Positions 1-64,000 of a stretch of 64,000 nt of DNA are shown here, piece by piece. This DNA comes from Desulfurococcaceae archaeon (GTDB lineage Archaea > Thermoproteota > Thermoprotei_A > Sulfolobales > Desulfurococcaceae). The notes beneath the pieces were generated by a model that worked only from the letters and a program-made list of their open reading frames with translations, made no database searches and was not told the DNA's origin. Positions within the stretch are counted from its first letter, which is position 1. Every line of letters begins with the position of its first letter. Where the stretch lies: NCBI GenBank assembly GCA_028275705.1, contig JAPWUD010000004.1, positions 22,001 to 86,000 of the forward strand, written 5' to 3'. The translations under genes and the position numbers were made by a program.

Positions 1-543
1 GGTGTGGGTAGACTGGCATTTGATCCAATTGTAGCGTTTAAACCCAATAATGCCTACCCCCACGCAGTGCCAGGCAGTAAGAGAATTGCCCCTAGAGACC
101 TAGTGTTAATTGATGTAGGCGTTAAAATTAATGGTAGATGCAGCGACTTAACGAGGATGATACTGAAGAAGAGGCCGTTGCCGGAGGAGAGGAGGAGCAT
201 TGAAGCAGTTGTAGAAGCTGTTGAAACAGCAATAGATACCATCGCGCCAGGCGTTAAAGCCAGCGATGTCTATGAAGCCTCAGCCCGTGTACTCGAGAAA
301 TATGGTTTAAGAGAGAAGTTTATACACGGACTCGGGCATGGAATTGGAGTTGTTGTCCACGAGCCTCCATACTTAAGGCATGGAAGTGACGCCGTACTCG
401 AGCCTGGGATGATTTTCACTATTGAGCCTGGAGTGTATATTCCGGGGAGGTATGGTGTTAGAGTTGAGGAGGATGTGTTGGTTACTAAGAAGGGTAAGCG
501 TGTACTGAGTTATAGTCTAGACGAAGTATTGGAGTCTCTCTAA
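1..543 (+). CDS. M24-family metallopeptidase (Xaa-Pro dipeptidase/aminopeptidase-like), C-terminal part; the 5' end lies outside the window
   Basis: The frame is open to the window edge. Pita-bread fold metal-ligand motifs are present: HGLGHGIGVVVHEPP, FTIEPGVY, VRVEEDV. Confidence 0.8.
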   Translation, partial: GVGRLAFDPIVAFKPNNAYPHAVPGSKRIAPRDLVLIDVGVKINGRCSDLTRMILKKRPLPEERRSIEAVVEAVETAIDTIAPGVKASDVYEASARVLEKYGLREKFIHGLGHGIGVVVHEPPYLRHGSDAVLEPGMIFTIEPGVYIPGRYGVRVEEDVLVTKKGKRVLSYSLDEVLESL

Positions 544-548
544 TAATC

Positions 549-1352
549 CTATAGTTTTTCAACAAGTGCTTTGAATAAATTATTGTTCTGTGAAATAATT
601 ATTTTCTCGATTCTCTCAATTCTATTAATACTTATTTCCTCAATACGGGGGATTGTAAAGAGCCCTGCTTTGAAAACCTCTGCTATGGCCATTGCCACTG
701 CGACATCGCTGTTTCTGAGTTTACCGGTTAAGTGTATGAATGCGCTAATTGAACCTATTGATGCGTAAATAGCCTCCAGCGATGCAGAGCCCATAGTTCT
801 GATCTTCAACCCCCGTCCAATGCCCCTAGAAACCTCTAGTAGTGCTTGGAGGTGCTGGGGGTTCTCAGTGTATATGGATAAAACTAGATCGCTCTCACTC
901 TGCTTCCTAGTTAAAACTCTACCATTGTAGTAAATATTGTTATTGCATAGCTCGTATATTTCATTAGTAAAAACACTTCTAACTACTCCATAAATAGGCT
1001 GAGTAATGAGTGATCCAGGCTTGTAGACAGCTAATGATACTGAAGCAAATGGAATTCCAATAGAGTAGTTGAGGCTTCCATCGAGTGGGTCAACGAGGAC
1101 TATGTAATCGATACTAGAACCAATAGACCTAGCACCCTTCTCCTCGCCAACAACGAGGGCGTTTAAACCATTGGACTTTAATGCGTCTACAATATAGTCT
1201 TCGGCTATAATGTCTATTCTCCTAGATACATCACCACTAACACCATAACCAGTAACCTCAATGTAGTCTTCTCTACCATAGAGTTCTCTAAGTAGTGAAG
1301 CAGTATAATCGACTATCTTTCTAAACACTGAGTATATATCCATGCGGAACAA
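549..1352 (-). CDS. Inositol monophosphatase / fructose-1,6-bisphosphatase family phosphatase
   Basis: 267-aa ORF with the IMPase metal-binding motifs VGEEKG and VDPLDGSLNY and a C-terminal GSASLE region. Confidence 0.7.
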   Translation of the reverse strand: MFRMDIYSVFRKIVDYTASLLRELYGREDYIEVTGYGVSGDVSRRIDIIAEDYIVDALKSNGLNALVVGEEKGARSIGSSIDYIVLVDPLDGSLNYSIGIPFASVSLAVYKPGSLITQPIYGVVRSVFTNEIYELCNNNIYYNGRVLTRKQSESDLVLSIYTENPQHLQALLEVSRGIGRGLKIRTMGSASLEAIYASIGSISAFIHLTGKLRNSDVAVAMAIAEVFKAGLFTIPRIEEISINRIERIEKIIISQNNNLFKALVEKL

Positions 1353-1411
1353 CCAGTCTACTAGGTAATATTTTGGTTAGTTATATAGATTATGGAAAGA
1401 GGTACTAGAGC

Positions 1412-1912
1412 TTGGCAAGTGTTAACCAAGCCCCTAAACTAATAGTTACTTGTAGAACTGGGCATGTAGAGCTATGTATGCATGAAATTGGAAACGTACT
1501 GTATGTGAAAGACCCCGGTTTGAAGATTGCTGAATCTGGTTTCCAAGATGTTTTATTCGTGTACACTAATCTAGCCCTGGAGAAAGCTTACGCTGTTGTT
1601 GCTCATAGAGAGTATGGATTTGTAGAAGGCATTATACCTGTAAACTGTGTTCTCAAAGTCCCGCTAATAGATGTAGATATTGAGAAGTGCTTAGAGTCCT
1701 TGAAACCACCGGGAATAGTTAAGTTAAAGGTGAGGAGTAGAGGAGTGAGGGAAGCTAGTAGCAAGCTGTTTAGACTATTTGCCGAGTTGTTGAAGAAACA
1801 TGGTTCAAGCCACGACTCTTCATCGAAGATTTGCCTCTATGTAGAGATTTTCCCAGAGAACGTCTATATTGGTCTTGGTTCTTGCCAACCAGTTTTTAAG
1901 GCATTGTCTTAG
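1412..1912 (+). CDS. Small THUMP-like predicted RNA-binding protein (tentative)
   Basis: 166-aa ORF. Size and pattern (LIVTCRTGHE...E, later KLKVRSRG) resemble archaeal stand-alone THUMP proteins. Motif-level recognition only. Confidence 0.35.
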   Translation: MASVNQAPKLIVTCRTGHVELCMHEIGNVLYVKDPGLKIAESGFQDVLFVYTNLALEKAYAVVAHREYGFVEGIIPVNCVLKVPLIDVDIEKCLESLKPPGIVKLKVRSRGVREASSKLFRLFAELLKKHGSSHDSSSKICLYVEIFPENVYIGLGSCQPVFKALS

Positions 1913-1948
1913 AATTGGTTAAGTGAAAGTTTCGGTGTTTTCGAAACT

Positions 1949-3181
1949 ATGAGTGACACGTGGAGGATTATAGAGGAGGAGCTGAGTAAACCCTCGTTGT
2001 TTAGGAGTAGAGAGAGCCTTATGCCGGAGCACTTGCCTGATAAGCTTCCACACAGGGAGAGTGAGATTAGGAGTCTTGTATCCTACTTCAAGCACCTTGT
2101 TCACGATCCCGGTTCGATTTCACAGAGGGTTTTAATTATTGGTGGAGTTGGTACTGGTAAAACTGCTTTGTCAAAGCTATTTGGGAAGATATTTACTAGG
2201 ACTGCGCGTGAGAAAGGTTATAATGTCTCCTATGTGCATGTTAATTGCCATAGAAACAGGACGCTGTATAATATAATATATGATGTTGCTAGGCAACTAG
2301 CACTACCCATTCCATCGAGGGGTTTGTCTGCTAAGGAGATGTTTGATGCACTCTTAGTATTCCTAGATGAACTCGACCAATACGTGATTGTGGCTTTAGA
2401 TGAATTCCACTACTTCGCGAGTTTATCTCAATCAGACGCTGTATACTTCCTCGCGAGGACTTACGAAGCGTATGAAGGATCTAAAAGGATAAACTTCGTA
2501 TTTATAGCATCAGATACGTCCAAACTAGCCTTCCTAGACCCCGTTACCGAGGGTTATCTACTGAGGCATGTAATTAAGCTACAGCCATATACATCTACAC
2601 AACTACACGATATATTGAAGTATAGGGCATCTATAGCTTTCTTCGAGGGTGTATACGATGACGAGGTATTGAAGGCTATTGCAGACTATGAGGGTGTAGA
2701 TAAGGGTGGTGGGGGGAATGCAAGGCACGCTCTCGAGGCACTACTCTTAGCTGGAGACCTCGCTGAGAAGGATGGAGCTAGGAGAATTACTATTGAACAC
2801 GTGAGGAGGTCTCTTGCAAGTCTTTCAAGAGAGATTGTTAGTGTTAGTGAGTTCATTAAACACAGCTCCCTCCACGAGCTACTAGTACTACTAGCTATTA
2901 TCAAGTTACTAAGGAGGAGTGGTGTTAGAGAAGTGAAAATAGGGGATGTAGAGGAGGAGTATAGGTCTATATGTGAGTACTATGGTGAGATACCTAGGAA
3001 GCACACGCAGATCTACGAGTACATACAGAGCCTATCGAGGGCTGGAGTTATATCTGCACACCCAAGTGGTAAGGGGCATAGGGGTAGGTCTACAATGGTA
3101 TCCGTAGATTATGGTCCACTAGACGTATTGGAGAACTATGTTGTTGAAACAATAAAGAAGAGGCGGGAGCTTGGCCTATAA
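1949..3181 (+). CDS. cdc6: Orc1/Cdc6 replication initiator (AAA+ ATPase with C-terminal winged helix)
   Basis: Walker A GGVGTGKTA, Walker B ALDEFHY, typical N-terminal LPHRESEI motif, 410 aa. Confidence 0.9.
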   Translation: MSDTWRIIEEELSKPSLFRSRESLMPEHLPDKLPHRESEIRSLVSYFKHLVHDPGSISQRVLIIGGVGTGKTALSKLFGKIFTRTAREKGYNVSYVHVNCHRNRTLYNIIYDVARQLALPIPSRGLSAKEMFDALLVFLDELDQYVIVALDEFHYFASLSQSDAVYFLARTYEAYEGSKRINFVFIASDTSKLAFLDPVTEGYLLRHVIKLQPYTSTQLHDILKYRASIAFFEGVYDDEVLKAIADYEGVDKGGGGNARHALEALLLAGDLAEKDGARRITIEHVRRSLASLSREIVSVSEFIKHSSLHELLVLLAIIKLLRRSGVREVKIGDVEEEYRSICEYYGEIPRKHTQIYEYIQSLSRAGVISAHPSGKGHRGRSTMVSVDYGPLDVLENYVVETIKKRRELGL

Positions 3182-3449
3182 GGGGAGACCTGAGGATAAG
3201 ATAATAGAGGCATTGTGTAGGCTCAGGGAGTGCAATCTAAATACTCTAAGAAGAGAGATTGGTTTAAGCTACTACACGCTCATTAGAGCACTAAACAGCC
3301 TCGTATTGAGAGGAATTGTAGTTGAGAAGAGAGTTGGAAGACTCAGAGTTTTCAGAATTACTGAAAACCAGTTGTCTGCTTGTAGGGGCATGCATCCTTC
3401 TGGGAGATACACTTCTTCACAAAAGACCTCGTTAAATACCTCTCAGTGA
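3171..3449 (+). CDS. Small winged-helix DNA-binding protein (hypothetical)
   Basis: 92-aa ORF that overlaps the cdc6 stop by 11 nt (TTG start). HTH-like segment LNTLRREIGLSYYTLIRALNSLVLRGIV followed by a wing-like RVGRLRVFRI. Confidence 0.45.
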   Translation: MAYKGRPEDKIIEALCRLRECNLNTLRREIGLSYYTLIRALNSLVLRGIVVEKRVGRLRVFRITENQLSACRGMHPSGRYTSSQKTSLNTSQ

Positions 3450-3696
3450 TCCTGCAGTATGCTAAGCAAAGAGACCCCGCTTCGTCATAAGTCCTCAACT
3501 CGAAAAATGGACACTCACTCTTCTCACTACATGGAATAACGTGTATAGGTGGATAAACCTCTCTAGGCTTACTACTCAAGACTCATACCCAAACATAGGA
3601 ATCAATAATGAAATCATTAAAAACCCCCATATAATCACTAAATATGGGCCCAGGCGGACTAGGTGAAGAAACCAGGCCACGTAGAAGGTGAAAAGT

Positions 3697-3799
3697 GGCC
3701 CGGGTAGCTCAGCCTGGATAGAGCGCCGGGCTGTGGATCCCTCGAGATGATGAGGGAGTAGAAACCCGGAGGTCCCGGGTTCAAATCCCGGCCCGGGCC
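3697..3799 (+). tRNA. tRNA-His (anticodon GTG) with encoded G-1 and a 27-nt intron (3737-3763) at the canonical 37/38 position
   Basis: Manual cloverleaf: G-1; acceptor GCCCGGG/CCCGGGC; D arm GCTC/GAGC; anticodon stem CCGGG/CCCGG; loop CT-GTG-G; T arm CCGGG-TTCAAAT-CCCGG; discriminator C pairs with G-1. The intron contains a TCCCTC/GAGGGA helix. Confidence 0.9.
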
Positions 3800-3823
3800 C
3801 TTAAATACTGTATTCTCGCTGCT

Positions 3824-4321
3824 TTACTTCTTCTTTAGAGTTAAAAGGATGTTTCTAACATCTTCAACTCTCTGCTTTATCTCTACAATTATGCCTGGCG
3901 GTATATCTACATCGCTCTCCCATAGATCCCTGATAGTGTTCAGTAAGTTGAGTAAGCCTATATCTAGTAGGATCTTTACTGCTTTCTCGACTTTGCCGAG
4001 AAGCTTCTCAATGTACTCTACTCGTGACTCAACGTATTTCCTTCCCTTTGGAGTTAGAGCGTAGATTTTTCTTCTATTACCACTCTTAGAGGTGATGAAT
4101 CCCTCTCTCTCTAGTTCCCGTAGGGTAGGATATAGTATACCGCTACTTGGGGTGTAAACCCCAAGTAGTTCACTTATAAAGCTTCTAATAGCATAGCCAT
4201 GTGCTTCCTCGAGTCTGTATAAAGCATATAAGACTACGTCTCTGAATATTCCCTTAATACCTTTAATACTTAGCTCTAAACCCATAGATTTTGATCTCTC
4301 GCTCTTTCCCAGCTTTAACAC
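3824..4321 (-). CDS. PadR-family transcriptional regulator
   Basis: Winged-helix motif HGYAIRSFISELLGVYTPSSGILYPTLRELEREGFITS followed by a C-terminal coiled region. Divergent from the ABC operon. Confidence 0.8.
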   Translation of the reverse strand: MLKLGKSERSKSMGLELSIKGIKGIFRDVVLYALYRLEEAHGYAIRSFISELLGVYTPSSGILYPTLRELEREGFITSKSGNRRKIYALTPKGRKYVESRVEYIEKLLGKVEKAVKILLDIGLLNLLNTIRDLWESDVDIPPGIIVEIKQRVEDVRNILLTLKKK

Positions 4322-4355
4322 CCCCTTGTACTTATAAAGTATTTTAGGTTTTTAA

Positions 4356-4373
4356 CTATGTCTAAAGACATAG
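4356..4373. promoter_or_regulatory. 18-bp perfect palindrome CTATGTCT-AA-AGACATAG in the PadR/ABC divergent promoter region (candidate PadR operator)
   Basis: Read directly from the sequence. 8-bp arms are exact reverse complements. TATA-like CTTATAAAG lies at 4331-4339. Confidence 0.55.
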
Positions 4374-4386
4374 TCGACTAGAACTC

Positions 4387-5112
4387 GTGGTGCTTATGCG
4401 TGGTGAGGTATTGGTTTTAGAGAATGTAGTGAAGGTTTATAAGGCTAGTGGTGTTGAGACACAGGCCTTAAAAGGGATATCACTAAAGATCTACCGCGGG
4501 GACTTTATAGCAATAATGGGTCCATCGGGTTCTGGAAAAACAACTTTATTGAATATAATGGGGTTGCTGGATAAGCCAACGAGTGGTAGAGTATTAATTG
4601 ACGGTATTGAAGCATCTAGACTAAGTAGTAGTGAATTAGCTAGAATTAGGAATTATAAAATAGGTTTTGTATTCCAGTTCTTTAATTTAGTCAATAGGTT
4701 AACTGTACTAGAGAATATTGAAATGCCTTTAATACCGAGGGGTATACCAAGACCTAAAAGAGTTGAAATGGCCACTGTAGCACTTATAAAAGCTGCTGGA
4801 GACCCATCCTGGCTGCCCAAGAAGCCAAATCAACTATCAGGAGGCCAGCAACAAAGAGTAGCTATCGCAAGGGCTATTGTGGGTGAGCCTGAGATATTGT
4901 TAGCTGATGAACCCACAGGAAACATAGATACAGCTAGCTCGAAGATCGTGGTAAATACGTTCAAAAAACTAAATGAAGCTGGAGCCACAATAGTGGTTGT
5001 AACACATAACCCCGAGGTTGCTCACTGCACTCAGAAGATCTATATTATTAGAGATGGCTTGCTAATGAATATAATAAACCCGGATCCAAGTAAGTGCATT
5101 CTCAGTGCATAG
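4387..5112 (+). CDS. ABC transporter ATP-binding protein, MacB/LolD-type
   Basis: Walker A GPSGSGKTT, signature LSGGQQQRVAIARA, Walker B ILLADEPTGNID, H-loop VVTHN. Confidence 0.9.
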   Translation: MVLMRGEVLVLENVVKVYKASGVETQALKGISLKIYRGDFIAIMGPSGSGKTTLLNIMGLLDKPTSGRVLIDGIEASRLSSSELARIRNYKIGFVFQFFNLVNRLTVLENIEMPLIPRGIPRPKRVEMATVALIKAAGDPSWLPKKPNQLSGGQQQRVAIARAIVGEPEILLADEPTGNIDTASSKIVVNTFKKLNEAGATIVVVTHNPEVAHCTQKIYIIRDGLLMNIINPDPSKCILSA

Positions 5113-5128
5113 AATGTTTTTAAGGGGG

Positions 5129-5146
5129 ATATGTCTGTAGACATAT
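5129..5146. promoter_or_regulatory. Second operator-like palindrome ATATGTCT-GT-AGACATAT immediately upstream of the giant surface-protein gene
   Basis: Perfect 8-bp arms. Shares the core TATGTCT-NN-AGACATA with 4356-4373. Confidence 0.5.
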
Positions 5147-5162
5147 TATTGGCGAGTTAAAC

Positions 5163-8100
5163 ATGAATAGACTCTACAGAGCTCTAATGGGAGTTTTAAT
5201 CACACTATACGTAGTTATACCATTATTCCTCAGCTTGGTTACTGCTGAGGCTCCATTATTTACACTCATTAATTACAATTACAAATCTAGTGCTGGAGAG
5301 GAGGAGATATATCCGGGGAGTAGAGACGTTGCATTAACAGTCAATGTAAAGTACATTGGAGACTCCCCAGTATATGTGTCAGCTGGGTGTATTCAACTCC
5401 CCGCGGGATTTACACCTAGTAGGGGGTATAGTGCTTGTACACCACCACAGACTCCTAATGGTACAACATACGATATAATACACACTAATGACGTAGTAGT
5501 ATTTAACTACCACTTAGATGTTAGTACTGATGTAGCGCCTGGATCATACGTATTAAGCTTAATAATATACTATAGGATGCAGAATGCATCAGGCAGTGAG
5601 GTTTTAAACAATATAGTGATAGAGGTCTCTAATTACCCAGAGCTCTCGCTCACGGTGACAAATTGGTATTGGAGCCCAGCGGGCTATCCTGGTAGTGATG
5701 GAGTCTACCTCTACGTTACACTGAGAAATACTGGGGGTTCAAGGATTCTAAATGCACGTAGTGAAGCAAGGTTTCCCGAGGATGTATTCTCGCCATCCAC
5801 TATTAGTTTTCAAATAGCTAATATTGGTGAAAATGAGTATGCAACTATTGGGTTAGGCCCTATATCAATATATCCATCTGCAAATCCCAATATAACGTAC
5901 CAAGTTCAACTAGATCTAAACGCGACTATGAGTACTAATGATGGCGTTCAATACTATGCCCAGGGTTCAATAGTCTTCAGCGTCTCTTTAACCCCTCCAC
6001 CTGTAATTCACTTAGAGGTAGTTGATTATGGATTAGAGACTCCGAGGCCTGTTGAGGGCTTGAGGCAAGCTAGATTCTACATGATGATTGTTAACAAAGA
6101 CTTCAAAACTATTAGGAGTGTTACAGCGTATTATTACATAGCTACATCAGGTGCGGTATTCGTCAATGGATCATCCTCCTCAGTATCCATATTCGAGGCT
6201 ACACTGGGATACGGAAATGCAGCATCCATATACTCAGAGCCCATAGTACTTGGTAGTGTACACCAATTAGTCATTAAGGTATCTCTACTTATTTTTGGAG
6301 ACGATAATGGAGCAGAGTTCTGGAGCACTATAAACTATGAATTTGCAGTGAGCATTGAAGAGCCTTTGGTAGACCTCGAAGCGGTTAATGTATACTGGTC
6401 TAGCGGGGGTGTTTACCCTGGCAGTGAAAATGCTGTTTTAAACACAGTGTTGTTGAACAATGACATTGTAGATGTAAGGGATGCAGTAGTATCAATTACA
6501 CTTCCAGAGGGGTTTTACCCAAGGTGCTTAACAGTTAGCAATGTATTAGTTCAAAGGGGCTCAATGACTACTGTATCATTTACTGGGATTTCAATAAGTA
6601 ATAGTACAATACCCGGAGAATACCCCGCGATCTTGGTAATTCAGGGTGTGGCATGGGATTCATCTACAAACACTTACTATGCATTTACAGCAAACTACAC
6701 GGTAACGGTTAATGTCAGTAAAACCCCGGTGTTTAAGATACTCACGGTTGCCACTAGTGGCTGGATTGGTGGAAGAGCATACACTATTAGTGTTAACGCT
6801 GCTTTCTACGCATACCTCCAGGTTACGGCTCCAGGTTATACTATACGTGGATTAAAGGTCAAGGCTAATCTCCCAGATCAACTCTTATTCACAAATGGCG
6901 AAAAATACAGTACTGTAACCCTTGGAAACATCTATAGATACGGTGACTTCATATATGTAGAGTTCGCAGGTGTAGATGTAGTCACCGATAAGAGTGGACC
7001 TGTCCCCGTAGTATTAGAGGTAGAGGGCTTAGCGTCGATTGGTGGGGATTACTGGTTTAGAGAATACCACACTATACTACTACCCATAATAGAGCCTGGT
7101 TTGAACTTAACACTAGTAGATGCGTCCTGGAGTGTAAACCCAGTTAGCAGTGAGGCTAGTGAACTAGGAGTGAGTATTACAATGCAGTCGACATCTATAG
7201 ACACCATTACTTCCATTACAGCTCGTTTAACCCTAACCAATGCAGTGTATAGTAGTGGCAGGGAGGAGGCCATTGTTAGTGTACAGAGGCCGGTGAACTA
7301 TGGCGAGGTCTTTACACTGGACTTTACAGGGGTGAATATAAATGCCACGGCTTTGAATGCTGTACTCGAAGTATACGCGGTTTTATCTACTGGTAGGTCT
7401 ATGTATTATAGGGCTGTGAGAGTGTATAATGTCTCCATGAATACTCTCACAGAGTTGAATGCCTTTAGGATTATTGGAGTACACACGATGATTGCTGGTT
7501 CTTACACGCCGCTACTTCCATCTAGTAGAGGGGTATCAATAGTGATCGAGCTAGCCAATAGCAAGCCATACCAAGTATCCTGGATTCAAGTTAATGCAAC
7601 TGCTCCAAGCGATGTAAAAATAAATGATATCTCAGGTACGTGTGTAAATGGTTTAACTCCCGCGGGAACATGCACAATCACTCTAAATGTCGATGTATCG
7701 CCAAATGCTACACCGGGATCTAGGAGTATTGAATTACTACTAAAGTACGCTGTTGCCACAGCACAAGGAGTCTCATTGTTTTCTGAGAGACACGTAGTGG
7801 ACTTTGCTATTGCAGATACTAAGTACTATGAGCCGGAATTAAAGCTTGTTTCAATGTACTGGGGTGTTCAAGCACCAATGAGGGTACTCGTAAGTCAGAG
7901 GAATGTACCATTAAGCATAGTGATCATCAATACAGGTTACTACTCATTAGATGGAGTTTACGTGTATGTTAAGCCTTTGAATAACACTGTACTCATGGTT
8001 ACTGACTCCTCAATGTGTACTCCGAGGTTGACAACCGGGGCTTCCTGTAGTGTAACACTATATACGGATCTATCCATGGTTGAGAAGCCTGGAGAGTTAT

Positions 8101-9839
8101 TCTTCGAGGTTTCAGTAAACTACTTGTTCACGGTATTCAATACACTTATGGAGGGATCACAGGAGTTTACAGTTAAGCTGAGAGTAGATGAGTCTGCAAG
8201 TGGCTCTGGATTACTACTTGTTGATTCATCATGGGCTAACAACTGGCCTGTATATCCATTGACAGAGAACGCCACACTTCAAGTGATCTTGGCTAATAAA
8301 TGGCCTTATAGAATATCCGGCGTACAACTAGAACTAGTACTCCCACAGGGCTTCCACTCGAAGACAGGTAATGTAGCTCAAGCATACATACCCGGCCCTA
8401 TTAACAGCCTCCAAGAGCTAACAGCAGAGTTCACTATCAATATTGAGGGTGTTGAACCTGGGATATATACTGCTAAGCTGAGTGCTTCATACATTGTTGA
8501 GACTGGAACCCCGAATACACGTGTATTTGAGGATTATAATGTCTCACTTATAGTAAACAACCCATACTCTAGTATTCAGCCTATTATTGTAGATTGGATT
8601 GGCAGAGCGCCAGAGCCTCCGGAGTATGGTGCTTTACTAATGGTTGCTTTGAGGAATAATTTGAATCCAAGTATGAAGGGCCCGGTGTTAGAGTTGGAGT
8701 TGCCTGAGGGATTCCTCGATGCAGCATCTAATACATCACACATGAAGGTTATTGCTTCAAGTACAAATATACTCCAGCAAATGCAAATTCAACCACTTGG
8801 ATTACAGACTGCGGGGTTTAATCCACAGTTGATACAAGAGCTACTATCACAGGTTCAAACTGGTGGAGCTAGTGGTTTCACATATGGGGATGTACTCTAC
8901 TTCTACTTAAAGCTAAACATAGTAACGGGGAGAAGAGGTGTGTTTGTATTTAGTGGTAATTTGAGTTTTATTGACCACTGGAATAATAAAAGAGTTATTC
9001 CAATATCCTTCAATGTCAGCCTGCTTGGTTCATCGAAAATTATTGAAGTCTATGCACCAACATCGCTGAGGGTTGTGAATGGAACAAGCAATCTCAGTAT
9101 TAAAGTCTTGAACAACGGCTCTGCACCACTATACAATATCTACGTTTACCTCATACCATATGGTGGAATGCTCATTCCACAGGATGCAGTAAAGTATATT
9201 GATGAACTACCACCGGGTGAAATAGTGCTCGTCAACTACACGCTTATATATAATCCATTTGCTGTCGCCACTGGCGGAGTTCAGGCTTACCTAAGGTACA
9301 TGACCGCGCCATTCAATCTCGCTATTTCCTATAGAGATGTTTATGGCTATACAGGATACTATAACACGAGTATAGCTGTACTAGTTGAGCCATTTATAGA
9401 TTTAGTATTGTCTAGTACGAAGGCAACGTTAAGTGGTGGTACATTGAGTATATCTGGCGTTATACTGAATTATGGTATAGCAACAGCCAGGAGTATTGTT
9501 GTAAAGGCTGTATACATGGATAAATCAACTGAGACCCTGGTCGGAGACCTAGATCCAGCATCGCAGACGGCTTTTAGACTAGAGATGAGTGTGGGTTCTG
9601 GTGGTGGGGATAAGGTGTTGTTGATTGTAAGTTATAGGGATGAGTATGGTAGAGTTGAGGAATTAAACTACACGCTTAGTATTAATAGAGTAGAATCTAT
9701 TGCTACAACAACTCCAAAGCAGAGTGAGGGATTGTTGCCGGGTTACGCCACAGTGTCTATATCTGTAGTTGTGTTTCTCGCTGTTGTTGCATTATTAATA
9801 TACAGGTATTTGAAGAAGCATGGTTTGAAAACACCATAG
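5163..9839 (+). CDS. Giant (1558 aa) exported repeat protein, CARDB / COG1361 'S-layer domain'-like, with a C-terminal TM anchor
   Basis: N-terminal hydrophobic signal/TM, C-terminal TM (VSISVVVFLAVVALLIYRYLKKH). At least 8 beta-rich modules of about 110-130 aa with recurring W..x..YPGS / LPEGF-type motifs. Many N-x-S/T sequons. Confidence 0.7.
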   Translation: MNRLYRALMGVLITLYVVIPLFLSLVTAEAPLFTLINYNYKSSAGEEEIYPGSRDVALTVNVKYIGDSPVYVSAGCIQLPAGFTPSRGYSACTPPQTPNGTTYDIIHTNDVVVFNYHLDVSTDVAPGSYVLSLIIYYRMQNASGSEVLNNIVIEVSNYPELSLTVTNWYWSPAGYPGSDGVYLYVTLRNTGGSRILNARSEARFPEDVFSPSTISFQIANIGENEYATIGLGPISIYPSANPNITYQVQLDLNATMSTNDGVQYYAQGSIVFSVSLTPPPVIHLEVVDYGLETPRPVEGLRQARFYMMIVNKDFKTIRSVTAYYYIATSGAVFVNGSSSSVSIFEATLGYGNAASIYSEPIVLGSVHQLVIKVSLLIFGDDNGAEFWSTINYEFAVSIEEPLVDLEAVNVYWSSGGVYPGSENAVLNTVLLNNDIVDVRDAVVSITLPEGFYPRCLTVSNVLVQRGSMTTVSFTGISISNSTIPGEYPAILVIQGVAWDSSTNTYYAFTANYTVTVNVSKTPVFKILTVATSGWIGGRAYTISVNAAFYAYLQVTAPGYTIRGLKVKANLPDQLLFTNGEKYSTVTLGNIYRYGDFIYVEFAGVDVVTDKSGPVPVVLEVEGLASIGGDYWFREYHTILLPIIEPGLNLTLVDASWSVNPVSSEASELGVSITMQSTSIDTITSITARLTLTNAVYSSGREEAIVSVQRPVNYGEVFTLDFTGVNINATALNAVLEVYAVLSTGRSMYYRAVRVYNVSMNTLTELNAFRIIGVHTMIAGSYTPLLPSSRGVSIVIELANSKPYQVSWIQVNATAPSDVKINDISGTCVNGLTPAGTCTITLNVDVSPNATPGSRSIELLLKYAVATAQGVSLFSERHVVDFAIADTKYYEPELKLVSMYWGVQAPMRVLVSQRNVPLSIVIINTGYYSLDGVYVYVKPLNNTVLMVTDSSMCTPRLTTGASCSVTLYTDLSMVEKPGELFFEVSVNYLFTVFNTLMEGSQEFTVKLRVDESASGSGLLLVDSSWANNWPVYPLTENATLQVILANKWPYRISGVQLELVLPQGFHSKTGNVAQAYIPGPINSLQELTAEFTINIEGVEPGIYTAKLSASYIVETGTPNTRVFEDYNVSLIVNNPYSSIQPIIVDWIGRAPEPPEYGALLMVALRNNLNPSMKGPVLELELPEGFLDAASNTSHMKVIASSTNILQQMQIQPLGLQTAGFNPQLIQELLSQVQTGGASGFTYGDVLYFYLKLNIVTGRRGVFVFSGNLSFIDHWNNKRVIPISFNVSLLGSSKIIEVYAPTSLRVVNGTSNLSIKVLNNGSAPLYNIYVYLIPYGGMLIPQDAVKYIDELPPGEIVLVNYTLIYNPFAVATGGVQAYLRYMTAPFNLAISYRDVYGYTGYYNTSIAVLVEPFIDLVLSSTKATLSGGTLSISGVILNYGIATARSIVVKAVYMDKSTETLVGDLDPASQTAFRLEMSVGSGGGDKVLLIVSYRDEYGRVEELNYTLSINRVESIATTTPKQSEGLLPGYATVSISVVVFLAVVALLIYRYLKKHGLKTP

Positions 9840-9851
9840 AGGGGCTTAGAG

Positions 9852-11075
9852 GTGTTTTTACAGTTTTTCCTCGATATATTGAGAATGGCCATTAAAGTCC
9901 TCACTGAGAGGAGAACTCGTGCAGCGTTGACTATTGCTGGAATCGCTCTCGGTCCCTTCGCACTGGTAATGATCTCTAGTGTTGTTGATGGCTATGGAGA
10001 ATACATCGTATCTCAGGTGGAGGGGCTTGGTCAAAACACAATTGTCCTTTTCCCAAGCGGGGACTACAAATTCACTGAGAGTGATTTAAATAGTATTAGG
10101 TCAATGCCCGGTGTGAAGCGTGCCGAGCCATTTTACAGTATTCAGGGGCAGGTTAAGGTTGGGTCTGAGAATAAAGTTGTCTTTGTCTACGCTATACCGG
10201 TAGATTTGATCTTTGAATCCATGAAGGGGTTGGAGGTAGAGAAGGGCAGTATTCCATCGGAGAGTGAGTATTTAAGGGCCCTTGTGGGCCATAAAGTGGC
10301 CTATAGTGATGATGGTGGAGTAGTGTACGATATTGGAGACGTAGTTACAATTACGTATTTAAAGCCTGGTGGTGGCAGTAGTGAGGTTAGAAGAATCTCC
10401 GTGGTTGTGGCGGGTGTAATGAAGGAGTTTGGTGGTGCATTTATACTGAGTCCAGACACTATGGTGATACTGCCTCTGGAGGCTGGGCAGAAGGTGCTTG
10501 GATTGAGTTCTTGGAGTGGCATATATATTCTAGCTGAGAGTAGTGATGTAGTCTCAGATGTTGTGAGGGAACTTCAGTCTCGTTATAGAGGTGTAGCGGA
10601 TATAATATCATTTCAGAGTATTGCAAATATTATTAACTCTGTCATTGGAGCGGTAAACTTCATTTCATTCGCTGCATCTCTCTCAGCCTTTGCTGTTGCT
10701 GTAGCTGGTGTAGCTTCCACAATGATTACATCCGTTGTTGAGAGGACAAGGGAGATCGGGGTTTTAAAGGCACTCGGGTTTAAGGATGGAGAGGTTTTAC
10801 TAATGATCTTAGCGGAGAGCATTGTTATGAGTATTATTGGTGGATTAATAGGTATATTACTCGGTGTAGTGGGTGCACAGGCTCTCGCGTCAAGAGGCTT
10901 TGTCATAAGTATATCGCAGCAGAATACAATAGTTATCACTGCACCACCCAAGGTGACATCATTCAATATCCTTAGAGCTACTGCTCTAACACTACTTGTA
11001 GGGGTTGCTGGTGGATTATTCCCAGCATACCGTGCAGCTAGAATACCTCCAGCTGTTGCATTGAGGTATGAATAG
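9852..11075 (+). CDS. ABC transporter permease, FtsX/MacB family
   Basis: 407 aa. N-terminal TM, large extracytoplasmic domain, then a C-terminal 3-TM FtsX domain (ERTREIGVLKALGF motif). Starts 13 nt after the giant gene. Confidence 0.85.
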   Translation: MFLQFFLDILRMAIKVLTERRTRAALTIAGIALGPFALVMISSVVDGYGEYIVSQVEGLGQNTIVLFPSGDYKFTESDLNSIRSMPGVKRAEPFYSIQGQVKVGSENKVVFVYAIPVDLIFESMKGLEVEKGSIPSESEYLRALVGHKVAYSDDGGVVYDIGDVVTITYLKPGGGSSEVRRISVVVAGVMKEFGGAFILSPDTMVILPLEAGQKVLGLSSWSGIYILAESSDVVSDVVRELQSRYRGVADIISFQSIANIINSVIGAVNFISFAASLSAFAVAVAGVASTMITSVVERTREIGVLKALGFKDGEVLLMILAESIVMSIIGGLIGILLGVVGAQALASRGFVISISQQNTIVITAPPKVTSFNILRATALTLLVGVAGGLFPAYRAARIPPAVALRYE

Positions 11076-11080
11076 TCTAT

Positions 11081-11336
11081 CTATAACTTTAACTCTATGA
11101 ATGACTGCTTCATAGTATACTTTAAACCCGGGTCCTCCCATGCCGGCTTCTCCACTATGAATAACTACTCGTGGTATATTAATAAAAAGTCTCTTTCTCT
11201 TAATCTACTCCACAATTCACGCGTAGTCTTCATTCTATGCTGGATCTTGACAACCTCCTCTCTCAGCATGAACCCAGCGTCTAGGAGTACGAGTAGAGCA
11301 TAGTGTGTTAATCGAGCATAGTGCTTCTTTACAACC
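11081..11336 (-). pseudogene. Gene remnant of unknown family (N-terminally truncated, one in-frame stop)
   Basis: The minus-strand frame reads SVVKKHYARLTHYALLVLLDAGFMLREEVVKIQHRMKTTRELWSRLRERDFLLIYHE*LFIVEKPAWEDPGLKYTMKQSFIELKL. It has no start codon and begins directly at the hairpin motif. Confidence 0.25.
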
Positions 11337-11367
11337 GAAAGCCTTGCTTTTTAAGGCGGGGAGGAGG
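11337..11367 (+). repeat. Short conserved hairpin motif GAAAGCCTYGC-TTTTTAA-GGCGGGG(AGGAGG), copy 1 of 3
   Basis: Similar sequences at 22650-22675 (same orientation) and 34064-34093 (reverse). 6-7 bp G/C stem with a T-rich loop. Confidence 0.4.
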
Positions 11368-11700
11368 ATGGAACTACTTCTCTACTTGTATTTATTGTTC
11401 TCAAGGAGAGTTTAATTCTCACAGGCAAGTTTCTCGTCTCTAAGAAGAGCCATAGCTTTCTCCCTTGAAATCGGAATTAATTGCACCTTCATTAAACCAC
11501 GTACTTCCTTAATTCTCATATACCCTATACGTATACGCTTCAATACAAGCCCTAAGTGGAATAAGCGCAATAGTGTTATATAAAGCAATTAATAAGTGTA
11601 AATAATAGTCCTAGTCCTGTATTATTTAAGACACGATAGATTTAATTCATGCACTGCTGTACTATAATGTCGTGTTTGGTGGGTGCGAGGAGAAAAAGAG

Positions 11701-12969
11701 TTATAGAGATTGGTCTGATTTAGCCGGATCTACCACGTGGCCTACGAATAGTATAGCTTTACTATCGCGGTCTCTAAGGATATAAATGAATGGCTTGTCT
11801 ACTACGACCTCTATGTTGTACACGGGTGCGGATGTAAGTACAAAGATCGCTGTTACAGCGGCTGCCTCAGTCCCCTTCTCATTTACCTTTATCACGGCTT
11901 TTTGAATTACCTTGTCAACCCATATACTGCCTCGAGCTACGCGCGCCATTCTCGTTAAATCGGCTATTCCAGGTTGGAATACTTCGTGTACCCCCATCTC
12001 CCATAAAACATCATTGAGAACTTTATTAAATGATACGTTGAATTTAGGCATTACGAGGTGTGCTCTGAGTATTGGACTAGCATTATCTATGTTTTCAAGG
12101 GCCTTTGTAACTAATTCCCTAACGTCTCCCACAGCCTCTTTGAAGTCTCTAGGCATTATGATCACCATTGATAAACTAGTGTCCTTGTAGGGGATCTCCA
12201 CAGCGATGTACTCGCTAGTATTCACTACTCTCAAGTGATCTCCTTCAACGTCCATACCATAAACATATATCCACTCATTTCCATTCCAGAATCTGATTTT
12301 TCCACATGGCTTGAACTCCTTTAACCAATCTGCCTTGAAGTAGATTGCTGAAACCAACACTGCAACTGTGTCGGGCGGCACTAGATCCCTGCTTAAGAGG
12401 TTCTTTATTAACCCATTTGTCTTCTCCTCAACCCATCTATTAACACTCTCAACTAACTCATCAATACTAGTAAAGTACTCTACGTATCCATTGAAGCACT
12501 GTTTAACCCTCGACACGTAATCATCCCTGAATGGAAATCCCTCCCTCAGCCACGCGCCATTAGCTACGTAGAGTGCGGCAGTGTTGTTTCTACCTATTGG
12601 AAGCATCGAGATCAATTCTCGGTATGCACTACAAGCATCTCCATTATCCAAGCCCATAACTTTACCAAGCTCCTCTCTAGTAGAGGTGTTTGTACCCTCA
12701 TATAGTATTGTTAGAGCAACGTAGATGTTGAAGGGTGAAACAACTAGGTTTTCACTGGAGTGATCTCTCAATAGTAAACCATATAGGTTGAGAGTGAAAT
12801 TATTCGCTTTTTCAACAAGTTGAGGTAGTGTTACTTCCTCTGCTTCAACTACACCACTCGGTGTATGTTGCTGAGGGGTTTTTCTCAGTAGGAATGGTAT
12901 AGAGACAACTGATAGGACAACTAATGCAACCACTAGAACTACAACAAACCAATACTTCAACGCCACCAC
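11701..12969 (-). CDS. Serpin (serine protease inhibitor) with N-terminal membrane anchor
   Basis: Hinge / reactive-centre loop EKGTEAAAVTAIFVLTSAP followed by VVDKPFIYILRD. Serpin-length core (422 aa). N-terminal TM VVVLVVALVVLSVVSIPFLL. Confidence 0.9.
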   Translation of the reverse strand: MVALKYWFVVVLVVALVVLSVVSIPFLLRKTPQQHTPSGVVEAEEVTLPQLVEKANNFTLNLYGLLLRDHSSENLVVSPFNIYVALTILYEGTNTSTREELGKVMGLDNGDACSAYRELISMLPIGRNNTAALYVANGAWLREGFPFRDDYVSRVKQCFNGYVEYFTSIDELVESVNRWVEEKTNGLIKNLLSRDLVPPDTVAVLVSAIYFKADWLKEFKPCGKIRFWNGNEWIYVYGMDVEGDHLRVVNTSEYIAVEIPYKDTSLSMVIIMPRDFKEAVGDVRELVTKALENIDNASPILRAHLVMPKFNVSFNKVLNDVLWEMGVHEVFQPGIADLTRMARVARGSIWVDKVIQKAVIKVNEKGTEAAAVTAIFVLTSAPVYNIEVVVDKPFIYILRDRDSKAILFVGHVVDPAKSDQSL

Positions 12970-13222
12970 CGTGAATATTCTCTCCCTATTGTTAAAAATA
13001 AATATAACACTTGGACAAGAGCGTCCGGGTTCTTGGACGAAGCAGTATTGCTAGAGATAATCACATTATAAATATGACCTCCTCCCCGCCACAAGTGACG
13101 AGGGTTCCAGTTGTAAAGGCTGGTTGGCTTAAGACAGGGAATATGTTGGTTGACGAGTTAGTAGTTGCTATAGTAATATCCAATAATATCTGCACTAATT
13201 CCCAATAGCGTTCTTTATGCCC

Positions 13223-13873
13223 CTAATAATATGTTTGAATTCTCCTCCGCAGAGCTCTAAGAAGTTGCCTAAGATCCTCTAAGGATCTATCAATGCATGA
13301 GGATATAGCTGTTAAATCGATGCCTAATCCTTGCTTCTCAGCAGTCATGTAAACGCATAGTCCAGCTAGCACGAGTGGTTTGCCAGCATATGTTGGTTTG
13401 CTACTCCACAATCGATCTACAAGCTCTATTGTTGACACTGCGAGTTTTTCTCTCTCAGTAGCCTCTATGAATCCCCGCTCTACTAGGCAGTCGACAACGC
13501 GTTTAATGCATGTTTTTGTATAACTATGTAGATCTAGTGGTTTATAGAATTTCTTTAGGTAATCGTATTTACTGAGAATAGAGCTACTAATCCTTGGACT
13601 GTGTTTTAGTAGTTTATCGTAGTCAATGCACTCACTACACTCCCTAGATGCAATTAAAACAGCGTATTTTACAATGAGTCGGAAATCTGGTCTATGCTTT
13701 GAGTCTTTATAGTGCTCGGCAACACTCTTAATAATGCTCTCAGCGACTCCACGAGTACATCGATCTCTAAAAACCCTGTAGTCTAAGTAGTCGAGGTATC
13801 CAATAGCTCTCAATAGCCATTCATCAAAAACTCCAAGTCTCCTCTTAGCTATACCGGCTGATTGAGTATTCAA
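13223..13873 (-). CDS. Hypothetical protein; possible TFIIB-type double cyclin-fold protein lacking the Zn-ribbon (speculative)
   Basis: 216-aa all-helical ORF. Two segments resemble TFB core repeats (LIVKYAVLIASRECSECIDYDKLLKH; PLVLAGLCVYMTAEKQGLGIDLTAISSCIDRSLEDLRQL). Confidence 0.4.
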   Translation of the reverse strand: MNTQSAGIAKRRLGVFDEWLLRAIGYLDYLDYRVFRDRCTRGVAESIIKSVAEHYKDSKHRPDFRLIVKYAVLIASRECSECIDYDKLLKHSPRISSSILSKYDYLKKFYKPLDLHSYTKTCIKRVVDCLVERGFIEATEREKLAVSTIELVDRLWSSKPTYAGKPLVLAGLCVYMTAEKQGLGIDLTAISSCIDRSLEDLRQLLRALRRRIQTYY

Positions 13874-14397
13874 AATCCCACTTTAATTCCGCTATTAATA
13901 AATAAATAAAAAATAATTATAAATAAAGCTAAGAAAGTTATTGACTTCACTTAGAATATTGTACTACTTACTACTACATTTAACTTTCCCGCAGAATTTG
14001 TTTTGCATGGAATTCTAGTATAATTTGCTCTACTTATTTTAACGCCTGAGTAGTATAAAAAGCAAATGGCAACTCCATGTCATAGTTAACTTCTCCAATT
14101 TCAGCTCTCAACTTGTTGAGAACGATATTAAATTCGATTAATAAAGTACATTAATTCAATTCTAAGTATTCTGCTCTCAATGGGAAAATATGAAACCATA
14201 TTTCGACTTCATCGTTTCTATCGATTAACGATTGAACATATTTCCATAAAGCACTTTAGCGGTTATTTCGTATTTTTCTCTTAAGCTTTTAATAGTGGTA
14301 GTTTCAGCGTTTAAATGGGGTACTCATACGTAAAATCCCGTGAAAACCTTTAACTATGTGCAACTACTGTTTACAACTTTATCCCCGTAACTTTTAG

Positions 14398-14423
14398 CTT
14401 CTTAAAATATCTTCTTAAAATAT
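14398..14423 (+). repeat. Tandem duplication 2 x 13 bp (CTTCTTAAAATAT) upstream of the liv-type operon
   Basis: Exact tandem repeat read from the sequence, 65-90 nt upstream of the GTG at 14488. Each unit contains a TATA-like core. Confidence 0.5.
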
Positions 14424-14487
14424 AGTTGTAAGATTTAAATACCCCATAAGGTATTATATCTCTAAAAGTGCTGGAGGCGATGATTCC

Positions 14488-15918
14488 GTGAATAAAACTA
14501 CTGCGATCCTTGTTGTTATCGCGATAGTAGTTGGCATAGTAGGCTTTATCGCGGGATATAATCTTTCACCTATTAGAGTGCAGACTTTAACTACGACTAT
14601 AGTCACCACTACTACCACTACTTTAACTATAACTATTCCCACAACTCCTACACCTACTCCACCTACAACACCACCTATAACTACTCCAACATCCCCTAGG
14701 TGCAACTTCACTCCTCCCGATAAAATAGTTATTGGACTATCTATTAGCCTATCTGGATCGTATGCCTTGACAGGACAGCAAGGCTTATGGGGTATGAGTG
14801 CCGCTGTTAACTATATAAATAATATCAAAGGTGGGATCGACCTATGTGGTAAAAAAGTGAAAATAGAGCTTAAATACTATGATGATCAATCGAGCAAAGA
14901 CCTCGTGCCTAGCTTGTACGAAAGACTAATTACAGTAGATAAAGTAGACATAGTTCTAGGCCCATATGGATCTCCGTTAACTTTGACAGCTGCTCCTGTA
15001 GCAGAAAAATATAGTAAAGTAATTATCAGCTGGATGGCCAATAGTGATAAATTAATCCAGCAGGGATTTAAATACTTCGTTATGGTTCCAGCACTAGCTA
15101 GTACTCTTTGGAAAGCCGCTCTTGAAATGGTTAAACAATTAGATCCAGGCGCGGCTATAGCTATACTTCATAAAGAAGACGAGTTCAATACTATGGTAGC
15201 TAATGGCGCAAAGAATTATTCATCTCAGCTCGGTCTAAAGATCGTGTATTTTAGATCTTATCCAACCGATATATCTGATTTCACACCTATATTTTACGAG
15301 CTAGCTGCTGCCAAGCCAGATGTAATACTCATATGTTCCCACGAGAAGGATGGAATGCTCGCGATGCAACAATTGATACAAATGAAGGTTAACGCTAAAT
15401 TAATAGGGATAGCGGTCGCTGCAAGTCTTCCAGACTTCTACAATAACTTTAAGAACATGGCTGAAGGACTGATTGACGGAACGCACTGGACTCCATATGC
15501 TAAGTGGTCTCCAGAAGTCGCTAAGCAACTGGGATACGAGTGGATAGGTCCTACGCAAGAAGAATTTCTTAGCTTATTCCACGAAGTAGCAGGTCCCGAT
15601 AAATCTCCATCATATCATGCCGCCGCAGGGTTTGCGGCAATATTAATTGTCGCGAGAGCCATAGAGACAGCACAGTCGCTAGAACAAAGCGTACTTAGAC
15701 AAACATTTAACAACTTAAAAGTCATGACAATATATGGGCCATTCCAAATAGATCCAGCAACAGGAGCGCAAAAAGGGCATACCATCGTAGTCGGACAGTG
15801 GCAAGCCGGAAAGTTCAATATTGTATGGCCACCTGGAGCGGCCAATTCTAAACCAGTTTATCCAATACCTACATGGGACGAGAAAGCTGGAGGAGCTTTA
15901 GCGACGCCAAAGCCTTAA
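14488..15918 (+). CDS. livJ: Branched-chain amino-acid-type ABC substrate-binding protein (LivJ/K family), N-terminal TM plus Thr/Pro-rich linker
   Basis: 476 aa. TM helix, then TTTIVTTTTTTLTITIPTTPTPTPPTTPPITTPTSP, then a type-I periplasmic-binding fold pattern (IGLSISLSGSYALTGQQ). Confidence 0.8.
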   Translation: MNKTTAILVVIAIVVGIVGFIAGYNLSPIRVQTLTTTIVTTTTTTLTITIPTTPTPTPPTTPPITTPTSPRCNFTPPDKIVIGLSISLSGSYALTGQQGLWGMSAAVNYINNIKGGIDLCGKKVKIELKYYDDQSSKDLVPSLYERLITVDKVDIVLGPYGSPLTLTAAPVAEKYSKVIISWMANSDKLIQQGFKYFVMVPALASTLWKAALEMVKQLDPGAAIAILHKEDEFNTMVANGAKNYSSQLGLKIVYFRSYPTDISDFTPIFYELAAAKPDVILICSHEKDGMLAMQQLIQMKVNAKLIGIAVAASLPDFYNNFKNMAEGLIDGTHWTPYAKWSPEVAKQLGYEWIGPTQEEFLSLFHEVAGPDKSPSYHAAAGFAAILIVARAIETAQSLEQSVLRQTFNNLKVMTIYGPFQIDPATGAQKGHTIVVGQWQAGKFNIVWPPGAANSKPVYPIPTWDEKAGGALATPKP

Positions 15919-15978
15919 CTTTCGAGTTTGTTTTTAATTATTCCTTTCATTCCCTTGAGGTCATCTAACTATATTACA

Positions 15979-16764
15979 ATGTATGATCTTGGTGAAGGAT
16001 TCTTGTATACTACTGGAAGAGTTGTAGATGCTCAAAGGATTGGTCAAAGATTTTGTAGGCTAAAGCTTAGGCTTGGCAGAGATCTAGGCGAGGTTTCACC
16101 GTTTCAATTCGTCATGGCTGGATTACCAGGCGAGTTCGAAATCCCGTTGACTGTTTCAATGTACAATCGCGAAAAACTAATATTGGACTTATTTTTCAAA
16201 GTTAGGGAATACAGCACAGAGAAACTTTGCGGCAGCATAAAGTACATATCTCTCCGTGGATTCTATGGTAAGAACAGGTTAAATCTTGTAATAGGGGATA
16301 AAGTATTGTACATAACTGAAGATCTCGGTTTCTCGTCGTTGCCTCTTTTAATTTCTTGGATTAAGAAAAATAGTAAAGTTCTCGATGTAATTATGGTTTT
16401 TGAGAACGAAAGTGAAATTTTTGAAGTAGCAAAGCTCATCGACATGGATTTTAGTGGACGCATTGTTCAGTGTATAAGGAGCGATCTCGAAGAAAGACTA
16501 GACTTAGTTACTAAGTCCACCACTAGCAACACTTGGAAAACTATTTTAGCAGCAGGTGGAAGAGAGTTGCTGAAAAAAGCCTGTGAACTGGCATATGAAC
16601 TAGGAGCTGAAGGTGTAATAGCGCCTTATACTCGAATTAAATGCGGTATTGGGGCGTGTGGATACTGCATTATACCAAGAACAAAATACTTGTTATGTGT
16701 AGATGGGCCGATCTTCAAATGTAGTGAACTAGCAAGTTATTTGGGGCTTGAACATGGAGATTGA
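15979..16764 (+). CDS. pyrK: Dihydroorotate dehydrogenase electron-transfer subunit-like protein (PyrK family, 2Fe-2S)
   Basis: C-terminal cluster motif CGIGACGYC...LCVDGPIF is typical of PyrK. Start chosen at ATG 15979; the ORF is open from TTG 15928. Confidence 0.65.
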   Translation: MYDLGEGFLYTTGRVVDAQRIGQRFCRLKLRLGRDLGEVSPFQFVMAGLPGEFEIPLTVSMYNREKLILDLFFKVREYSTEKLCGSIKYISLRGFYGKNRLNLVIGDKVLYITEDLGFSSLPLLISWIKKNSKVLDVIMVFENESEIFEVAKLIDMDFSGRIVQCIRSDLEERLDLVTKSTTSNTWKTILAAGGRELLKKACELAYELGAEGVIAPYTRIKCGIGACGYCIIPRTKYLLCVDGPIFKCSELASYLGLEHGD

Positions 16765-17671
16765 TTTATCCATAGAGGTGTTAGGGCTTCGCTTAATTCA
16801 TCCGTTAATGAATGCTAGCGGCATATTAGGACACATGCCGGAACATGTTGATATCTTAAAGAGTTATGGCGTATCAGCTATTGTAACCAAGACATTTACT
16901 CTTAAACCGAGGGAGGGGCATAAAGAGCCTATTATAGTGGAGTTGCCGAATGGGGGGATTCTTAACAGTATGGGTTTACCCAACCCTGGCATAATTGGAT
17001 TAGAGAGGATTATTAAAAGTGCAAAAAGCAGGAACATTCCAGTAATTGTTAGCGTGGGAGGAAGCAGTATTAAGGAGTTCAGCGAGGTTGCCATAAAGGC
17101 TGAAGAAGCAGGTGCCAACGCAATTGAGTTAAATCTAAGTTGTCCTCACACAAAAAGCTATGGCTTAGAGCTGGGTCAAGACCCATTAATAGTGTATGAA
17201 GTAGTCAGGGAAGTATCGGGGTCAATAAAAGTTCCCGTAGTAGCTAAACTAGGATTAACGGATAGGATCATAGAGATCGCCGGCAAAGCTCTAGAAGCCG
17301 GCGCTAGAGCATTAACTCTAATAAATACTATAAAAGCGATGTATATTGACATATTCGCAGCAAAGCCCTTTTTAAGCAATATATATGGTGGTCTTTCGGG
17401 ACCGCCAATACATCCAATAGCGGTGAGAGTAGTGTACGATGTTTATAGAGAATATGAAGGCATAGAGATAATAGCAGCTGGGGGAGCTATAGACTGGCAT
17501 AGTGTAGCAGAGTTCCTGTTGGCAGGAGCAAAAGCTGTGCAACTAGGAACAGCGCTAATTCTCAAAAGAGAAAAAGCCATACCGGAAATTTTAAAAGGCT
17601 TATATGTGTGGCTCGGTGAATTAAATATCAAAAGCCTTAAGGAGGTTGTTGGTTTAGCTAATAGGAAATAG
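16754..17671 (+). CDS. pyrD: Dihydroorotate dehydrogenase catalytic subunit (class 1)
   Basis: Motifs NASG, LNLSCPH (catalytic Cys), GGLSGPPI, AAGGA. Overlaps the pyrK stop. Confidence 0.85.
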   Translation: MEIDLSIEVLGLRLIHPLMNASGILGHMPEHVDILKSYGVSAIVTKTFTLKPREGHKEPIIVELPNGGILNSMGLPNPGIIGLERIIKSAKSRNIPVIVSVGGSSIKEFSEVAIKAEEAGANAIELNLSCPHTKSYGLELGQDPLIVYEVVREVSGSIKVPVVAKLGLTDRIIEIAGKALEAGARALTLINTIKAMYIDIFAAKPFLSNIYGGLSGPPIHPIAVRVVYDVYREYEGIEIIAAGGAIDWHSVAEFLLAGAKAVQLGTALILKREKAIPEILKGLYVWLGELNIKSLKEVVGLANRK

Positions 17672-17723
17672 TTTTAATACTTTTAAGGTAATGCCCTTCA
17701 TAGTAAATTTATAGAGGGGTATC

Positions 17724-18608
17724 GTGGTGTACTCTTACATACTCGTTAACATAGTATCTGGAGTTATGATAGGATTTCTATACGCGCTAGTTGGATTATC
17801 TCTCACTTTTATATTTGGAATATTGCAGTTTGTAAACTCTGCACATGGGCAACTAATGATGATTGGAGCATATATTACGTATTGGCTGTTCGTACTGTAT
17901 GGTTATCCACCACTAATATCCCTATTTTTAACGTCTCTAATTGGTCTTATACTGGGCATCGCTCTCTATACACTGGTTGTAAAAAGGTTAGTTGGTCTAC
18001 CAGCTCTCTACTCTCTTTCAGCAGCGTTTGCACTAGGCATATTTATACAAGAACTCGCTAAGCTTTTGTGGGGTCCTACATATAGAGGTTTTCTATATGA
18101 CGTAGGCTCTCTCCACGTCTTTGGTTACATTATTCCAGCAACTAGGGTCTTGGGATCGGCAATTAGCGCTTTCCTTGTGTTTTTAACCTACTTCTACCTC
18201 TATAGAACTAAAAGCGGCAGGGCTGTTAGAAGCATCATTCAAAATCCCGAGGGTGCTATACTATGCGGTGTCGATATATACAAGTTTTACTTGACCGCTC
18301 TAGCGATGGGTATAGCATTAAATATTATAAGTGGGTGTCTACTAACGCTCTATGTTTCTAGCGGTATAAATCCATACATGGGGGACATCTATACAAATTT
18401 AGCCTTCATGGTAGCCGTTACCGGGGGTTTAGGTGCACCCGAGGGCTCCTTACTCGCGGGCTTAATATACGGCTTGTTCGAAAATCTACTTCCAGTATTT
18501 CTCGGTAATATACCCAATCTCAGCGTTTATCCAGCTACGAGGTTTATAATGTTCGTAGTTCTAATGATAGTTCTACTCGTTAAACCTCGAGGGCTCTTGG
18601 GGAGGTGA
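17724..18608 (+). CDS. livH: Branched-chain amino-acid ABC permease (LivH family)
   Basis: 294-aa polytopic membrane protein with a typical LivH N-terminus (LVNIVSGVMIGFLYALVGLSLTFIFG). Confidence 0.85.
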   Translation: MVYSYILVNIVSGVMIGFLYALVGLSLTFIFGILQFVNSAHGQLMMIGAYITYWLFVLYGYPPLISLFLTSLIGLILGIALYTLVVKRLVGLPALYSLSAAFALGIFIQELAKLLWGPTYRGFLYDVGSLHVFGYIIPATRVLGSAISAFLVFLTYFYLYRTKSGRAVRSIIQNPEGAILCGVDIYKFYLTALAMGIALNIISGCLLTLYVSSGINPYMGDIYTNLAFMVAVTGGLGAPEGSLLAGLIYGLFENLLPVFLGNIPNLSVYPATRFIMFVVLMIVLLVKPRGLLGR

Positions 18609-18614
18609 TGAAGC

Positions 18615-19613
18615 TTGAGGCTTATTCTTCTGAATAAGCATTTATCACTGATATTTAGTTTACTCATAGTATTTGTATTTATATTACTACGATCTATATT
18701 TCCCGAATATTCTCAAATGGTGTACTTCATAGTATTTTATATAGCGCTCGGCTTGGCTTTCAACATCTTCCTAGGTTTTACAAACTACGTGTGCTTCGGA
18801 TACACGGTTTTTCTGGCTTTAGGAGGATATGCCATGGCTCATTCGATTAAGTGGCTGGCAAGTAGTTTAAACCCAGTATTGGTATTTACAATAGGTGTTC
18901 TGCTTTCCTCGCTTTATGCTGGTATTGTAGCGCTATTAGTTGGAGCTATTGGATTGAGGCTGAAAGAGACGTACTTCGCAATAGCAACTATAGGTTTAAC
19001 ACAGGGACTTCGTTTCTTCATAGAGGGCTTTAGAGTATGGGGTGGAAGCGAGGGTTTGATCGTTGCAGGAGATATTATTTCAAACTATGGCTCGGAATGG
19101 CTTACAACTCTATCTATAGAATATGCCGACATCCTAGTATTCTCTACAGCCGTATTATCAATAGTAATAACATATTATCTACTAAACTCTCGAACAGGCT
19201 ACGCACTTTTAGCAATTAGAGAAGATGAGGAAGTTGCTAATTCCTTTGGTATAAACCCAGTTAAATATAAGTTACTGGCGTTCATGATCAGCGCCATACT
19301 AGGTGCTTTTATCGGTGCCAGCAAACTGCTTAAGGATCAGGCGGTTTTCCCCGCAGAAGCATTTTCACTCGGATTTACACTAGAAGCGTTGGTTATCACG
19401 CTTATAGGGGGGAAGGGAACGTTACTATTTCCTCTTATAGCAGGCATTCTATATGCAAGCCTTAAGTATTTCTTGACAACAATACTGCCAGGTTTTCAGT
19501 TACTAATATTCGCTATCATAGTAATCGTTATAGTTGAACTCTTCCCTGAGGGAATTATGGGGTGGCTTAAGAAAAAGCTTAGAGGAAGAGCAATTGAAAG
19601 TATTTTGATCTAG
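18615..19613 (+). CDS. livM: Branched-chain amino-acid ABC permease (LivM family)
   Basis: 332-aa polytopic membrane protein. LivM-type segment YALLAIREDEEVANSFGINP. Confidence 0.85.
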   Translation: MRLILLNKHLSLIFSLLIVFVFILLRSIFPEYSQMVYFIVFYIALGLAFNIFLGFTNYVCFGYTVFLALGGYAMAHSIKWLASSLNPVLVFTIGVLLSSLYAGIVALLVGAIGLRLKETYFAIATIGLTQGLRFFIEGFRVWGGSEGLIVAGDIISNYGSEWLTTLSIEYADILVFSTAVLSIVITYYLLNSRTGYALLAIREDEEVANSFGINPVKYKLLAFMISAILGAFIGASKLLKDQAVFPAEAFSLGFTLEALVITLIGGKGTLLFPLIAGILYASLKYFLTTILPGFQLLIFAIIVIVIVELFPEGIMGWLKKKLRGRAIESILI

Positions 19614-19615
19614 AG

Positions 19616-20353
19616 GTGGGATTTATGAGTGTTGTCTTAAGGGTAGAAGGCGTTGCAAAGTACTTTGGAGGCATAAAGGCGCTTGATGGCGTCACCTTAG
19701 ACATCCACGAAAACGAATTATTAGCGATAATAGGCCCAAATGGAGCTGGTAAAACAACGCTTTTCAACGTGATCACTGGTCTACGCAAACCAGATAGAGG
19801 TAGGGTTCTATATATGGGCAGGGATATAACGAGGGCTCCTCCATATAAAAGAGCACAAATGGGAATCGCGAGGGCATTTCAAATTCCTAGATTAATATAC
19901 AACGCGAGTGTCATGGATAATGCAGTTTTGAGTTGCCTATTTGGAGGCAAGATGGATTTAAACAATTCAAAAAAGAGGGTTTTAGAAGTATTGAAACTTG
20001 TAGGCTTAGAGAAGAAAGCTAATGAACTTGCTGCAAACCTTACTTCGCCAGAGAAAAAGTTGTTAGAGTTTGCAAGAGCTGTAGCCATGAAACCCCGTGT
20101 CCTACTGCTTGACGAGATCGTTGCAGGTATGCCTCCAGCTGAAGTGGATAACATTATGAACTTAGTGAGAAAAATAGCTATTGGGGAAAAAATCACGGTG
20201 GTTGCAATGGTTGAACATGTTATAAGGGCCGTTAAATATGCTGATCGTGCAGTGTTTTTGCATCAGGGCAGAATACTGGTTGAAGGCTCTCCAAGTGAAG
20301 TATTAAACAATAAGCTTGTTAAAGAGGTATATTTAGGTGAGATTATTGAATGA
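19616..20353 (+). CDS. livG: Branched-chain amino-acid ABC ATPase (LivG family)
   Basis: Walker A GPNGAGKTT, FGGIKALDGV, Walker B LLLDEIVAGM. Confidence 0.85.
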   Translation: MGFMSVVLRVEGVAKYFGGIKALDGVTLDIHENELLAIIGPNGAGKTTLFNVITGLRKPDRGRVLYMGRDITRAPPYKRAQMGIARAFQIPRLIYNASVMDNAVLSCLFGGKMDLNNSKKRVLEVLKLVGLEKKANELAANLTSPEKKLLEFARAVAMKPRVLLLDEIVAGMPPAEVDNIMNLVRKIAIGEKITVVAMVEHVIRAVKYADRAVFLHQGRILVEGSPSEVLNNKLVKEVYLGEIIE

Positions 20354-20357
20354 CATA

Positions 20358-21065
20358 ATGTTAGAAACGCAGTCACTTGAAGCAGGCTACAAAGGCGTGA
20401 AGGTCCTATGGGGGGTGAATATAAAAGTTCACCGTGGTGAAATAGTCTCCATTCTAGGTCCCAATGGAGCCGGTAAAACAACCCTTATTAGAACAATTAT
20501 GGGCATTATTAAACCCTATTCAGGGAAAGTGCTGTTTGAGGGTAAAGACATCACGAATTTAGACCCTTATCGTAGAATTAAGCTGGGTCTCTACCTTGTA
20601 CCGGATACTCGAGGTCTCTTCCCTGAGATGAGCGTCTATGAGAACTTACTAATGGGCGCATACCTTGTAAAGAATAGATCAGAAGTGGAAAAGAAGCTGG
20701 AAGAGGTCTATGGACTCTTTCCTGTGCTTAAAGAAAGGAATAAGCAAAAAGCAAGGACCTTAAGTGGTGGGGAGCAGCAAATGCTCGCTATAGCAAAAGT
20801 TCTAATGGGTAGTCCAAGATTACTTATGCTTGATGAACCAACCCTAGGTCTAAGCCCTAAACTCTCTGCTGAAGTCACTAATACTATTAAGAAATTACGC
20901 GACGAACTCGGAATTACTATACTATTGGTCGAGGAAAAAGTACACTATGCCTTAAAAATATCCGATAGAGTCTACGTAATAGATCAAGGCAACATAGTCT
21001 ATGAAGCTGATAGAACCAGGTTTGCATCGGCAGAGGAGATACTGAGAAAGTATGTAGGTACATAA
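20358..21065 (+). CDS. livF: Branched-chain amino-acid ABC ATPase (LivF family)
   Basis: Walker A GPNGAGKTT, signature LSGGEQQMLAIAK, Walker B LMLDEPTLGL. ATG 20358 was chosen; the ORF is open from 20337. Confidence 0.85.
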   Translation: MLETQSLEAGYKGVKVLWGVNIKVHRGEIVSILGPNGAGKTTLIRTIMGIIKPYSGKVLFEGKDITNLDPYRRIKLGLYLVPDTRGLFPEMSVYENLLMGAYLVKNRSEVEKKLEEVYGLFPVLKERNKQKARTLSGGEQQMLAIAKVLMGSPRLLMLDEPTLGLSPKLSAEVTNTIKKLRDELGITILLVEEKVHYALKISDRVYVIDQGNIVYEADRTRFASAEEILRKYVGT

Positions 21066-21589
21066 ATTATTAGGCAAGTAGCTAATCACAGAGCAGCTTG
21101 ATTGCTACAGAAGCACTGCAACTGCTTTTCGTCCATGAATTTAAAGGTTAGAAGACTCCAAATCCACAGTAGAACCTGACAGATACAGTTGACAGCTGTA
21201 TATTAAGTGTGGAATTGCATAGAAACTTATCTCGAAAGGTCAGAATATATGAGCAACTTTACAGAGTAAAGGATTTAGCAAAACTTATGGCGGAGCTTTA
21301 GCTAAATAATCTGTTAGATTTTTACCGAAAATTTAGTTTCTTTAAGGCGAGAAAACCTCATTGGTTTAAATAACTTCTCCTAATGCAGACCTGTGGGAGA
21401 TACTGAGATAAAACCATGCAGGTAAAATTAATACTAATGGTGATTAATCTTTACATTAGTTTTTATAATATTTCCTAACAAAACCCCAGTATAGAGGCAG
21501 CCTTCTTGGAGCAAAGTGAATACATGTACGAAACCTATAGAGAGATTATTAAAAAAAGATAGAAAACGCCATAAGTGGTCTTCATTTAT

Positions 21590-22271
21590 GTCCTATTATA
21601 GATTTCTACTCCTAGTTCTGTAGCTGTTTCAACTGCTTCTCGTCTCCAAATGGAGTTATTATAATTAGTCTTGGTTTAACACTTGTTACCCTCTAGTATA
21701 GGTTTCCTATTCTTTGTAATATTACCATGTCTTCACTTGATGCACTAGCTTTAAATCTCGACAAGTACGTGGACACTGTTCTTGACTGATGAGTCTGCCT
21801 CTATTTCTGATGGATAACTATATACTTCCTCCCTCTCATCAAAATACCTTTGCTTCTCAACCCTCCTCTTCCTATAGCCTCCTCTATAATCCGCTTCATA
21901 GCTCACCTAAAAGCATATTCCAACTCAATACCTCACTCAGCCTCAATTGCCGTTATTCTTCTATCAAAACTATTCACTCTCCTTATTAAAGCTTCGAACT
22001 TTTTATTGCGGTCTAGTAGCTTGCTCTCAATAGCTTCAAACCCCCTGTACGTCCCCCTAGCATTTATTGTTCTCTTCATATCTCTTGGCTTGCTCTTGTA
22101 TGTATGTTTGAAAGTCCTTGCGTAGTTTCTTCAATTCATTGAGTATAGTGTCAAATCCAAGTAGACCAGCCACTGCGAGTTTAAACTCCTCATCCCCTCT
22201 ATGTAACCCTAGAATTTTCTTCTCGAGGCTCTATAGTCTCCAAGTCTTATCTCACGATAATTTACTTCCAT
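21590..22271 (-). pseudogene. Decayed paralog of the 51135-52040 gene (coiled-coil + PD-(D/E)XK-type family)
   Basis: Minus-strand translation SLEKKILGLHRGDEEFKLAVAGLLGFDTILNELKKLRKDFQTYIQEQAKRYEENNKC* matches the N-terminus of the 51135 ORF. It is followed by many stops and frameshifts, and the start is frameshifted. Confidence 0.5.
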
Positions 22272-22353
22272 CTGGTTAGTAATAGTCGTTGTGATGAGTT
22301 ACCTTTTAAACCACTATATTATCTTTTAAATTGAAGTATATTAATTGGGGATT

Positions 22354-23112
<759 letters not shown>

Positions 23113-23269
23113 TTATTCCGTCATTCCTTTAAAATACATTAATACTCTCTAGGTCTTGGATTAAACAATAGGCTGTTGCATAATTAATGATAAGTTTAAG
23201 TATCTGTGGTTACTTGTAAATGCTTGGCTTTCAGAGTAATGTTTAAATACCCATATCTCATTGTAGTTT

Positions 23270-23445
23270 CTTGGATGACCCGCTCTGCGGTGACGTAGAG
23301 ACTCAGATGGGAGCCCCGTGGCGTTGGGCTCGACGGGGGCCCATGGGGCGTGGGCGAGGCTGGTGAACCCACACCGAGGCCCAACCCCGCTAGCGGAATT
23401 ACATTACAAGTATTCACAAATACCGTCAAGTGCCGTTAGCGGGGA
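23270..23445. other. G+C-rich, helix-rich island (candidate structured RNA or decayed repeat copy)
   Basis: Nested complementary segments CCCCGT/ACGGGG, GTTGGGCTCG/CGAGGCCCAAC and GTGGG/CCCAC. A 12-nt inverted repeat CCCCGCTAGCGG (23385-23396) / CCGTTAGCGGGG (23433-23444). A 17-nt segment at 23278-23294 nearly matches 31472-31487 of the repeat family. Confidence 0.25.
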
Positions 23446-23537
23446 AACGCTCTCAACTCTACTAACCTATCCCCGTCTATAGTCTTCTTTAATAGCCAAT
23501 ATATACTCCACTTAGTTTATTTAGAAAGGGTGTTTTC

Positions 23538-24383
23538 GTGGATCTCTATATAAGCGACTCTATACTGGAGAAGCTGTTGTTTGAGGATATACAATATGTA
23601 GATTTAACTACGGGTGTATTGGGAATAGGTAGTGTTGAGGGTGTTGCAAGGGTATTCTTCAGGGAGAATGGAGTTGTAGCGTGTAGTGAGGAGGCTTCGA
23701 GGATTTATGAACTCGTAGGCGCTAGAGTCAAGTACTTTGTAGGGAGTGGTGAGTGGGTTCAGGCAAATCAACTAGTTCTAGAAGCTCAGGGTAAGGCCTC
23801 CTCTCTACACTTAGCGTGGAGAGTAGCGCAGACGCTTCTATCTTACGCGAGTGGAGTTGCCACATACACACGTAGGATGGTTGAGAAAGCGAAAAGAAGT
23901 AATCCAGGTGTTGTAATAGCTACAACTCGTCAAACACCTCCAGGTACGAGGCCATTCTACATTAAAGCCGTATTAGCAGGTGGAGGAATAGTACATAGGC
24001 AGTCCCTCTCAGACTCCATACTCATATTTGACAACCACCTTGTATTCCTAGAAGAACATGGGGTGAGTGGAGCAGTGAAGAGAGCTTTAAAGCTTGGAGG
24101 AGGGAGGAGTGTAGGGATAGAGGTAAAAGACATAGAGGAAGCCATAGAGGCCGTAGAGTCTGGTGCATACTACATTCAATTCGATAGAGTGCAACCCAAT
24201 ATACTTAAAGACTGGGTTAAGAAGATCAGGGGGCTGAGCAGTAGAGTTGTAATAGGGGTAGGAGGGGGTATAACAATAGAAAATATAGAGGAGTATGCAT
24301 CTACGGGAGTAGATGTAGTTGTGACGTCTGCACCGTATCGAGCCAGACCCATTGATGTCTCAACACGGATGGAGAAAATTTAA
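23538..24383 (+). CDS. Nicotinate-nucleotide (quinolinate) pyrophosphorylase family protein (NadC/ModD-like)
   Basis: 281 aa. Motif ATTRQTPPGTRPFYIKAVLAGGGIVHRQSLSDSILIFDNH is typical of type II PRTases (NadC/ModD). Confidence 0.7.
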   Translation: MDLYISDSILEKLLFEDIQYVDLTTGVLGIGSVEGVARVFFRENGVVACSEEASRIYELVGARVKYFVGSGEWVQANQLVLEAQGKASSLHLAWRVAQTLLSYASGVATYTRRMVEKAKRSNPGVVIATTRQTPPGTRPFYIKAVLAGGGIVHRQSLSDSILIFDNHLVFLEEHGVSGAVKRALKLGGGRSVGIEVKDIEEAIEAVESGAYYIQFDRVQPNILKDWVKKIRGLSSRVVIGVGGGITIENIEEYASTGVDVVVTSAPYRARPIDVSTRMEKI

Positions 24384-24421
24384 GTCCAGTGATTCATAGG
24401 CGAGAAAACACTATTCTCTTG

Positions 24422-25420
24422 TCAAGTCTTAATCAGGATGGCTTTCAATATCCTTATGTTAACCTCACTCCCTATTTTCACTCCGTGTGGATTATACTTA
24501 GTAACTATTAATGCCCCGTCCACGTTAATAACTAGTTTCTTAACACCATTAATTTCCCCACTCCACACAATTCTCCCCTTTAATCTACCCTTTTGGTTCA
24601 CTATAGCACCATCAGGTGGAATATAAACCTTGTCGACTCCTCTACTTACATTGCATGGTTGAATGGGGGCCCTCTCATAGCCTATTATTGCATAACACTC
24701 ATTTTCATCTAATCCACTCGCATCGACCACGCTTCCAAACCAAGCTAACTTGCTAGGGTCTACTGAGTGTGGCTCAAAGTCTTTGGGCGGCCCTGCATAG
24801 ATTACTCTACCATTCCAGAGAAATATGATCTCGTCAGCTCTATTCATAGCCCACTCGAGGTCATGTGTAACTATAATTGTTGTTAAACCCCTCTCTCTAC
24901 TAATTCTCTCGATCTCTTCATATATTTCAAGCCTAATACCCACGTCAAGGCTTTGCTCAATTTCATCCACTAAGAGGGGGTTTCCTCCCACTACTAGAGA
25001 CCTGGCAATAGCGACTCTCCTCGCTTCACCACTACTTAGCTGGGATGGGTACTTCGAGGCGAGGTGTTCTATGGATAGCTTTTTTAGAGCCCAATTAACC
25101 CTCTCTTCAATTACTCTCTTATTAAAACTCCTTATCTTCAGCGGAAATGCAATGTTCTCCCAGACGTTCATGTGTGGGAATAATGCGTTTCTCTGTGGAA
25201 TGTATAGTATGTTCCTCCTATATGGGGGTATATTGTCAACGACTTTTCCATCAAATAATACACTCCCTTTGTATTGAGTTAAACCTGCAATTACTCTTAG
25301 AATCGTGGTTTTTCCAGCTCCATTAGGGCCTACTATAGCCGAGATCTCCCTGGGAGGAAACTCAACAGTGATACCGTGTAAGGCGTAGTTTTCAATATTT
25401 CTCAGTGAAACCCTTACCAT
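24422..25420 (-). CDS. ABC transporter ATP-binding protein with C-terminal regulatory (TOBE-like) domain
   Basis: Walker A GPNGAGKTT, signature LSSGEARRVAIARS, Walker B LLVDEIEQSLD, plus a beta-rich C-terminal extension of about 100 aa. Confidence 0.85.
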   Translation of the reverse strand: MVRVSLRNIENYALHGITVEFPPREISAIVGPNGAGKTTILRVIAGLTQYKGSVLFDGKVVDNIPPYRRNILYIPQRNALFPHMNVWENIAFPLKIRSFNKRVIEERVNWALKKLSIEHLASKYPSQLSSGEARRVAIARSLVVGGNPLLVDEIEQSLDVGIRLEIYEEIERISRERGLTTIIVTHDLEWAMNRADEIIFLWNGRVIYAGPPKDFEPHSVDPSKLAWFGSVVDASGLDENECYAIIGYERAPIQPCNVSRGVDKVYIPPDGAIVNQKGRLKGRIVWSGEINGVKKLVINVDGALIVTKYNPHGVKIGSEVNIRILKAILIKT

Positions 25421-26169
25421 GACCTCTCACCAATCCACTTTGATGCAATTCTCTTCTCAACAACATCTATAGACTCTACTATGGCCACTATGACTATTGA
25501 TAGAGCAATTATAGTTGATAACAAGTGCTTTACATCTATTGTTATAGAGTACATGAGTAGTAAGTGCCCTAGACCAGAGGTTAGGGCAAGCATTTCAACA
25601 ACAAGTGTTGTTTTAAACACCATTATAGCCTCTGTTTTAACTATAGGCGTGATCTTGAGTAGTGAAATGGGCGCCACTACCCTTGTAAGAGTAGTCCATG
25701 TATTGGCACCCAGTGTGAGAGCTACCTCCACCTGATCTAAATCAACTGTTCTCCTAGCATTTAAAACACCATAGAGTATAGGCGGGAAGCTGCATATAAA
25801 GGATGCAGTTATGGGTAATACTATTGGATCTAGGCCAACCCATAGGATTAAAAGAGGCACTAGAGCTACTGTAGGTATTGTAAAGAGTATTGAAGCAGCC
25901 GGCTGAATATACTCCTCTAGTTTTAACCCTACGATGAGAAATCCAAGTATAATCCCCATTAATGAGCCCAACAAAAACCCGAGTCCAGCCCTGAGTATAG
26001 TGAGAGCGGTGTTTTCGAGGAGGATGTGCAAGTACTCCGTATCCATGAAGCTACAAGCCACTTCGCTAAACGATGGGAGTATGTATGAGGGGTATACACG
26101 CGCTCTACCAACGAGCTCCCATACCAGTGTGAGGAGTATAATGGATGTTGCGGTTTTCACGGGTTTCAT
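25414..26169 (-). CDS. ABC transporter permease (NitT/TauT-type binding-protein-dependent family)
   Basis: Polytopic membrane protein. Start chosen at the internal Met (MKPVKT) to avoid overlap with the upstream gene; the ORF is open to 26202. Confidence 0.75.
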   Translation of the reverse strand: MKPVKTATSIILLTLVWELVGRARVYPSYILPSFSEVACSFMDTEYLHILLENTALTILRAGLGFLLGSLMGIILGFLIVGLKLEEYIQPAASILFTIPTVALVPLLILWVGLDPIVLPITASFICSFPPILYGVLNARRTVDLDQVEVALTLGANTWTTLTRVVAPISLLKITPIVKTEAIMVFKTTLVVEMLALTSGLGHLLLMYSITIDVKHLLSTIIALSIVIVAIVESIDVVEKRIASKWIGERSW

Positions 26170-26173
26170 ATTC

Positions 26174-27112
26174 CTATATTGATGTAGTGAGCGAGCTTGC
26201 ATTATACCTCTCCTTGATCACCCCCTTTGAATACATGAAATCAATGTAATCTTGAATTTGCTGTATATCAATATCAGTACTCCATTGAATTGTCTGAATA
26301 GCCTTCAATGCAGCGTCTTCACTTATCCCCAGCCACTTAGCAAGAGTCTTAGCGGCTTGAACGGGTTCTTTTTTGACGTCATTAACGCTGTTTTTAACTA
26401 GGGCAATTATTTTCCTAGCCACATCTGGGTTTTTCTCAAGGTAGTCTTTTGTAGCGAATAAGTAGCTTCCAGGCATATTAGGCCAGACTTCACTGCTTTC
26501 AAGCAGTATCTTCAAGCCCTTAGACTCCGCGACCTCTGGAAACGGCTTTGGTAGTATAGCTGCATCTATAGAGCCGCTGAGGAGGCCTGCGAGTATTTCC
26601 TGTGGTTGCATTGTTTTAATTTCTGAGAAGCTGATATTGTATTCATCCTGTATTTTTAATGCTAGGAAATACGCCTGTGTACCGGGTCCCGGTGTGTAGA
26701 CTGCTCGACCATTAAGATCCCTTACCTCTTTTACTCTGCCTGGGTTGACCACAAGAGCGAAGCCTCCATCGTGTACTTTTCCAATAATCTTCACAGAGAT
26801 ACCTTTATCAATCATCATTATAATGGGGCCTAAGCATGCCTGGCCGGCAGTAACATCGCCTCTAGCAACTGCAGCAGCTAACTCCATTCCTGTTCTAAAT
26901 AGCAGTAAATTAGTGACGTTGATATTGTTTTTCCCGAGTAGATTTCCATCTAGTACCATGAAGAATGGTGTTGCATGAGCATTGAACTCTACACCAAGGG
27001 CAATAGGCTTTGCACTCGTAGTAGTACCCTTTAAGTAAATATAGTAGAGAATTGTTGCAATTACTAGAACACTCGCGATTACCGCAAGAAGCGTCCTACT
27101 CCGCATCGTCAA
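26174..27112 (-). CDS. ABC substrate-binding protein, NMT1/THI5-like (nitrate/sulfonate/taurine-type)
   Basis: 312 aa with an N-terminal TM anchor. Operon context with the permease and ATPase. Family call is motif-level only. Confidence 0.6.
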   Translation of the reverse strand: MTMRSRTLLAVIASVLVIATILYYIYLKGTTTSAKPIALGVEFNAHATPFFMVLDGNLLGKNNINVTNLLLFRTGMELAAAVARGDVTAGQACLGPIIMMIDKGISVKIIGKVHDGGFALVVNPGRVKEVRDLNGRAVYTPGPGTQAYFLALKIQDEYNISFSEIKTMQPQEILAGLLSGSIDAAILPKPFPEVAESKGLKILLESSEVWPNMPGSYLFATKDYLEKNPDVARKIIALVKNSVNDVKKEPVQAAKTLAKWLGISEDAALKAIQTIQWSTDIDIQQIQDYIDFMYSKGVIKERYNASSLTTSI

Positions 27113-27400
27113 ACCACCTTGTTAGACAATAGTAAATCACAAAGAGCTTTATGAAGTCTCTTTACTTCTATAATGACTCCCATCACACCTTTCACCCCGA
27201 AAGAAAGCTATTAGAGACAGGTTTTTAACCTCTCGCTTCATGTCTTGTCAATCAATATAGATGGACAGAAGATCGTAGTGATGATCTCGTAAGTATATTC
27301 TTTTACTATATGTGAGTGTTCTGCTGGTTAATAACTAGTGTAGTGTTCATGAAGTATTTTTAAGTCTAAGTCTTGTATACTAATTCAATGGGTGTACTCG

Positions 27401-29992
27401 ATGCGGAGAGCTCTAGAAGTAGTAGTCTTAATTCTACTATTAACCCCAATCATTTTACTATCAATAGGGATCTCGCAGACTAGTGCTAGTGCAGGAGTAG
27501 AAGTAATTACTGGCCCTACTCCAATAATGGAGGGTGAAGCTAAAGGCCCGGGAGACGTTACATTAATGAATGAGTATTTAGCAGTAGCATTCGGTATTTC
27601 CACGACTCCACCGTGGGGTATTCCGCCAGGACATATTATAGATATAGCACCTGTTGGCGAGAAAACGCAGGATGTTGTTGCGCAATTCAGTTTTCCACTA
27701 AATGACTGGGGTAATTGGGCTAAAATAACGGAGTTTAGTATTGTTGAACGAGGGCCGTTAAGGGCTGTTGTGAAAGCTATTGGTTATTGGAAGGATCTAC
27801 GCGTGGAGTACACCTATATACTTGAGTCGGGTAAACCATATTTAGAGGTAGCAGTGAATGTAACTAACGTGGGTTCGACAACATACTCTAATTTAATAAT
27901 GGGGCCTGCAATAACTTTTGAGCGAGGATGGACATTTGTACCTGGTTTTGGAACAGGTAGACTTCCAACAATGCCTATTCTTGGAACCAGCATTATGGAT
28001 GACTGGGTTGCAGGATACCACGAAGACTACGCCATAGGACTCTATGCACCCAACTATACCCATATATCACTCCACACGTTCTTTGTGGATCCATTCTACA
28101 GCGTTACATTAAACCCAGGTGAGAGTAGGGTTTTCAAAGCATATATAGTGGTCTTGAATAAACCAGATACTTGTCGACTAGCAGAGATCATTTATGGGTT
28201 TAAGAATCTAAGCGTGGGATATGTCGAGGGTTTTGTATCGAATAATAAGGGTCAGAGGCTTGAAGGTGCTGGAGTAGTAGCCTATAGAGGCGATAAACCA
28301 TACTGTTGGAGTATAACAGAGGCTGGCGGAGCATATAGAATGCCTCTACCAGCACCTAATTCATATAATTTAACAGCCGTAGCTAAAGCCCATGGTCCAA
28401 GTAGTAGAGTAGGGGTTACTCTAGGCACTGGTGAAACAGCACATGCCGACTTCACTGATCTCACTGTGCCTGGTAAAATAACTGTAAATGTATTTAGAAA
28501 TGACACTGGAAAACCAGTTGATGCACAGATAATAATTAGTGGAGGATATGTACCACCCATTCAATACATGGCGGTTACTACAGCTTATACAGGCCTCTAC
28601 GATGTAGGCCACGCCGAGATCGAAATTGCTCCCGGCAGCTACAATGTAACAGTGAATTATGGCGTAGACTTCATTAGCCTACCAAAGACAATACCCATCT
28701 CGGTGGAGTCTGAGAAAACTGTGGGAGTTAATGTAACAGTGGATGTATTATTTAAGCCAGAGGAGTATGGCTGGTACTCAATCGACTTGCATCACCACTC
28801 TAATTACCTAGATGGAAAGACGCCACCAGACCTCCTAGTGGTGGCTCAATTAGCGGCAGCACTAGACTTTACATTTGTAAGTGACCATGACTATGTTGGA
28901 AACTGCCCTGTAATAAAAGAGTATTCTAGTTCTCGTGGAGTACCATTCATATGTGGAGTAGAGATCTCACCCGACTGGGCCCACTTTAATGTATACCCCG
29001 TCATATACCCGGATAAACTAGTATATCGAGGCACACTCAAAGAGATCATTGAGGGGGCGAAGAAAGCCGGGGCACTAGTCATTAGAGCAAATCACCCATA
29101 TATTGGGGGATTATTCATTGCACAAGAGTTAAACAATATACCGGGTGGTTATTACGAGGAGTGGGATGTAGCTGAGATAAATGGCCCTTGGGGCACGGAT
29201 GACAACAAAACACTCACAAAGATGTTTACACTGTGGAGTAGTGGCGTCCACAAATACCTAACGGCTGGAAGCGATGTACACGATGTATTAACCCAGACAT
29301 ATACTGGTAAACCAAGACTAGTTGCATATCTACCAAGCGGTCCAAGCACTGAGTCCTTAGCGGAAGCCGAGAAGTATGGACACTCATTCATATCCTATGG
29401 ACCACTTATATTTACTAATCCCCTACCAGGCTCGACAATGTTTGTAGGGGGCTTAGATGGGGAATTAAAGATCGCTTTAAAACTATTCTCAGTAAATGGA
29501 CTCGATAGACTGGAGGTTTATGGTAAGTATGGCAGGTTGATAGGGACTATTCCACTAAATAAATCACAAAGCTTAGATTTAGAGGTTAAGGTATTAGCGA
29601 GTGAAGCGACAAATGGAACTGAAAACGGCTTCATAGTGTTCATTGCCTACGATACAAAGGGTAATAGAGCCATTGTAAACCCCATTTGGATTGATATGTA
29701 TGGTGTGCCGAGAGAAGTTACTCATACAACAACAAGTACTGTTACCGAAACCTCAACGATCACGTCTACGTATACCGAGAAAGTTACTCAAACAACGACA
29801 ATAAAGGAGATCTCAACAGCAACGTATACAGAGACAAGTACTATTACCCAAACAACAACATTCACACACAGAGAGACCACTACCACTACTCAGACGAGTG
29901 AAGTAGTAAGATACGACACTACAATAGCTCTTGCATTAGTAACATTGATAATAGGGTTCACCGTAGGATTCACGGCCAGGAGGAAAAAGTAA
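27401..29992 (+). CDS. Exported PHP-domain metallohydrolase (CehA/McbA-like) with Thr-rich stalk and C-terminal TM anchor
   Basis: Signal/TM at the N-terminus, beta-sandwich-like regions, PHP motif DLHHHSNYLDG...FVSDHD, C-terminal TETSTIT-type Thr-rich repeats plus a TM helix and RRKK. Confidence 0.65.
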   Translation: MRRALEVVVLILLLTPIILLSIGISQTSASAGVEVITGPTPIMEGEAKGPGDVTLMNEYLAVAFGISTTPPWGIPPGHIIDIAPVGEKTQDVVAQFSFPLNDWGNWAKITEFSIVERGPLRAVVKAIGYWKDLRVEYTYILESGKPYLEVAVNVTNVGSTTYSNLIMGPAITFERGWTFVPGFGTGRLPTMPILGTSIMDDWVAGYHEDYAIGLYAPNYTHISLHTFFVDPFYSVTLNPGESRVFKAYIVVLNKPDTCRLAEIIYGFKNLSVGYVEGFVSNNKGQRLEGAGVVAYRGDKPYCWSITEAGGAYRMPLPAPNSYNLTAVAKAHGPSSRVGVTLGTGETAHADFTDLTVPGKITVNVFRNDTGKPVDAQIIISGGYVPPIQYMAVTTAYTGLYDVGHAEIEIAPGSYNVTVNYGVDFISLPKTIPISVESEKTVGVNVTVDVLFKPEEYGWYSIDLHHHSNYLDGKTPPDLLVVAQLAAALDFTFVSDHDYVGNCPVIKEYSSSRGVPFICGVEISPDWAHFNVYPVIYPDKLVYRGTLKEIIEGAKKAGALVIRANHPYIGGLFIAQELNNIPGGYYEEWDVAEINGPWGTDDNKTLTKMFTLWSSGVHKYLTAGSDVHDVLTQTYTGKPRLVAYLPSGPSTESLAEAEKYGHSFISYGPLIFTNPLPGSTMFVGGLDGELKIALKLFSVNGLDRLEVYGKYGRLIGTIPLNKSQSLDLEVKVLASEATNGTENGFIVFIAYDTKGNRAIVNPIWIDMYGVPREVTHTTTSTVTETSTITSTYTEKVTQTTTIKEISTATYTETSTITQTTTFTHRETTTTTQTSEVVRYDTTIALALVTLIIGFTVGFTARRKK

Positions 29993-30296
29993 AGAATATT
30001 TTTTATTTATTGTTCATCCATAATCTACTCCTCATGATCAAGTCTTTTTCTAGGTAGAACATTTATTCCATTTCCTCTTTACATAGGCTCCAACTTGGAT
30101 TAGTGAGAGCTACTCTTGGTATTTGCGTAGATAAGTGTTTCCCGCGACTTCACTACCGCTAATTAAAGATTACTCAATAACTCTATTCTCTCGAGACTTA
30201 CTTAGAGACATTTAATGGTCTTCTAGGAATGTGGAGTCTTGGCATCCATACATCGACTTCGATAATAACTCTACACGTCCTCCGTTCATGAGGATC

Positions 30297-31202
30297 CTAT
30301 ATTGCTAAGTTTAACTCTTCAACTATCCGCTTTACCTTCTCCTCGACTTCAGGTTTCTCGGGTGTTAGCGGTGGTCTTGGATAAGGGTTTATGGGTGCGT
30401 TTAATACTTTTAGTAGTGTCTTGACAGCTGTTGGAAACGAGGATGAGTAGTCGTAGACTCTTACTAGCTTTAAGAGCCTACGCCACAACTCGAAGGCTCT
30501 CTTATAGTCTCCCGCTATGTACGCGTCGTAGATAGATCTGTGTAGTTGCGGAGTGGCATTTGCGAGAGCCATTATTCCCCCATCGCCACCCATAGTAAGT
30601 ACTGGGAGTAACTGATCGTCTAGACCCGTTAACACTGCAAAGTCCGCTCTCTCAACTTTAACTACTTGTATTAACTGCCTTAGGTAGGTTAAGTTCTCGT
30701 ATGTTACTTTAGCACCTACAAGGTTGCTGTACTCTCGGGCAAGCTCAAGGTAGAGATCCACTGGAATATTCACCCCTGTGAGGGATGGGATATTGTAGAT
30801 AATGACCGGTAAGTCCACTCTCTCCAGTATAGTTGAGAAGTGTAGCTTCAACCTATCTCGCGATAGCTTAAAGAAGAATGGTGGTGTAGTTATAACTCCA
30901 TCAACACCCATATCTCTGAACAACCTCCCAAGGGTTACTGAGTCGTTGGTGTGATTAGCACTAATACCTGGTAAAACCCAGACTTTACCCCCAACCTCTT
31001 CGAGTACAATACGTGTGACTAAGATGGATTCATCTCTAGAGAGATGCACGAATTCCCCTGTAGTGCTATTTGGAAATATTCCGTGAACGCCTCTCTCAGC
31101 CTGGTATTTTGCAAGCCACTTAACTCCGTTAATATCTATTGAATAATCCTCATTAAAGGGAGTAATGAAGGGTGTAATAACGCCGTAAAACATGGTGGGC
31201 AT
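30297..31202 (-). CDS. DapA/N-acetylneuraminate lyase-family class I aldolase (possibly KD(P)G aldolase)
   Basis: 301 aa. N-terminal GVITPFITPF..., GIFPNSTTGEF motif, (beta/alpha)8 length. Confidence 0.75.
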   Translation of the reverse strand: MPTMFYGVITPFITPFNEDYSIDINGVKWLAKYQAERGVHGIFPNSTTGEFVHLSRDESILVTRIVLEEVGGKVWVLPGISANHTNDSVTLGRLFRDMGVDGVITTPPFFFKLSRDRLKLHFSTILERVDLPVIIYNIPSLTGVNIPVDLYLELAREYSNLVGAKVTYENLTYLRQLIQVVKVERADFAVLTGLDDQLLPVLTMGGDGGIMALANATPQLHRSIYDAYIAGDYKRAFELWRRLLKLVRVYDYSSSFPTAVKTLLKVLNAPINPYPRPPLTPEKPEVEEKVKRIVEELNLAI

Positions 31203-31364
31203 GTAAAATCACCATTTTACTATATTCATTGCAAGGCAACTATAAACCCTCTTATTGCGAGAGAATAGTGGAGTTCAGTAAAGCTATATTGTTAGAGCGG
31301 TAGAGATCACTATAGCGGTGTTTTACGGGACATGCGTGGATTTATAGAATTAGAGTGTTTTAGT

Positions 31365-31690
31365 GGGGTTTGGGTTTCATTGGGCTTGATATCAAGCGAT
31401 ATCAAGCCCTCTTCCCTTGGCTTCACTGCCCTCGGGATCCCTTTTCATTGGGATCCATGTCACTGGGCTCCACCCGCTCTGGGTGACCCCGACCCACAGC
31501 TCCCCCTTCATTGTTTCCTCTGGGTCATTGCTGTGGGGAAACCCCCGCATCTTGGATTCCTCCCTCAAAACCCGCCTCTCTTGGGTCTTCACGATACACC
31601 CGCATCTCGAGGCGTCCCCCAGTAGAGGAAACATAAACAACCCTTATAAACCTCTATGAAAACAAAACAGTTGCAAAGGCGTGAAGTGCC
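31365..31690 (+). repeat. G+C-rich structured repeat, full-length copy A (candidate ncRNA / SINE-MITE-like element)
   Basis: Aligns along ~300 bp with 48655-48975 and with the reverse complement of 35593-35775. Perfect 12-bp hairpin at 31382-31409, GGATCC...GGATCC hairpin, CACCC-GCTCT-GGGTG hairpin at 31471-31485. Confidence 0.7.
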
Positions 31691-31795
31691 CATATATGAG
31701 GGATTAATGAATTTGGGTGAGAGGTGCTGAGTGCACACGTGTAGGAGCTTAGGTAAAAGAGTTTGAGGGGAAAAAGAGTTGTGTCTTGTTTGGTA

Positions 31796-34000
31796 TTATT
31801 TCTTCCTAAAGATTAGAACTAGTATGGCGATAGCTAGGATCAATGCTGCGAGTGATGTTAGTGCTAATGATGTAGTTTCATATACTGTGGTTGTGACTGG
31901 TTGTGTTGTAGTTAGAGTGGTAGTTGCCTGGAGTGTGGTTGTAGTTGTTTGAGTTGTTGTTTGTGTTGTGGTGAGCGTTTGAGTTGTTGCCCTCTCTAGT
32001 GTTATCTCTACTCTCTCTGTGGCTGTTACTACGCTGACTTGTGTGTGGGTTATTGTTATGGGTTTAAATATTGGCAGTGGAGTGCCAATGGAGTTGAGCG
32101 GTGGATCTATACCTAGTAGAGCTGTTACTGTGGGTGCAATGCTTGTTGATTGAATTAAACCTAGCACACCATGGCCTATCCCCGCTCCAACCGCTCCGAA
32201 AACAGCCCATAGTTCTGGGTAGTATGGGAGATCCTGGTGGTTGGCTGTTATAGTTGATAACGGTGTGGCGTTTACGAATGGATTGCCTGTGGGGGAGAAG
32301 CCTCCATAGGGTGCGTAGCCGGGCTTCGTACTGATTATAATATCCCCGACTCTGTCGCCGAATAATCCAAGTGCTTTGGCCTCGCTCTTCTTCATGACGA
32401 CGCTGAATACCGGCTCTCCAGTGTCTGGGTCCCTAACGCTTGAGAGGACTGCCATTACTTGGTTGACAATGCTATCGTACTGAGAAGGATCTACTATGCC
32501 TCCTTGCTCTCTATCCTTGAGATTAATGAATACTTGGTTGTATCCATTATACCAAGCTATTGTTTCATTGAGTAGTATTTGGCCTCCACTCCTCTTGAGG
32601 AACCCCGCTTGCTCTAATATGTTGTTTACGTAGATTAGTTTAGCAACGGGCCATTGGCCATGGTCTGAAACAACTATTATCGCTGTATTACTAAGGTCAA
32701 CCTCGGAGATCAGCATTTGAACGAATTCATCAGCCCACTTAATTGCCTCCTGGATGTAAGCCATGTACTTTGGTGCTGTCGATGGATTATAGTAGGGCAT
32801 TCTAGGGTCTATTAATCCAAGGAATTGGTGGTATACGTTGTCTACTATGGACGTGTAGGTCATTAAGAGGTTCCAGTCTGTGTTCCTAATAAGCCACCTA
32901 GTAAACTCCATGAAGAACATGTTTGTGTAGTGAACAGTCTCCATGTATGTATCTTCATCAAACCACTTATTTGTTAAGCCATAGTAGTCACCGTCTGTTA
33001 TGAAGCCTGTTTTAACTACTACTTCATTCCACACTCTCCAAGCTAAGTTTCTATCACTAAACCATAATGGAGATGCTTCAAAGGGCCTTGTCAGAGACCT
33101 ATATACCTTGAAGTTTGAGAGAGATAGATTCAACGCCTTGAAGAGTGGTGCAATAATGTAAGTTGTCTTTTGGTAGGTTAAAGTAGTGTTTAAAGGCTTA
33201 CTCCACTCGCCCTCCTTGAGAACAGCTAGTGCATTTGAGAGGTTCTTTTCCCTTGGGACAATGGCCACGATGTCTGGGCTGGAATCACTATTTGTATCTG
33301 CGATGAAGAAGTACCATACTTCATCTCCGAAATTAAATGGCGCCTCCCAAGTATTGTAGAATGTATAGCCGGGTAGGCTTCCAGTCCAACCACTAGCAGG
33401 TGTTATATTTAGATAGTAGGCTCTAGGAATACTCTTATTGCTCGTGTAGAGTGTTGAGTATGTTGGTGAACCCATTGATGAATCATAGGGGTTGAAAACT
33501 ACTGATTGCTTCAACTTCCCCTCCCAAGCCCATGGGTCGCTCTGGGGGAAACTAGCTACTATAGCCTTAAGCCCCTGTCTATCTACTGTCACCCATAGTG
33601 GCTCAGCTAGCAGCATGGATCCATTGAACCCTGTTATGGTGGAAGTTAGTGGAGTTCCAGGGAGGTGTATAGCGTTCCCAGTAATCCCAGTAATACCTGG
33701 TGGAGCACCAGTTGATATTACAGCGTGACTTACAGCTGTGGATGATGGAAAACTAACAATCATACCCTGCGCTAAAAAGCCATTTTGAAATATATACTTG
33801 AATCCAGGTAGATCTAATGCTATTTGGCTCTGGTTCAACAATATACTCCACAACATATCCGCCTTCAACGCGTCTATACTTAATACAACAACCCGCTTAG
33901 CCAATCCACCAGTCTGGGCAAGTGCAGGCGTTAGTAGGATTGATAGAGACAGTGCGGTGAGTAGTAATATCGAGAAAATCTTTAAATTCACACACTTCAC
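31796..34000 (-). CDS. Exported nucleotide pyrophosphatase/phosphodiesterase (alkaline-phosphatase superfamily) with Thr-rich stalk and C-terminal TM anchor
   Basis: Signal peptide. NPP motifs VVVLSIDALKADML and SFPSSTAVSHAVISTGAPPGITGITGN, then VVSDHG. C-terminal TTQTTTQTTTTT stalk plus a TM helix. Confidence 0.7.
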   Translation of the reverse strand: MKCVNLKIFSILLLTALSLSILLTPALAQTGGLAKRVVVLSIDALKADMLWSILLNQSQIALDLPGFKYIFQNGFLAQGMIVSFPSSTAVSHAVISTGAPPGITGITGNAIHLPGTPLTSTITGFNGSMLLAEPLWVTVDRQGLKAIVASFPQSDPWAWEGKLKQSVVFNPYDSSMGSPTYSTLYTSNKSIPRAYYLNITPASGWTGSLPGYTFYNTWEAPFNFGDEVWYFFIADTNSDSSPDIVAIVPREKNLSNALAVLKEGEWSKPLNTTLTYQKTTYIIAPLFKALNLSLSNFKVYRSLTRPFEASPLWFSDRNLAWRVWNEVVVKTGFITDGDYYGLTNKWFDEDTYMETVHYTNMFFMEFTRWLIRNTDWNLLMTYTSIVDNVYHQFLGLIDPRMPYYNPSTAPKYMAYIQEAIKWADEFVQMLISEVDLSNTAIIVVSDHGQWPVAKLIYVNNILEQAGFLKRSGGQILLNETIAWYNGYNQVFINLKDREQGGIVDPSQYDSIVNQVMAVLSSVRDPDTGEPVFSVVMKKSEAKALGLFGDRVGDIIISTKPGYAPYGGFSPTGNPFVNATPLSTITANHQDLPYYPELWAVFGAVGAGIGHGVLGLIQSTSIAPTVTALLGIDPPLNSIGTPLPIFKPITITHTQVSVVTATERVEITLERATTQTLTTTQTTTQTTTTTLQATTTLTTTQPVTTTVYETTSLALTSLAALILAIAILVLIFRKK

Positions 34001-34063
34001 CCCGTATTCTATAAACTAAGCTCGAGTTTATAAGCTTTAAATTGATTCAACAGCAACTTCCAA

Positions 34064-34200
34064 CCTCCTTCCGCTTAAAAAGCGAGGCTTCAGCTATAAA
34101 GGAATGCCTCCGTGAAACTGCTTTGGTTTTCATATAGATGTTTAAGGGTTGATATTAACTCTCTTATTTGGAAGCGGAAGTGCTGGGGCCGAGGAAGGTT
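34064..34200 (-). repeat. Tail fragment of the G+C-rich repeat plus hairpin motif copy 3
   Basis: The reverse complement of ~34100-34160 (CAACCCTTAAACATCTATATGAAAACCAAAGCAGTTTCA) aligns with the copy A tail (CAACCCTTATAAACCTCTATGAAAACAAAACAGTTGCA). The hairpin motif is at 34064-34093. Confidence 0.45.
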
Positions 34201-34250
34201 TGCGAGAGACTTGGTATTAGCTATCGCCAAACTACTGGTAGAGAAGAAAA

Positions 34251-34379
34251 ATGAGACCAATAGACGTCGCTAAACTACTGAGGGTACCCGAAGAGACACG
34301 TTGCAAAATAATAGATGAATTGATGAACATGGGAATAATCAAGAGAACAGGGAGAGGAAAATATGAGTGGTGGCGATGA
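34251..34379 (+). CDS. Possible 42-aa helix-turn-helix mini-protein (not in the ORF track, below its size cut-off)
   Basis: ATG-initiated frame MRPIDVAKLLRVPEETRCKIIDELMNMGIIKRTGRGKYEWWR. The pattern is HTH/wing-like. No further support. Confidence 0.25.
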   Translation: MRPIDVAKLLRVPEETRCKIIDELMNMGIIKRTGRGKYEWWR

Positions 34380-34715
34380 AAGCGTCTATCAAAGAGCAAA
34401 TAATCGAGACAAAACACATGACGCTACTGCAACTTATGGATTTGTAAAAGAAAGAAAAGCGAGAACAATCCAAGACAAGCACATATCATAGAAATAGAGG
34501 ATGAATACACATTAATAGAAGAGGACAATACATGCAATCTATAAACTCTAGAATAAACGCAGATTTGTACAATGTACAATCAATAATAGACCCCCAAGGG
34601 TTCGTCCATCTGCTATGTCCATGTTTAGGCGAATACGCACTTTTGCAGAGCACTTCAGAATTTTATGCGAGGAAAATATTTAGGATATTTTTGTTTATGT
34701 TAAAAATGTGGGATA

Positions 34716-35369
34716 ATGAGTTCAAGCCTTAAGCTTGTGTCTTTAGTTCTAGTAATAGCAATACTTTCCTTAGTCTTAGCTACATCTGCGATGCTGGAAA
34801 AACCTGAAACCAACACCAAGTTTATTAATGAGCGGGGGATCTTTTACGACGAGCTTCCCTTAAACCTAAGAATGATTCCCAAACCGGAGATTTCCATTAA
34901 TAACCGAGCACCCGATTTTCTCATAATATCTAGTACGAGATATGAGGAGTTGCTTGCTGCGGGAAAGTTGGGCCCAGTAAAGAATGTTTGGTTTGCAAAA
35001 GAAGCCCCTCAAGGAGCATCCATTAAAGATGGATCTGAGATGTGGGTTGTAATAGAGCCGTTGGTTATTACAGTACCTATATCCATCAATGGCACTCTCA
35101 TTCCTAGAACTTTCGACAGCTATGGTCCATATAGTTCCTGCTTATATGTATATGTTCAAGTAACGTGGTCTCCTGTTGACCAAATACTTGGTATTGCTCT
35201 AGAAGATATTGACGCTGGAGAGGGATACGGGTATTGGTTTACTGAGGGTTCAGCGTCGGCAGGCTTCTCAACAGATTGGCAGAGAAGGTATAACATCCTC
35301 ATTTTAAGCTATGCAGGTAATACTAAAATCCTCAACTATAATGGAACAATAACCCTTTATATCTGGTGA
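34716..35369 (+). CDS. Exported hypothetical protein
   Basis: 217-aa ORF with an N-terminal hydrophobic signal/anchor (LVSLVLVIAILSLVLATSA). No recognisable motif. Confidence 0.55.
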   Translation: MSSSLKLVSLVLVIAILSLVLATSAMLEKPETNTKFINERGIFYDELPLNLRMIPKPEISINNRAPDFLIISSTRYEELLAAGKLGPVKNVWFAKEAPQGASIKDGSEMWVVIEPLVITVPISINGTLIPRTFDSYGPYSSCLYVYVQVTWSPVDQILGIALEDIDAGEGYGYWFTEGSASAGFSTDWQRRYNILILSYAGNTKILNYNGTITLYIW

Positions 35370-35592
35370 CTTTCTTTTTAACCCAGGGGCTTTGCCCCTT
35401 CCTTAAGCGACAAATAACGCAACGATTTAGACATAAGGAACATTATTAATACACACTACTTGAAAAACAGGCCTTGTCTTGCAAATTTCATGTTGCTTGC
35501 CGTCACGCAGCTCATAGTGCTCGCACGTCCCATCTGCTCTTATATTATGGCTTGGTAGGCATCAATAAACATATGCCTAAAACACTCCTAGA

Positions 35593-35775
35593 CGCGAGGA
35601 TTGCCCCACAGCGATGACCCAGAGGAGGTAGTGAAGGGTGAGCCGTGGGTTGGGTTATCCCGAGCGGGTGGAGTCCTATGACATGGATCCTGGTGAGAGA
35701 GATCCCGAGGGCTGTGAAGCCAAGGGAAGAGGGCTTAACACCAAGCAATATCAAGTCCAATGAAACCCAAACCCC
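35593..35775 (-). repeat. G+C-rich structured repeat, 3'-truncated copy B (inverted relative to copies A and C)
   Basis: The reverse complement starts GGGGTTTGGGTTTCATTGGACTTGAT and aligns with copies A and C for ~180 bp. The small hairpin is degraded. Confidence 0.6.
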
Positions 35776-35793
35776 AGTTGATTCTATTGGTTT

Positions 35794-36642
35794 TTATATT
35801 TTAAGGTTGGATATTACTATGCCTGTGCCAACTAGGATTGCCCCAGTGATCGTTTTGGCTGCTAACTTCTCTCTGGATATTGTCCTAGTTGTTATTTGAG
35901 AGAGTATGGGTGTTAGGGATTCTACTAATACTGTGTATGCAACGCCAATAGTTCCTATTGAATATGTGAGGAGTAGTGTCCCCAGGCCTAGTGAGAACGA
36001 GCCCACCAAGATCGAGGCTTTTACCATGTTAAGCCAAGTGTCTCTCGGCTTCTCAAATGCGACGCCAATTGGTGTTAATAAGAGGCTTACAACGAGCATT
36101 CTAGTCGCTGTTAGAGATGCAAAGTTATAATATTTAAGAGCTGGCTTTAAAAGAGATGTTCCAGCACCCCAGAGTATTGATGTTGCAGCAGCGGCAAGTA
36201 TACCCCTCACCCGTAGAGCCCTCTTCTCCAGGCTACCGAAGGGGTTTACACTCACAATTATCCCAGTGAACGCTAAGGCGAGCCCTATTAGAAGAGGTAG
36301 TTTTAGTTGCTCTCCGGAGAATATTGCTGAGAAAGCTGAAGCTGTGAAAATGTATGAGTAGCTTATGGTAACAGCTAGAGAACCCCCAATAAATTTAATT
36401 GACTGTGCATAGAGTGCGTCTCCAAGCCCTATTTCTAGAATAGCTGATGCAAGTACGTAGGGGAAGCCATCGCCAAATCCCGGTAAAGAGTGCATTATAG
36501 CAGTAGTAAAGGCGAAGGCGGCAAGGGCTTTGAGACCCGAGAACGTCAATGGTTTTATCGACTCTGAATACCTAGACACAATGGCAGGGTGGAGGCTCCA
36601 GGCAATACTAGCCCCAATAGCTGGCAATATTCGAGTATCCAT
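35794..36642 (-). CDS. EamA/DMT-family transporter
   Basis: 282-aa, ~10-TM protein with two-fold internal EamA-like organisation. Confidence 0.7.
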   Translation of the reverse strand: MDTRILPAIGASIAWSLHPAIVSRYSESIKPLTFSGLKALAAFAFTTAIMHSLPGFGDGFPYVLASAILEIGLGDALYAQSIKFIGGSLAVTISYSYIFTASAFSAIFSGEQLKLPLLIGLALAFTGIIVSVNPFGSLEKRALRVRGILAAAATSILWGAGTSLLKPALKYYNFASLTATRMLVVSLLLTPIGVAFEKPRDTWLNMVKASILVGSFSLGLGTLLLTYSIGTIGVAYTVLVESLTPILSQITTRTISREKLAAKTITGAILVGTGIVISNLKI

Positions 36643-36898
36643 TAGAGACGCCTTAATAATATTCTATAAATAGCTTATTAATAAGCCTCATAGAACACGG
36701 CGAATTTGCTCTAAACCCCTGAGACTTAAATAAGGACTAGTATTGTATTATCCTCTAGACCAGGTATAATGCAATGGAAGCATCCTCAAGTCAGATCGAT
36801 TGAAGTAGGAGTGCATTATCCTGAATTACACTGATTTCAAGTAGTTCATTGGCGAAATTATTAAACTTAACTCTACGCTGGGTAGATGCAGATAGTAG

Positions 36899-38173
36899 CT
36901 AGATTTCTTCGATACGTACTCCTTCATCTATTTTAACTAGCCAGGCTCCAGCCGCGGTTCTACTAGTCTCTCTAGCCACTCTCTCACCAATTATTTCGTC
37001 TTCCACAATTGCGAATAATGCTCCACCTAAGCCAGCACCACTTATCTTTACACCGATAGCGCCTGCCTCAAGAGCTCTTCTCCTTATTTCCTCTAGCTCT
37101 GGTGTACTTACATCATACATGTCTCTTAGTAATACGTGTTGGTAGTTAATGAGTCCTCCTAGAGCCTTGAGGAGGGGATTATGTGTTTTTAATGCCTCCT
37201 CAAGGCAGACACTGCACTCTCTAGTCAAGTATTCCTCCACTTCACGGATTCTACTGGGATTGGGGTTTTCCATTAATTCTAGTGCTTGGATCGTTGAGTA
37301 ATGCATTTTCAATGTAAATAAAATCCTCCTCTTTGCATTATACTCTAGTTTCTCAAGATAGGGTGTTATGGTTTCTATGTTTAATAACTCCCACTTTGTT
37401 TCATATGGGTCTAAGCTAATTAGTCTTTTGATCTCGCTTGGAATATCCTTTTGAAGTAGAAGCTGTTCTAGTCCTCTACGTATCTCATTTATTCTAATGG
37501 GGTGAATTGCCCCCGTAGAGTGCCTTATCCCGGAGTTAATTGCTACAAGTTTAAGTGTATATGTCTCAAGTGTTTTAACCCCGTATGGAGGTCTAGTCTC
37601 TATGCGTGATATGTAACCAAATGCAGAGCCATACTGGTCTAGTCTACCACATGGAATCCCCATGACATCGTGCTCACTTATATAGGCTAATTCAGCTATT
37701 TCTCCCCTCTCCAGTTTAAACCCCCATAGATCCGACAATGCCTTAATTGATGCTACTTGTAGTGCAGCACTACTTGCAAGGCCTGAAGCTATTGGTATCT
37801 CACTATAGATCAACATGTAGAAGTCTTTTGCAAGTCTATATTTGTTTTTCAGCGTTAAAACAACTGATCTTATGTAGTCGCCAAACCAGCTACCACCCCT
37901 CAACACAGGCTTTTCAACGCTAAATTCATCCATGCATGGGAGGCCATCTAAGCAGAGGTTTAATGAAATAACTCTAGTTGTTGATTGAGAATCTGCTACA
38001 GCAATGTATGTTCTCTTATTAATTGCGACTGAAACTACAGGTAGACCCTTATAGTCCTGGTGGGTATTGAGAAAGTCTAGTCGACCGGGTGCTGAGGCAA
38101 TAAGATCTGGTTGTCTTCCAAAGACCTCTTTAAATTTCTCCACAATGTATTTTAATACTTTCACTCCATACAC
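36899..38173 (-). CDS. galK: Galactokinase (GHMP kinase family)
   Basis: GalK signature APGRLDFLNTHQDYKG, GHMP motif PIASGLASSAAL, C-terminal GAGLGGA. Overlaps galT. Confidence 0.75.
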   Translation of the reverse strand: MYGVKVLKYIVEKFKEVFGRQPDLIASAPGRLDFLNTHQDYKGLPVVSVAINKRTYIAVADSQSTTRVISLNLCLDGLPCMDEFSVEKPVLRGGSWFGDYIRSVVLTLKNKYRLAKDFYMLIYSEIPIASGLASSAALQVASIKALSDLWGFKLERGEIAELAYISEHDVMGIPCGRLDQYGSAFGYISRIETRPPYGVKTLETYTLKLVAINSGIRHSTGAIHPIRINEIRRGLEQLLLQKDIPSEIKRLISLDPYETKWELLNIETITPYLEKLEYNAKRRILFTLKMHYSTIQALELMENPNPSRIREVEEYLTRECSVCLEEALKTHNPLLKALGGLINYQHVLLRDMYDVSTPELEEIRRRALEAGAIGVKISGAGLGGALFAIVEDEIIGERVARETSRTAAGAWLVKIDEGVRIEEI

Positions 38174-39171
38174 CTCCCCATAGCGTTTGAGAGTGAGGAA
38201 ACGGCTTTTCTACAAGCCTCTCTAAGCTCTAAAGCCTTTTCCTCTGGAATACCATCATACGTGAAAACCCAATACCCCCACTCTATTCCCGCTGCATACT
38301 TTAATTTCTCCCTATCCCTATATGGTTGGTAGAACTCAACGTGGAAGTGGTATTCATAGTTCCCTCTAGCTGGGTGATCGTGGAATACCATAATATATGG
38401 TGCATCCCTCTCTAAGAGCTTATTGTAGATAGCCGTAACTACTCTCAAGGAATCAGCTAGTCCCTTAGTTTGGTGATCTGTAAAGTCTCTCAGTGATTTA
38501 ACGTGTTTTAGTGGATAAATATGGATCTCGTAGGGCCACATAGCGTAAAATGGTATCAACAGTAAGAACTCTTCATTGTAGTAAATCAACCTCTTTCCAT
38601 ACTTCAACTCGTATTTGGCTACATCGCAGAGGAGGCATGAACCTATTTTCTCTCTGTATTCTCTGAAGGAATCTAACTCTTGCTTTACACGTGGAGGGAT
38701 GAATGGCAGTGCATATATCTGTGAGTGCGGGTGTGTGAGGGATACACCTATCTCTTTACCCTTATTTCTAAATACAGCTACATACTCGACGAAGTCTAGT
38801 CTACTTAGTCTCTCCACTTCACTCTTATAGGTCTCTACAACTTTTACCGCGTGATCAAGGCTTAAGTCAAATAAATCCCCCTCATGACTTGGAGTTTCAA
38901 CAATAACTTCAGCCACACCCCACGCCTCTCTTTTTGTATACCACATAAATTCTTCAAGTTCAACCTGTGGGGGGTTAGGGGTTAAAGCTGGGTATCTATT
39001 AGGTAGAACAGCAACATCCCACTTCTCAAGGTGTTTCAACTCTGGAGCACCGGGGCAGAATGGACATTGAAAAGAAATTTGCCTTTCCTCAGGCCGCCAT
39101 GGTCTAACAGCTCTATGCTTAGCCACTATTATCCACTGCTTGATCAATGGATTGAATCTAATTTCGTGCAT
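38161..39171 (-). CDS. galT: Galactose-1-phosphate uridylyltransferase
   Basis: Zn motif CPFCPG and active-site HPHSQIY (HxHxQ). 336 aa. Confidence 0.85.
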   Translation of the reverse strand: MHEIRFNPLIKQWIIVAKHRAVRPWRPEERQISFQCPFCPGAPELKHLEKWDVAVLPNRYPALTPNPPQVELEEFMWYTKREAWGVAEVIVETPSHEGDLFDLSLDHAVKVVETYKSEVERLSRLDFVEYVAVFRNKGKEIGVSLTHPHSQIYALPFIPPRVKQELDSFREYREKIGSCLLCDVAKYELKYGKRLIYYNEEFLLLIPFYAMWPYEIHIYPLKHVKSLRDFTDHQTKGLADSLRVVTAIYNKLLERDAPYIMVFHDHPARGNYEYHFHVEFYQPYRDREKLKYAAGIEWGYWVFTYDGIPEEKALELREACRKAVSSLSNAMGRCME

Positions 39172-39811
39172 AGTACATTAGGCACCCCACTATTATCCAT
39201 GATGCAATAAGAGTAAAATACCTAGTTAGCCCATATCCATTGAAACCATTATTTCTAAGTGGTAATTATCTTCATCCCAGGGCTTTCAATATTTTGAACA
39301 GGGAATTATACATCTACATGGACTTTGACATCTTTATGGGGATCATAAACCCTCAAACCTCAAGGACGTGAATTCAAATCTATTATCACTCGAGCAGGTC
39401 TATACGAAGGCCACAGCCTAGTGTTCGTATAAGTTCGCATCAATCAGCGAGTAGGGAGTAAACTCAAAGCTTGCAAACACCTTCCATACCTAGAAAACTA
39501 AAATCCCTGAGCAACTATGTTGAAGGAAACAACGTATCTGATTTATATGACACGACTCGTCATTGCCGTTAACTAAATATCTTCATCTTCGTCGATTTCT
39601 ACTCGATCTGTCTTGTAAGCGGTTTAACTGCTATAAGTATGCTTGTTGAAGACCAACTTGTGGACACCACTACATAGGTGAGGGTATTGTAAACAAGTAT
39701 GGTATGCCGCGGCCTCAGCTTTGACTTAGAATACGATGTGGGGAGGGATTGAAGCTATTTCGGCGGCTTCCTATAAGTGATGCTATTCCCAATAGTTGTT
39801 CAACGAGTTTT

Positions 39812-40828
39812 CTACGTGGTAATTAATCTCATTATTCTAGCTCTAATTATCTCCCTTCTTCTAAGTATTCCTTGTGCCGCTAATGCAACTATTATGACGA
39901 GTCCGTGAACTAGCCTTATCCAAAAGCCTGTTACACCTGCCGCTACTACCCCCATTTCTATGAATTCTAGGATTAATCCACCAATAAAGGTTCCATAAAT
40001 TGTCCCTACTCCACCAGTTACTGGTGTTCCACCAATAACAACTGAGGACACTGATTTCAACATATAAATGTCTCCTAGAGTTGGGTAGAACGTAGCCATG
40101 GCGAGAGTAGCTATCATACCCGCAAATGCAGCAACAACGCCGTGTATAGCGTAAACTGTTATTAAGACTCTATCAACGTTTATACCCACCATTTGAGCAG
40201 CCACTCTATTATCCCCAATGTAGTAGATATATGCACCGAACTTGTGTTTATTAAGGAATAGCCAGAAAATAAAAGCAAGTACAATGGTCCAAAAGAATTG
40301 AATTGGTATATCCCCAAATCTACCAACAAGCGCGCTGAAAACAGGTGATCCCCTATACTCCCCCAACGGGATACTAAACCCCTGCGTTGCAACTAAAACC
40401 ACTCCTCTCCATAGAAATGTTGTACCTATAGTTGCAATCAATGATGGAATGCCTAGTTTAGTTATCAATACGCCATTAAGTAGCCCCGCTCCCAAACCAC
40501 CAAGTAATCCCAGTATTACACCTAGAAGCGATGCCTCACCCTGCACCTGCCAAGTCATCGCCATAATTAAGGGTCCAAAAGCCATTATAGACGAGAAGGA
40601 TAGATCTATTTCACCCGTTATTACGACAAGTGTTAGGCTAATAGCTGGAATAATGGTGTATGGCGCAACAGTCATTAGTGAAGTATACGCGAATGGATTT
40701 GCAAAAGCACTAGGGTTTATAGTGTAGAAAGTAAGCCATATTACTAGGAAAATGACTGTTATAATTATTTGTAGTTTGTATTCAGATATTACTCTCCAAG
40801 CTCTTTTCAACCCATGGATACCTGTCAT
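39812..40828 (-). CDS. Sugar ABC transporter permease (RbsC/FrcC-type)
   Basis: 338-aa polytopic protein. Operon context with the ATPase and binding protein. Confidence 0.8.
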   Translation of the reverse strand: MTGIHGLKRAWRVISEYKLQIIITVIFLVIWLTFYTINPSAFANPFAYTSLMTVAPYTIIPAISLTLVVITGEIDLSFSSIMAFGPLIMAMTWQVQGEASLLGVILGLLGGLGAGLLNGVLITKLGIPSLIATIGTTFLWRGVVLVATQGFSIPLGEYRGSPVFSALVGRFGDIPIQFFWTIVLAFIFWLFLNKHKFGAYIYYIGDNRVAAQMVGINVDRVLITVYAIHGVVAAFAGMIATLAMATFYPTLGDIYMLKSVSSVVIGGTPVTGGVGTIYGTFIGGLILEFIEMGVVAAGVTGFWIRLVHGLVIIVALAAQGILRRREIIRARIMRLITT

Positions 40829-40846
40829 CGCAGCCGCCTACAATAG

Positions 40847-41644
40847 TCAGGTGGGCTGAGTTCTCCCATACAGGTTTAACTCCTTGTATTTTTCGGGTAC
40901 GCTTCCTGTTCTAGCAATAGAAACCATTATCTCAGCGAGATCTTCGGGTGTTAAGTCTTTTTTGTAGAATTCTGCTACAACACTGCCTTTGTCTAGTATT
41001 ACAAATCTATCCGCGACTGGGTAGACGTGGTATATGTTATGGCTTATAAATATCGCTGATTTACCCTTCTTCTTCAACTCGTTTACGTACTCAAGTACTC
41101 TATGAGTCTCTGCGAGACTTAGCGCTGCCGTTGGCTCATCCAATATAACCAAGTCTGCTTCAAACACTAGGGCTCTAGATATTTGCACACCCTGCTGATA
41201 ACCACCTGATAAGTACTTTACGGGTGTTTCAACAGGCATTCTCGTTAACTCTAGTTGGGATAAGCTATTGTAAGCTGTTTTCTTCATATCACTAATCTTC
41301 AGGAATCCCAGCTTATTCGTGATCTCTCTGCCCATAAAAACATTTCTCCATATTGGGTGGTTTAAGCATAGTGTACGCTCCTGGTGTATGAGAACTATGC
41401 CTAGCTCGTAGGCTAGTTTAGGATTTAACCTCTTGAATTTCATGCCTTTAACAATTATTTCTCCCTCATCTGGTGCGTGAATGCCAAACAAAATCTTTAC
41501 AAGTGTAGATTTCCCGGCGCCATTGTCTCCAACCAAGCCAACTACTTCGTTTTCTCTCACATGGAAATTCACTCCTCTAAGTGCTACTACTGAACCAAAT
41601 TTCTTGACAATATTGTGCATTTCGACGATATTTTTCATGCTCAA
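40847..41644 (-). CDS. Sugar ABC transporter ATP-binding protein (single-cassette, FrcA-like)
   Basis: Walker A GDNGAGKST, signature LSGGYQQGVQISRA, Walker B VILDEPTAAL. Confidence 0.85.
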   Translation of the reverse strand: MSMKNIVEMHNIVKKFGSVVALRGVNFHVRENEVVGLVGDNGAGKSTLVKILFGIHAPDEGEIIVKGMKFKRLNPKLAYELGIVLIHQERTLCLNHPIWRNVFMGREITNKLGFLKISDMKKTAYNSLSQLELTRMPVETPVKYLSGGYQQGVQISRALVFEADLVILDEPTAALSLAETHRVLEYVNELKKKGKSAIFISHNIYHVYPVADRFVILDKGSVVAEFYKKDLTPEDLAEIMVSIARTGSVPEKYKELNLYGRTQPT

Positions 41645-41729
41645 TGCAAGCCACCATTAATAATAAATCTAAATACATAGGAGTATATAAAGAGTGGAAA
41701 ATGAATGGAAAAAGTAAAAATACTTTAAC

Positions 41730-42833
41730 TTAACGATACCCAGCTAAAACTAATTGCTCGACTAATCCAACATTGCTGCTATCAACGATTGAGCCTCCAG
41801 TATCTATGTATAGACCCTGGAACCCATACTTCTTACTGAGCACTAGGTTTAGAACGGTCATGAATCCCTGTAGGTATGGCTGCTGATCGATAACCATTTG
41901 TACATACCCATCTTTAATGCCTTTCACTGATCCAGGCGTTAAGTCGAATCCTACAACTATTATTTCACCTGGACTCTTACCAGCAGACCTCATGTAATCA
42001 GCTGCAGCGGATGTTGTGCCACCTCCATCAAACACTATTAATTTAACATCGGGGTGTGCTGCTAGATAGCCTGTTACATATGGTATTCCCTCGGATGGAC
42101 TGCCATAAACGGCTGGTGGATGAGAAACTCTGTCGACTACTAAGCCTGCCGCTTTTAATGCATCTTCACACCCAACAGCGCGTAATGCACGTGCCGGCTG
42201 CTCCCAACTGCCGGAGAATATAGCTGCACGTACTCCTGCCTTAAGAACATTGCTATACTTCTGAACGGCTGTTTTACATAGAGTGTAACCAGATTGATAT
42301 AGGTTTTGACCAACGTATCCAGTATACCAGTACTTTGCCCTCAACTCTGGTATATCTACATTAGCTAGTGTTACGAGTATACCACTACTAGCTGCTTGCT
42401 CAAACAATGGCGCTAAGGCGTCGAGTCCAGGGTGACCCATAACGACAATACCGTCTGGGCGGGCTGCTATAGCCTTAGAGAATTCTTCAATCATTTTCGC
42501 GGGATCCCACTCTGTGTGGACATAGACTAGTTTTACTCCTAGGAGATTAGCTGCGTCTGTAGCCCCCTTATAGAGTCTCGCATCGAATGGGTCTCCAGCT
42601 CCACCACCTATCCAATATATTGTTAACCCAGTGCCGGGTAGCGTTGGGGAGACAGTGACGGTCTGTGTTTGAGTCTGAGTAGTTGTAACTGTAGCTGTTG
42701 CACCAGTTGTAATAGTTTGCGTAACACCAGCTGGTGCTGAGAAATACCCCACTACCCCTGCTATTATTGCAACTAGAATTACAACTATTATGAAAACCGA
42801 AGTAGAGACGCCTTTAGGTTGAGTAGCCAACAC
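41730..42833 (-). CDS. Sugar ABC substrate-binding protein (ribose/LacI-type periplasmic-binding fold) with N-terminal TM and Thr/Gln-rich linker
   Basis: TM helix, linker TITTGATATVTTTQTQTQTVTV, then a type-I PBP pattern (IYWIGGGAGDPF...). Confidence 0.75.
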   Translation of the reverse strand: MLATQPKGVSTSVFIIVVILVAIIAGVVGYFSAPAGVTQTITTGATATVTTTQTQTQTVTVSPTLPGTGLTIYWIGGGAGDPFDARLYKGATDAANLLGVKLVYVHTEWDPAKMIEEFSKAIAARPDGIVVMGHPGLDALAPLFEQAASSGILVTLANVDIPELRAKYWYTGYVGQNLYQSGYTLCKTAVQKYSNVLKAGVRAAIFSGSWEQPARALRAVGCEDALKAAGLVVDRVSHPPAVYGSPSEGIPYVTGYLAAHPDVKLIVFDGGGTTSAAADYMRSAGKSPGEIIVVGFDLTPGSVKGIKDGYVQMVIDQQPYLQGFMTVLNLVLSKKYGFQGLYIDTGGSIVDSSNVGLVEQLVLAGYR

Positions 42834-42924
42834 TATCGCCTCTAGAGTACACCTTCGATTGATGCGTATATATACCTAGTCTTATAAACTTTACTAATAT
42901 GTAAACTCCATATTTGTAACCACG

Positions 42925-44307
42925 CTAAAGCTCGTAGAACTCTAGATCAAGTAGTTGAGACAGAGTTCTTAAAGCGTTAACGTAGTCTCCTCTAATTAAT
43001 ACCATGTGATGTCCAAAAGCACTACGACTCACTCTCTTCGCGTCTCCAACTCTGACGCGAACAGTCACTCTGCAGTGTACTGTATCATGTGTACTAATGA
43101 CTTCTCCACGTGTTGCCCAAATTTTATCCATATTCCAGTGCATACCAGCCAATGTAACTTTTAACCCTGCTTGTAGCTCAGTGTACGGTGTTGCCCCTAT
43201 TTTCATGTCGTGGTAGTCTTTAATGGTGTAGCTACAGCTTGGGCAACTATAGCTTGGGGGAACTACATCGTGATTTATTGTCACAATATTGTGCTCTATA
43301 TCCCAGTGTGTAACGTTTTCATTTAAATTACCCATAAATGCAGCATCTCCGGATGCGGCCATTAAAATAGTCATAGTTAGTAAAGTGGGCAAGTCAGCCT
43401 CGCACCCTACAGGTATTCCTTCATCTAGCAACATGGAGTAAGCTAAGCAGGGGACGTACTTAATATCTGGGAGGGCTGGACACTCCAATGTAAGTGCGTT
43501 TGCACTGTGTTTTTCTAGTAGCTTCTTTAGCCCTACATATATTCTCCCGTAATCTGTGAAGTCTTTTCTCAAATGCTCTGCTACAATGTACTTCCGCAGC
43601 CATTGCTCAGCTACTCCTCCCGCTTCTTCAGGCATAGTGCTTTTAACTGCTTCAATATACTCGCTTATATCTACCTTAATTATTTTAATGCCAAATTTCT
43701 CCTCAATTACTCTAAATGAAACGTCCTTTGGAGCTGTAACGCTTCTAGGTGGGTATTCGCCAATGTATAGTATTCTGAGGTGTTTTAGAAATCTTAGTGC
43801 ACGTAGAGCTCTGATTAAATCAAGTACTTCTTCATAGCCCATAGGTACTATGTACTTGACTCCCTTAAACCTATTTAACCTAAACCTTGAAAGCCTTCCA
43901 TGTATGCTGTAACCCCAGTGATCCCACTCGGCTATTAAAGGCTTACCCCTATGTGCTATAGCTTCAAGTAGTTCTTCGCTGGTTAACCAGTCCTCCATAT
44001 CACCTATTACATATGCATCTGCATCATCGGATAATTTACTAACATCGGGTATAGTGTGGACTTCCACAGGCTCAAGTAGCGATACAAGTCCCCTTTCAAC
44101 AAGGTTTTTGATGTCAACATTCTCCGGCGGCGTCTCAACCGCTCTAACTTGATCCCTCGGCTTCTTTGGACCATAAACCCACGTATACTTCGCTACTGGT
44201 AATTCATCACTACTCCAGAATTCTAGAGCACTCTTCATTTTAATCCTCTGTAGTAGGGGTTTAATAGTCCTCGTATTGTATAGCTCATAGTATTTCACAG
44301 TGATCAC
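42925..44307 (-). CDS. FucI/AraA-like sugar isomerase family protein (tentative), paralog 2
   Basis: 460 aa. Motifs PVGCEADLPTLLTM, FMGNLNE and FGHHMVLIRGDY resemble the metal-site and C-terminal motifs of L-fucose/L-arabinose isomerase-like proteins. Confidence 0.5.
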   Translation of the reverse strand: MITVKYYELYNTRTIKPLLQRIKMKSALEFWSSDELPVAKYTWVYGPKKPRDQVRAVETPPENVDIKNLVERGLVSLLEPVEVHTIPDVSKLSDDADAYVIGDMEDWLTSEELLEAIAHRGKPLIAEWDHWGYSIHGRLSRFRLNRFKGVKYIVPMGYEEVLDLIRALRALRFLKHLRILYIGEYPPRSVTAPKDVSFRVIEEKFGIKIIKVDISEYIEAVKSTMPEEAGGVAEQWLRKYIVAEHLRKDFTDYGRIYVGLKKLLEKHSANALTLECPALPDIKYVPCLAYSMLLDEGIPVGCEADLPTLLTMTILMAASGDAAFMGNLNENVTHWDIEHNIVTINHDVVPPSYSCPSCSYTIKDYHDMKIGATPYTELQAGLKVTLAGMHWNMDKIWATRGEVISTHDTVHCRVTVRVRVGDAKRVSRSAFGHHMVLIRGDYVNALRTLSQLLDLEFYEL

Positions 44308-44310
44308 CCT

Positions 44311-45675
44311 CTACTTATCCTCCTCCACTACTCTTAAACCCATTAATCTAGCTACATTAATAAACTCATCTCTATAGTCACCGAGGAATACCACTCTATG
44401 CCAACCACTCCTACGCCTCCAATTCAAAACAATTCTACATACATTAGCCTTAGCTACTAGTTTATTGCTACATGCATAAATGCTCTCCTCTAAGCCAACT
44501 AATTCCGAGGTGTGGATGGTTAATGTCTTCTCGTCTAGGCTTAACCCAACAGCTGTGATTTTCACGCCTGGTTTAAATAGAACTCTTAGAGAAGCCTTTT
44601 TCTCACCTAAGTGAGCTGGTGTAATCACGTAGGGATACTCTTGTTTAACTCCTCCAAGTGGGTTTGTTGGTGCATAACAGTGGTAGTACACTATTTCACT
44701 CTTTAATTCATCCACAGCGGGGTCTGTTATGAAGCCGTTTACATTGAGTAGGTATTTGCCAATCATGAGGATTATTGCTGATGATACATCTGCTTCGCAA
44801 ACAGGTATTATGCCATCATACCACAACTGCATGTAGGCTAGGCAAGGCCAGGCATCTAGTTCACCCGTGTTTCTCAACACTATGCAGTCTAGTGCAACTA
44901 TGTTTGCTTTTCTCTCCTCGGCGGCTCTCTTGATCGCTAGGTACAATCTAGCACTTCTAAGTATTTCACCATATTCTTTTTCAAAGTTACTAGAACTCTC
45001 CATAATCCACTTCTTAGCAACCTCCTCAGCCTCAGCTTGGTTTACTCTATTATAATAATGCTCCCTAAACTCCGATGAATCCATTACTATGTATGATGCC
45101 CCAGTCAAGCCTGCAAGTTGCTTCAATAAACCATAAACATCAACGCTTAAGGGATACTCTAAACTAAGGTAGTACTTGGCAGCTTTTGGGACAATGAACA
45201 GTAATCTTGCCTCCCGCATTTTATCCAGTAGGGCAATGTATTGTACCATTCTCCGGAGTAGTACAGGGTCATGAGGCTCCCTAGTAGAAACCCCTATCAC
45301 TGGGTAACCCTTCTCAACAGCTTCACCATACTCTAATACGTAATCCCCTGAACCACCATATGTCTCATTTATCAATACCAGTGGTTTACGCAGCTCGATA
45401 AGTGGCTTCAAAAGACCTGAAATACAATTCAATACAAACACTAAGTAGCCTGGTGCACTGGCTTCTCTAGATATCGCCTCCCTGAGATCACTCACATCCC
45501 TTACGTAGTAGTATGAAAACTCAACCTCACCACAGCACTCTTTAAGAGAATTCTTTATACTATTAGTAACTCTATCAAACCACTCCACAGCTGCGTGAGG
45601 ACCCCCTATCGCACCCTCTGGGTTAACAATAAATAAAACCGGTATTCGAGTTGAATGCCCAACCACAGAGTACAC
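44311..45675 (-). CDS. FucI/AraA-like sugar isomerase family protein (tentative), paralog 1
   Basis: 454 aa, colinear with the downstream paralog (PVCEADVSSAIILM; SGWHRVVFLGDY). The HH pair of the paralog reads WH here. Confidence 0.5.
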   Translation of the reverse strand: MYSVVGHSTRIPVLFIVNPEGAIGGPHAAVEWFDRVTNSIKNSLKECCGEVEFSYYYVRDVSDLREAISREASAPGYLVFVLNCISGLLKPLIELRKPLVLINETYGGSGDYVLEYGEAVEKGYPVIGVSTREPHDPVLLRRMVQYIALLDKMREARLLFIVPKAAKYYLSLEYPLSVDVYGLLKQLAGLTGASYIVMDSSEFREHYYNRVNQAEAEEVAKKWIMESSSNFEKEYGEILRSARLYLAIKRAAEERKANIVALDCIVLRNTGELDAWPCLAYMQLWYDGIIPVCEADVSSAIILMIGKYLLNVNGFITDPAVDELKSEIVYYHCYAPTNPLGGVKQEYPYVITPAHLGEKKASLRVLFKPGVKITAVGLSLDEKTLTIHTSELVGLEESIYACSNKLVAKANVCRIVLNWRRRSGWHRVVFLGDYRDEFINVARLMGLRVVEEDK

Positions 45676-45721
45676 CTTTCCACATACATAACTATAAAGC
45701 CTTACTTAATAATTCTCTCAA

Positions 45722-45749
45722 GTATGCTGATCCATGGAATCCAGCATAC
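45722..45749. promoter_or_regulatory. Nested palindrome GTATGCTG-A-TCCATGGA-ATC-CAGCATAC upstream of the isomerase/sugar-ABC operon (candidate operator)
   Basis: 8-bp outer arms are exact reverse complements and the inner TCCATGGA is self-complementary. It lies 47-74 nt upstream of the GTG at 45675, just upstream of a TTTATAG box on the gene strand. Confidence 0.5.
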
Positions 45750-45992
45750 ATTATCTATTAAATTTATCTACATGTTCTATCCTCTAGAAGAATTAAATGC
45801 TCCACATTTATTTTAAATAATACTCATCTCAACTACTCTGTTATTACGGGACATTCTCTTTCACTATTTTTATAGTTATTTTATAGTTATAGTACGAGCG
45901 TGTTCTAGGGATTTTGAGAAAACGAGGGTTTTGTCGTTGGATTGGACAATAATTCCGGAATATTCTAGAGAAAAAGTCTATATGAAAAATTG

Positions 45993-46841
45993 TTAAATCG
46001 ATATTACAGTATATGGGTATAGTTTAGGAGCGGCTGCGACAAGTAATTCAAATATCTTATAGGCTTCTACAATATCGTTTGCACGGTATTTAATGGTCTT
46101 TCCATCAACTCTGTTGACGATTGGTAGCAACTCAGCTATATCAGCCATCTCCGTGCCTAAAAACCTTACTTCAACCTCGACGGGTGTATTTGGCTTTAGT
46201 ATTTTCATTTCTCCTCTTTTAAATCTATAGACAGCATTTTCAACTGCTTTTTCAAGTTCTTTCTCTATTTTAGAAAGACTAGGATTTACTGATGCGAATC
46301 TTGAGAGCGATTGCTTAAACACTACCTTCTCAGCCCACGGGGTAAACCTTGATACATCTTCTTCTATTAGGGCTTTATCGCCGGCTACCATTACTACTGG
46401 AACGTTGTAATGACCCGCTACATATGCATTAAACAAGAACTCGCTTGCAGGGATGCCATTGATTTTAACATAGTCTATTGTAGCACTACTATATGTGTGA
46501 TCGAAGTTTGATTTCAATGTACCTGCTTTAGCGTGATACCCTAGAAACACAGCTACATCGGCTTTCTCCACGCCTACCACCATACTGAGAGGTCTAGGAA
46601 AACCACGTATGAACGTGATATATTCTGGTAGATTTTCTACTTCAAGGTTGATCATGGGTCCATGGCTATCCGCTATAAATACTTCTTCGAAGCCATTTCT
46701 ATGAAACGCCTCTGCTGTCAATAGGGTTATTTTAGTGGCTATTCTTCTAGCCTCGCTGAATAACGCCCCTTTAAGGAACGTGTGTTCACCTGAAACAATA
46801 AAGGGCATTCCCTCTATATCTACGGATATAAATACCTTCAT
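45993..46841 (-). CDS. dppA: M55-family D-aminopeptidase (DppA-like)
   Basis: N-terminus MKVFISVDIEGM and HGPM are typical of peptidase M55. Start taken at the internal Met; the ORF is open to 46889. Confidence 0.7.
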   Translation of the reverse strand: MKVFISVDIEGMPFIVSGEHTFLKGALFSEARRIATKITLLTAEAFHRNGFEEVFIADSHGPMINLEVENLPEYITFIRGFPRPLSMVVGVEKADVAVFLGYHAKAGTLKSNFDHTYSSATIDYVKINGIPASEFLFNAYVAGHYNVPVVMVAGDKALIEEDVSRFTPWAEKVVFKQSLSRFASVNPSLSKIEKELEKAVENAVYRFKRGEMKILKPNTPVEVEVRFLGTEMADIAELLPIVNRVDGKTIKYRANDIVEAYKIFELLVAAAPKLYPYTVISI

Positions 46842-46911
46842 GATATACGCCCTATTATTTAATAGAAGGTAGAGATAAAAATAAATCATCTAAATATAAA
46901 TACTCTTCTAC

Positions 46912-48342
46912 TTACTTCTTGCCGAAGATTTCATCATAGTATTCTCCTAGTAGTCCTCTACCTATTTTTTCAACACCCAACTCCTTGATTCTATTTCTGA
47001 CGTATACCAAGTATATTACAATACCAAGCAATACCCAGGCGATGAGGAGAACGTATTCGTAGGGCCACACGAGACTAATATCAGTACCAGGTATAAGTGG
47101 GGTTACCACCACTATTAATCCCACAATGAGAGCTATGGCGCCAGTGACGTATACTGCTGGAACGCTGAAAGGTCGTTTTAAATGTGGATACTTCCTTCTA
47201 CATATAATCATTGTTATAACCGCTGTTAACCAGCAAACACCCAGTGCAACACCGCCTATATCGAGAAACCACACAAGTCCCCTTCTACCAAGTAAACCTA
47301 GAATTAGTGATATTATGAGTGTAAATAACAATGCTCTAGTAGGTACACCGTATTTTGGATGAAGTTTTTCAAATTGCTTTGGGAATAGTCCACCTCTGGA
47401 GAGGGAATAAATCATCCTAGATACAGTCATCATAGCAGGTATCCACGATGTAACAAGCCCTAAGAACGACGCTAACCACGCTACAGATCCCAGGGCAGGG
47501 TGGATGCTTGCGAGTTCATCTATTAATCCACGTGGTGCTACTTGAGAAGAACCCTGCCAAGGTATTAACAATGAACCGCAGAACATCATTAACATGTACC
47601 AGCAACCCGCCAGTGCAGCGCTTAAAGCAACTAGGTATCCAAATCTACGTGGAGAGACCTTAGTCTCCTCTGCTATCATAGGCAGCATTTCAAAGCCTGA
47701 CAAATAACCTATACCCATTAGTGCAAATCTAAATGCCGCTGTTGCAGGAGGCATTTCTGGTTTAAATGGTGGTATGAAATTACTAAGTGAGCCACGTAGT
47801 GCTGCGACAATCACGATGATAACTCCGCATAGAACAAGCAATATGAATAAAGCTGTCTGAACATTACCAGTTAGTCTTGCCCCCATGTAGTTTAAAGCAA
47901 ATACTACTAGTGCCGATACATATCCAACAATTATCCATGGCAAGTAAACTGGGAAGCCGGCAACTTCATATAGGGGAATGGTGTTTAATTGGGGAAATAT
48001 CCAGCTGAGGAGGAAAGCAATACCTATGACGTAAAATGAGAGTGCAGCAGCCAGCATGCCGAGGAGGAACATCCATGCTATGAAGTATGAGCCGACCGGA
48101 CCTATTGCTGGATATACGAATGCTACTTCTCCACCCTCTCTCGGTATAGCTGATCCCATCTCCGAGTAAGCCAGTGCGATGAGCGAAGCCATTACCGTGG
48201 CTACAAAATACCCTAGAATTACTCCCCCAGGCCCATACATATCATAAAACGTCGTATTTAGATACACCCAGCTTGTCCCAATAATACCTGCTACTCCTAT
48301 AGCGAGAATGTGGTACCATTCAAGAACTCTTTTTAGAGACAT
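46912..48342 (-). CDS. Amino acid permease (APC superfamily)
   Basis: 476-aa, ~12-TM protein with an APC-type N-terminal pattern (GAGIIGTSWVY...SEMGSAIPREGG). Confidence 0.75.
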   Translation of the reverse strand: MSLKRVLEWYHILAIGVAGIIGTSWVYLNTTFYDMYGPGGVILGYFVATVMASLIALAYSEMGSAIPREGGEVAFVYPAIGPVGSYFIAWMFLLGMLAAALSFYVIGIAFLLSWIFPQLNTIPLYEVAGFPVYLPWIIVGYVSALVVFALNYMGARLTGNVQTALFILLVLCGVIIVIVAALRGSLSNFIPPFKPEMPPATAAFRFALMGIGYLSGFEMLPMIAEETKVSPRRFGYLVALSAALAGCWYMLMMFCGSLLIPWQGSSQVAPRGLIDELASIHPALGSVAWLASFLGLVTSWIPAMMTVSRMIYSLSRGGLFPKQFEKLHPKYGVPTRALLFTLIISLILGLLGRRGLVWFLDIGGVALGVCWLTAVITMIICRRKYPHLKRPFSVPAVYVTGAIALIVGLIVVVTPLIPGTDISLVWPYEYVLLIAWVLLGIVIYLVYVRNRIKELGVEKIGRGLLGEYYDEIFGKK

Positions 48343-48654
48343 ATTTGTCCCCTATATATTTTAAGAAGTATTATTTAAAAAGCTTCACATGCTTGTCTAA
48401 CGCTGAGTAAAGTAACTATTTGTTCAAGCATTGCCTGGTAAATTACTAATATGTACACTGGGCCTCTTTACCACTCCTATTCTCCCAAGTAGAGGTCCTT
48501 GTGCATTGAGAGAACACACTATAATCAAAATACTTTAAACTTTCAATTTGATTTATTTAATGGAGATAGCAAAGAACCTGCATTTTATCGGTATCTGTTA
48601 TCTTTTCTTCAATGATGCCCACTATTTAAAACAACACATTATATACAAGTACAT

Positions 48655-48975
48655 GGGGTTTGGGTTTCATCGGACTTGATGCTGCTTGGGATTAAGCCCT
48701 CTCCCCTTGGCTTCACAGCCCACAGGATCCCTTTCACCTGGATCCATGTCACAGGGCTCTGCCCGCTCGGGGCAACCCCGACCCATAGCTCCCCCTTCAC
48801 TGCTTCCTCCGGGTCATCGCTGTGGGGAAACCCCCGCATCTTGACTCTCCCCAAACCCGCCTCTCTTGGGTCTTCACGATACACCTGCATCTCGAGGTGG
48901 CTTCCCAATAGAGGAAGCATCAACAATCCTTATAAACCTATATGAAACTCGACGCGGTTGCGAAGGGCATTAGAG
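48655..48975 (+). repeat. G+C-rich structured repeat, full-length copy C
   Basis: Colinear with copy A. The small hairpin carries a double compensatory change (TGCCC-GCTCG-GGGCA at 48760-48774 versus CACCC-GCTCT-GGGTG in A). Confidence 0.7.
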
Positions 48976-49005
48976 AATAAAGAAATGAGATAAAAACCCT
49001 ATTTG

Positions 49006-50043
49006 TTATTCAAAGTTTGCCTTTAAAACTCTTATGACATTTTCATAGGCTATTTTGTTGATGTCTTTTTCAGAGAGACCTTTCTCGAGGAGTTTACTGT
49101 ATAGATGTGGTAGTTTATCAATGCTTTCAAAGCCTTCTGGTGCAGGTAAACCCAGTAATCCAAGGAAATCAGTACCAATGGCCATTACGTCGGCTCCATA
49201 TCTCTCATATACATATATAAAGTGCTGTATTAGGTCGTCTAGTGTTGGTTTTGGTTTACTCGATATTAATGGGCCAATAGCTGAGAAGCCTATTACACCT
49301 TTATTTTTGTGGAGCAATTCAAGGACGTCATCATCAACATTTCTAGCTTTATCCACTATTCTCCTTACATTTGCGTGGCTAATTATTACTGGTTTTTTAC
49401 TAACTTCTAGTACGTCTATTGCTGTTTTCTTACTGGCGTGAGCAACGTCAACCACTATTCCCAGCTTATTAGCTGTTTTAACTAGTTCCTCACCATCAGG
49501 TGTTAAACCCAAGTCTTTGCTAACTCCACACCCAGTTCCATACTTATTCATATAATTCCATGTTATACCTATACTTCTCAATCCAAGTTTCTTTAAGATA
49601 ACTAAGTCGTATGGTTCGTCAAGAGCCTCCGCTCCCTCTAAATGCAGTAGGAAACATAGCTCTTTCTTGTTTTTCAGGCAATTCTCTAGATCACCTGTGT
49701 TCTCCACTATTTTGATCCCATAAGTCTCGGCCATTTTGTAATATATCGATATATGCTCCCATAGTATTGACTGTGGGACTCTATATCTCGTAGCTGGCAA
49801 CCATTTACCATATAGATTCAGCAATGCCTTTGACTCCTCGGGGCCAAATGTCTCTATTCCTGGAAATATAGCTGCAAACACACACTTTATGTTTGCCCTT
49901 CTATATTTAGGAATATCGGCATCGCGTCCGGGGATATCCTCGCTAAAATCCCCTAGAGGAGCTCCACCTCCATGGTATAGGAAGTAGGCTGAGATATCTT
50001 CATGTAGATCTATTGAAGGGGGAAGATTAGCTAGTTTATTCAA
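49006..50043 (-). CDS. M19-family membrane dipeptidase-like metallopeptidase
   Basis: Motifs IDLHEDI (HxD), LHLEGAE, VDVAHAS, IISHANVR. 345 aa. Confidence 0.7.
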   Translation of the reverse strand: MNKLANLPPSIDLHEDISAYFLYHGGGAPLGDFSEDIPGRDADIPKYRRANIKCVFAAIFPGIETFGPEESKALLNLYGKWLPATRYRVPQSILWEHISIYYKMAETYGIKIVENTGDLENCLKNKKELCFLLHLEGAEALDEPYDLVILKKLGLRSIGITWNYMNKYGTGCGVSKDLGLTPDGEELVKTANKLGIVVDVAHASKKTAIDVLEVSKKPVIISHANVRRIVDKARNVDDDVLELLHKNKGVIGFSAIGPLISSKPKPTLDDLIQHFIYVYERYGADVMAIGTDFLGLLGLPAPEGFESIDKLPHLYSKLLEKGLSEKDINKIAYENVIRVLKANFE

Positions 50044-50370
50044 TGCCTACACCTCACAAAGTGTCTTTAGTATATCACCCCTATATAAATAGTCACTAAA
50101 AACTACCATTTACTCTTCCACATATATTGGTTTGGTGTTTTAATACTTCACGAGTTTGCAAGCTCCTCGTGAAGGGTATATTCTGGGTCTATGCTTGATC
50201 TCCTCTTAATAATGTGTTTATTCGTTAATAGTCTAGTGTCTTAAGTATGGTTAGCAAAGTACTATAAGAGTAAATAAAATCAACTATATTATTACTCGCG
50301 AAGATGGATTTTAAGTCCTTGCAGAAATGAGTGAGAAGGGGTTTAGTGCGATTGAAGGCGGTGTAATGAA

Positions 50371-50820
50371 GTGAGTATCGTCTTGCTCTCCATCAAGCCC
50401 AGGTTTGCTGAGGAGATCTTATCTGGGAATAAACGCTTTGAGCTTAGAGCGGGCTCGGGAATACCCTCGGGGGCTAGGGTGGTCCTGTATGTCTCTAGTC
50501 CTGTAAAGGCCATTATAGGTGAATTCACGGCTGGAAGAGTATTTACCGGTAGCTACGATTACGTGGTCAAGGTCGTGAGCAGAACTCCGTGTTCTGGTGT
50601 GAGCGAGGAAGACTATGGCTATATTAGGGGTAGAAAGAGAAAGGTCATGGCGATTGAAGTGCTTAATCCTATGAGGTATTGTAAGTATGTATCGCTCGGG
50701 GAGCTTAGATTGGTGGGGCTTAAAAACCCACCGAGGAGCTACCAATTCCTGCACCCCGAGAACCCAGTACATATGGCTGTACTCGAGCTCGTGGATAGAG
50801 CACGTGAGTGTAGACTCTAG
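50371..50820 (+). CDS. ASCH (PUA-like) domain protein
   Basis: N-terminus LLSIKPRFAEEILSGNKRFELR is characteristic of ASCH-domain proteins. 149 aa. Confidence 0.6.
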   Translation: MSIVLLSIKPRFAEEILSGNKRFELRAGSGIPSGARVVLYVSSPVKAIIGEFTAGRVFTGSYDYVVKVVSRTPCSGVSEEDYGYIRGRKRKVMAIEVLNPMRYCKYVSLGELRLVGLKNPPRSYQFLHPENPVHMAVLELVDRARECRL

Positions 50821-51134
50821 CGTTTACTTATCCTCTCGTATTGTGGATTCTTGAGTCGATAAATATGAAAATAAAGTTATACGAGCTGTTTTGTTTAATG
50901 GGTACTTTTAATAGTCCCTCTTGAAAACCATGGATATTTATGATTAATTCACGGGGTATTCACAGCTAAAGCGCTCTCTTTGAGGAGTTGTTAGTTGCTA
51001 GAAGATGGTTTTTAGTAGTAATCCCAAATAGTGGTTAAGATCACTTTAAGTAGATGCAGAAGTTACTTATTTAGGCATCATGATGAATTATAGCCTTTAT
51101 TTAATATAAGCGAAGAAGAGAATATTTTTTATGG

Positions 51135-52040
51135 GTGCTTTGCTTGAGCCTCGCCGAGTTTAAGGAGAAGATTTTACATTTGCTAAGAGAAGATGAAGAG
51201 TTTAGAATGGCTGTAGCTGGCTTAATTGGGCTTGATGCAATTTTAAGCGAGCTTAGGAAGCTGCGCGAGGACTTCAATAAATTCGTGGAGTTGCAGGAGA
51301 AGAGGTGGGAGGAGGAAGTCAAAAAATGGGAAGAGCAGGCTAAAAGATGGGAGGAGAATAATAAACGCTGGGAGGAGCAAGCCAAGAGATGGGAGGAGGA
51401 GGCTAGGAGGTGGGAGGAGAACAATAAGAGATGGGAGGAAAACAATAGAAGGTGGGAGGAGCAAGCCAAGTGGTGGGAAGAGCAGACTAAAAGGTGGGAA
51501 GAGAACAATAGAAGGTGGGAGGAGAATAATAGGAGATGGGAAGAGAATAACAAGAGATGGAAGGAGGCATACAAGAGATTTGAAGTCATTGAGAGGAAGC
51601 TATTAGAGCACGATAAGAGATTTGAGGCCATAGAGAAGACTCTATTAAATCACACTCTGGTATTAGAAGACCTTGTGAAGAGGGTTTCTAGACTTGAGCT
51701 CGAAGTTGGGGCTCTCTCAGAGATCACTCTAACGAGGTATGTCTGGGATGATTTAAGGGAAGAGTTTAAACTAAGAGGTGAAGAAGTCGTTGAGAGAGTG
51801 AGGAATGCGAGAGTGAATGGACACGAGGTAGATCTACTCGTTGAGACAAACAAGAACATCTACATTGTCGAGGTAAAAATTAAGCCGACGAGGAAACACG
51901 TAGATAGTCTCCTAAGGAAGTCCAAAGCTACAATGGAGAAGTATGGTAAACCAGTAGTCCCAATACTAGCTGGCACAATGATAGGAAACGATGTCGAGGA
52001 GTACGCGGAGAGCAAGAATATCAAGGTATACAAATACTAG
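51135..52040 (+). CDS. Coiled-coil protein with Trp-heptad repeat array and C-terminal PD-(D/E)XK-type (DUF1626-like) domain
   Basis: N-terminal EEFRMAVAGLIGLDAILSELRKLRE, 13 x (xxK/R-R-W-E-E) heptads, C-terminal GHEVDLLVETNKNIYIVEVKIK nuclease-like motif. GTG start. Confidence 0.7.
   Translation: MLCLSLAEFKEKILHLLREDEEFRMAVAGLIGLDAILSELRKLREDFNKFVELQEKRWEEEVKKWEEQAKRWEENNKRWEEQAKRWEEEARRWEENNKRWEENNRRWEEQAKWWEEQTKRWEENNRRWEENNRRWEENNKRWKEAYKRFEVIERKLLEHDKRFEAIEKTLLNHTLVLEDLVKRVSRLELEVGALSEITLTRYVWDDLREEFKLRGEEVVERVRNARVNGHEVDLLVETNKNIYIVEVKIKPTRKHVDSLLRKSKATMEKYGKPVVPILAGTMIGNDVEEYAESKNIKVYKY
51294..51566 (+). repeat. 13 tandem 21-bp coding repeats (heptad QAKRWEE / NNKRWEE variants)
   Basis: Read directly: QEKRWEE EVKKWEE QAKRWEE NNKRWEE QAKRWEE EARRWEE NNKRWEE NNRRWEE QAKWWEE QTKRWEE NNRRWEE NNRRWEE NNKRWKE, followed by 4 degenerate heptads. 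Confidence 0.9.
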
Positions 52041-52216
52041 TTGTCAATAGCGTTCTAACTCAAGCCCGGTTCCTGGAACAGCGATCTCGATTAGCCCGCC
52101 TCAATTGATTACCAATCTCAGCGTGCTAATTGACTCAGGTGGGTTTAAGGAGCCATCGTGTCTCTCACAGTTACTCATACATCACTCGCTTTTTCTCTAA
52201 TTCCACGAGTATTCAC

Positions 52217-53857
52217 CTAATCTCTCGTCTTGCTCGTTATAAGGAGCCTAGCCGAGTGCATTTTCATTATTTCCTTTGATGCTTCGATTATCTCTAATAT
52301 GTCTCTCTTCTCCTCCTCGCTTAACCCTCTCCGTAGTTTTAACTGCACTTTGAGCGCTGAGAAGGGTAGCATTGTTAAGTCCTTCAGGTACTTGAAGAAT
52401 TTGCCAATTACGAATTTCGTTGCATTTGCTAGATATAGATCCTTCTCGGTTCTTGGCTTCGAGAAGAGCGTGCGCTTAGATATGGCTTTCAGCGCTTTCT
52501 TCACGAAGAAGTAGTAGTTCGCCCACCTCTGCTTTAAGTAGAGTTTGTATGGTGGGATCTTCACTCTCATTACAGGGGTGAGGCAGTCGTATTGATCCCA
52601 GTTTAGAGTTAGGAGAGAGTTGTTCAAGGCTGCCCTATTAAAAGCATCCGTCCCAGGTAGTGGCGTGTAGATTGAGAACTGGGCCGAGTCCAGGCCATAC
52701 TCAATGAGCTCTACAGCGAACTTTATAGTTTTACTCATAGCCTCTTCATCCTCATAGGGTGCTCCAAGCATGAAGCCACCATGGACTATTATGCCATTAC
52801 TTGACAAGAGCTTTACCGCCTTAGTGGATTCACTTAGCTGAAGCCCCTTCCTCATGTTTTTAAGAGTCTCAGCGTCTCCGGACTCGATGCCTAGAAATGC
52901 AACTCGCACGCCTGCCTCATATAATAAGGGTGGAAGCCACTCATTTCTCGCCACAAAGTCTGCTCTAAGCTGGATTAGGAATCGAAGCTTGTTAAGTCCC
53001 TCGCTAATTATTCTACGTAGCATTTCTACTCTTTCATCAATAATCCTCTTTATTGGTACAATGAAGTTATCGTCTACAATAAACACCCATTTATATCCGA
53101 GCTCTAATACCCTCCGAAGCTCCGCCAATACTCTCTCAACACTCTTAAACCTCCACGTGGCACCCCACATCTTGGTTACAGAGCAGTACTCGCAGTTGTA
53201 GGGGCAGCCCCGCGAGGTCTCAACAGTTACTATGTTGCCATCTGGGTCTAAAACACGTAGTTTATAGATTTCTTTGTCAAATATCTCGAAAGCGGGCATT
53301 GGTAGTTCATCCAGGCTTTCCACGAGGTCCGGTAGCCCTGTTACGACAACGTTGTCTCTATCTCTATACGCTATACCCTTCACTCTCCTCCAATCGCCAC
53401 TTTCTTTAACCTCCTTGAGGAACTCTCCAAAAGAGATCTCGCCCTCGCTGAGAAAAACCACGTCAAATCCTCTTCTAAGCATGAGTGGGTATGTGAATGT
53501 TGCGTGATGACCGCCAGCAACTACAAAACTTGAAACTCTCTTAAGCTCACTAGCTAATTCTATCGATGGCTTAGCCAGTGTTGAAGCATTAACTATGAAG
53601 GCGGTAACGTCGGGGTCGTAATCAAGTATTTCACCCACGAAGTCCTCAAACAAGCTACCATTAGCCCTGGCATCAAAAAACCTTACATCGAAACCACTCT
53701 CTCTAGCAACACTAGCAAGGCTTGCGGCAGCGAGTGGAGGTAATACTATGCCAAAAGCCCCCTCATACCCGCTTTTCAAGGACTCTGCGTAAACAAGAGC
53801 TACTCTCGTGCCACGCCACCAGAAAACTAAGTAATCATGGGGAGGGTTATTATACAC
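52217..53857 (-). CDS. B12-binding-domain radical SAM protein
   Basis: N-terminal cobalamin-binding-like Rossmann region followed by the radical SAM motif ETSRGCPYNCEYCSV. 546 aa. Confidence 0.8.
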   Translation of the reverse strand: MYNNPPHDYLVFWWRGTRVALVYAESLKSGYEGAFGIVLPPLAAASLASVARESGFDVRFFDARANGSLFEDFVGEILDYDPDVTAFIVNASTLAKPSIELASELKRVSSFVVAGGHHATFTYPLMLRRGFDVVFLSEGEISFGEFLKEVKESGDWRRVKGIAYRDRDNVVVTGLPDLVESLDELPMPAFEIFDKEIYKLRVLDPDGNIVTVETSRGCPYNCEYCSVTKMWGATWRFKSVERVLAELRRVLELGYKWVFIVDDNFIVPIKRIIDERVEMLRRIISEGLNKLRFLIQLRADFVARNEWLPPLLYEAGVRVAFLGIESGDAETLKNMRKGLQLSESTKAVKLLSSNGIIVHGGFMLGAPYEDEEAMSKTIKFAVELIEYGLDSAQFSIYTPLPGTDAFNRAALNNSLLTLNWDQYDCLTPVMRVKIPPYKLYLKQRWANYYFFVKKALKAISKRTLFSKPRTEKDLYLANATKFVIGKFFKYLKDLTMLPFSALKVQLKLRRGLSEEEKRDILEIIEASKEIMKMHSARLLITSKTRD

Positions 53858-54601
53858 ATATAGCTAAGTTTCGAGGACAGTATGGAAGTGTAAAATATTA
53901 GCTGGGAATAAATGTATAGAGGTATGTTCGGGGAATAACGGGGTTGCTTAAAATAGGGGAGTAGTATAGAACCAAGCCTCTTATATTGGTTTCTACGGGT
54001 TTACGAGGCTTGAGATGAGTCCTGCTAAGCTAACGTCTTTCTGCGAGAGCTTTCAAGTGTAATTCATATGCAAGCCCTTAGTCTCCGGCCAGGTGTATGC
54101 GAGTGAGTTTGAGCAGTCTATTGGAATAGGTAACCTGTACTACTAGTGATTTTGGATAGAGCAGGCACTATTCTATCAATGCTCCAACCAGAAGGCTCGG
54201 CGACTTTTGTTTTCACAGCCAGCTCTAATGTGTTCAATCTAGGCTTGTAGAAGACCACATTTACTCAGTCAACGTATTCTCCATACGAGCTAATAATCCT
54301 CCTGATACAGCCTATTCCAGAGCAAATACTAGCGTCAGGCCGCATACTTGAATACTTCTTCGTGATCCTTTCCCCGCCCTCTATTTACACACTAATGTTG
54401 GTACCGCGAATACGTTATCGTGGTGTTCACAGCTATGGAGGTTCCATTGATAAATCCGTTAATGAACCGTGTACTCATTCCTTGATCTAGCCATCTTACC
54501 GATTTCTAGATGCATATATTTGATAAAAACACAGCTTCTTGTTTGAAACATAGGTAGTGCGGAAGAAATAAATTTATCATGCACACTACTATATAACTAG
54601 T

Positions 54602-55543
54602 GTGTTGTCCACAGGTATGGTGGTTTATTTGAGTAGACTCGTGTTCGTTGAGAGATCTCACGTTTTCTACGCGTTTGACCCGTATTTAAAGCCGGCTGCT
54701 ATTGCTGAGCCTGGTGATCTCGTTTTCTTCGAAACACAGGATTGTTTTGGAGGTCAGATTAAGAGCGAAGAGGACACTATTGAGAAAGTAGATTTCTCTA
54801 GAGTAAATCCCGCCACAGGGCCTCTCTATGTTGAGGGTGCAGAGCCTGGTGACGCTCTGGTAATGGATGTACTATCCATTGAGGTCTCGGAGAAAGGTTT
54901 TGTGGTTACTGCACCTGGTGCTGGGGTTCTTGGTGATAAAGTGAAAAAGTCTAAGACTAGAGTGTGTAGAGTCATTGGTGACTACGTTGAGTATGCAGGG
55001 TTGAAAATGCCGGCTTGGAGAATGATCGGTGTAATTGGTGTTGCAAGCGGCGAGAAGTCTCCAACTGGGACGCCTGGTAGACATGGTGGTAACCTAGACA
55101 CGAAGTTTATAACGACTGGGGCTAGAGTATACTTACCGGTCTTCTACGAGGGTGGTTTACTAGGCATTGGTGATTTACACGCAGTTATGGGGCATGGTGA
55201 AGTCTGTGTTGCAGCGTGTGAAGTATCAGGATCTGTGCTAGTGCGTGTAAACGTTTTAAAGAATACTGCACCAGCATGGCCTATAGTGGAGTACGGGGAT
55301 TCATTATACATCCTGGTATCAAAAGAAACCATTAGTGACTCTATATTAGAGGCCGCTGATATAGCCGTGAGCACTTTATCTAAGGCGCTTGGACTGGAGT
55401 GGATTGACGCCTACATGCTCACAAGTCTCGCAGTAGATGTTGGAATAAGCCAATTGGTAGACCCCAGGAAAACTGTTTGGATAAAAATTCCCAAGTATCT
55501 AGTCCCCATAGAGAAAATACTTAAAGCACTGGGAATTCAGTGA
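54602..55543 (+). CDS. Acetamidase/formamidase-family amidohydrolase
   Basis: Motifs FETQDCFGGQI, NPATGPLYVEGAEPGDAL and HGGNLDTK are typical of the FmdA/AmdA family. Confidence 0.75.
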   Translation: MLSTGMVVYLSRLVFVERSHVFYAFDPYLKPAAIAEPGDLVFFETQDCFGGQIKSEEDTIEKVDFSRVNPATGPLYVEGAEPGDALVMDVLSIEVSEKGFVVTAPGAGVLGDKVKKSKTRVCRVIGDYVEYAGLKMPAWRMIGVIGVASGEKSPTGTPGRHGGNLDTKFITTGARVYLPVFYEGGLLGIGDLHAVMGHGEVCVAACEVSGSVLVRVNVLKNTAPAWPIVEYGDSLYILVSKETISDSILEAADIAVSTLSKALGLEWIDAYMLTSLAVDVGISQLVDPRKTVWIKIPKYLVPIEKILKALGIQ

Positions 55544-55799
55544 ATTTGATAAAAACACGTATAGTGCTTACGCAGTACGTATGGGCTATAGTGTTGAGGG
55601 ATTATTGTGTTTTACTACTAGTGTGGCTCGCGCTCAAGCATTATAAGTGAGTACTTTTACGCGAGACTAACCACTAGGCTTTTAACACGATCATTATACG
55701 AAATTCCCGGTTTAAAAATATGCTACAAACTCGCTAAATAAGAACGCTAGAACTGCTGGTTCAGTATTTTATGCCATTAGCAATTAAGCTATTTCCACA

Positions 55800-57098
55800 C
55801 TACTTCTTCTCAAGCCTTATCCTGACGGCTTTATAGTGATTTGTAAGTCCCTCGCAAGTCGCAAATATCTGAACATACTTCGCAATACTTTCTAGTGCTT
55901 TGGGCTCTACCATGGCTATATCTATGAATTTGAGAAAGTCTAGGATGCTCAAACCACCCCTAAACTTAGCGTATCCACCAGTTGGTAGAACATGATTGGG
56001 TCCGAGAACGTAGTCTCCTAGTGGAACTGGTGTATACTTACCTATAAATATAGAGCCTGCATTTTTAATTTTAGATAATACACTGGGGATAACGTCTGGA
56101 GCAACGTGGATCTCTAAGTGCTCGGGTGCATATTCATCGACAAACTCTATGGCTTTATCCATGTCTTCGGCTACAATAACTGCTCCATACTCACTATATG
56201 CTTTCTCCACGATCTCTTTTCTCTCAATATTCTTTAAAAGCCTGCTCATTAATTCCGCAGTTTCCTTAGCTAGAGGTTCACTTGTAGTTACTAATACTGC
56301 TGAAGCGTATATATCGTGTTCTAGTTGTGATATCATGTCATAGGCTAAGTACTCGGGATCAGCTGTTTCGTCTGCGAGAATTAATATCTCGCTTGGACCA
56401 GCTATAAAGTCTATGTCAACGATTCCCGCATTTCTAACAATAGCCTTAGCTGCTGTAAACCATATACCACCAGGCCCTACAATCTTTTGGACTCTTGGAA
56501 CACTCTCAGTTCCATAAGCCATAGCTGCAACCGCATGTGCTCCACCAACTCGGTAAGCGTTTCTAACCCCTACGAGGTCTAATGTAGCGAGAACATAAGG
56601 GTTTACCATACCCTTTTCATTCGGGGGTGTTGTAACAACGATTTTTTCTACCCCGGCTTCCAGTGCGGGTAAAATAGTCATTAGAACAGTTGAAGGATAG
56701 GATGCTTTTCCACCCGGGATATATACACCAACACTCTCAATGGGCTTTACCAGTTGGCCAACATATATACCTTTACGTATTTCCTGAATCCAGGACTTTG
56801 GCTTTTGAAGCCTGTAAAACTCTTTAATATTACTTGAGGCGTATTCAACGGCTTCAATAAACTCCCTACTTACAACCTCATGGGCTTTTTCAAACTCCTC
56901 AGGGTGTATTTTAACATCTATTTCTAGATTGTAGATTTTCTTGTAAAACTCCACTATAGCCTTATCTCCTCTCGCTCTAACATCTTCAATAATCTTTTTA
57001 ACATCTGTTTCAATTCTTGAAATGTCTAACTGAGCTCTCTTTAGTATTTTATCTAGAACTGTCTTGTGGGCTTTGCTGAGATAAATAATATTTGACAT
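55800..57098 (-). CDS. hisD: Histidinol dehydrogenase family protein
   Basis: 432 aa. HisD-type motifs ([36 protein letters not shown]). No other his genes in the window. Confidence 0.8.
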
Positions 57099-57170
57099 GA
57101 AACCACCATAGATATATTTAAATAAAGCTTATAAATAACTCTTTATTATGAAAACATAAGGGATGGGAGC

Positions 57171-58637
57171 TTGGCGGGAGAATCCATACTATACTCTTGG
57201 ATAGGTGTAGTGCTGTACTTCATATTAATAATTGCTGTAACAATCAAGTACTACGCTAAAATAAAGAGCTTGTCAGACTTCATTGTAGCGGGTAGATCAC
57301 TTGGTTTAGCAATAACATGGGGTTCTATACTAGCTACTTGGTTTTGCTCGGGGACTGCTCTCGGAGGAGCCATGATGGCTTATTTATTTGGGCTACGCGG
57401 GGTTATAATGGATCCTATAGGCTCAGGCCTTTGTGTAGTTATCTTTGGCCTCTTTTTTGCGTCCACGTTGAGGAGACTAAAATACCTGACAATATCAGAC
57501 TTCTTTAGAACTCGCTATGGCCCCGAGATGGAGATAGCCTCTGCAGTTGTCCAAATTCTCGGCTATATTGGCTGGCTTGGAGGCCTCTTAATGGCTCAGA
57601 GCATAGTATTTCAAGTCCTACTAGGCGTTAACTACGAGATAGGGTTATACGCTGCTACAATATTCACAGCAATATATACAGCTCTAGGAGGACTACTGGC
57701 AGTCGCCATATTGGATTTTCTAAGAGTCTTTATATTTTGGATCGCGATGTGGATTCTCCTAGGTATCGGGATAGCCCATGTTGGCGGACTCGGAGCTCTT
57801 GCATCGCTGGGTACTGATGCGTTTTCAATTCTACCGGGGAAGGACCTTGAGTATCTCGGGTATGTTGGTTTCTTTGGAATTCTCTATTATGTTGCTTCAT
57901 GGATCAACCAGGGCTTGGGCTCTTTGTCGTGTCAAGACCTAGTTCAGAGAGCACTATCAGCTAGAGATGAGCGAACAAGTAGAAATGCATCTATCCTTGC
58001 TGGTGTAAGCTACTGGATTATTGGCTTAACGGGTGGGGCCCTTATTGGACTCCTCGGCAGGATCATTGTTCCAAACCTAGAAGATCCATCAATGGTCATG
58101 GTGGCTGTAGCGGAAAAAGTCCTTCCACCAGCTCTCTTCGCGTTATTCATCACTGGGCTATTGGCAACAATTATGAGTTCATCCGACTCCGCGGCCTTAA
58201 TACCTCCATCAATGTTTATCAATAATATTCTTCCATACATGACTAAGAGGGAGATCAGTGAAGCCTTAAAGTTAAGGCTTGTAAGACTACTCACAATAAT
58301 CTCAACAATTGGAGCACTACTAATTGCTCTCTACCTACCGCACCTCTACTTCTTAACCCAGATGGCGTGGTACTTAATGCTCTTTGTTCAAGCAATACCA
58401 TTCATTATGGGCATATACTGGAGGAAAGCCAATAGAATAGGAGCAGTCGCTCAAATGATCTTCAATGTAGTAGCCTGGATAATTCTTGGCACATACTTCT
58501 ATAATCAAACCAACGATGTATGGGCAGCATTCTACATGCCTGGACCTCTCATACTACCAATAGGCTTCATCATATTCGTTGTATTTTCCCTATTAACCCA
58601 GAAATCCCATTCACCTAAACAGCTCACACCACTATAA
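57171..58637 (+). CDS. Sodium:solute symporter (SSF) family transporter
   Basis: 488-aa, ~13-TM protein with SSF-like N-terminal motifs (DFIVAGRSLG). Confidence 0.75.
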   Translation: MAGESILYSWIGVVLYFILIIAVTIKYYAKIKSLSDFIVAGRSLGLAITWGSILATWFCSGTALGGAMMAYLFGLRGVIMDPIGSGLCVVIFGLFFASTLRRLKYLTISDFFRTRYGPEMEIASAVVQILGYIGWLGGLLMAQSIVFQVLLGVNYEIGLYAATIFTAIYTALGGLLAVAILDFLRVFIFWIAMWILLGIGIAHVGGLGALASLGTDAFSILPGKDLEYLGYVGFFGILYYVASWINQGLGSLSCQDLVQRALSARDERTSRNASILAGVSYWIIGLTGGALIGLLGRIIVPNLEDPSMVMVAVAEKVLPPALFALFITGLLATIMSSSDSAALIPPSMFINNILPYMTKREISEALKLRLVRLLTIISTIGALLIALYLPHLYFLTQMAWYLMLFVQAIPFIMGIYWRKANRIGAVAQMIFNVVAWIILGTYFYNQTNDVWAAFYMPGPLILPIGFIIFVVFSLLTQKSHSPKQLTPL

Positions 58638-58639
58638 TT

Positions 58640-58690
58640 CTTGTTTTTAAACATTCATTTTTGTTTTTCAACGTTTTTCATTTTATTTAC
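58640..58690 (+). terminator. Cluster of oligo-T tracts downstream of the symporter gene
   Basis: Four T5 runs within ~50 nt (TGTTTTT, CATTTTT, GTTTTT, CGTTTTT). Archaeal termination typically uses oligo-T. Confidence 0.4.
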
Positions 58691-58899
58691 TCAATGTTTA
58701 TTACGCGGTGATTTTAGGCTACTCATGACGAATGAGTCTTAGGAGTACTTATAACTAGTATACAGGGGCCTCATATTTGTTCATAATGGCTACAGGGATA
58801 GAGAGAAATCGTTGAGGCTGGTTAAGTCGGAATATGAGTATTTCGAGGGTGAGATCGACTTAGAGATTTAATTCCATCTATTTATTCAGGGAGTATTTA

Positions 58900-59260
58900 A
58901 GATGGATAGCTTTGTAGAGGGTGTTAGGGACTCCCTGGAAAGATCAACAGGGAGGAAGTAGGATACAACTTACTAAAATTCTTAGCGAGTAATGGAAGGA
59001 AACTTTATGCACTTAGATATGAAAGAAACGATCTAGGCCTATACACCTTATACTACCTAGAGAGACCCAGGGAAGCCCTCAACTCTAAAAAGCTCTCATC
59101 TAAGACAGCACAGTTGATAAGAATGAAGCTGGCGCACGGAGAAAAAGCAATACTAGTGGCATCAGAGCCATTAACGGAGGAGGAATGGCTGGAAATACCA
59201 AACAAACACATGCTAATAATAGACAGAAGCCTTAAAACGGAAGTAATTGATCTGTCCTGA
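58900..59260 (+). pseudogene. Gene remnant, possibly the C-terminal part of a class-II (YafJ-type) glutamine amidotransferase
   Basis: Start-less frame ...GRKLYALRYERNDLGLYTLYYLERP...GEKAILVASEPLTEEEWLEIPNKHMLIIDRSL... ending at 59260. The upstream part is out of frame. Confidence 0.25.
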
Positions 59261-60278
59261 AGCACTGCATCGATCTAATCCTACACAAGTACAATAAGCT
59301 GTATCACGGAATCAAGGCTTTTATCTATAAGAGTCTATACTTCCAGAGATATTAAGCTGAACAATTTATTAATCAGAGGAGACGCTGGAGATGATGAGAA
59401 AAATGCATCCTAGGCGCAAACTAGAGGAATTGAAAAGGCTTATCGAGGAGGCATTGAGTGCTATGGGTATCAGCGTTGAAGACTTGGTTAGAGATGTAGG
59501 GGAGTCTCGGTGTGAGAGATAACCCGTGGGTCTATGATGGGATGATACATAGTGACTCCAGCTAATAGAAAAATAAACCCCTACAGGTTGAGGAAGACCT
59601 TGGAGAAGCACGTTAATGTCTTAAAGAGGGTTAAGAATAGGAGAGAACCCAGGCCAGGCGATGTGAAGGGTGTTTACCTAGAAGAAGAATTTGAATATCT
59701 TTAATTGGTTTAAATGGTTCCCGGCTTGAATGATACAGTGTTAAACGTTAATAATATACCTCACGATATAATAGCCTAAACGAGTTTTTGAACCAAATGT
59801 CATGATCTGAGATACTGTCTCTAAGAACAAGTGTAGTGGTGGCTATTGAGCGTTCGAAATAAGTACTGAGCGAGTTCGTGGTGGATTAAGTTGAGGAGTA
59901 AATGAAGAGGTATACGTAAGGCGTAGTTTTTGACTTATTATTAATCACGAATATTAAGAAGCCATTGAAATCCCGTATATGCCAGACATCAAGCCTTTCA
60001 ATGAGCCGATCTCCAAGTACATAGCAGATCAACATGGATACTATTCAATGTAAGACGGGGAAGACAATTACAGTTAACGCAGGCGCAACCACTGTGCTGA
60101 GTATTATAGAGCACCCGTTCACTCAACCGCATTCATGATACGAGTTTGAGAATCTAATAGTTGGAGGACAGTTTGCGAAAGACATTAATAGAATACCCGC
60201 AAATCCACGTATACTTAATGCCTTATAAGACCTTAGAGACTTGTTGGCCAATAACGTAGACTCAGTAATGTCCCTGGT

Positions 60279-61190
60279 TCATTGACTACTCGTTGTAGAG
60301 AATACTATTTCGCTCGGCACTACTGTAAATACTATTCCCCTAGCTACTCTAAATTCCACAGGTTCCACGGCTTCTGTTGGTACTAATTCCTCGTATTCCA
60401 ATATGTTTTCCACCCATAACTCGTGTAGTCTCCACAGGTATTCCGCCTCCTCCCTTACAGCTTCTCTCGCTTTTACTCCCAGATCTAGTAGGTCTTTCAG
60501 GGTTATTGCGGCTGAGTGCTGCTTGTAGGAGACTAGTTTATACGCTATTTCCCTGGCTTTCTCTGGGCTCTCCTTGTGCATTCTCCTAGCTAGTACTCTC
60601 CCGCATAGCTCCGCATTGTGCTCTACAGCCCTCTTGTAGTCACCTAGCTCAACAACGGGTATTTTCTCGAGTATGGCCTTGGCTAGTTCACTCGTCAAGC
60701 CCTTCTGGCTCAGAAGGTCTAGTATCTCGAGGATTGACTGTAGTGGTATGTAGCGATCGCCGCGAGAGTCGTAGATGACTGGGTCAACTGGCCCGAGCTC
60801 AGCTACAGGCAACAATACTACTTCGTCGCCTGCGAGAGCTAGTAGTGTTGCAGCGCTCTTAGCGTAGCGTGGAATATAGAAAACCAGCTTCTCCCTGGCT
60901 AAGTCCTGTAGATATGTTGCAAGTATGTATGCTTCATCAATGTCGCCGCCACCACTAAATAGGACTACAGCCAGCTTGTCCACTATACCTAGCTCTCTGA
61001 GAACTGTGTAAATAGAGTCAATAGACCTAGCATTAATATATCTCCGAGGACTATAGAGAACAGGGACTATGGTGAAGCCGCTGGATTCCTCGAGAGCACT
61101 CACAATCTTGGAGGCCCCGTCCACGAAAACCCTGAATGCATGAACCTTCTCAACAACACTGTTGTCAATCAAGACAAGCACCTCCCACAT
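60279..61190 (-). CDS. ClpP/crotonase-fold serine protease of the 'serine dehydrogenase proteinase' (SDH, PF01972-like) family
   Basis: Motif VVLFSGGGDIDEAYILATYL...IPRYAKSAATLLALAGDEVVLLPVAELGPVDP. Confidence 0.6.
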   Translation of the reverse strand: MWEVLVLIDNSVVEKVHAFRVFVDGASKIVSALEESSGFTIVPVLYSPRRYINARSIDSIYTVLRELGIVDKLAVVLFSGGGDIDEAYILATYLQDLAREKLVFYIPRYAKSAATLLALAGDEVVLLPVAELGPVDPVIYDSRGDRYIPLQSILEILDLLSQKGLTSELAKAILEKIPVVELGDYKRAVEHNAELCGRVLARRMHKESPEKAREIAYKLVSYKQHSAAITLKDLLDLGVKAREAVREEAEYLWRLHELWVENILEYEELVPTEAVEPVEFRVARGIVFTVVPSEIVFSTTSSQ

Positions 61191-61627
61191 GGTATATAAT
61201 GCAAACCAGCCGAAATAATTATACTGTTAGGGCGTCGAGTACCATCAAGATCTTCAACCAGATCTAGCGAGAACCCCTTTGAGACTCTTCAACCTGCCTT
61301 CTCTAACTCATTAGTAGGGTTCTCGAGGATCTCTTCGGCTTCCAGCTCTCTCATCTCCAACTCTATAAACCTAACCCCCTCAGGCCAGCTGGCCCTACCT
61401 CTATACTTCTCCCCCAACTCAATCCTCTTCACACCAAAGCTATCATTATCCAGTCACGTCTTGAATAAAGTCCGTATTTAACAATCTCCAGATCCACTCG
61501 CAATTATGTACAAAGAGTAAACGTAGCTGTAAAGCGAAGTACTTTAAGGCATCTCCGATTAGAAAAAGCAAGGCTTTTCATTATTTCCCGTGTTGAGGGG
61601 ATTATTTTAACTGGGTTTAGGGAGTTA

Positions 61628-62173
61628 TTGATTTCTAGGTGGCGTTTATTGGAGATACCGAGCTATAGGGTGGGTGTGGAGTATTTAGATGAGCCTTATA
61701 GAAGCCTGGTTAAGGAGTTGTGTGTGGCTCTTCAAAGAGTCTTCATGGATAAGCTTGTCTCTGTAGTTGTATTTGGCTCTGTTGCTCGTGGCGAGGCTAG
61801 AGTGGATAGTGATGTAGACCTCCTCATAGTTGCCCGGGGCCTGCCGAAGTCGAGGTTTAAGAGGGTTGAGTTATTTGAGAGAGCTGAGGAGCTTGTTGAG
61901 CCCCTTGTCGAGGAGCTCTGGTCTAGAGGCATCTACGTAGACTTCTCACCCATTATTCTAGATGTTGATGAGGCTGTGAGGCATAGGCCAATATACCTAG
62001 ACATGGTTGTCGACGCGGTAATAGTCTTTGACAGAGACGGCTTCTTCAAGGGGGTCTTAGACGACCTCTCCAAGAGATTGAAGACGCTTGGTGCAGAGAG
62101 GAAGAAGATTGGGAGACTCTGGTACTGGGTGTTGAAGAAGGAGTATAGACCAGGAGAGGTGATAGAGATATGA
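61628..62173 (+). CDS. Minimal nucleotidyltransferase (MNT) domain protein, antitoxin-type partner of HEPN
   Basis: Motif FGSVARGEARVDSDVDLLIV. Its stop overlaps the HEPN gene start by 4 nt. Confidence 0.8.
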   Translation: MISRWRLLEIPSYRVGVEYLDEPYRSLVKELCVALQRVFMDKLVSVVVFGSVARGEARVDSDVDLLIVARGLPKSRFKRVELFERAEELVEPLVEELWSRGIYVDFSPIILDVDEAVRHRPIYLDMVVDAVIVFDRDGFFKGVLDDLSKRLKTLGAERKKIGRLWYWVLKKEYRPGEVIEI

Positions 62174-62607
62174 ACAATGTGTCGATGGCGAAATCATACA
62201 TTAGGCAGGCATATGAGAGGTTGAAACACGCTAAGGAAGCTTTAGAGAGTGGGAACTACCCGTATGTTGTTAGACAGTGTCAAGAAGCTGTGGAGTTATT
62301 ATTCAAAGCTTCACTCAGGCTTGTTGGTGTAGAGCCGCCTAAGTGGCATGATGTTGGGCCCGTGCTTAGGAGGGAGGCCCACAGGTTTCCCCATTGGTTT
62401 CAAGAGTTAATACCAAGGTATGCGAGGATCTCTAGGAAACTAAGGAGGGAGAGAGAACCATCTATGTATGGAGATGAAGAGTCTGGTACTCCTCCAGAGG
62501 AGCTCTACGACGCTGAGGATTCCAGAGAAGCTTTGTCATGGACTATTGAAGTGTTGGAATCTGTTGCAAAGCTATTCAAGGAGTTGACTAGTCAAGAACC
62601 CATATAG
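62170..62607 (+). CDS. HEPN domain protein
   Basis: 145-aa helical protein, typical start (AKSYIRQAYERLKHAKEALESGNY) and HEPN-MNT gene pairing. Confidence 0.75.
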   Translation: MNNVSMAKSYIRQAYERLKHAKEALESGNYPYVVRQCQEAVELLFKASLRLVGVEPPKWHDVGPVLRREAHRFPHWFQELIPRYARISRKLRREREPSMYGDEESGTPPEELYDAEDSREALSWTIEVLESVAKLFKELTSQEPI

Positions 62608-62669
62608 CGGGATTTTCACGATTTGTACTCGAAGTCCTCGCTTCTAGGAGTGGTTAATGTGTTTATTGT

Positions 62670-63118
62670 TTATAGTAGGCACTCTGCGTTTAATTGTTCT
62701 TCTCTAGCTACTTTACACAGCGTTTGATCAGCTGTGTAGAATTCACTCGTTTTGACCTCCCTAGCTGATACTAATTGGAGTGCGTCTGCTTGGTGTATAT
62801 GGTACTTCTCTATTAACCCCATGTCTTAGCGATTAAAGCTAATTTAACTGGTATTACTCTGAGTACTCTGAGTTTCAGCATTTTCATTGTCTCACCGAGA
62901 AACTCTAGTCTAGCAAGCTCATAGTCTCCTCTACTTAACCACCCATGCATATAGTACTTGTCAAGCACTCCTAATACCTCACCTATGTTCCACACTGAGT
63001 AAGCGATTTTCAAGTCTCCAAGCCATGCCTTGGAGTATAGTTGTGCAACAACATCACTGCCCGCCTCTTAAATATACCGCTTGACAATAGCACTCGTATC
63101 CAGGCACACTGTCTTCAT
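62670..63118 (-). pseudogene. vapC: PIN-domain (VapC-type) toxin gene with an in-frame stop and a frameshift
   Basis: MKTVCLDTSAIVKRYI*EAGSDVV...KIAYSVWNIGEVLG...AKTWG*, then a shift to GLIEKYHIHQADALQLVSAREVKTSEFYTADQTLCKVAREEQL. PIN acidic-residue pattern (D at LDTS, ADALQ, TAD). Confidence 0.55.
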
Positions 63119-63435
63119 GTCCTCTCATTCCTTAACTCTCTAACAACTCTGCCTGCATTGGTCTCGACTAGGGGTTTAATTGGCTTAACCTCTATTGGTG
63201 GTATTACACCTAGTAGCCCCCGAATAGCATCTGCAACGTAGTCCTCTGAAAGCTCTTCTCTAATAACCTCCTCAATAGCCCTACTAACCTCCTCAACACC
63301 CTCCTCTAAGAGCCTAGCTTTAAACCTACTCCACAGCTCTCTATCAATAACAATAGTGGTCTTAACTCTGTCAACCAACCATATCGCCTTATAAAAGTAT
63401 ATACTTATAGATGTATATAAATCTAAAACAGACAT
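63115..63435 (-). CDS. VapB-type antitoxin candidate
   Basis: The segment KTTIVIDRELWSRFKA resembles VapB/RHH-type antitoxin N-termini. It overlaps the vapC start by 4 nt. The true start is probably internal (TTG at 63378). Confidence 0.5.
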   Translation of the reverse strand: MSVLDLYTSISIYFYKAIWLVDRVKTTIVIDRELWSRFKARLLEEGVEEVSRAIEEVIREELSEDYVADAIRGLLGVIPPIEVKPIKPLVETNAGRVVRELRNERT

Positions 63436-63704
63436 TACTTCGAGTAATTCGAGAGTAGAGTAGAATAAATCAACATGACTACAAAGCCCCTCGGGAACAA
63501 GCCGGACAACAATGCAAGAGCCCCAGCCACAGTGCCCATTACGAGTATCATTAGGCTACATGCACTGTAGTCGCACCACAGGAATATAACAGCTAGGAAC
63601 AAGTAAAACATGTGCCTAACCCTGAGGAAACCCCAGACACGCTCATTCAAGACACTGACATCACATATATACACAAATCTATGGTGGCGGGACTCAAAAG
63701 ACAC
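63435..63704 (-). CDS. Small hypothetical membrane protein
   Basis: 89-aa ORF with two hydrophobic helices. No motif. Confidence 0.3.
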   Translation of the reverse strand: MSFESRHHRFVYICDVSVLNERVWGFLRVRHMFYLFLAVIFLWCDYSACSLMILVMGTVAGALALLSGLFPRGFVVMLIYSTLLSNYSK

Positions 63705-64000
63705 GACTATCCTCTAGATATATCTAGTACTTAAATAACAGAGGTCGGAGTGAAACCTCAAAGATCACATGGCCACATAGCATTTGAGATCTGAGTCAAA
63801 TAAACCACGGTAAGCGGGGTTTTATAGTCGTGTTTCAAAGCCCGTGGATTTTCCACGTCCTTACAATGATCTTCAATGGAGCTCTCCATGATCTTCAATT
63901 GAAAAGCCAAGGTCAGTTTTCAAAACAAACATTTCCGCGGCAGATTGTCCATTGCAGTAGAGTTAGGTAATGGAGAGGGGTTTATATATCTAACAGTCTT

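Follow-up and report, generated by a model that had tools for sequence, protein, structure and literature searches.

In an Ignisphaera-like archaeon from a hot spring, the genes for an ABC ATPase, a giant surface protein and a permease form a set which recurs in many archaeal lineages and appears to be undescribed so far. The earlier note had called the module uncharacterised, and full-text literature searches returned no description of such an archaeal module. We give an even chance to the proposal that it is a PadR-controlled type VII (MacB-like) ABC mechanotransmitter in which the Ig-stalk protein serves as stoichiometric extracytoplasmic partner.

Results

An ORF check of the window (the whole 64-kb stretch of DNA analysed) found all four genes of the locus intact. 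These are padR (3824..4321, minus strand), encoding a PadR-family transcription regulator of 165 aa (Pfam PF03551); an ABC ATPase gene of the MacB/LolD/FtsE type (4387..5112, plus strand; 241 aa); the giant gene (5163-9839, plus strand), a 1558-aa ORF without interruption; and a MacB-type (type VII ABC) permease gene (9852..11075, plus strand; 407 aa). The padR and ATPase genes are divergent, and the true start of the latter is probably the ATG at 4396. The positions given earlier for the ATPase stop (5112) and the permease start (9852) are exact, as is the length of the giant protein. The giant gene does lie between the other two, and its stop is separated from the permease start by 12 nt. 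The neighbouring genes gave no hint to the substrate.

The linkage of the three genes, on which the earlier note had staked its reading, is conserved. The gene directly upstream of the permease was a giant homologue in 85/85 related loci, drawn from Desulfurococcales/Ignisphaera, 'Sulfolobales' MAGs, Nezhaarchaeales and Bathyarchaeia and covering at least five archaeal groups in all. Around the permease, these loci have just four recurrent gene families: giant (85), permease (85), ATPase (66) and PadR (28, as an adjoining gene). Some loci have a displaced ATPase gene or lack one within 10 kb. Four distant relatives, among them Ca. Caldarchaeum and a MAG labelled Nitrososphaerota, also show the order ATPase - Ig-protein - permease, with Ig-proteins of 661-1245 aa, and this order persists down to relatives with E ~1e-21. 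The giant stop and the permease start overlap by 4 nt in 22 loci and are separated by a gap of at most 22 nt in most others; the two genes form one transcription and translation unit across Thermoproteota lineages. Such translational coupling implies roughly equimolar synthesis, unlike that of an abundant surface-layer cargo. No effector gene conserved across the family was seen around the permease in the 85 loci. Twelve Ignisphaera-group loci carry genes for an M28 peptidase, a MoxR ATPase and a VWA protein after the permease, and these are absent within the 64-kb window.

The ATPase scored 116 bits against Pfam ABC_tran and contains the Walker A (GPSGSGKT), LSGG signature, Walker B (ILLADEP) and H-loop motifs. 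Its best NCBIfam matches were DarD, LolD, MacB and FtsE, each under the equivalog cut-off, and its nearest solved structures were MJ0796, Spr0694, LolD and MacB. The permease scored 78 bits for MacB_PCD and 64 bits for FtsX, and has four hydrophobic segments, arranged as TM1, a ~215-aa extracytoplasmic MacB_PCD domain and TM2-4 (FtsX domain). Its profile aligned over the whole length with MacB structures (5gko, E 7e-22; 5lil, E 3e-21); the top PDB sequence match was Spr0695 (E 1.5e-23), and the FtsX part aligned with Spr0695 (5xu1), YtrF and LolC/E/F. At the sequence level, the ATPase and 4-TM permease carry all the hallmarks of type VII (MacB/FtsX-type) ABC transporters.

Built of ~12 Ig-like beta-sandwich modules, the giant protein has the topology of a type I membrane protein. 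The N-terminal signal/TM segment and C-terminal TM anchor reported earlier were both recovered: hydropathy gave a hydrophobic segment at aa 4-30 and a TM segment at aa ~1523-1551 followed by a basic tail, matched by a helix at 1526-1554 in the AF2 model. The protein begins with a signal sequence (aa 1-29; 5163..5249, plus strand, as are all segments below), recognised by hydropathy from its MNRLYR n-region, hydrophobic core and AEA; it is predicted to be cleaved, and is the least conserved stretch of the protein (36% column identity). A distal 'head' of two beta-sandwich modules follows (aa 30-282; 5250..6008), with YPGS motifs, conserved Cys76 and Cys92 and an AF2 pLDDT of ~90. Next come a variable stalk of seven beta-sandwich modules (aa 283-1135; 6009..8567), in which the Cys pairs 827/837 and 952/962 are conserved, and a membrane-proximal core of three modules (aa 1136-1514; 8568..9704), the first with a Gln-rich helical insert at ~aa 1203-1233. 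The protein ends with a Thr-rich linker, the TM anchor and a cytoplasmic YRYLKKH tail (aa 1515-1558; 9705..9839, including the stop).

The repeats, put earlier at eight or more beta-rich modules, are real. Profiles of 120-column segments matched other segments with E 1e-12 to 1e-5, and AF2 models showed beta-sandwich modules throughout (pLDDT 90.3 for aa 28-655 and 81.9 for aa 645-1558; pTM 0.40 and 0.51, with no defined inter-domain arrangement). N-glycosylation sequons are many, as had been claimed (25 against 15.4 expected by composition), and homologues have a similar excess. The recurring motifs are present, but their counts are modest (YPGS three, LP.GF four, W..YPG two), and the CARDB/COG1361-like label is marginal: NPCBM_assoc/NEW3 reached 28.6 bits on the whole protein (cut-off 24.4), whereas CARDB stayed at 21.5 bits on the last module, under its cut-off of 22.7. 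Fold searches returned generic Ig/MG-domain arrays only, with the bacterial S-layer protein SbsB among the matches, and the profile of the protein found nothing significant among all PDB chain sequences.

Across the family, which ranges from ~660 to 1800 aa, the two N-terminal modules and the last ~420 aa, TM included, are retained throughout; the head is kept in members of 830 to 1680 aa. Middle modules are lost or duplicated by whole units, with boundaries at 283, 399, 650, 771, 895, 1013 and 1136. The membrane-proximal core is present in every member and is the part in common with the most distant relatives; its last two modules also occur in distant relatives of 530-800 aa. Identity is 32-61% over ~1500 aa across orders. 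Within the TM anchor F1538-L1539 is invariant or near-invariant, and the tail has the consensus IYRYLKxH, in sets of 19 and 77 sequences. The dN/dS against a 96%-identical relative is 0.19 and is lowest in the core (0.12), which indicates purifying selection on the giant gene. An interrupted ORF had been named beforehand as a point against the module; the ORF is uninterrupted.

The padR product matched the PadR family at 61.2 bits (cut-off 27), and its length is that of PadR subfamily 1. Putative TATA-like boxes were read at 4332..4338 (TTTATAA, minus strand) for padR, whose mRNA is probably leaderless, at 4349..4355 (TTTTTAA, plus strand) for the ATPase gene, and at 5117..5123 (TTTTTAA, plus strand) for what may be a separate promoter of the giant and permease genes. 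The palindrome ATGTCTnnAGACAT has exactly 2 matches in the window against 0.23 expected, each just past an identical TTTTTAA box, one before the ATPase gene and the other before the giant gene. The first, ATGTCTAAAGACAT (4358..4371), is a candidate PadR operator common to the divergent padR and ATPase promoters; the second candidate operator is ATGTCTGTAGACAT (5131..5144; extended form ATATGTCTGTAGACATAT, 5129-5146). The first palindrome is kept in relatives L006, L009, L010, L013, L014, L019 and L091, and orthologous loci retain TGTCTnnAGACA or TATCTnnAGATA at the position of the second. In relatives (1.39 Mb), 31/46 matches lie within ~160 nt upstream of giant or ATPase genes. PadR regulators bind ATGT/ACAT inverted repeats, their canonical motif (PMC3506622). 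Since the half-sites change together in relatives, from GTCT to ATCT at both promoters jointly, the palindrome is likely to be a PadR operator. It was detected at ~17/73 loci; together with the limited occurrence of an adjacent PadR, this suggests that inducible control may be limited to some lineages.

Discussion

We infer that the transporter has the giant protein as a stoichiometric subunit rather than as cargo, a reading favoured by the tight translational coupling and the conserved TM anchor. Its C-terminal TM helix and YRYLK tail would pack on the permease, and the membrane-proximal modules would be seated on the extracytoplasmic domain of the permease. The stalk, with its lineage-dependent number of Ig modules, would fix how far the head stands from the membrane and so place it at the S-layer or outside it. 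As ATP is bound and hydrolysed in the cytoplasm, the stalk helices and PCD of the permease would shift by mechanotransmission, as in MacB, LolCDE and FtsEX (for the principle in MacB-type transporters, PMC8277102), and the movement would be relayed to the giant partner. As the candidate operators lie just downstream of both TATA boxes, the module is probably repressed until a ligand binds PadR. Genes for efflux and detoxification are typical PadR targets (PMC3506622). If bacterial PadR regulons are a guide, the most likely output would be that, on induction, a harmful amphiphilic compound or peptide is cleared from the pseudo-periplasm or the outer face of the membrane; the giant protein would then serve as an adaptor, like MacA or Spr0693 in bacteria. 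The conserved anchor and tail, the low-dN/dS core and the invariance of both ends despite modular change in length count for this machine. Counting against it, an adjacent PadR and the palindrome occur at only part of the loci, the neighbouring genes offer no clue to a substrate, a flexible Ig-module chain is not an obvious conduit and does not resemble HlyD-type adaptors, the AF2 models lack a defined inter-domain arrangement, fold matches are generic, and the ATPase gene is not always close by.

Among known systems, the MacAB type (Streptococcus pneumoniae Spr0693-0694-0695, PDB 5xu1; MacAB-TolC) shares a separate LolD/MacB-type ATPase, a 4-TM permease that has a MacB_PCD domain and can be aligned with MacB along its whole length, a third, single-pass membrane protein in the same operon and, plausibly, control by a small repressor. 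The third component here, however, has ~12 Ig-like modules and a C-terminal TM anchor, and is not an HlyD-type membrane fusion protein anchored at its N-terminus; the host, an S-layered archaeon, has no outer membrane or TolC. PadR operons (LmrR-LmrCD, bcPadR2-ABC; PMC3506622) likewise pair an ABC system with an adjoining PadR-family repressor and carry an ATGT/ACAT inverted repeat in their promoters, although the spacer is shorter here (6 nt; 8-10 in bacterial sites) and the candidate operator lies just downstream of an archaeal TATA box. Makarova et al. noted SalXY-type ABC loci in euryarchaea that also encode membrane or 'S-layer' proteins, and proposed defence or membrane-remodelling roles (PMC4158269, PMC5898192). 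These too place archaeal MacB/SalXY-type ABC genes near predicted surface or membrane protein genes, but their central genes encode small membrane proteins of arCOG01996/COG1300, in Archaeoglobi, Methanococci and Thermococci, and neither a giant Ig-repeat gene between ATPase and permease nor PadR operators are described there.

The giant protein could instead be a surface-layer, sheath or adhesin protein with the MacB-type ABC transporter as its dedicated handling machine, for instance extracting or repositioning its C-terminal TM anchor or aiding S-layer insertion; we think this unlikely. The signal peptide, Ig-like array, Thr-rich linker, C-terminal TM and sequon excess are those of many archaeal surface glycoproteins, the match to SbsB fits, and the substrates that MacB-type transporters work on lie at the membrane's outer face (PMC8277102). 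Yet coupling to the permease under a shared, apparently repressed promoter is unexpected for a major, highly expressed envelope protein, identity of this extent with a conserved TM helix and cytoplasmic tail is unusual for S-layer proteins, and the PDB chain search gave no significant match. LolCDE extracts lipoprotein anchors. It resembles our system in its single NBD gene and action at the outer leaflet, and the ATPase (217 bits on the LolD model) and permease (full length on LolC/E) both match it; the scores are nonetheless sub-equivalog (LolD 217 vs 308 bits, LolC/E 83 vs 362 bits), there is one permease gene, not two, and LolA/LolB or a lipoprotein context is lacking.

We are similarly doubtful that nothing is moved and that, as in FtsEX, an ATP-driven conformational change switches the giant partner, which would activate or position some distant function outside the cytoplasm, for example a protease, cell-cell adhesion or remodelling of the S-layer. 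FtsEX, with EnvC, PcsB or RipC, is a transporter of the same class that acts by mechanotransmission on a dedicated elongated extracytoplasmic partner with no transmembrane substrate transport, and a conserved head held at a lineage-specific distance fits positioning at the S-layer. The peptidase, MoxR and VWA genes of the 12 Ignisphaera-group loci also fit, but they are not in our window, no effector gene is conserved family-wide, and hydrolase linkage is absent here. Unless the giant protein forms oligomers, it is mechanically implausible that a conformational signal passes along 7-12 loosely joined Ig modules, and PadR control suggests stress or detoxification more than housekeeping morphogenesis. 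FtsEX itself differs in having a secreted coiled-coil protein as partner where our system has an integral membrane Ig-array, and the scores on the FtsE (189 vs cut-off 265 bits) and FtsX (22 vs 250 bits) models fall far short. That the giant and ABC genes are functionally unrelated neighbours is extremely improbable, as the synteny data contradict chance: they are linked at every one of the 85 loci in otherwise unrelated genomic contexts, their order is kept in the most distant relatives, stop and start codons overlap, and a candidate operator is common to both promoters.

The recurrence of an undescribed three-gene set across many archaeal lineages points to a new kind of envelope machine.

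Gene organisation and genomic surroundings

The gene order claimed in the earlier note was reproduced by the ORF map. A PadR-type gene lies on the reverse strand (3824-4321) and is followed on the forward strand by an ABC ATPase gene (4387-5112), the gene for the 1558-aa Ig-like repeat protein, referred to here as the giant protein (5163-9839, 1558 uninterrupted codons), and a gene for a 407-aa permease (9852-11075), which starts 12 nt past the giant stop. The labels PadR, MacB-type ATPase and FtsX permease agree with Pfam, where the scores are 61 (PadR), 116 (ABC_tran), 78 (MacB_PCD) and 64 bits (FtsX). When compared with a 96%-identical relative, the giant gene shows a dN/dS of 0.19 overall and of 0.12 for aa 1136-1514; since neighbouring genes give similar values (0.12-0.18), the substitution pattern identifies the giant gene as functional.

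An Orc1/Cdc6 replication initiator gene is present just upstream on the forward strand (NF001623, 602 bits). On the basis of this gene and the names of the homologues, we assign the window to an Ignisphaera-like crenarchaeon. A gene for a 92-aa ArsR/SmtB-like wHTH protein follows and overlaps the Orc1/Cdc6 gene, the two together spanning 1949-3449; the 96%-identical relative (locus L091) has this pair ahead of the module as well, and a replication origin may lie nearby. Just past the 3' end of padR, on the opposite strand, Rfam matches a tRNA (102 nt, 56.6 bits, 3698-3799, forward), probably an intron-containing archaeal tRNA; ARAGORN called no tRNA at this position. Downstream of the permease, about 620 nt (11076-11700) contain no ORF of 80 aa or more, and Rfam returned nothing significant for this stretch (best match HgcC-like, 18 bits against 50, at 11303-11383). 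It is followed by a convergent serpin gene (11701-12969, reverse; 422 aa, N-terminal hydrophobic segment; Pfam Serpin, 278 bits). Since none of 85 related loci carries a serpin gene, its adjacency to the permease is incidental. Scans for sigma-70 promoters and terminators gave the same counts as shuffled sequence, the sigma-70 model being uninformative for an archaeon.

Linkage of the giant and permease genes across archaea

Full-length homologues of the giant protein (about 1565-1580 aa, identity down to 37%) were found in Ignisphaera and Desulfurococcaceae MAGs, and in the first three contexts inspected the permease gene followed directly. The permease is better conserved than the giant protein, at 52-79% identity, and its alignment was scanned over one genome per GTDB species. 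This gave 80 loci from Desulfurococcales/Ignisphaera, 'Sulfolobales' MAGs, Zestosphaera, Pyrodictiaceae, Nezhaarchaeales and Bathyarchaeia; 85 loci in all were then analysed. In every one of the 85, the permease gene is immediately preceded on its own strand by an ORF that matches the giant profile (E ≤1e-127). The two genes overlap by 4 nt in 22 loci and lie no more than 22 nt apart in most others. The earlier note would have given up its proposal had relatives lacked the linkage or had the giant ORF been interrupted; the linkage proved constant and the ORF intact. Chance adjacency of the giant and ABC genes is excluded by these data.

All-against-all clustering of ORFs within 10 kb of the permease returned four recurrent families, namely the giant protein (85), the permease (85), the ATPase (66) and PadR (28), and the other flanking ORFs reflect lineage-specific synteny only. 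The ATPase gene has been relocated in several loci (L011, L012, L016, L002, L038, L050 and L058), where it lies on the opposite strand, either downstream together with padR or upstream. Since the giant-permease pair is intact where the ATPase gene has moved, gene order defines this pair as the invariant core of the module.

Genes for an M28 peptidase, a MoxR-type AAA ATPase and a VWA-domain protein come after the permease gene in 12 Ignisphaera-group loci (L001, 13961-18012; L002, 13954-18043; and 10 more), an arrangement which recalls the MoxR/VWA 'secretion' neighbourhoods described previously (PMC5898192). These genes are absent from the 64-kb window and from most of the family, and we therefore treat them as lying outside the module.

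An HMM of the giant family, searched exhaustively against 1.84 billion cluster representatives, recovered 110 proteins at E ≤1e-30 and 440 at E ≤1e-3. The weaker matches include proteins of 530-1250 aa in which the shared region is limited to the last two modules and the TM segment. Five distant relatives were checked, and in four of them, including one Ca. Caldarchaeum and one MAG labelled Thaumarchaeota/Nitrososphaerota, overlapping genes run in the order ATPase, Ig/TM protein, MacB_PCD/FtsX permease; the fifth is found at the end of a contig and adjoins an ABC ATPase gene.

The ABC ATPase and permease

In bacteria, MacB/FtsX-type ABC transporters are understood as mechanotransmitters which always need an extracytoplasmic partner (for example MacA/TolC, LolA or EnvC). 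To our knowledge, archaea lack both an outer membrane and peptidoglycan, and the only well-known archaeal member is MJ0796, used as an ATPase structural model.

The motifs of the ATPase are intact: Walker A (GPSGSGKT), signature (LSGG), Walker B with the catalytic Glu (ILLADEP) and H-loop (THN). Its closest solved NBDs are MJ0796, Spr0694, LolD and MacB. Pfam divides the permease into MacB_PCD (aa 25-243) and FtsX (aa 274-400), and its hydrophobic segments (23-47, ~263-297, 312-347 and 373-391) give a 4-TM topology with an extracytoplasmic domain of about 215 aa between TM1 and TM2. The permease profile aligns over its full length to the MacB structures 5gko and 5lil. In NCBIfam the neighbours of the ATPase are DarD, LolD, MacB and FtsE and those of the permease LolC/E and MacB, all far under the equivalog cut-offs. 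By these sequence features the ABC part belongs to the type VII (MacB/FtsX/LolCDE) class. MacB-type transporters have no transmembrane substrate path; their ATP cycle moves the extracytoplasmic domain, whose movements affect either a partner or a substrate located on the outer side of the membrane (PMC8277102). From its class membership, we infer that this transporter likewise works by mechanotransmission with no substrate path across the membrane. An anti-phage defence system was also considered and rejected; PADLOC gave only generic ABC-ATPase and LolE-TM matches.

Architecture of the giant protein

Hydropathy analysis confirmed the N-terminal signal/TM segment (aa 4-30) and C-terminal TM anchor (aa ~1523-1551) of the earlier description, with a basic tail, YRYLKKHGLKTP, after the latter. 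A family alignment of 19 sequences was cut into 120-column slices, and profiles of these slices matched other slices of the same protein at E values of 1e-12 to 1e-5; this comparison shows genuine repeats, which recur about every 120 aa. AlphaFold2 modelled aa 28-655 (pLDDT 90.3) and aa 645-1558 (pLDDT 81.9) as beta-sandwich modules throughout, except for a Gln-rich helical insert (~aa 1203-1233) and the terminal TM helix. The two models give about 12 modules across the protein, in keeping with the claim of at least 8 beta-rich ones.

Sequence support for the proposed CARDB/COG1361-like identity is marginal. The beta-sandwich fold is modelled with high confidence; NPCBM_assoc/NEW3 is marginal for the whole protein (28.6 bits, cut-off 24.4) and sub-threshold for an isolated module (module 7, 17.8 bits), and the last module reaches 21.5 bits against CARDB, below the cut-off of 22.7. 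Faint CARDB/NEW3 matches also occur in distant relatives. The abundance of N-glycosylation sequons was upheld, with 25 against 15.4 expected and a comparable excess in relatives. Among seven cysteines there are three conserved pairs (76/92, 827/837 and 952/962).

Foldseek on both models returned only generic Ig/MG-domain arrays with low TM-scores (hydin, alpha-2-macroglobulin, complement, mastigoneme, integrin legs) and identified no specialised domain. An alpha-2-macroglobulin-like protease trap, suggested by the fold matches and the neighbouring serpin gene, was rejected since the seven cysteines include no CxEQ thioester motif (C.EQ) and the 85 related loci no serpin; the AlphaFold2 models also contain no helical thioester domain.

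Members of 830-1680 aa were placed on the family profile. Two regions are always present: aa ~1-282, with the signal sequence and two modules, and aa ~1136-1558, which has three modules, the linker, the TM and the tail. The seven modules between them are lost or duplicated in whole units with boundaries at 283, 399, 650, 771, 895, 1013 and 1136. The TM anchor has an invariant F1538-L1539 and the tail the consensus IYRYLKxH, and both hold even in a 77-sequence alignment covering several orders. That the anchor residues and the cytoplasmic tail are both conserved speaks for a specific contact with another protein, the permease or the ATPase being the simplest candidate.

PadR and its candidate operators

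The PadR protein (PF03551, 61.2 bits against a threshold of 27) has 165 aa, a length which fits PadR subfamily 1, at about 180 aa (PMC3506622). PadR proteins bind an ATGT/ACAT inverted repeat and typically act as repressors of genes for detoxification, efflux and resistance (PMC3506622). The 64-kb window contains exactly two copies of the palindrome ATGTCTnnAGACAT, where 0.23 would be expected even when one mismatch is tolerated. One copy lies between the padR and ATPase genes (4358-4371) and the other between the ATPase and giant genes (5131-5144), each 2-7 nt downstream of a TATA-like box (TTTTTAA). It reads ATGT-N6-ACAT, its spacer of 6 nt comparing with 8-10 nt in the canonical operator, and is thus found at both module promoters and nowhere else in the 64 kb.

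The form TGTCTnnAGACA is kept in both spacers of the orthologous loci L004, L009, L010, L013, L019 and L091. Locus L014 has TGTCTnnAGACA upstream of the ATPase gene and, ahead of the giant gene, a mixed form, TATCTGCAGACA, while TATCTnnAGATA occupies both spacers in L024, L026, L027, L050 and L058, and in L005 with one mixed site. The existence of TGTCTnnAGACA-type and TATCTnnAGATA-type loci indicates that the candidate operator half-site changes in both promoters together. A degenerate pattern matched 46 times in 1.39 Mb of loci, and 31 of these matches fall in short windows upstream of giant or ATPase genes. We infer two PadR-repressed promoters, one for the ATPase gene, common to the divergent padR, and one for the giant and permease genes. 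Such control is probably not universal, as no more than about a third of the loci have an adjacent PadR gene.

In several Ignisphaera-group loci (L001, L009, L013 and L019) the spacer between the padR and ATPase genes (~4275-4420 in L009) carries a conserved element of about 70 nt with two hairpins (GGGGTATTCGACCCC ... CCTCGGTTCCCGAGG), inserted between padR and the candidate operator. It is absent from the window, Rfam gave no match on the hairpin-rich padR-ATPase spacer of related loci, and the element may be a small RNA or the remnant of a mobile element.

Comparison with known systems and proposed function

The closest known systems are the MacAB-like pumps of monoderm bacteria (5xu1), MacAB-TolC, LolCDE and FtsEX, and the module fails at least one defining feature of LolCDE, of FtsEX and of MacAB with its HlyD adaptor. 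MacAB-TolC and MacAB-like pumps are encoded with a HlyD-family adaptor, whereas the third gene product here is of another family: neither the whole giant protein nor its single modules match HlyD, biotin-lipoyl or MFP families in Pfam and NCBIfam, and the ORF families that recur around the permease (10 kb, 85 loci) are only the four named above. LolCDE has two permease paralogues and the window a single permease gene; the ATPase scores 217 bits against a LolD cut-off of 307.75 and the permease 83 against 362 for lolCE. Previous comparative genomics recorded SalXY-type ABC genes close to membrane or 'S-layer' genes in some Euryarchaeota, where the context differs (PMC4158269, PMC5898192). A full-text literature search found no description of the tripartite module, and the named relatives are all annotated as 'hypothetical protein' or as generic domain-containing proteins.

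Considering the obligate adjacency, the translational coupling, the conserved TM helix and tail and the membrane-proximal core as the most constrained region, the reading which best fits is that the giant protein is a stoichiometric subunit receiving the movements of the permease extracytoplasmic domain. It could alternatively be cargo, a surface-layer protein or adhesin handled by an ABC transporter. The signal-like segment and sequon excess would be at home in such a protein; homology of the giant family to solved archaeal S-layer proteins was not detected, as its 19-member profile found nothing significant among PDB chain sequences (best E 0.28, an antibody chain), and the sole S-layer protein in the top 50 Foldseek matches was bacterial SbsB, at rank 46. 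An FtsEX-like switch controlling a remote activity is a further alternative, to which the class of the ABC part lends itself; here the ATPase scores 189 bits against an FtsE cut-off of 264.85, the permease 20-23 against the 225-250 of FtsX models, and the all-beta Ig array modelled by AlphaFold2 differs from the coiled-coil hydrolase activator that partners FtsEX.

If the giant protein is a subunit of the transporter, the ATP cycle would move the permease extracytoplasmic domain and the giant subunit would receive this movement, while the variable stalk (aa 283-1135) would hold the conserved head (aa 30-282) away from the membrane at a distance particular to each lineage. Control by PadR would point to an inducible protective function, for example the removal of a harmful amphiphile or peptide. 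We tentatively suggest, as a possibility with the odds somewhat against it, that the module represents a previously unrecognised class of archaeal envelope-spanning machine, formed by a MacB-type ABC motor and a stalk of Ig repeats in permanent association. The number of stalk modules would be adapted to how wide the pseudo-periplasm is, and the complex would carry the energy of cytoplasmic ATP hydrolysis to events at the S-layer or beyond. Such a machine would be the counterpart, in S-layered cells, of MacAB-TolC or FtsEX-EnvC, and would be conserved over Thermoproteota, from Desulfurococcales, Nezhaarchaeales and Bathyarchaeia to Caldarchaeales and Nitrososphaerota-labelled MAGs.

The module would give one archaeal MacB/FtsX-type subfamily a concrete, conserved and obligatory partner. 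It also offers experimental handles: the stalk varies in length and keeps its ends unchanged, the TM helix and cytoplasmic tail are conserved and could contact the permease, and two PadR operators are predicted. If stalk length follows the distance from membrane to S-layer, the module would reveal how pseudo-periplasmic processes are powered in archaea.

Follow-up and report, generated by a model that had tools for sequence, protein, structure and literature searches.

G+C-rich repeats of a Desulfurococcaceae archaeon as IS607-derived mini-elements carrying a TnpB guide-RNA scaffold

This analysis indicates that the G+C-rich repeats found in the window, the stretch of 64,000 nucleotides analysed here from a Desulfurococcaceae archaeon, are almost certainly IS607-derived mini-elements carrying an omega-RNA module. 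Our overall reading, to which we assign a probability of roughly 80%, is that they are non-autonomous descendants of an insertion sequence (IS607 family) found in hyperthermophilic Crenarchaeota. Copies A and C are internal-deletion derivatives of ~315 bp from which tnpA and nearly all of tnpB have been lost. They retain the left end (LE) with the TATA box of the tnpA promoter, the hairpin of the TnpB zinc-finger region, and the entire guide-RNA scaffold up to the right end (RE). The original prediction had proposed a novel structured ncRNA or a SINE/MITE-like element. Its two main alternatives hold at once, as the repeat is both a structured RNA and a MITE-like element, whereas neither "novel" nor "SINE" is supported: the repeat is an IS607 omega-RNA module with counterparts in ISSis5 and RNA-257. 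The mini-elements are mobile, yet they are an already known type of element. The positions of all features are given in Table 1.

Table 1. Positions of the three elements in the window and of their parts.
Feature	Positions	Strand	Content or basis
Copy A	31365..31677	-	~313-bp protein-less derivative of the IS607 family: left end, zinc-finger hairpin, omega-RNA scaffold, right end
GCC flanking the left end of A	31678..31680	-	Target-derived transposon-adjacent motif (TAM); crossover presumed at its CC dinucleotide
Predicted omega-RNA scaffold of A	31365..31614	-	Eight helices (5' hairpin P0, closing helix, H1, H2b, H3 outer and inner, H5, terminal hairpin at 31382-31409); covariation counts and MFE fold
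Left-end TATA box of A, GGTTTATAAGG	31642..31652	-	~30 nt upstream of the 5' hairpin; kept in all left ends
Predicted guide of the omega RNA of A, ACUAAAACACUCUAAUUCUA	31345..31364	-	DNA beside the right end; by analogy with TnpB systems
Copy C	48655..48965	-	Second protein-less derivative with the architecture of A; scaffold 48655-48899, TATA box 48928-48938
GCC TAM flanking the left end of C	48966..48968	-	GCC joins the right flank directly in the empty site of relatives
Element B	34109..35775	+	1,667-bp degenerate element; GCC TAM at 34106-34108
Left part of B	34109-34245	+	Left end and first ~30 tnpA codons (remnant 34153-34245)
Middle of B			~1.3 kb of unrelated cargo; ORFs 34251-34379 and 34716-35369
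Right part of B	35559-35775	+	tnpB tail/partial omega scaffold and right end

Copy A was identified by blastn and nhmmer matches and by alignment with the full-length element L074 and more than 40 elements of the same architecture. Element B was recognised by tblastn with the TnpA and TnpB of L074 and by nhmmer, and it is a decayed copy whose cargo is foreign and whose scaffold is damaged, and thus probably no longer active. Most of the family described originally was recovered. A (31365-31690) and C (48655-48975) are colinear, with 83.6% identity over 298 nt, and the inverted segment of B (35586-35775) corresponds to the first ~190 nt of the repeat, with 81-84% identity. The reported tail fragment (34113-34151 by blastn, 34110-34193 by nhmmer) is a left-end fragment within 34106-34193. 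All three copies share the sharp start that had been noticed, with the exact 16-mer GGGGTTTGGGTTTCAT (three found, 0.41 expected, and none of 100 shuffles reaching three), and the CCTTATAAACC box is kept family-wide; the flanks beyond the right end are unrelated between copies. The segment at 22650-22910, taken for a diverged copy, matched the family neither by blastn (word size 7) nor by nhmmer (E<=10) and belongs to another repeat family, that of a miniature element bounded by terminal inverted repeats. An LE-like sequence just past the right end of B was rejected as too weak (~65% identity outside the self-match). A genome scan with the bare 16-mer was too unspecific, most of the at least 118 matches being due to chance.

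The identity of the repeat is apparent from related hot-spring archaea (Desulfurococcaceae, Ignisphaera, Zestosphaera and Sulfolobales), in which its 190-nt module constitutes the 3' tail of tnpB and the right end of IS607-family elements of ~1.95 kb. The early suggestion to look for a TnpB gene with a matching end or guide RNA proved decisive, and in L069, L074, L081 and L117 the module runs on into the TnpB reading frame. The full element, as arranged in L074, consists of LE with TATA box, tnpA, tnpB, and RE ending in ...ATGAAACCCAAACCCC, and the start codon of tnpA follows 35-42 nt after the TATA box. The tnpA product is a serine recombinase whose N-terminal HTH is of the MerR type, and the tnpB product is an RNA-guided nuclease. 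L074 TnpA matches the Pfam families Resolvase and MerR/HTH_17 as well as NCBIfam NF033518, "IS607 family transposase" (232 bits versus a cutoff of 110); the TnpAs of L247 and L239 show the same domain matches. L074 TnpB matches PF07282 (TNB domain) and scores under the NCBIfam TnpB cutoffs. At E<=1e-30 it has 275 homologues; the residues D204 and E284 are invariant, and the third RuvC position is Asp in 25 of 32 homologues and N in 6 of 32. The 136 copies collected fall into tnpA+tnpB, tnpB-only and protein-less elements, the protein-less class being the commonest, at 39 of 53 independent insertion sites. No intact tnpA or tnpB was found within the 64-kb window. The two Logan matches to TnpB came from samples other than that of the window, and blastn of copy A against plasmid and phage collections gave no match.

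Read on the tnpB sense strand, the last ~250 nt of the full element make up a conserved RNA of several helices, the omega (right-end) guide-RNA scaffold of TnpB. This scaffold overlaps the 3' end of tnpB and stops at the RE, with the stop codon of the ORF located 2-15 nt before the RE end. Across 16 sequences, 85% of the cells were paired and 17 pairs were changed on both sides, a result equalled by none of 500 shuffles. In an alignment of 31 non-redundant mini-elements, the eight-helix structure was paired in 91% of cells, compared with 30-51% in slid controls. The same alignment holds 76 double-change cells where 25.5 were expected (0 of 500 shuffles), although this covariation may predate the mini-elements, having arisen in tnpB-linked master copies, and is therefore no proof of selection on the mini-elements themselves. 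The stem of the 5' hairpin, for instance, occurs as GCCCAC/GUGGGC, CGCCUC/GAGGCG, GAGCCCC/GGGGCUC, CAUCCAC/GUGGAUG and other variants. The scaffold of A has an MFE fold of -99.8 kcal/mol (z = -3.5). The 12-bp hairpin, the GGATCC hairpin, the CACCC/GGGTG versus TGCCC/GGGCA change and the CGCCTC/GAGGCG pairing that had been read from the window copies all exist and show compensatory changes in the larger alignments. Against Rfam 15, which includes the RAGATH-18, HEARO and IS605-orfB motifs, copy A had no match at the gathering threshold, and nothing meaningful appeared at E<=10 for either A or the full L074 element.

With regard to mobility, A, B and C are all missing, precisely at the borders predicted for them and with no duplication, from a strain that is 97.1-97.7% identical to the window. 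In the 97%-identical relative L242, A is absent exactly at its borders, and the whole 1,667 bp of B is missing, leaving the empty site GGAATGCT joined to AGTTGATTC. C is absent from L248-L251, where the empty site, CTAGTGCC followed by ATGTGC, fits the border exactly; GCC is joined directly to the right flank in this allele, and the element ends in CC. Furthermore, two 100%-identical copies are present at different sites in L225, and the 1.5-Mb contig of the 97%-identical strain that has the empty sites also carries a full tnpA+tnpB element whose scaffold is 86% identical to that of A. The contigs carrying the exact proteins of the window all break at the repeats and offer no empty site. A joined-flank search of all fetched loci returned the self-match only, and a third lineage was uninformative at site C, its gene order being different.

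Insertion directly 3' of GCC with no target duplication is shown in part by these data. The logo of 53 independent junctions reads HGCC, with G in 51 of 53, C at -1 in 53 of 53 and C at -2 in 46 of 53, part of the T counts at -2 being registration artefacts. The lack of duplication, the GCC and the CC at the element end fit a serine-recombinase crossover at the CC dinucleotide. An alternative crossover, with GCC inside the element and the core 2 nt further left, fails at site C. The other empty alleles differ from the filled ones: TCC in three lineages and ACC in another versus GCC beside A, and GCT versus GCC beside B. As two of the three empty sites read TCC or GCT, the exact crossover is placed by one clean case (C) and by the logo. 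At site C, the empty allele has three changes in the first 10 target bases.

Several features are shared with IS607 and its TnpB/omega RNA as known from bacterial IS607 and the Clostridium botulinum IStron (PMC10690162, PMC6188088, PMC4058570). These include a serine-recombinase TnpA with an N-terminal HTH together with tnpB, the lack of target duplication, a presumed crossover dinucleotide at both ends and in the target, and a guide-RNA scaffold that overlaps the 3' end of tnpB and stops at the RE. As in the C. botulinum IStron, scaffold and TAM agree in their last two nucleotides and differ in the base at -3 (GCC/CCCC here, TGGG/UCGG in the IStron). What sets the present elements apart from these systems is a GCC TAM with a CC core, read on the tnpB-sense strand, in place of TGGG and GG, together with hyperthermophilic archaeal hosts, a divergent TnpB and the lack of an Rfam family for the RNA. 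Closer counterparts are found in the ISSis5/ISC1904 group of Sulfolobales (ISfinder names; pYN01 of S. islandicus Y.N.15.51), which has homologous ends, with an LE of GTCGTCAACAGTTTCCG...TATA directly after GCC and an RE of ...GTGAAGCCCAAGG...ATGAAGCCCAAACCCC. One base differs in the 16-nt RE motif, and the ISSis5 TnpB, 40% identical over 96% of its length, represents a different lineage. Unlike ISSis5, the window has only protein-less or degenerate derivatives.

PATEs and other protein-less derivatives of IS200/IS605 that encode omega RNAs (Meers et al., PMC10055086) similarly keep both ends and the omega RNA and need TnpA and TnpB in trans. They, however, move single-stranded, mobilised by a Y1 (HUH) transposase with specificity for hairpin ends, whereas the window copies belong to the serine-recombinase (IS607) branch and have a tnpA promoter upstream of the RNA. 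Classical MITEs such as Sulfolobus SM1-SM4 are also short, multi-copy, non-coding products of internal deletion in an IS. The window copies have neither terminal inverted repeats nor target-site duplications, and a strict MITE was rejected on these grounds; they are MITE-like only as short multi-copy deletion derivatives. Their termini are not inverted repeats, and the two ends share a subterminal motif in inverted orientation (GTTTYGGTTTTCAT in LE, GGTTTGGGTTTCAT in the reverse complement of RE). A SINE or other retroelement was rejected since no part of the repeat resembles a tRNA (3698-3799 was the sole match of the Rfam/tRNA scan), since the target is not duplicated, and since a DNA-transposon parent exists. 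A CRISPR-leader reading was also discarded, no repeat array adjoining the copies.

In the mechanism that we propose, TnpA would excise and insert the mini-elements in trans. The LE promoter would transcribe the scaffold and read into the flank, so that the DNA adjacent to the RE of each copy would provide a guide of ~16-20 nt; this predicted guide rests on TnpB systems (PMC8612924, PMC10690162), and the mechanism of IS607 TnpB and its omega RNA is described in PMC10690162. The expected omega RNA would measure ~250-270 nt, starting ~25 nt downstream of GGTTTATAAGG and ending 16-20 nt past ...CCCAAACCCC. TnpB, again in trans, would cut the vacant site (GCC and flank) after excision or on sister chromosomes, and recombinational repair of the cut site would restore the element. 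The odds that mini-element RNAs are used as TnpB guides in trans at present appear to be even. A bolder version, in which the mini-elements are self-promoted guide-RNA "satellites" that borrow TnpB to police their own site under a pressure visible in populations, is speculative and quite improbable. In sister strains, all three vacant sites depart from the filled allele in the TAM or in the guide-proximal seed, the pattern to be expected were only those empty sites to survive that are immune to cleavage. The two TAM changes have roughly p~0.03 given 5-12% intergenic divergence and are suggestive only.

The same origin could be combined with another function, the copies being mobile promoter or antisense-RNA cassettes that are independent of TnpB and whose stable structured RNA, driven by the LE promoter, reads into neighbouring genes or pairs with mRNAs bearing complementary transposon ends. 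The precedent is provided by RNA-257, -107, -91 and -20 of Sulfolobus solfataricus, transcribed intergenic RNAs with their own promoter that are homologous to the distal part of ISC1904 orfB (PMC3674436). These RNA-257 paralogs (Tang 2005; Martens 2013, PMC3674436) share the terminal motif with the window copies, the homology having been compared through the primer and ISSis5 only. The published RT primer, ...TGAAGCCCAAACCCA plus CTAAG, comprises the RE motif and five flank bases, which places the transcript across the RE motif and on into the flanking DNA (PMC3674436). They have been described as remnants with newly created promoters that act as antisense regulators, not as LE+RE mini-elements or TnpB guides, and the 3' UTR of ORF 1183 has been reported as the target of RNA-257 in S. 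solfataricus (PMC3674436). In the window, A and C face the starts of same-strand genes downstream (DHDPS at 163 nt and an amino-acid permease at 313 nt), and B reads antisense into the 3' end of an EamA gene. However, the insertion flanks are unrelated and share no gene context, the antisense model covers one locus in one species, and the full scaffold, including helices of the nuclease-bound guide-RNA type, is kept beyond what a promoter cassette needs. We therefore regard a cassette function as unlikely.

We also consider it doubtful that the copies are inert relics, i.e. dead deletion products once mobilised by TnpA whose RNA structure is only a legacy of tnpB-linked ancestors and serves no function today. 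Such decay would agree with the identity of only 84% between A and C, the clear degeneration of B, the lack of tnpA and tnpB in the window and the N at the third RuvC position of some TnpB homologues (6/32). Nevertheless, the same architecture recurs at 39 independent sites as the commonest form, 100%-identical copies occupy two sites, presence and absence vary between 97%-identical strains, and the TATA box and 91% of the base pairs are kept in the alignment restricted to mini-elements.

For the mini-elements A and C, we infer from sequence features that transcription proceeds from the CCTTATAAACC side, i.e. on the minus strand of the window, because of the orientation of tnpB, the placement of the TATA box as tnpA promoter and the G-U/A-C asymmetry in three internal helices, which favours the tnpB-sense strand (G-U 77 versus A-C 19). 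In the terminal hairpin the balance is reversed, in favour of the other strand (G-U 6 versus A-C 58), and with all helices pooled the strands pair equally (91.1% versus 90.8%). Neither folding energy (z = -3.5 versus -4.5) nor the total G-U/A-C counts discriminate between the strands. The reverse direction would be suggested by a TATA-like box originally placed ~25 nt upstream of the GGGG end, which would make the copies a chromosomal family of structured-ncRNA genes with their own promoter on that side, unrelated to transposition. A+T-rich TATA-like words do occur there in the three window copies, and the plus strand folds well too. Across 93 independent flanks, however, neither TATA-like words nor A+T content are enriched by position, the module itself makes up the physical end of elements with tnpB, and the copies are insertions absent from a near-identical strain. 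The empty sites and the tnpB linkage refute this reading in practice, and we consider it highly improbable.

The least probable alternative, a small protein gene in the 82-97-aa ORFs within the copies, draws on ORFs of 80-97 aa on both strands, the minus-strand ORF resembling TnpB C-terminal tails, and is refuted in practice by the 1-nt and 4-nt indels that break the frames between copies and by the use of two frames by the homologous tails of intact TnpBs. The claim that the repeat is not coding stands in this respect, although the sequence overlaps the 3' reading frame of tnpB in full-length relatives. As the TnpB C-terminal tails use two different frames over the same conserved nucleotides, the constraint acts on the RNA and not on the protein, and the resemblance of the ORF to these tails is explained by nucleotide conservation.

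Our findings explain a conspicuous G+C-rich repeat of hyperthermophile genomes, which annotation pipelines leave blank or fill with spurious ORFs, and supply a structure backed by covariation for an omega RNA of the archaeal IS607 type, for which Rfam has no model. The short G/C-type TAM (GCC) predicted for this thermostable TnpB lineage is of possible interest for genome editing. The "transposon-derived antisense RNAs" of the Sulfolobus RNA-257 group may be re-read as orphan TnpB guide RNAs. Finally, the clean pairs of filled and empty sites offer natural material on which to study how serine recombinases transpose and how RNA guides promote retention, in archaea where the protein-less form, a promoter with a predicted guide, outnumbers the autonomous element.

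The G+C-rich repeats in the window were found to derive from an IS607-family transposon. Copies A and C share 83.6% identity over 298 nt, and the inverted copy B is 81-84% identical to their first ~190 nt; blastn, alignment and a repeat finder were used to establish this arrangement, largely as the original prediction had described it. A piece of the opposite end, also expected near 34100-34200, was located at 34113-34151 (39 nt) by blastn and at 34110-34193 by profile search. In the whole-window profile search, A, B, C and this fragment were the only family matches. The window has three exact occurrences of the 16-mer GGGGTTTGGGTTTCAT, against 0.41 expected, a count reached in none of 100 shuffles.

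A genome-collection scan with the bare 16-mer returned mostly noise, the true homologues lying in assemblies of Desulfurococcaceae, Ignisphaera, Zestosphaera and Sulfolobales. In four homologues, the first ~190 nt lead into a zinc-finger protein encoded on the complementary strand. In the tnpB sense (for A and C, the minus strand of the window), the module forms the 3' end of a ~420-aa ORF whose stop codon lies 2-15 nt before the end ...ATGAAACCCAAACCCC, and whose product carries the Cas12f1-like TNB domain of TnpB. A TnpB gene with a matching end, which the original prediction had proposed to look for elsewhere in the genome, is present in these four homologues, where the module is the tnpB 3' tail plus the right end (RE). 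The 200-aa protein encoded directly upstream of tnpB combines MerR-type HTH and Resolvase domains and scores 232 bits against the NCBIfam model 'IS607 family transposase' (cutoff 110). From the layout of locus L074, which carries both genes, the CCTTATAAACC box noticed earlier is the tnpA promoter of the left end (LE), and the sharp GGGG start is the RE read backward. A TATA-like box ~25 nt upstream of GGGG did not hold up as a family feature, as neither TATA-like words nor A+T showed positional enrichment in 93 independent flanks.

Coordinates and composition of the copies, a full-length element and the insertion sites (/, empty junction)
Feature	Position	Content	Length or remark
Copy A	31365-31690, +
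Copy C	48655-48975, +
Copy B, inverted	35586-35775
A and C, part 1 (tnpB-sense order)		LE with TATA box	~65 nt
A and C, part 2		piece homologous to first CxxC of TnpB zinc finger	~45 nt
A and C, part 3		short linker
A and C, part 4		final stretch to RE	~190 nt
Element B, part 1	34109-34245	LE + first ~30 tnpA codons	tblastn
Element B, part 2	34246-35558	unrelated, non-transposon DNA	~1.3 kb
Element B, part 3	35559-35775	tnpB tail + RE
B cargo ORF	34251-34379	weak DUF4423/wHTH-like match	42 aa
B cargo ORF	34716-35369	N-terminal hydrophobic segment	217 aa
L074 left border		GCC, then element start TCCATGAAACTGCTTCGGTTTTCATATAGGTTTATAAGGG
L074 TATA box	35-42 nt before tnpA start
L074 tnpA	5551-6153
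L074 tnpB	6119-7435
L074 element end	7447
Site A		filled: ...CACGCC(...)ACTAAAAC; empty: CACTCC/ACTAAAAC	empty form in several lineages; CACACC/ in another
Site B		filled: GGAATGCC(1,667 bp)AGTTGATTC; empty: GGAATGCT/AGTTGATTC
Site C		filled: ...CTAATGCC(element...AAACCCC)ATGTAC...; empty: ...CTAGTGCC/ATGTGC...

With regard to element classes, a second, more specific metagenome scan yielded 115 further loci. LE-RE distances form three clusters, which tblastn with the L074 TnpA and TnpB identified as protein-less (~275-300 nt, the majority), tnpB-only (~1.3-1.4 kb) and tnpA+tnpB elements (~1.95 kb). The protein-less form occupies 39 of the 53 independent LE junctions, and a minimal LE+RE version of 85 nt was found in one locus (L031). 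Element B appears to be an IS607-derived shell carrying cargo, which either lies within the mobile unit or was joined to it later. The 217-aa ORF of this cargo had no match in Pfam. B has lost the 5' hairpin of the RNA described below and has substitutions in the 5' strand of its closing helix.

The flanks of different copies are unrelated, except for the GCC adjoining the LE, and two 100%-identical copies were found at different sites of one contig. Decisive evidence of mobility came from a strain sharing 97.1-97.7% identity with the window (including the 1.5-Mb JGI contig Ga0527077_0008), which is without all three insertions, including the entire 1,667 bp of B, the alignment breaking exactly at the predicted borders. 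The filled/empty pairs, most cleanly the one at site C, place the insertion point directly 3' of GCC. The original prediction had proposed looking for target-site duplications; none was found in the three pairs. Across the 53 LE junctions, the target has G at -3 (51/53), C at -2 and C at -1 (53/53), is not G at -4 and is A-rich at -5. The terminal CC of the element matches the final two bases of the target, exactly so at site C, and would fit a dinucleotide crossover by a serine recombinase. A crossover model with GCC inside the element was also considered and fails at site C.

The CCCC that closes the RE and the transposon-adjacent motif (TAM), GCC, disagree at -3; a -3 mismatch has been proposed as the reason why self-cleavage is avoided in a C. 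botulinum element (PMC10690162). All three vacant sites (loci L241-L246 and L248-L253) differ from the filled alleles: the TAM reads TCC or ACC at A (31678-31680), where the -3 base has three states across lineages, and GCT at B (34106-34108), and vacant site C has three changes within the first 10 target bases (compared with window 48635-48654). These differences hint at selection on vacant sites, a signal of little statistical strength at a local intergenic divergence of 5-12%.

Two further observations concern other loci. A mini-element in L133 (reverse strand), with its RE end at 12528, has an inversion that spans from this end to an internal GCC, with exact junctions (...AAACCCC/TCTCTT and flank/GGCGTC). 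Either a recombinase may have caused it at a pseudo-target, or it may be an artefact of metagenome assembly. L164, from a 98%-identical strain, carries an extra 227-nt G+C-rich insertion (L164 1284-1511) at window 35396 directly after GCC (window ...GGGGCTTTGCC/CCTTCC...). The insert contains GGGTTTATAAG and a ...CCCCCAAAAAACCCTAACCC... stretch, had no further copy among the fetched loci, and may represent a further small element that targets similar sites.

The module also encodes a conserved RNA structure. The central stem-loops emerged from an RNAalifold analysis of 16 sequences and showed compensatory changes. The fixed model comprises eight helices: P0 (a 5' hairpin inside the zinc-finger region), the closing helix GGGGUUU/AAACCCC, in which the last bases before the guide pair with the 5' part, H1, H2b, H3 outer, H3 inner, H5 and a terminal hairpin. 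In the 16 sequences, 85% of cells pair and 17 pairs have both sides changed, values reached in none of 500 shuffles. For a set of 31 protein-less, non-redundant copies the paired share is 91% (slid controls, 30-51%), with 76 double-change cells against 25.5 expected (0/500 shuffles). All four helices singled out in the original prediction were confirmed. Support from sequence covariation is especially convincing for P0, whose loop is conserved while its stem varies (GCCCAC/GUGGGC, CGCCUC/GAGGCG, GAGCCCC/GGGGCUC, CAUCCAC/GUGGAUG, ACACCCC/GGGGUGU, AUGCCCC/GGGGCAU). The closing helix and H5 are invariant, so that covariation neither supports nor contradicts them. The C-terminal ~25 residues of intact TnpBs come from one conserved nucleotide stretch translated in either of two frames (...RDPEGSEAKGRGL... 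versus ...GAPRSMKPRVD...), and the constraint there is therefore on nucleic acid rather than protein. No Rfam family matched, even at E<=10.

Folding energy had no power to decide the strand (z = -3.5 in the tnpB sense, z = -4.5 in the opposite sense), and pairing summed over all helices is equal (91.1% versus 90.8%). P0, H2b and inner H3 prefer the tnpB-sense strand (G-U 77 versus A-C 19), and the terminal hairpin (window 31382-31409, with equivalents in all copies) prefers the opposite one (G-U 6 versus A-C 58). In its distal part, this hairpin also contains a directly repeated motif, AYATCAA...AYATCAA, and the LE has an inverted copy of it, TTGTTGATG; we read this as a DNA-level constraint, probably binding sites for TnpA such as are known from IS607 ends (PMC4058570, PMC6188088). 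We assign the RNA to the tnpB-sense strand because of the tnpB orientation, the position of the TATA box in the LE and the three internal helices. Omega RNAs, the guide RNAs of TnpB systems, are sense to tnpB. A precedent that supports this assignment is given by the RNA-257 paralogs of S. solfataricus, intergenic transcripts with homology to the distal part of ISC1904 orfB. The published reverse primer for RNA-257, CTTAGTGGGTTTGGGCTTCA, is the complement of UGAAGCCCAAACCCA plus five flank bases. RNA-257 therefore crosses the RE motif and enters the flank on the tnpB-sense strand.

No source of the TnpA and TnpB proteins was found within the 64-kb window. The 1.5-Mb contig with the empty sites also holds a complete tnpA+tnpB element, L247, with GCC and then GTCGTGAAACTG... 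at the LE, ...ATGAAACCCGAACCCC at the RE, and a scaffold 86% identical to A. The TnpB family is large; a threshold of E<=1e-30 gives 275 proteins, with names from Desulfurococcaceae, Ignisphaera, Zestosphaera, Fervidicoccaceae and Sulfolobales. RuvC residues D204 and E284 are invariant, and the third Asp (D360 of P0001, a family TnpB) is present in 25 of 32 sampled homologues; this position is Asn in six and Gly in one (alignment A4 of P0001-P0120 homologues). Judging from these residues, lineages without the third Asp may in part be nuclease-dead.

Several unrelated features were also observed. The stretch 22650-22910, previously taken for a diverged copy, gave no blastn or nhmmer match to the family and belongs to a different, ~265-bp miniature element (22641-22906), whose terminal inverted repeats are ~35-40 nt long (ACAACYGAAAGCC...TTAAGGCGGGG). 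This element splits a small ORF (22442-22651) that resumes after ~22907, has a 270-nt, 83%-identical copy in L216, and shows terminal-repeat matches in many other loci. Related 41-nt inverted repeats (11327-11367 and 13078-13118) flank a 1.8-kb segment whose only long ORF (11701-12969, minus) encodes a serpin (PF00079, 278 bits), with no transposase; the segment may be a composite or a captured gene. At 51261-51621, about 12 or more tandem 21-nt units show 63-77% identity, with similar sequence in L143 and L249. A tRNA match at 3698-3799 spans 102 nt against a 71-position model, which implies an intron, consistent with archaeal origin.

We infer that the LE promoter would transcribe the scaffold and read on into the flank, so that each mini-element would yield an omega RNA with its own RE flank as guide. 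TnpB supplied in trans would cut the vacant GCC+flank site, favouring retention, and TnpA in trans would mobilise the copies. The same scheme is already known for IS607/TnpB, the bacterial equivalents being a GG core, the TAM TGGG and the scaffold end UCGG, in contrast to CC, GCC and CCCC here (PMC10690162). PATEs of the IS200/IS605 group are likewise protein-less omega-RNA carriers (PMC10055086). ISSis5 of S. islandicus is the nearest annotated relative, with homologous ends and a 40% identical TnpB, and RNA-257 is the nearest experimental counterpart. New in this work are the lineage itself, the model of the structure, the GCC rule, the finding that the mini form consisting of promoter and guide dominates, and the re-reading of RNA-257.
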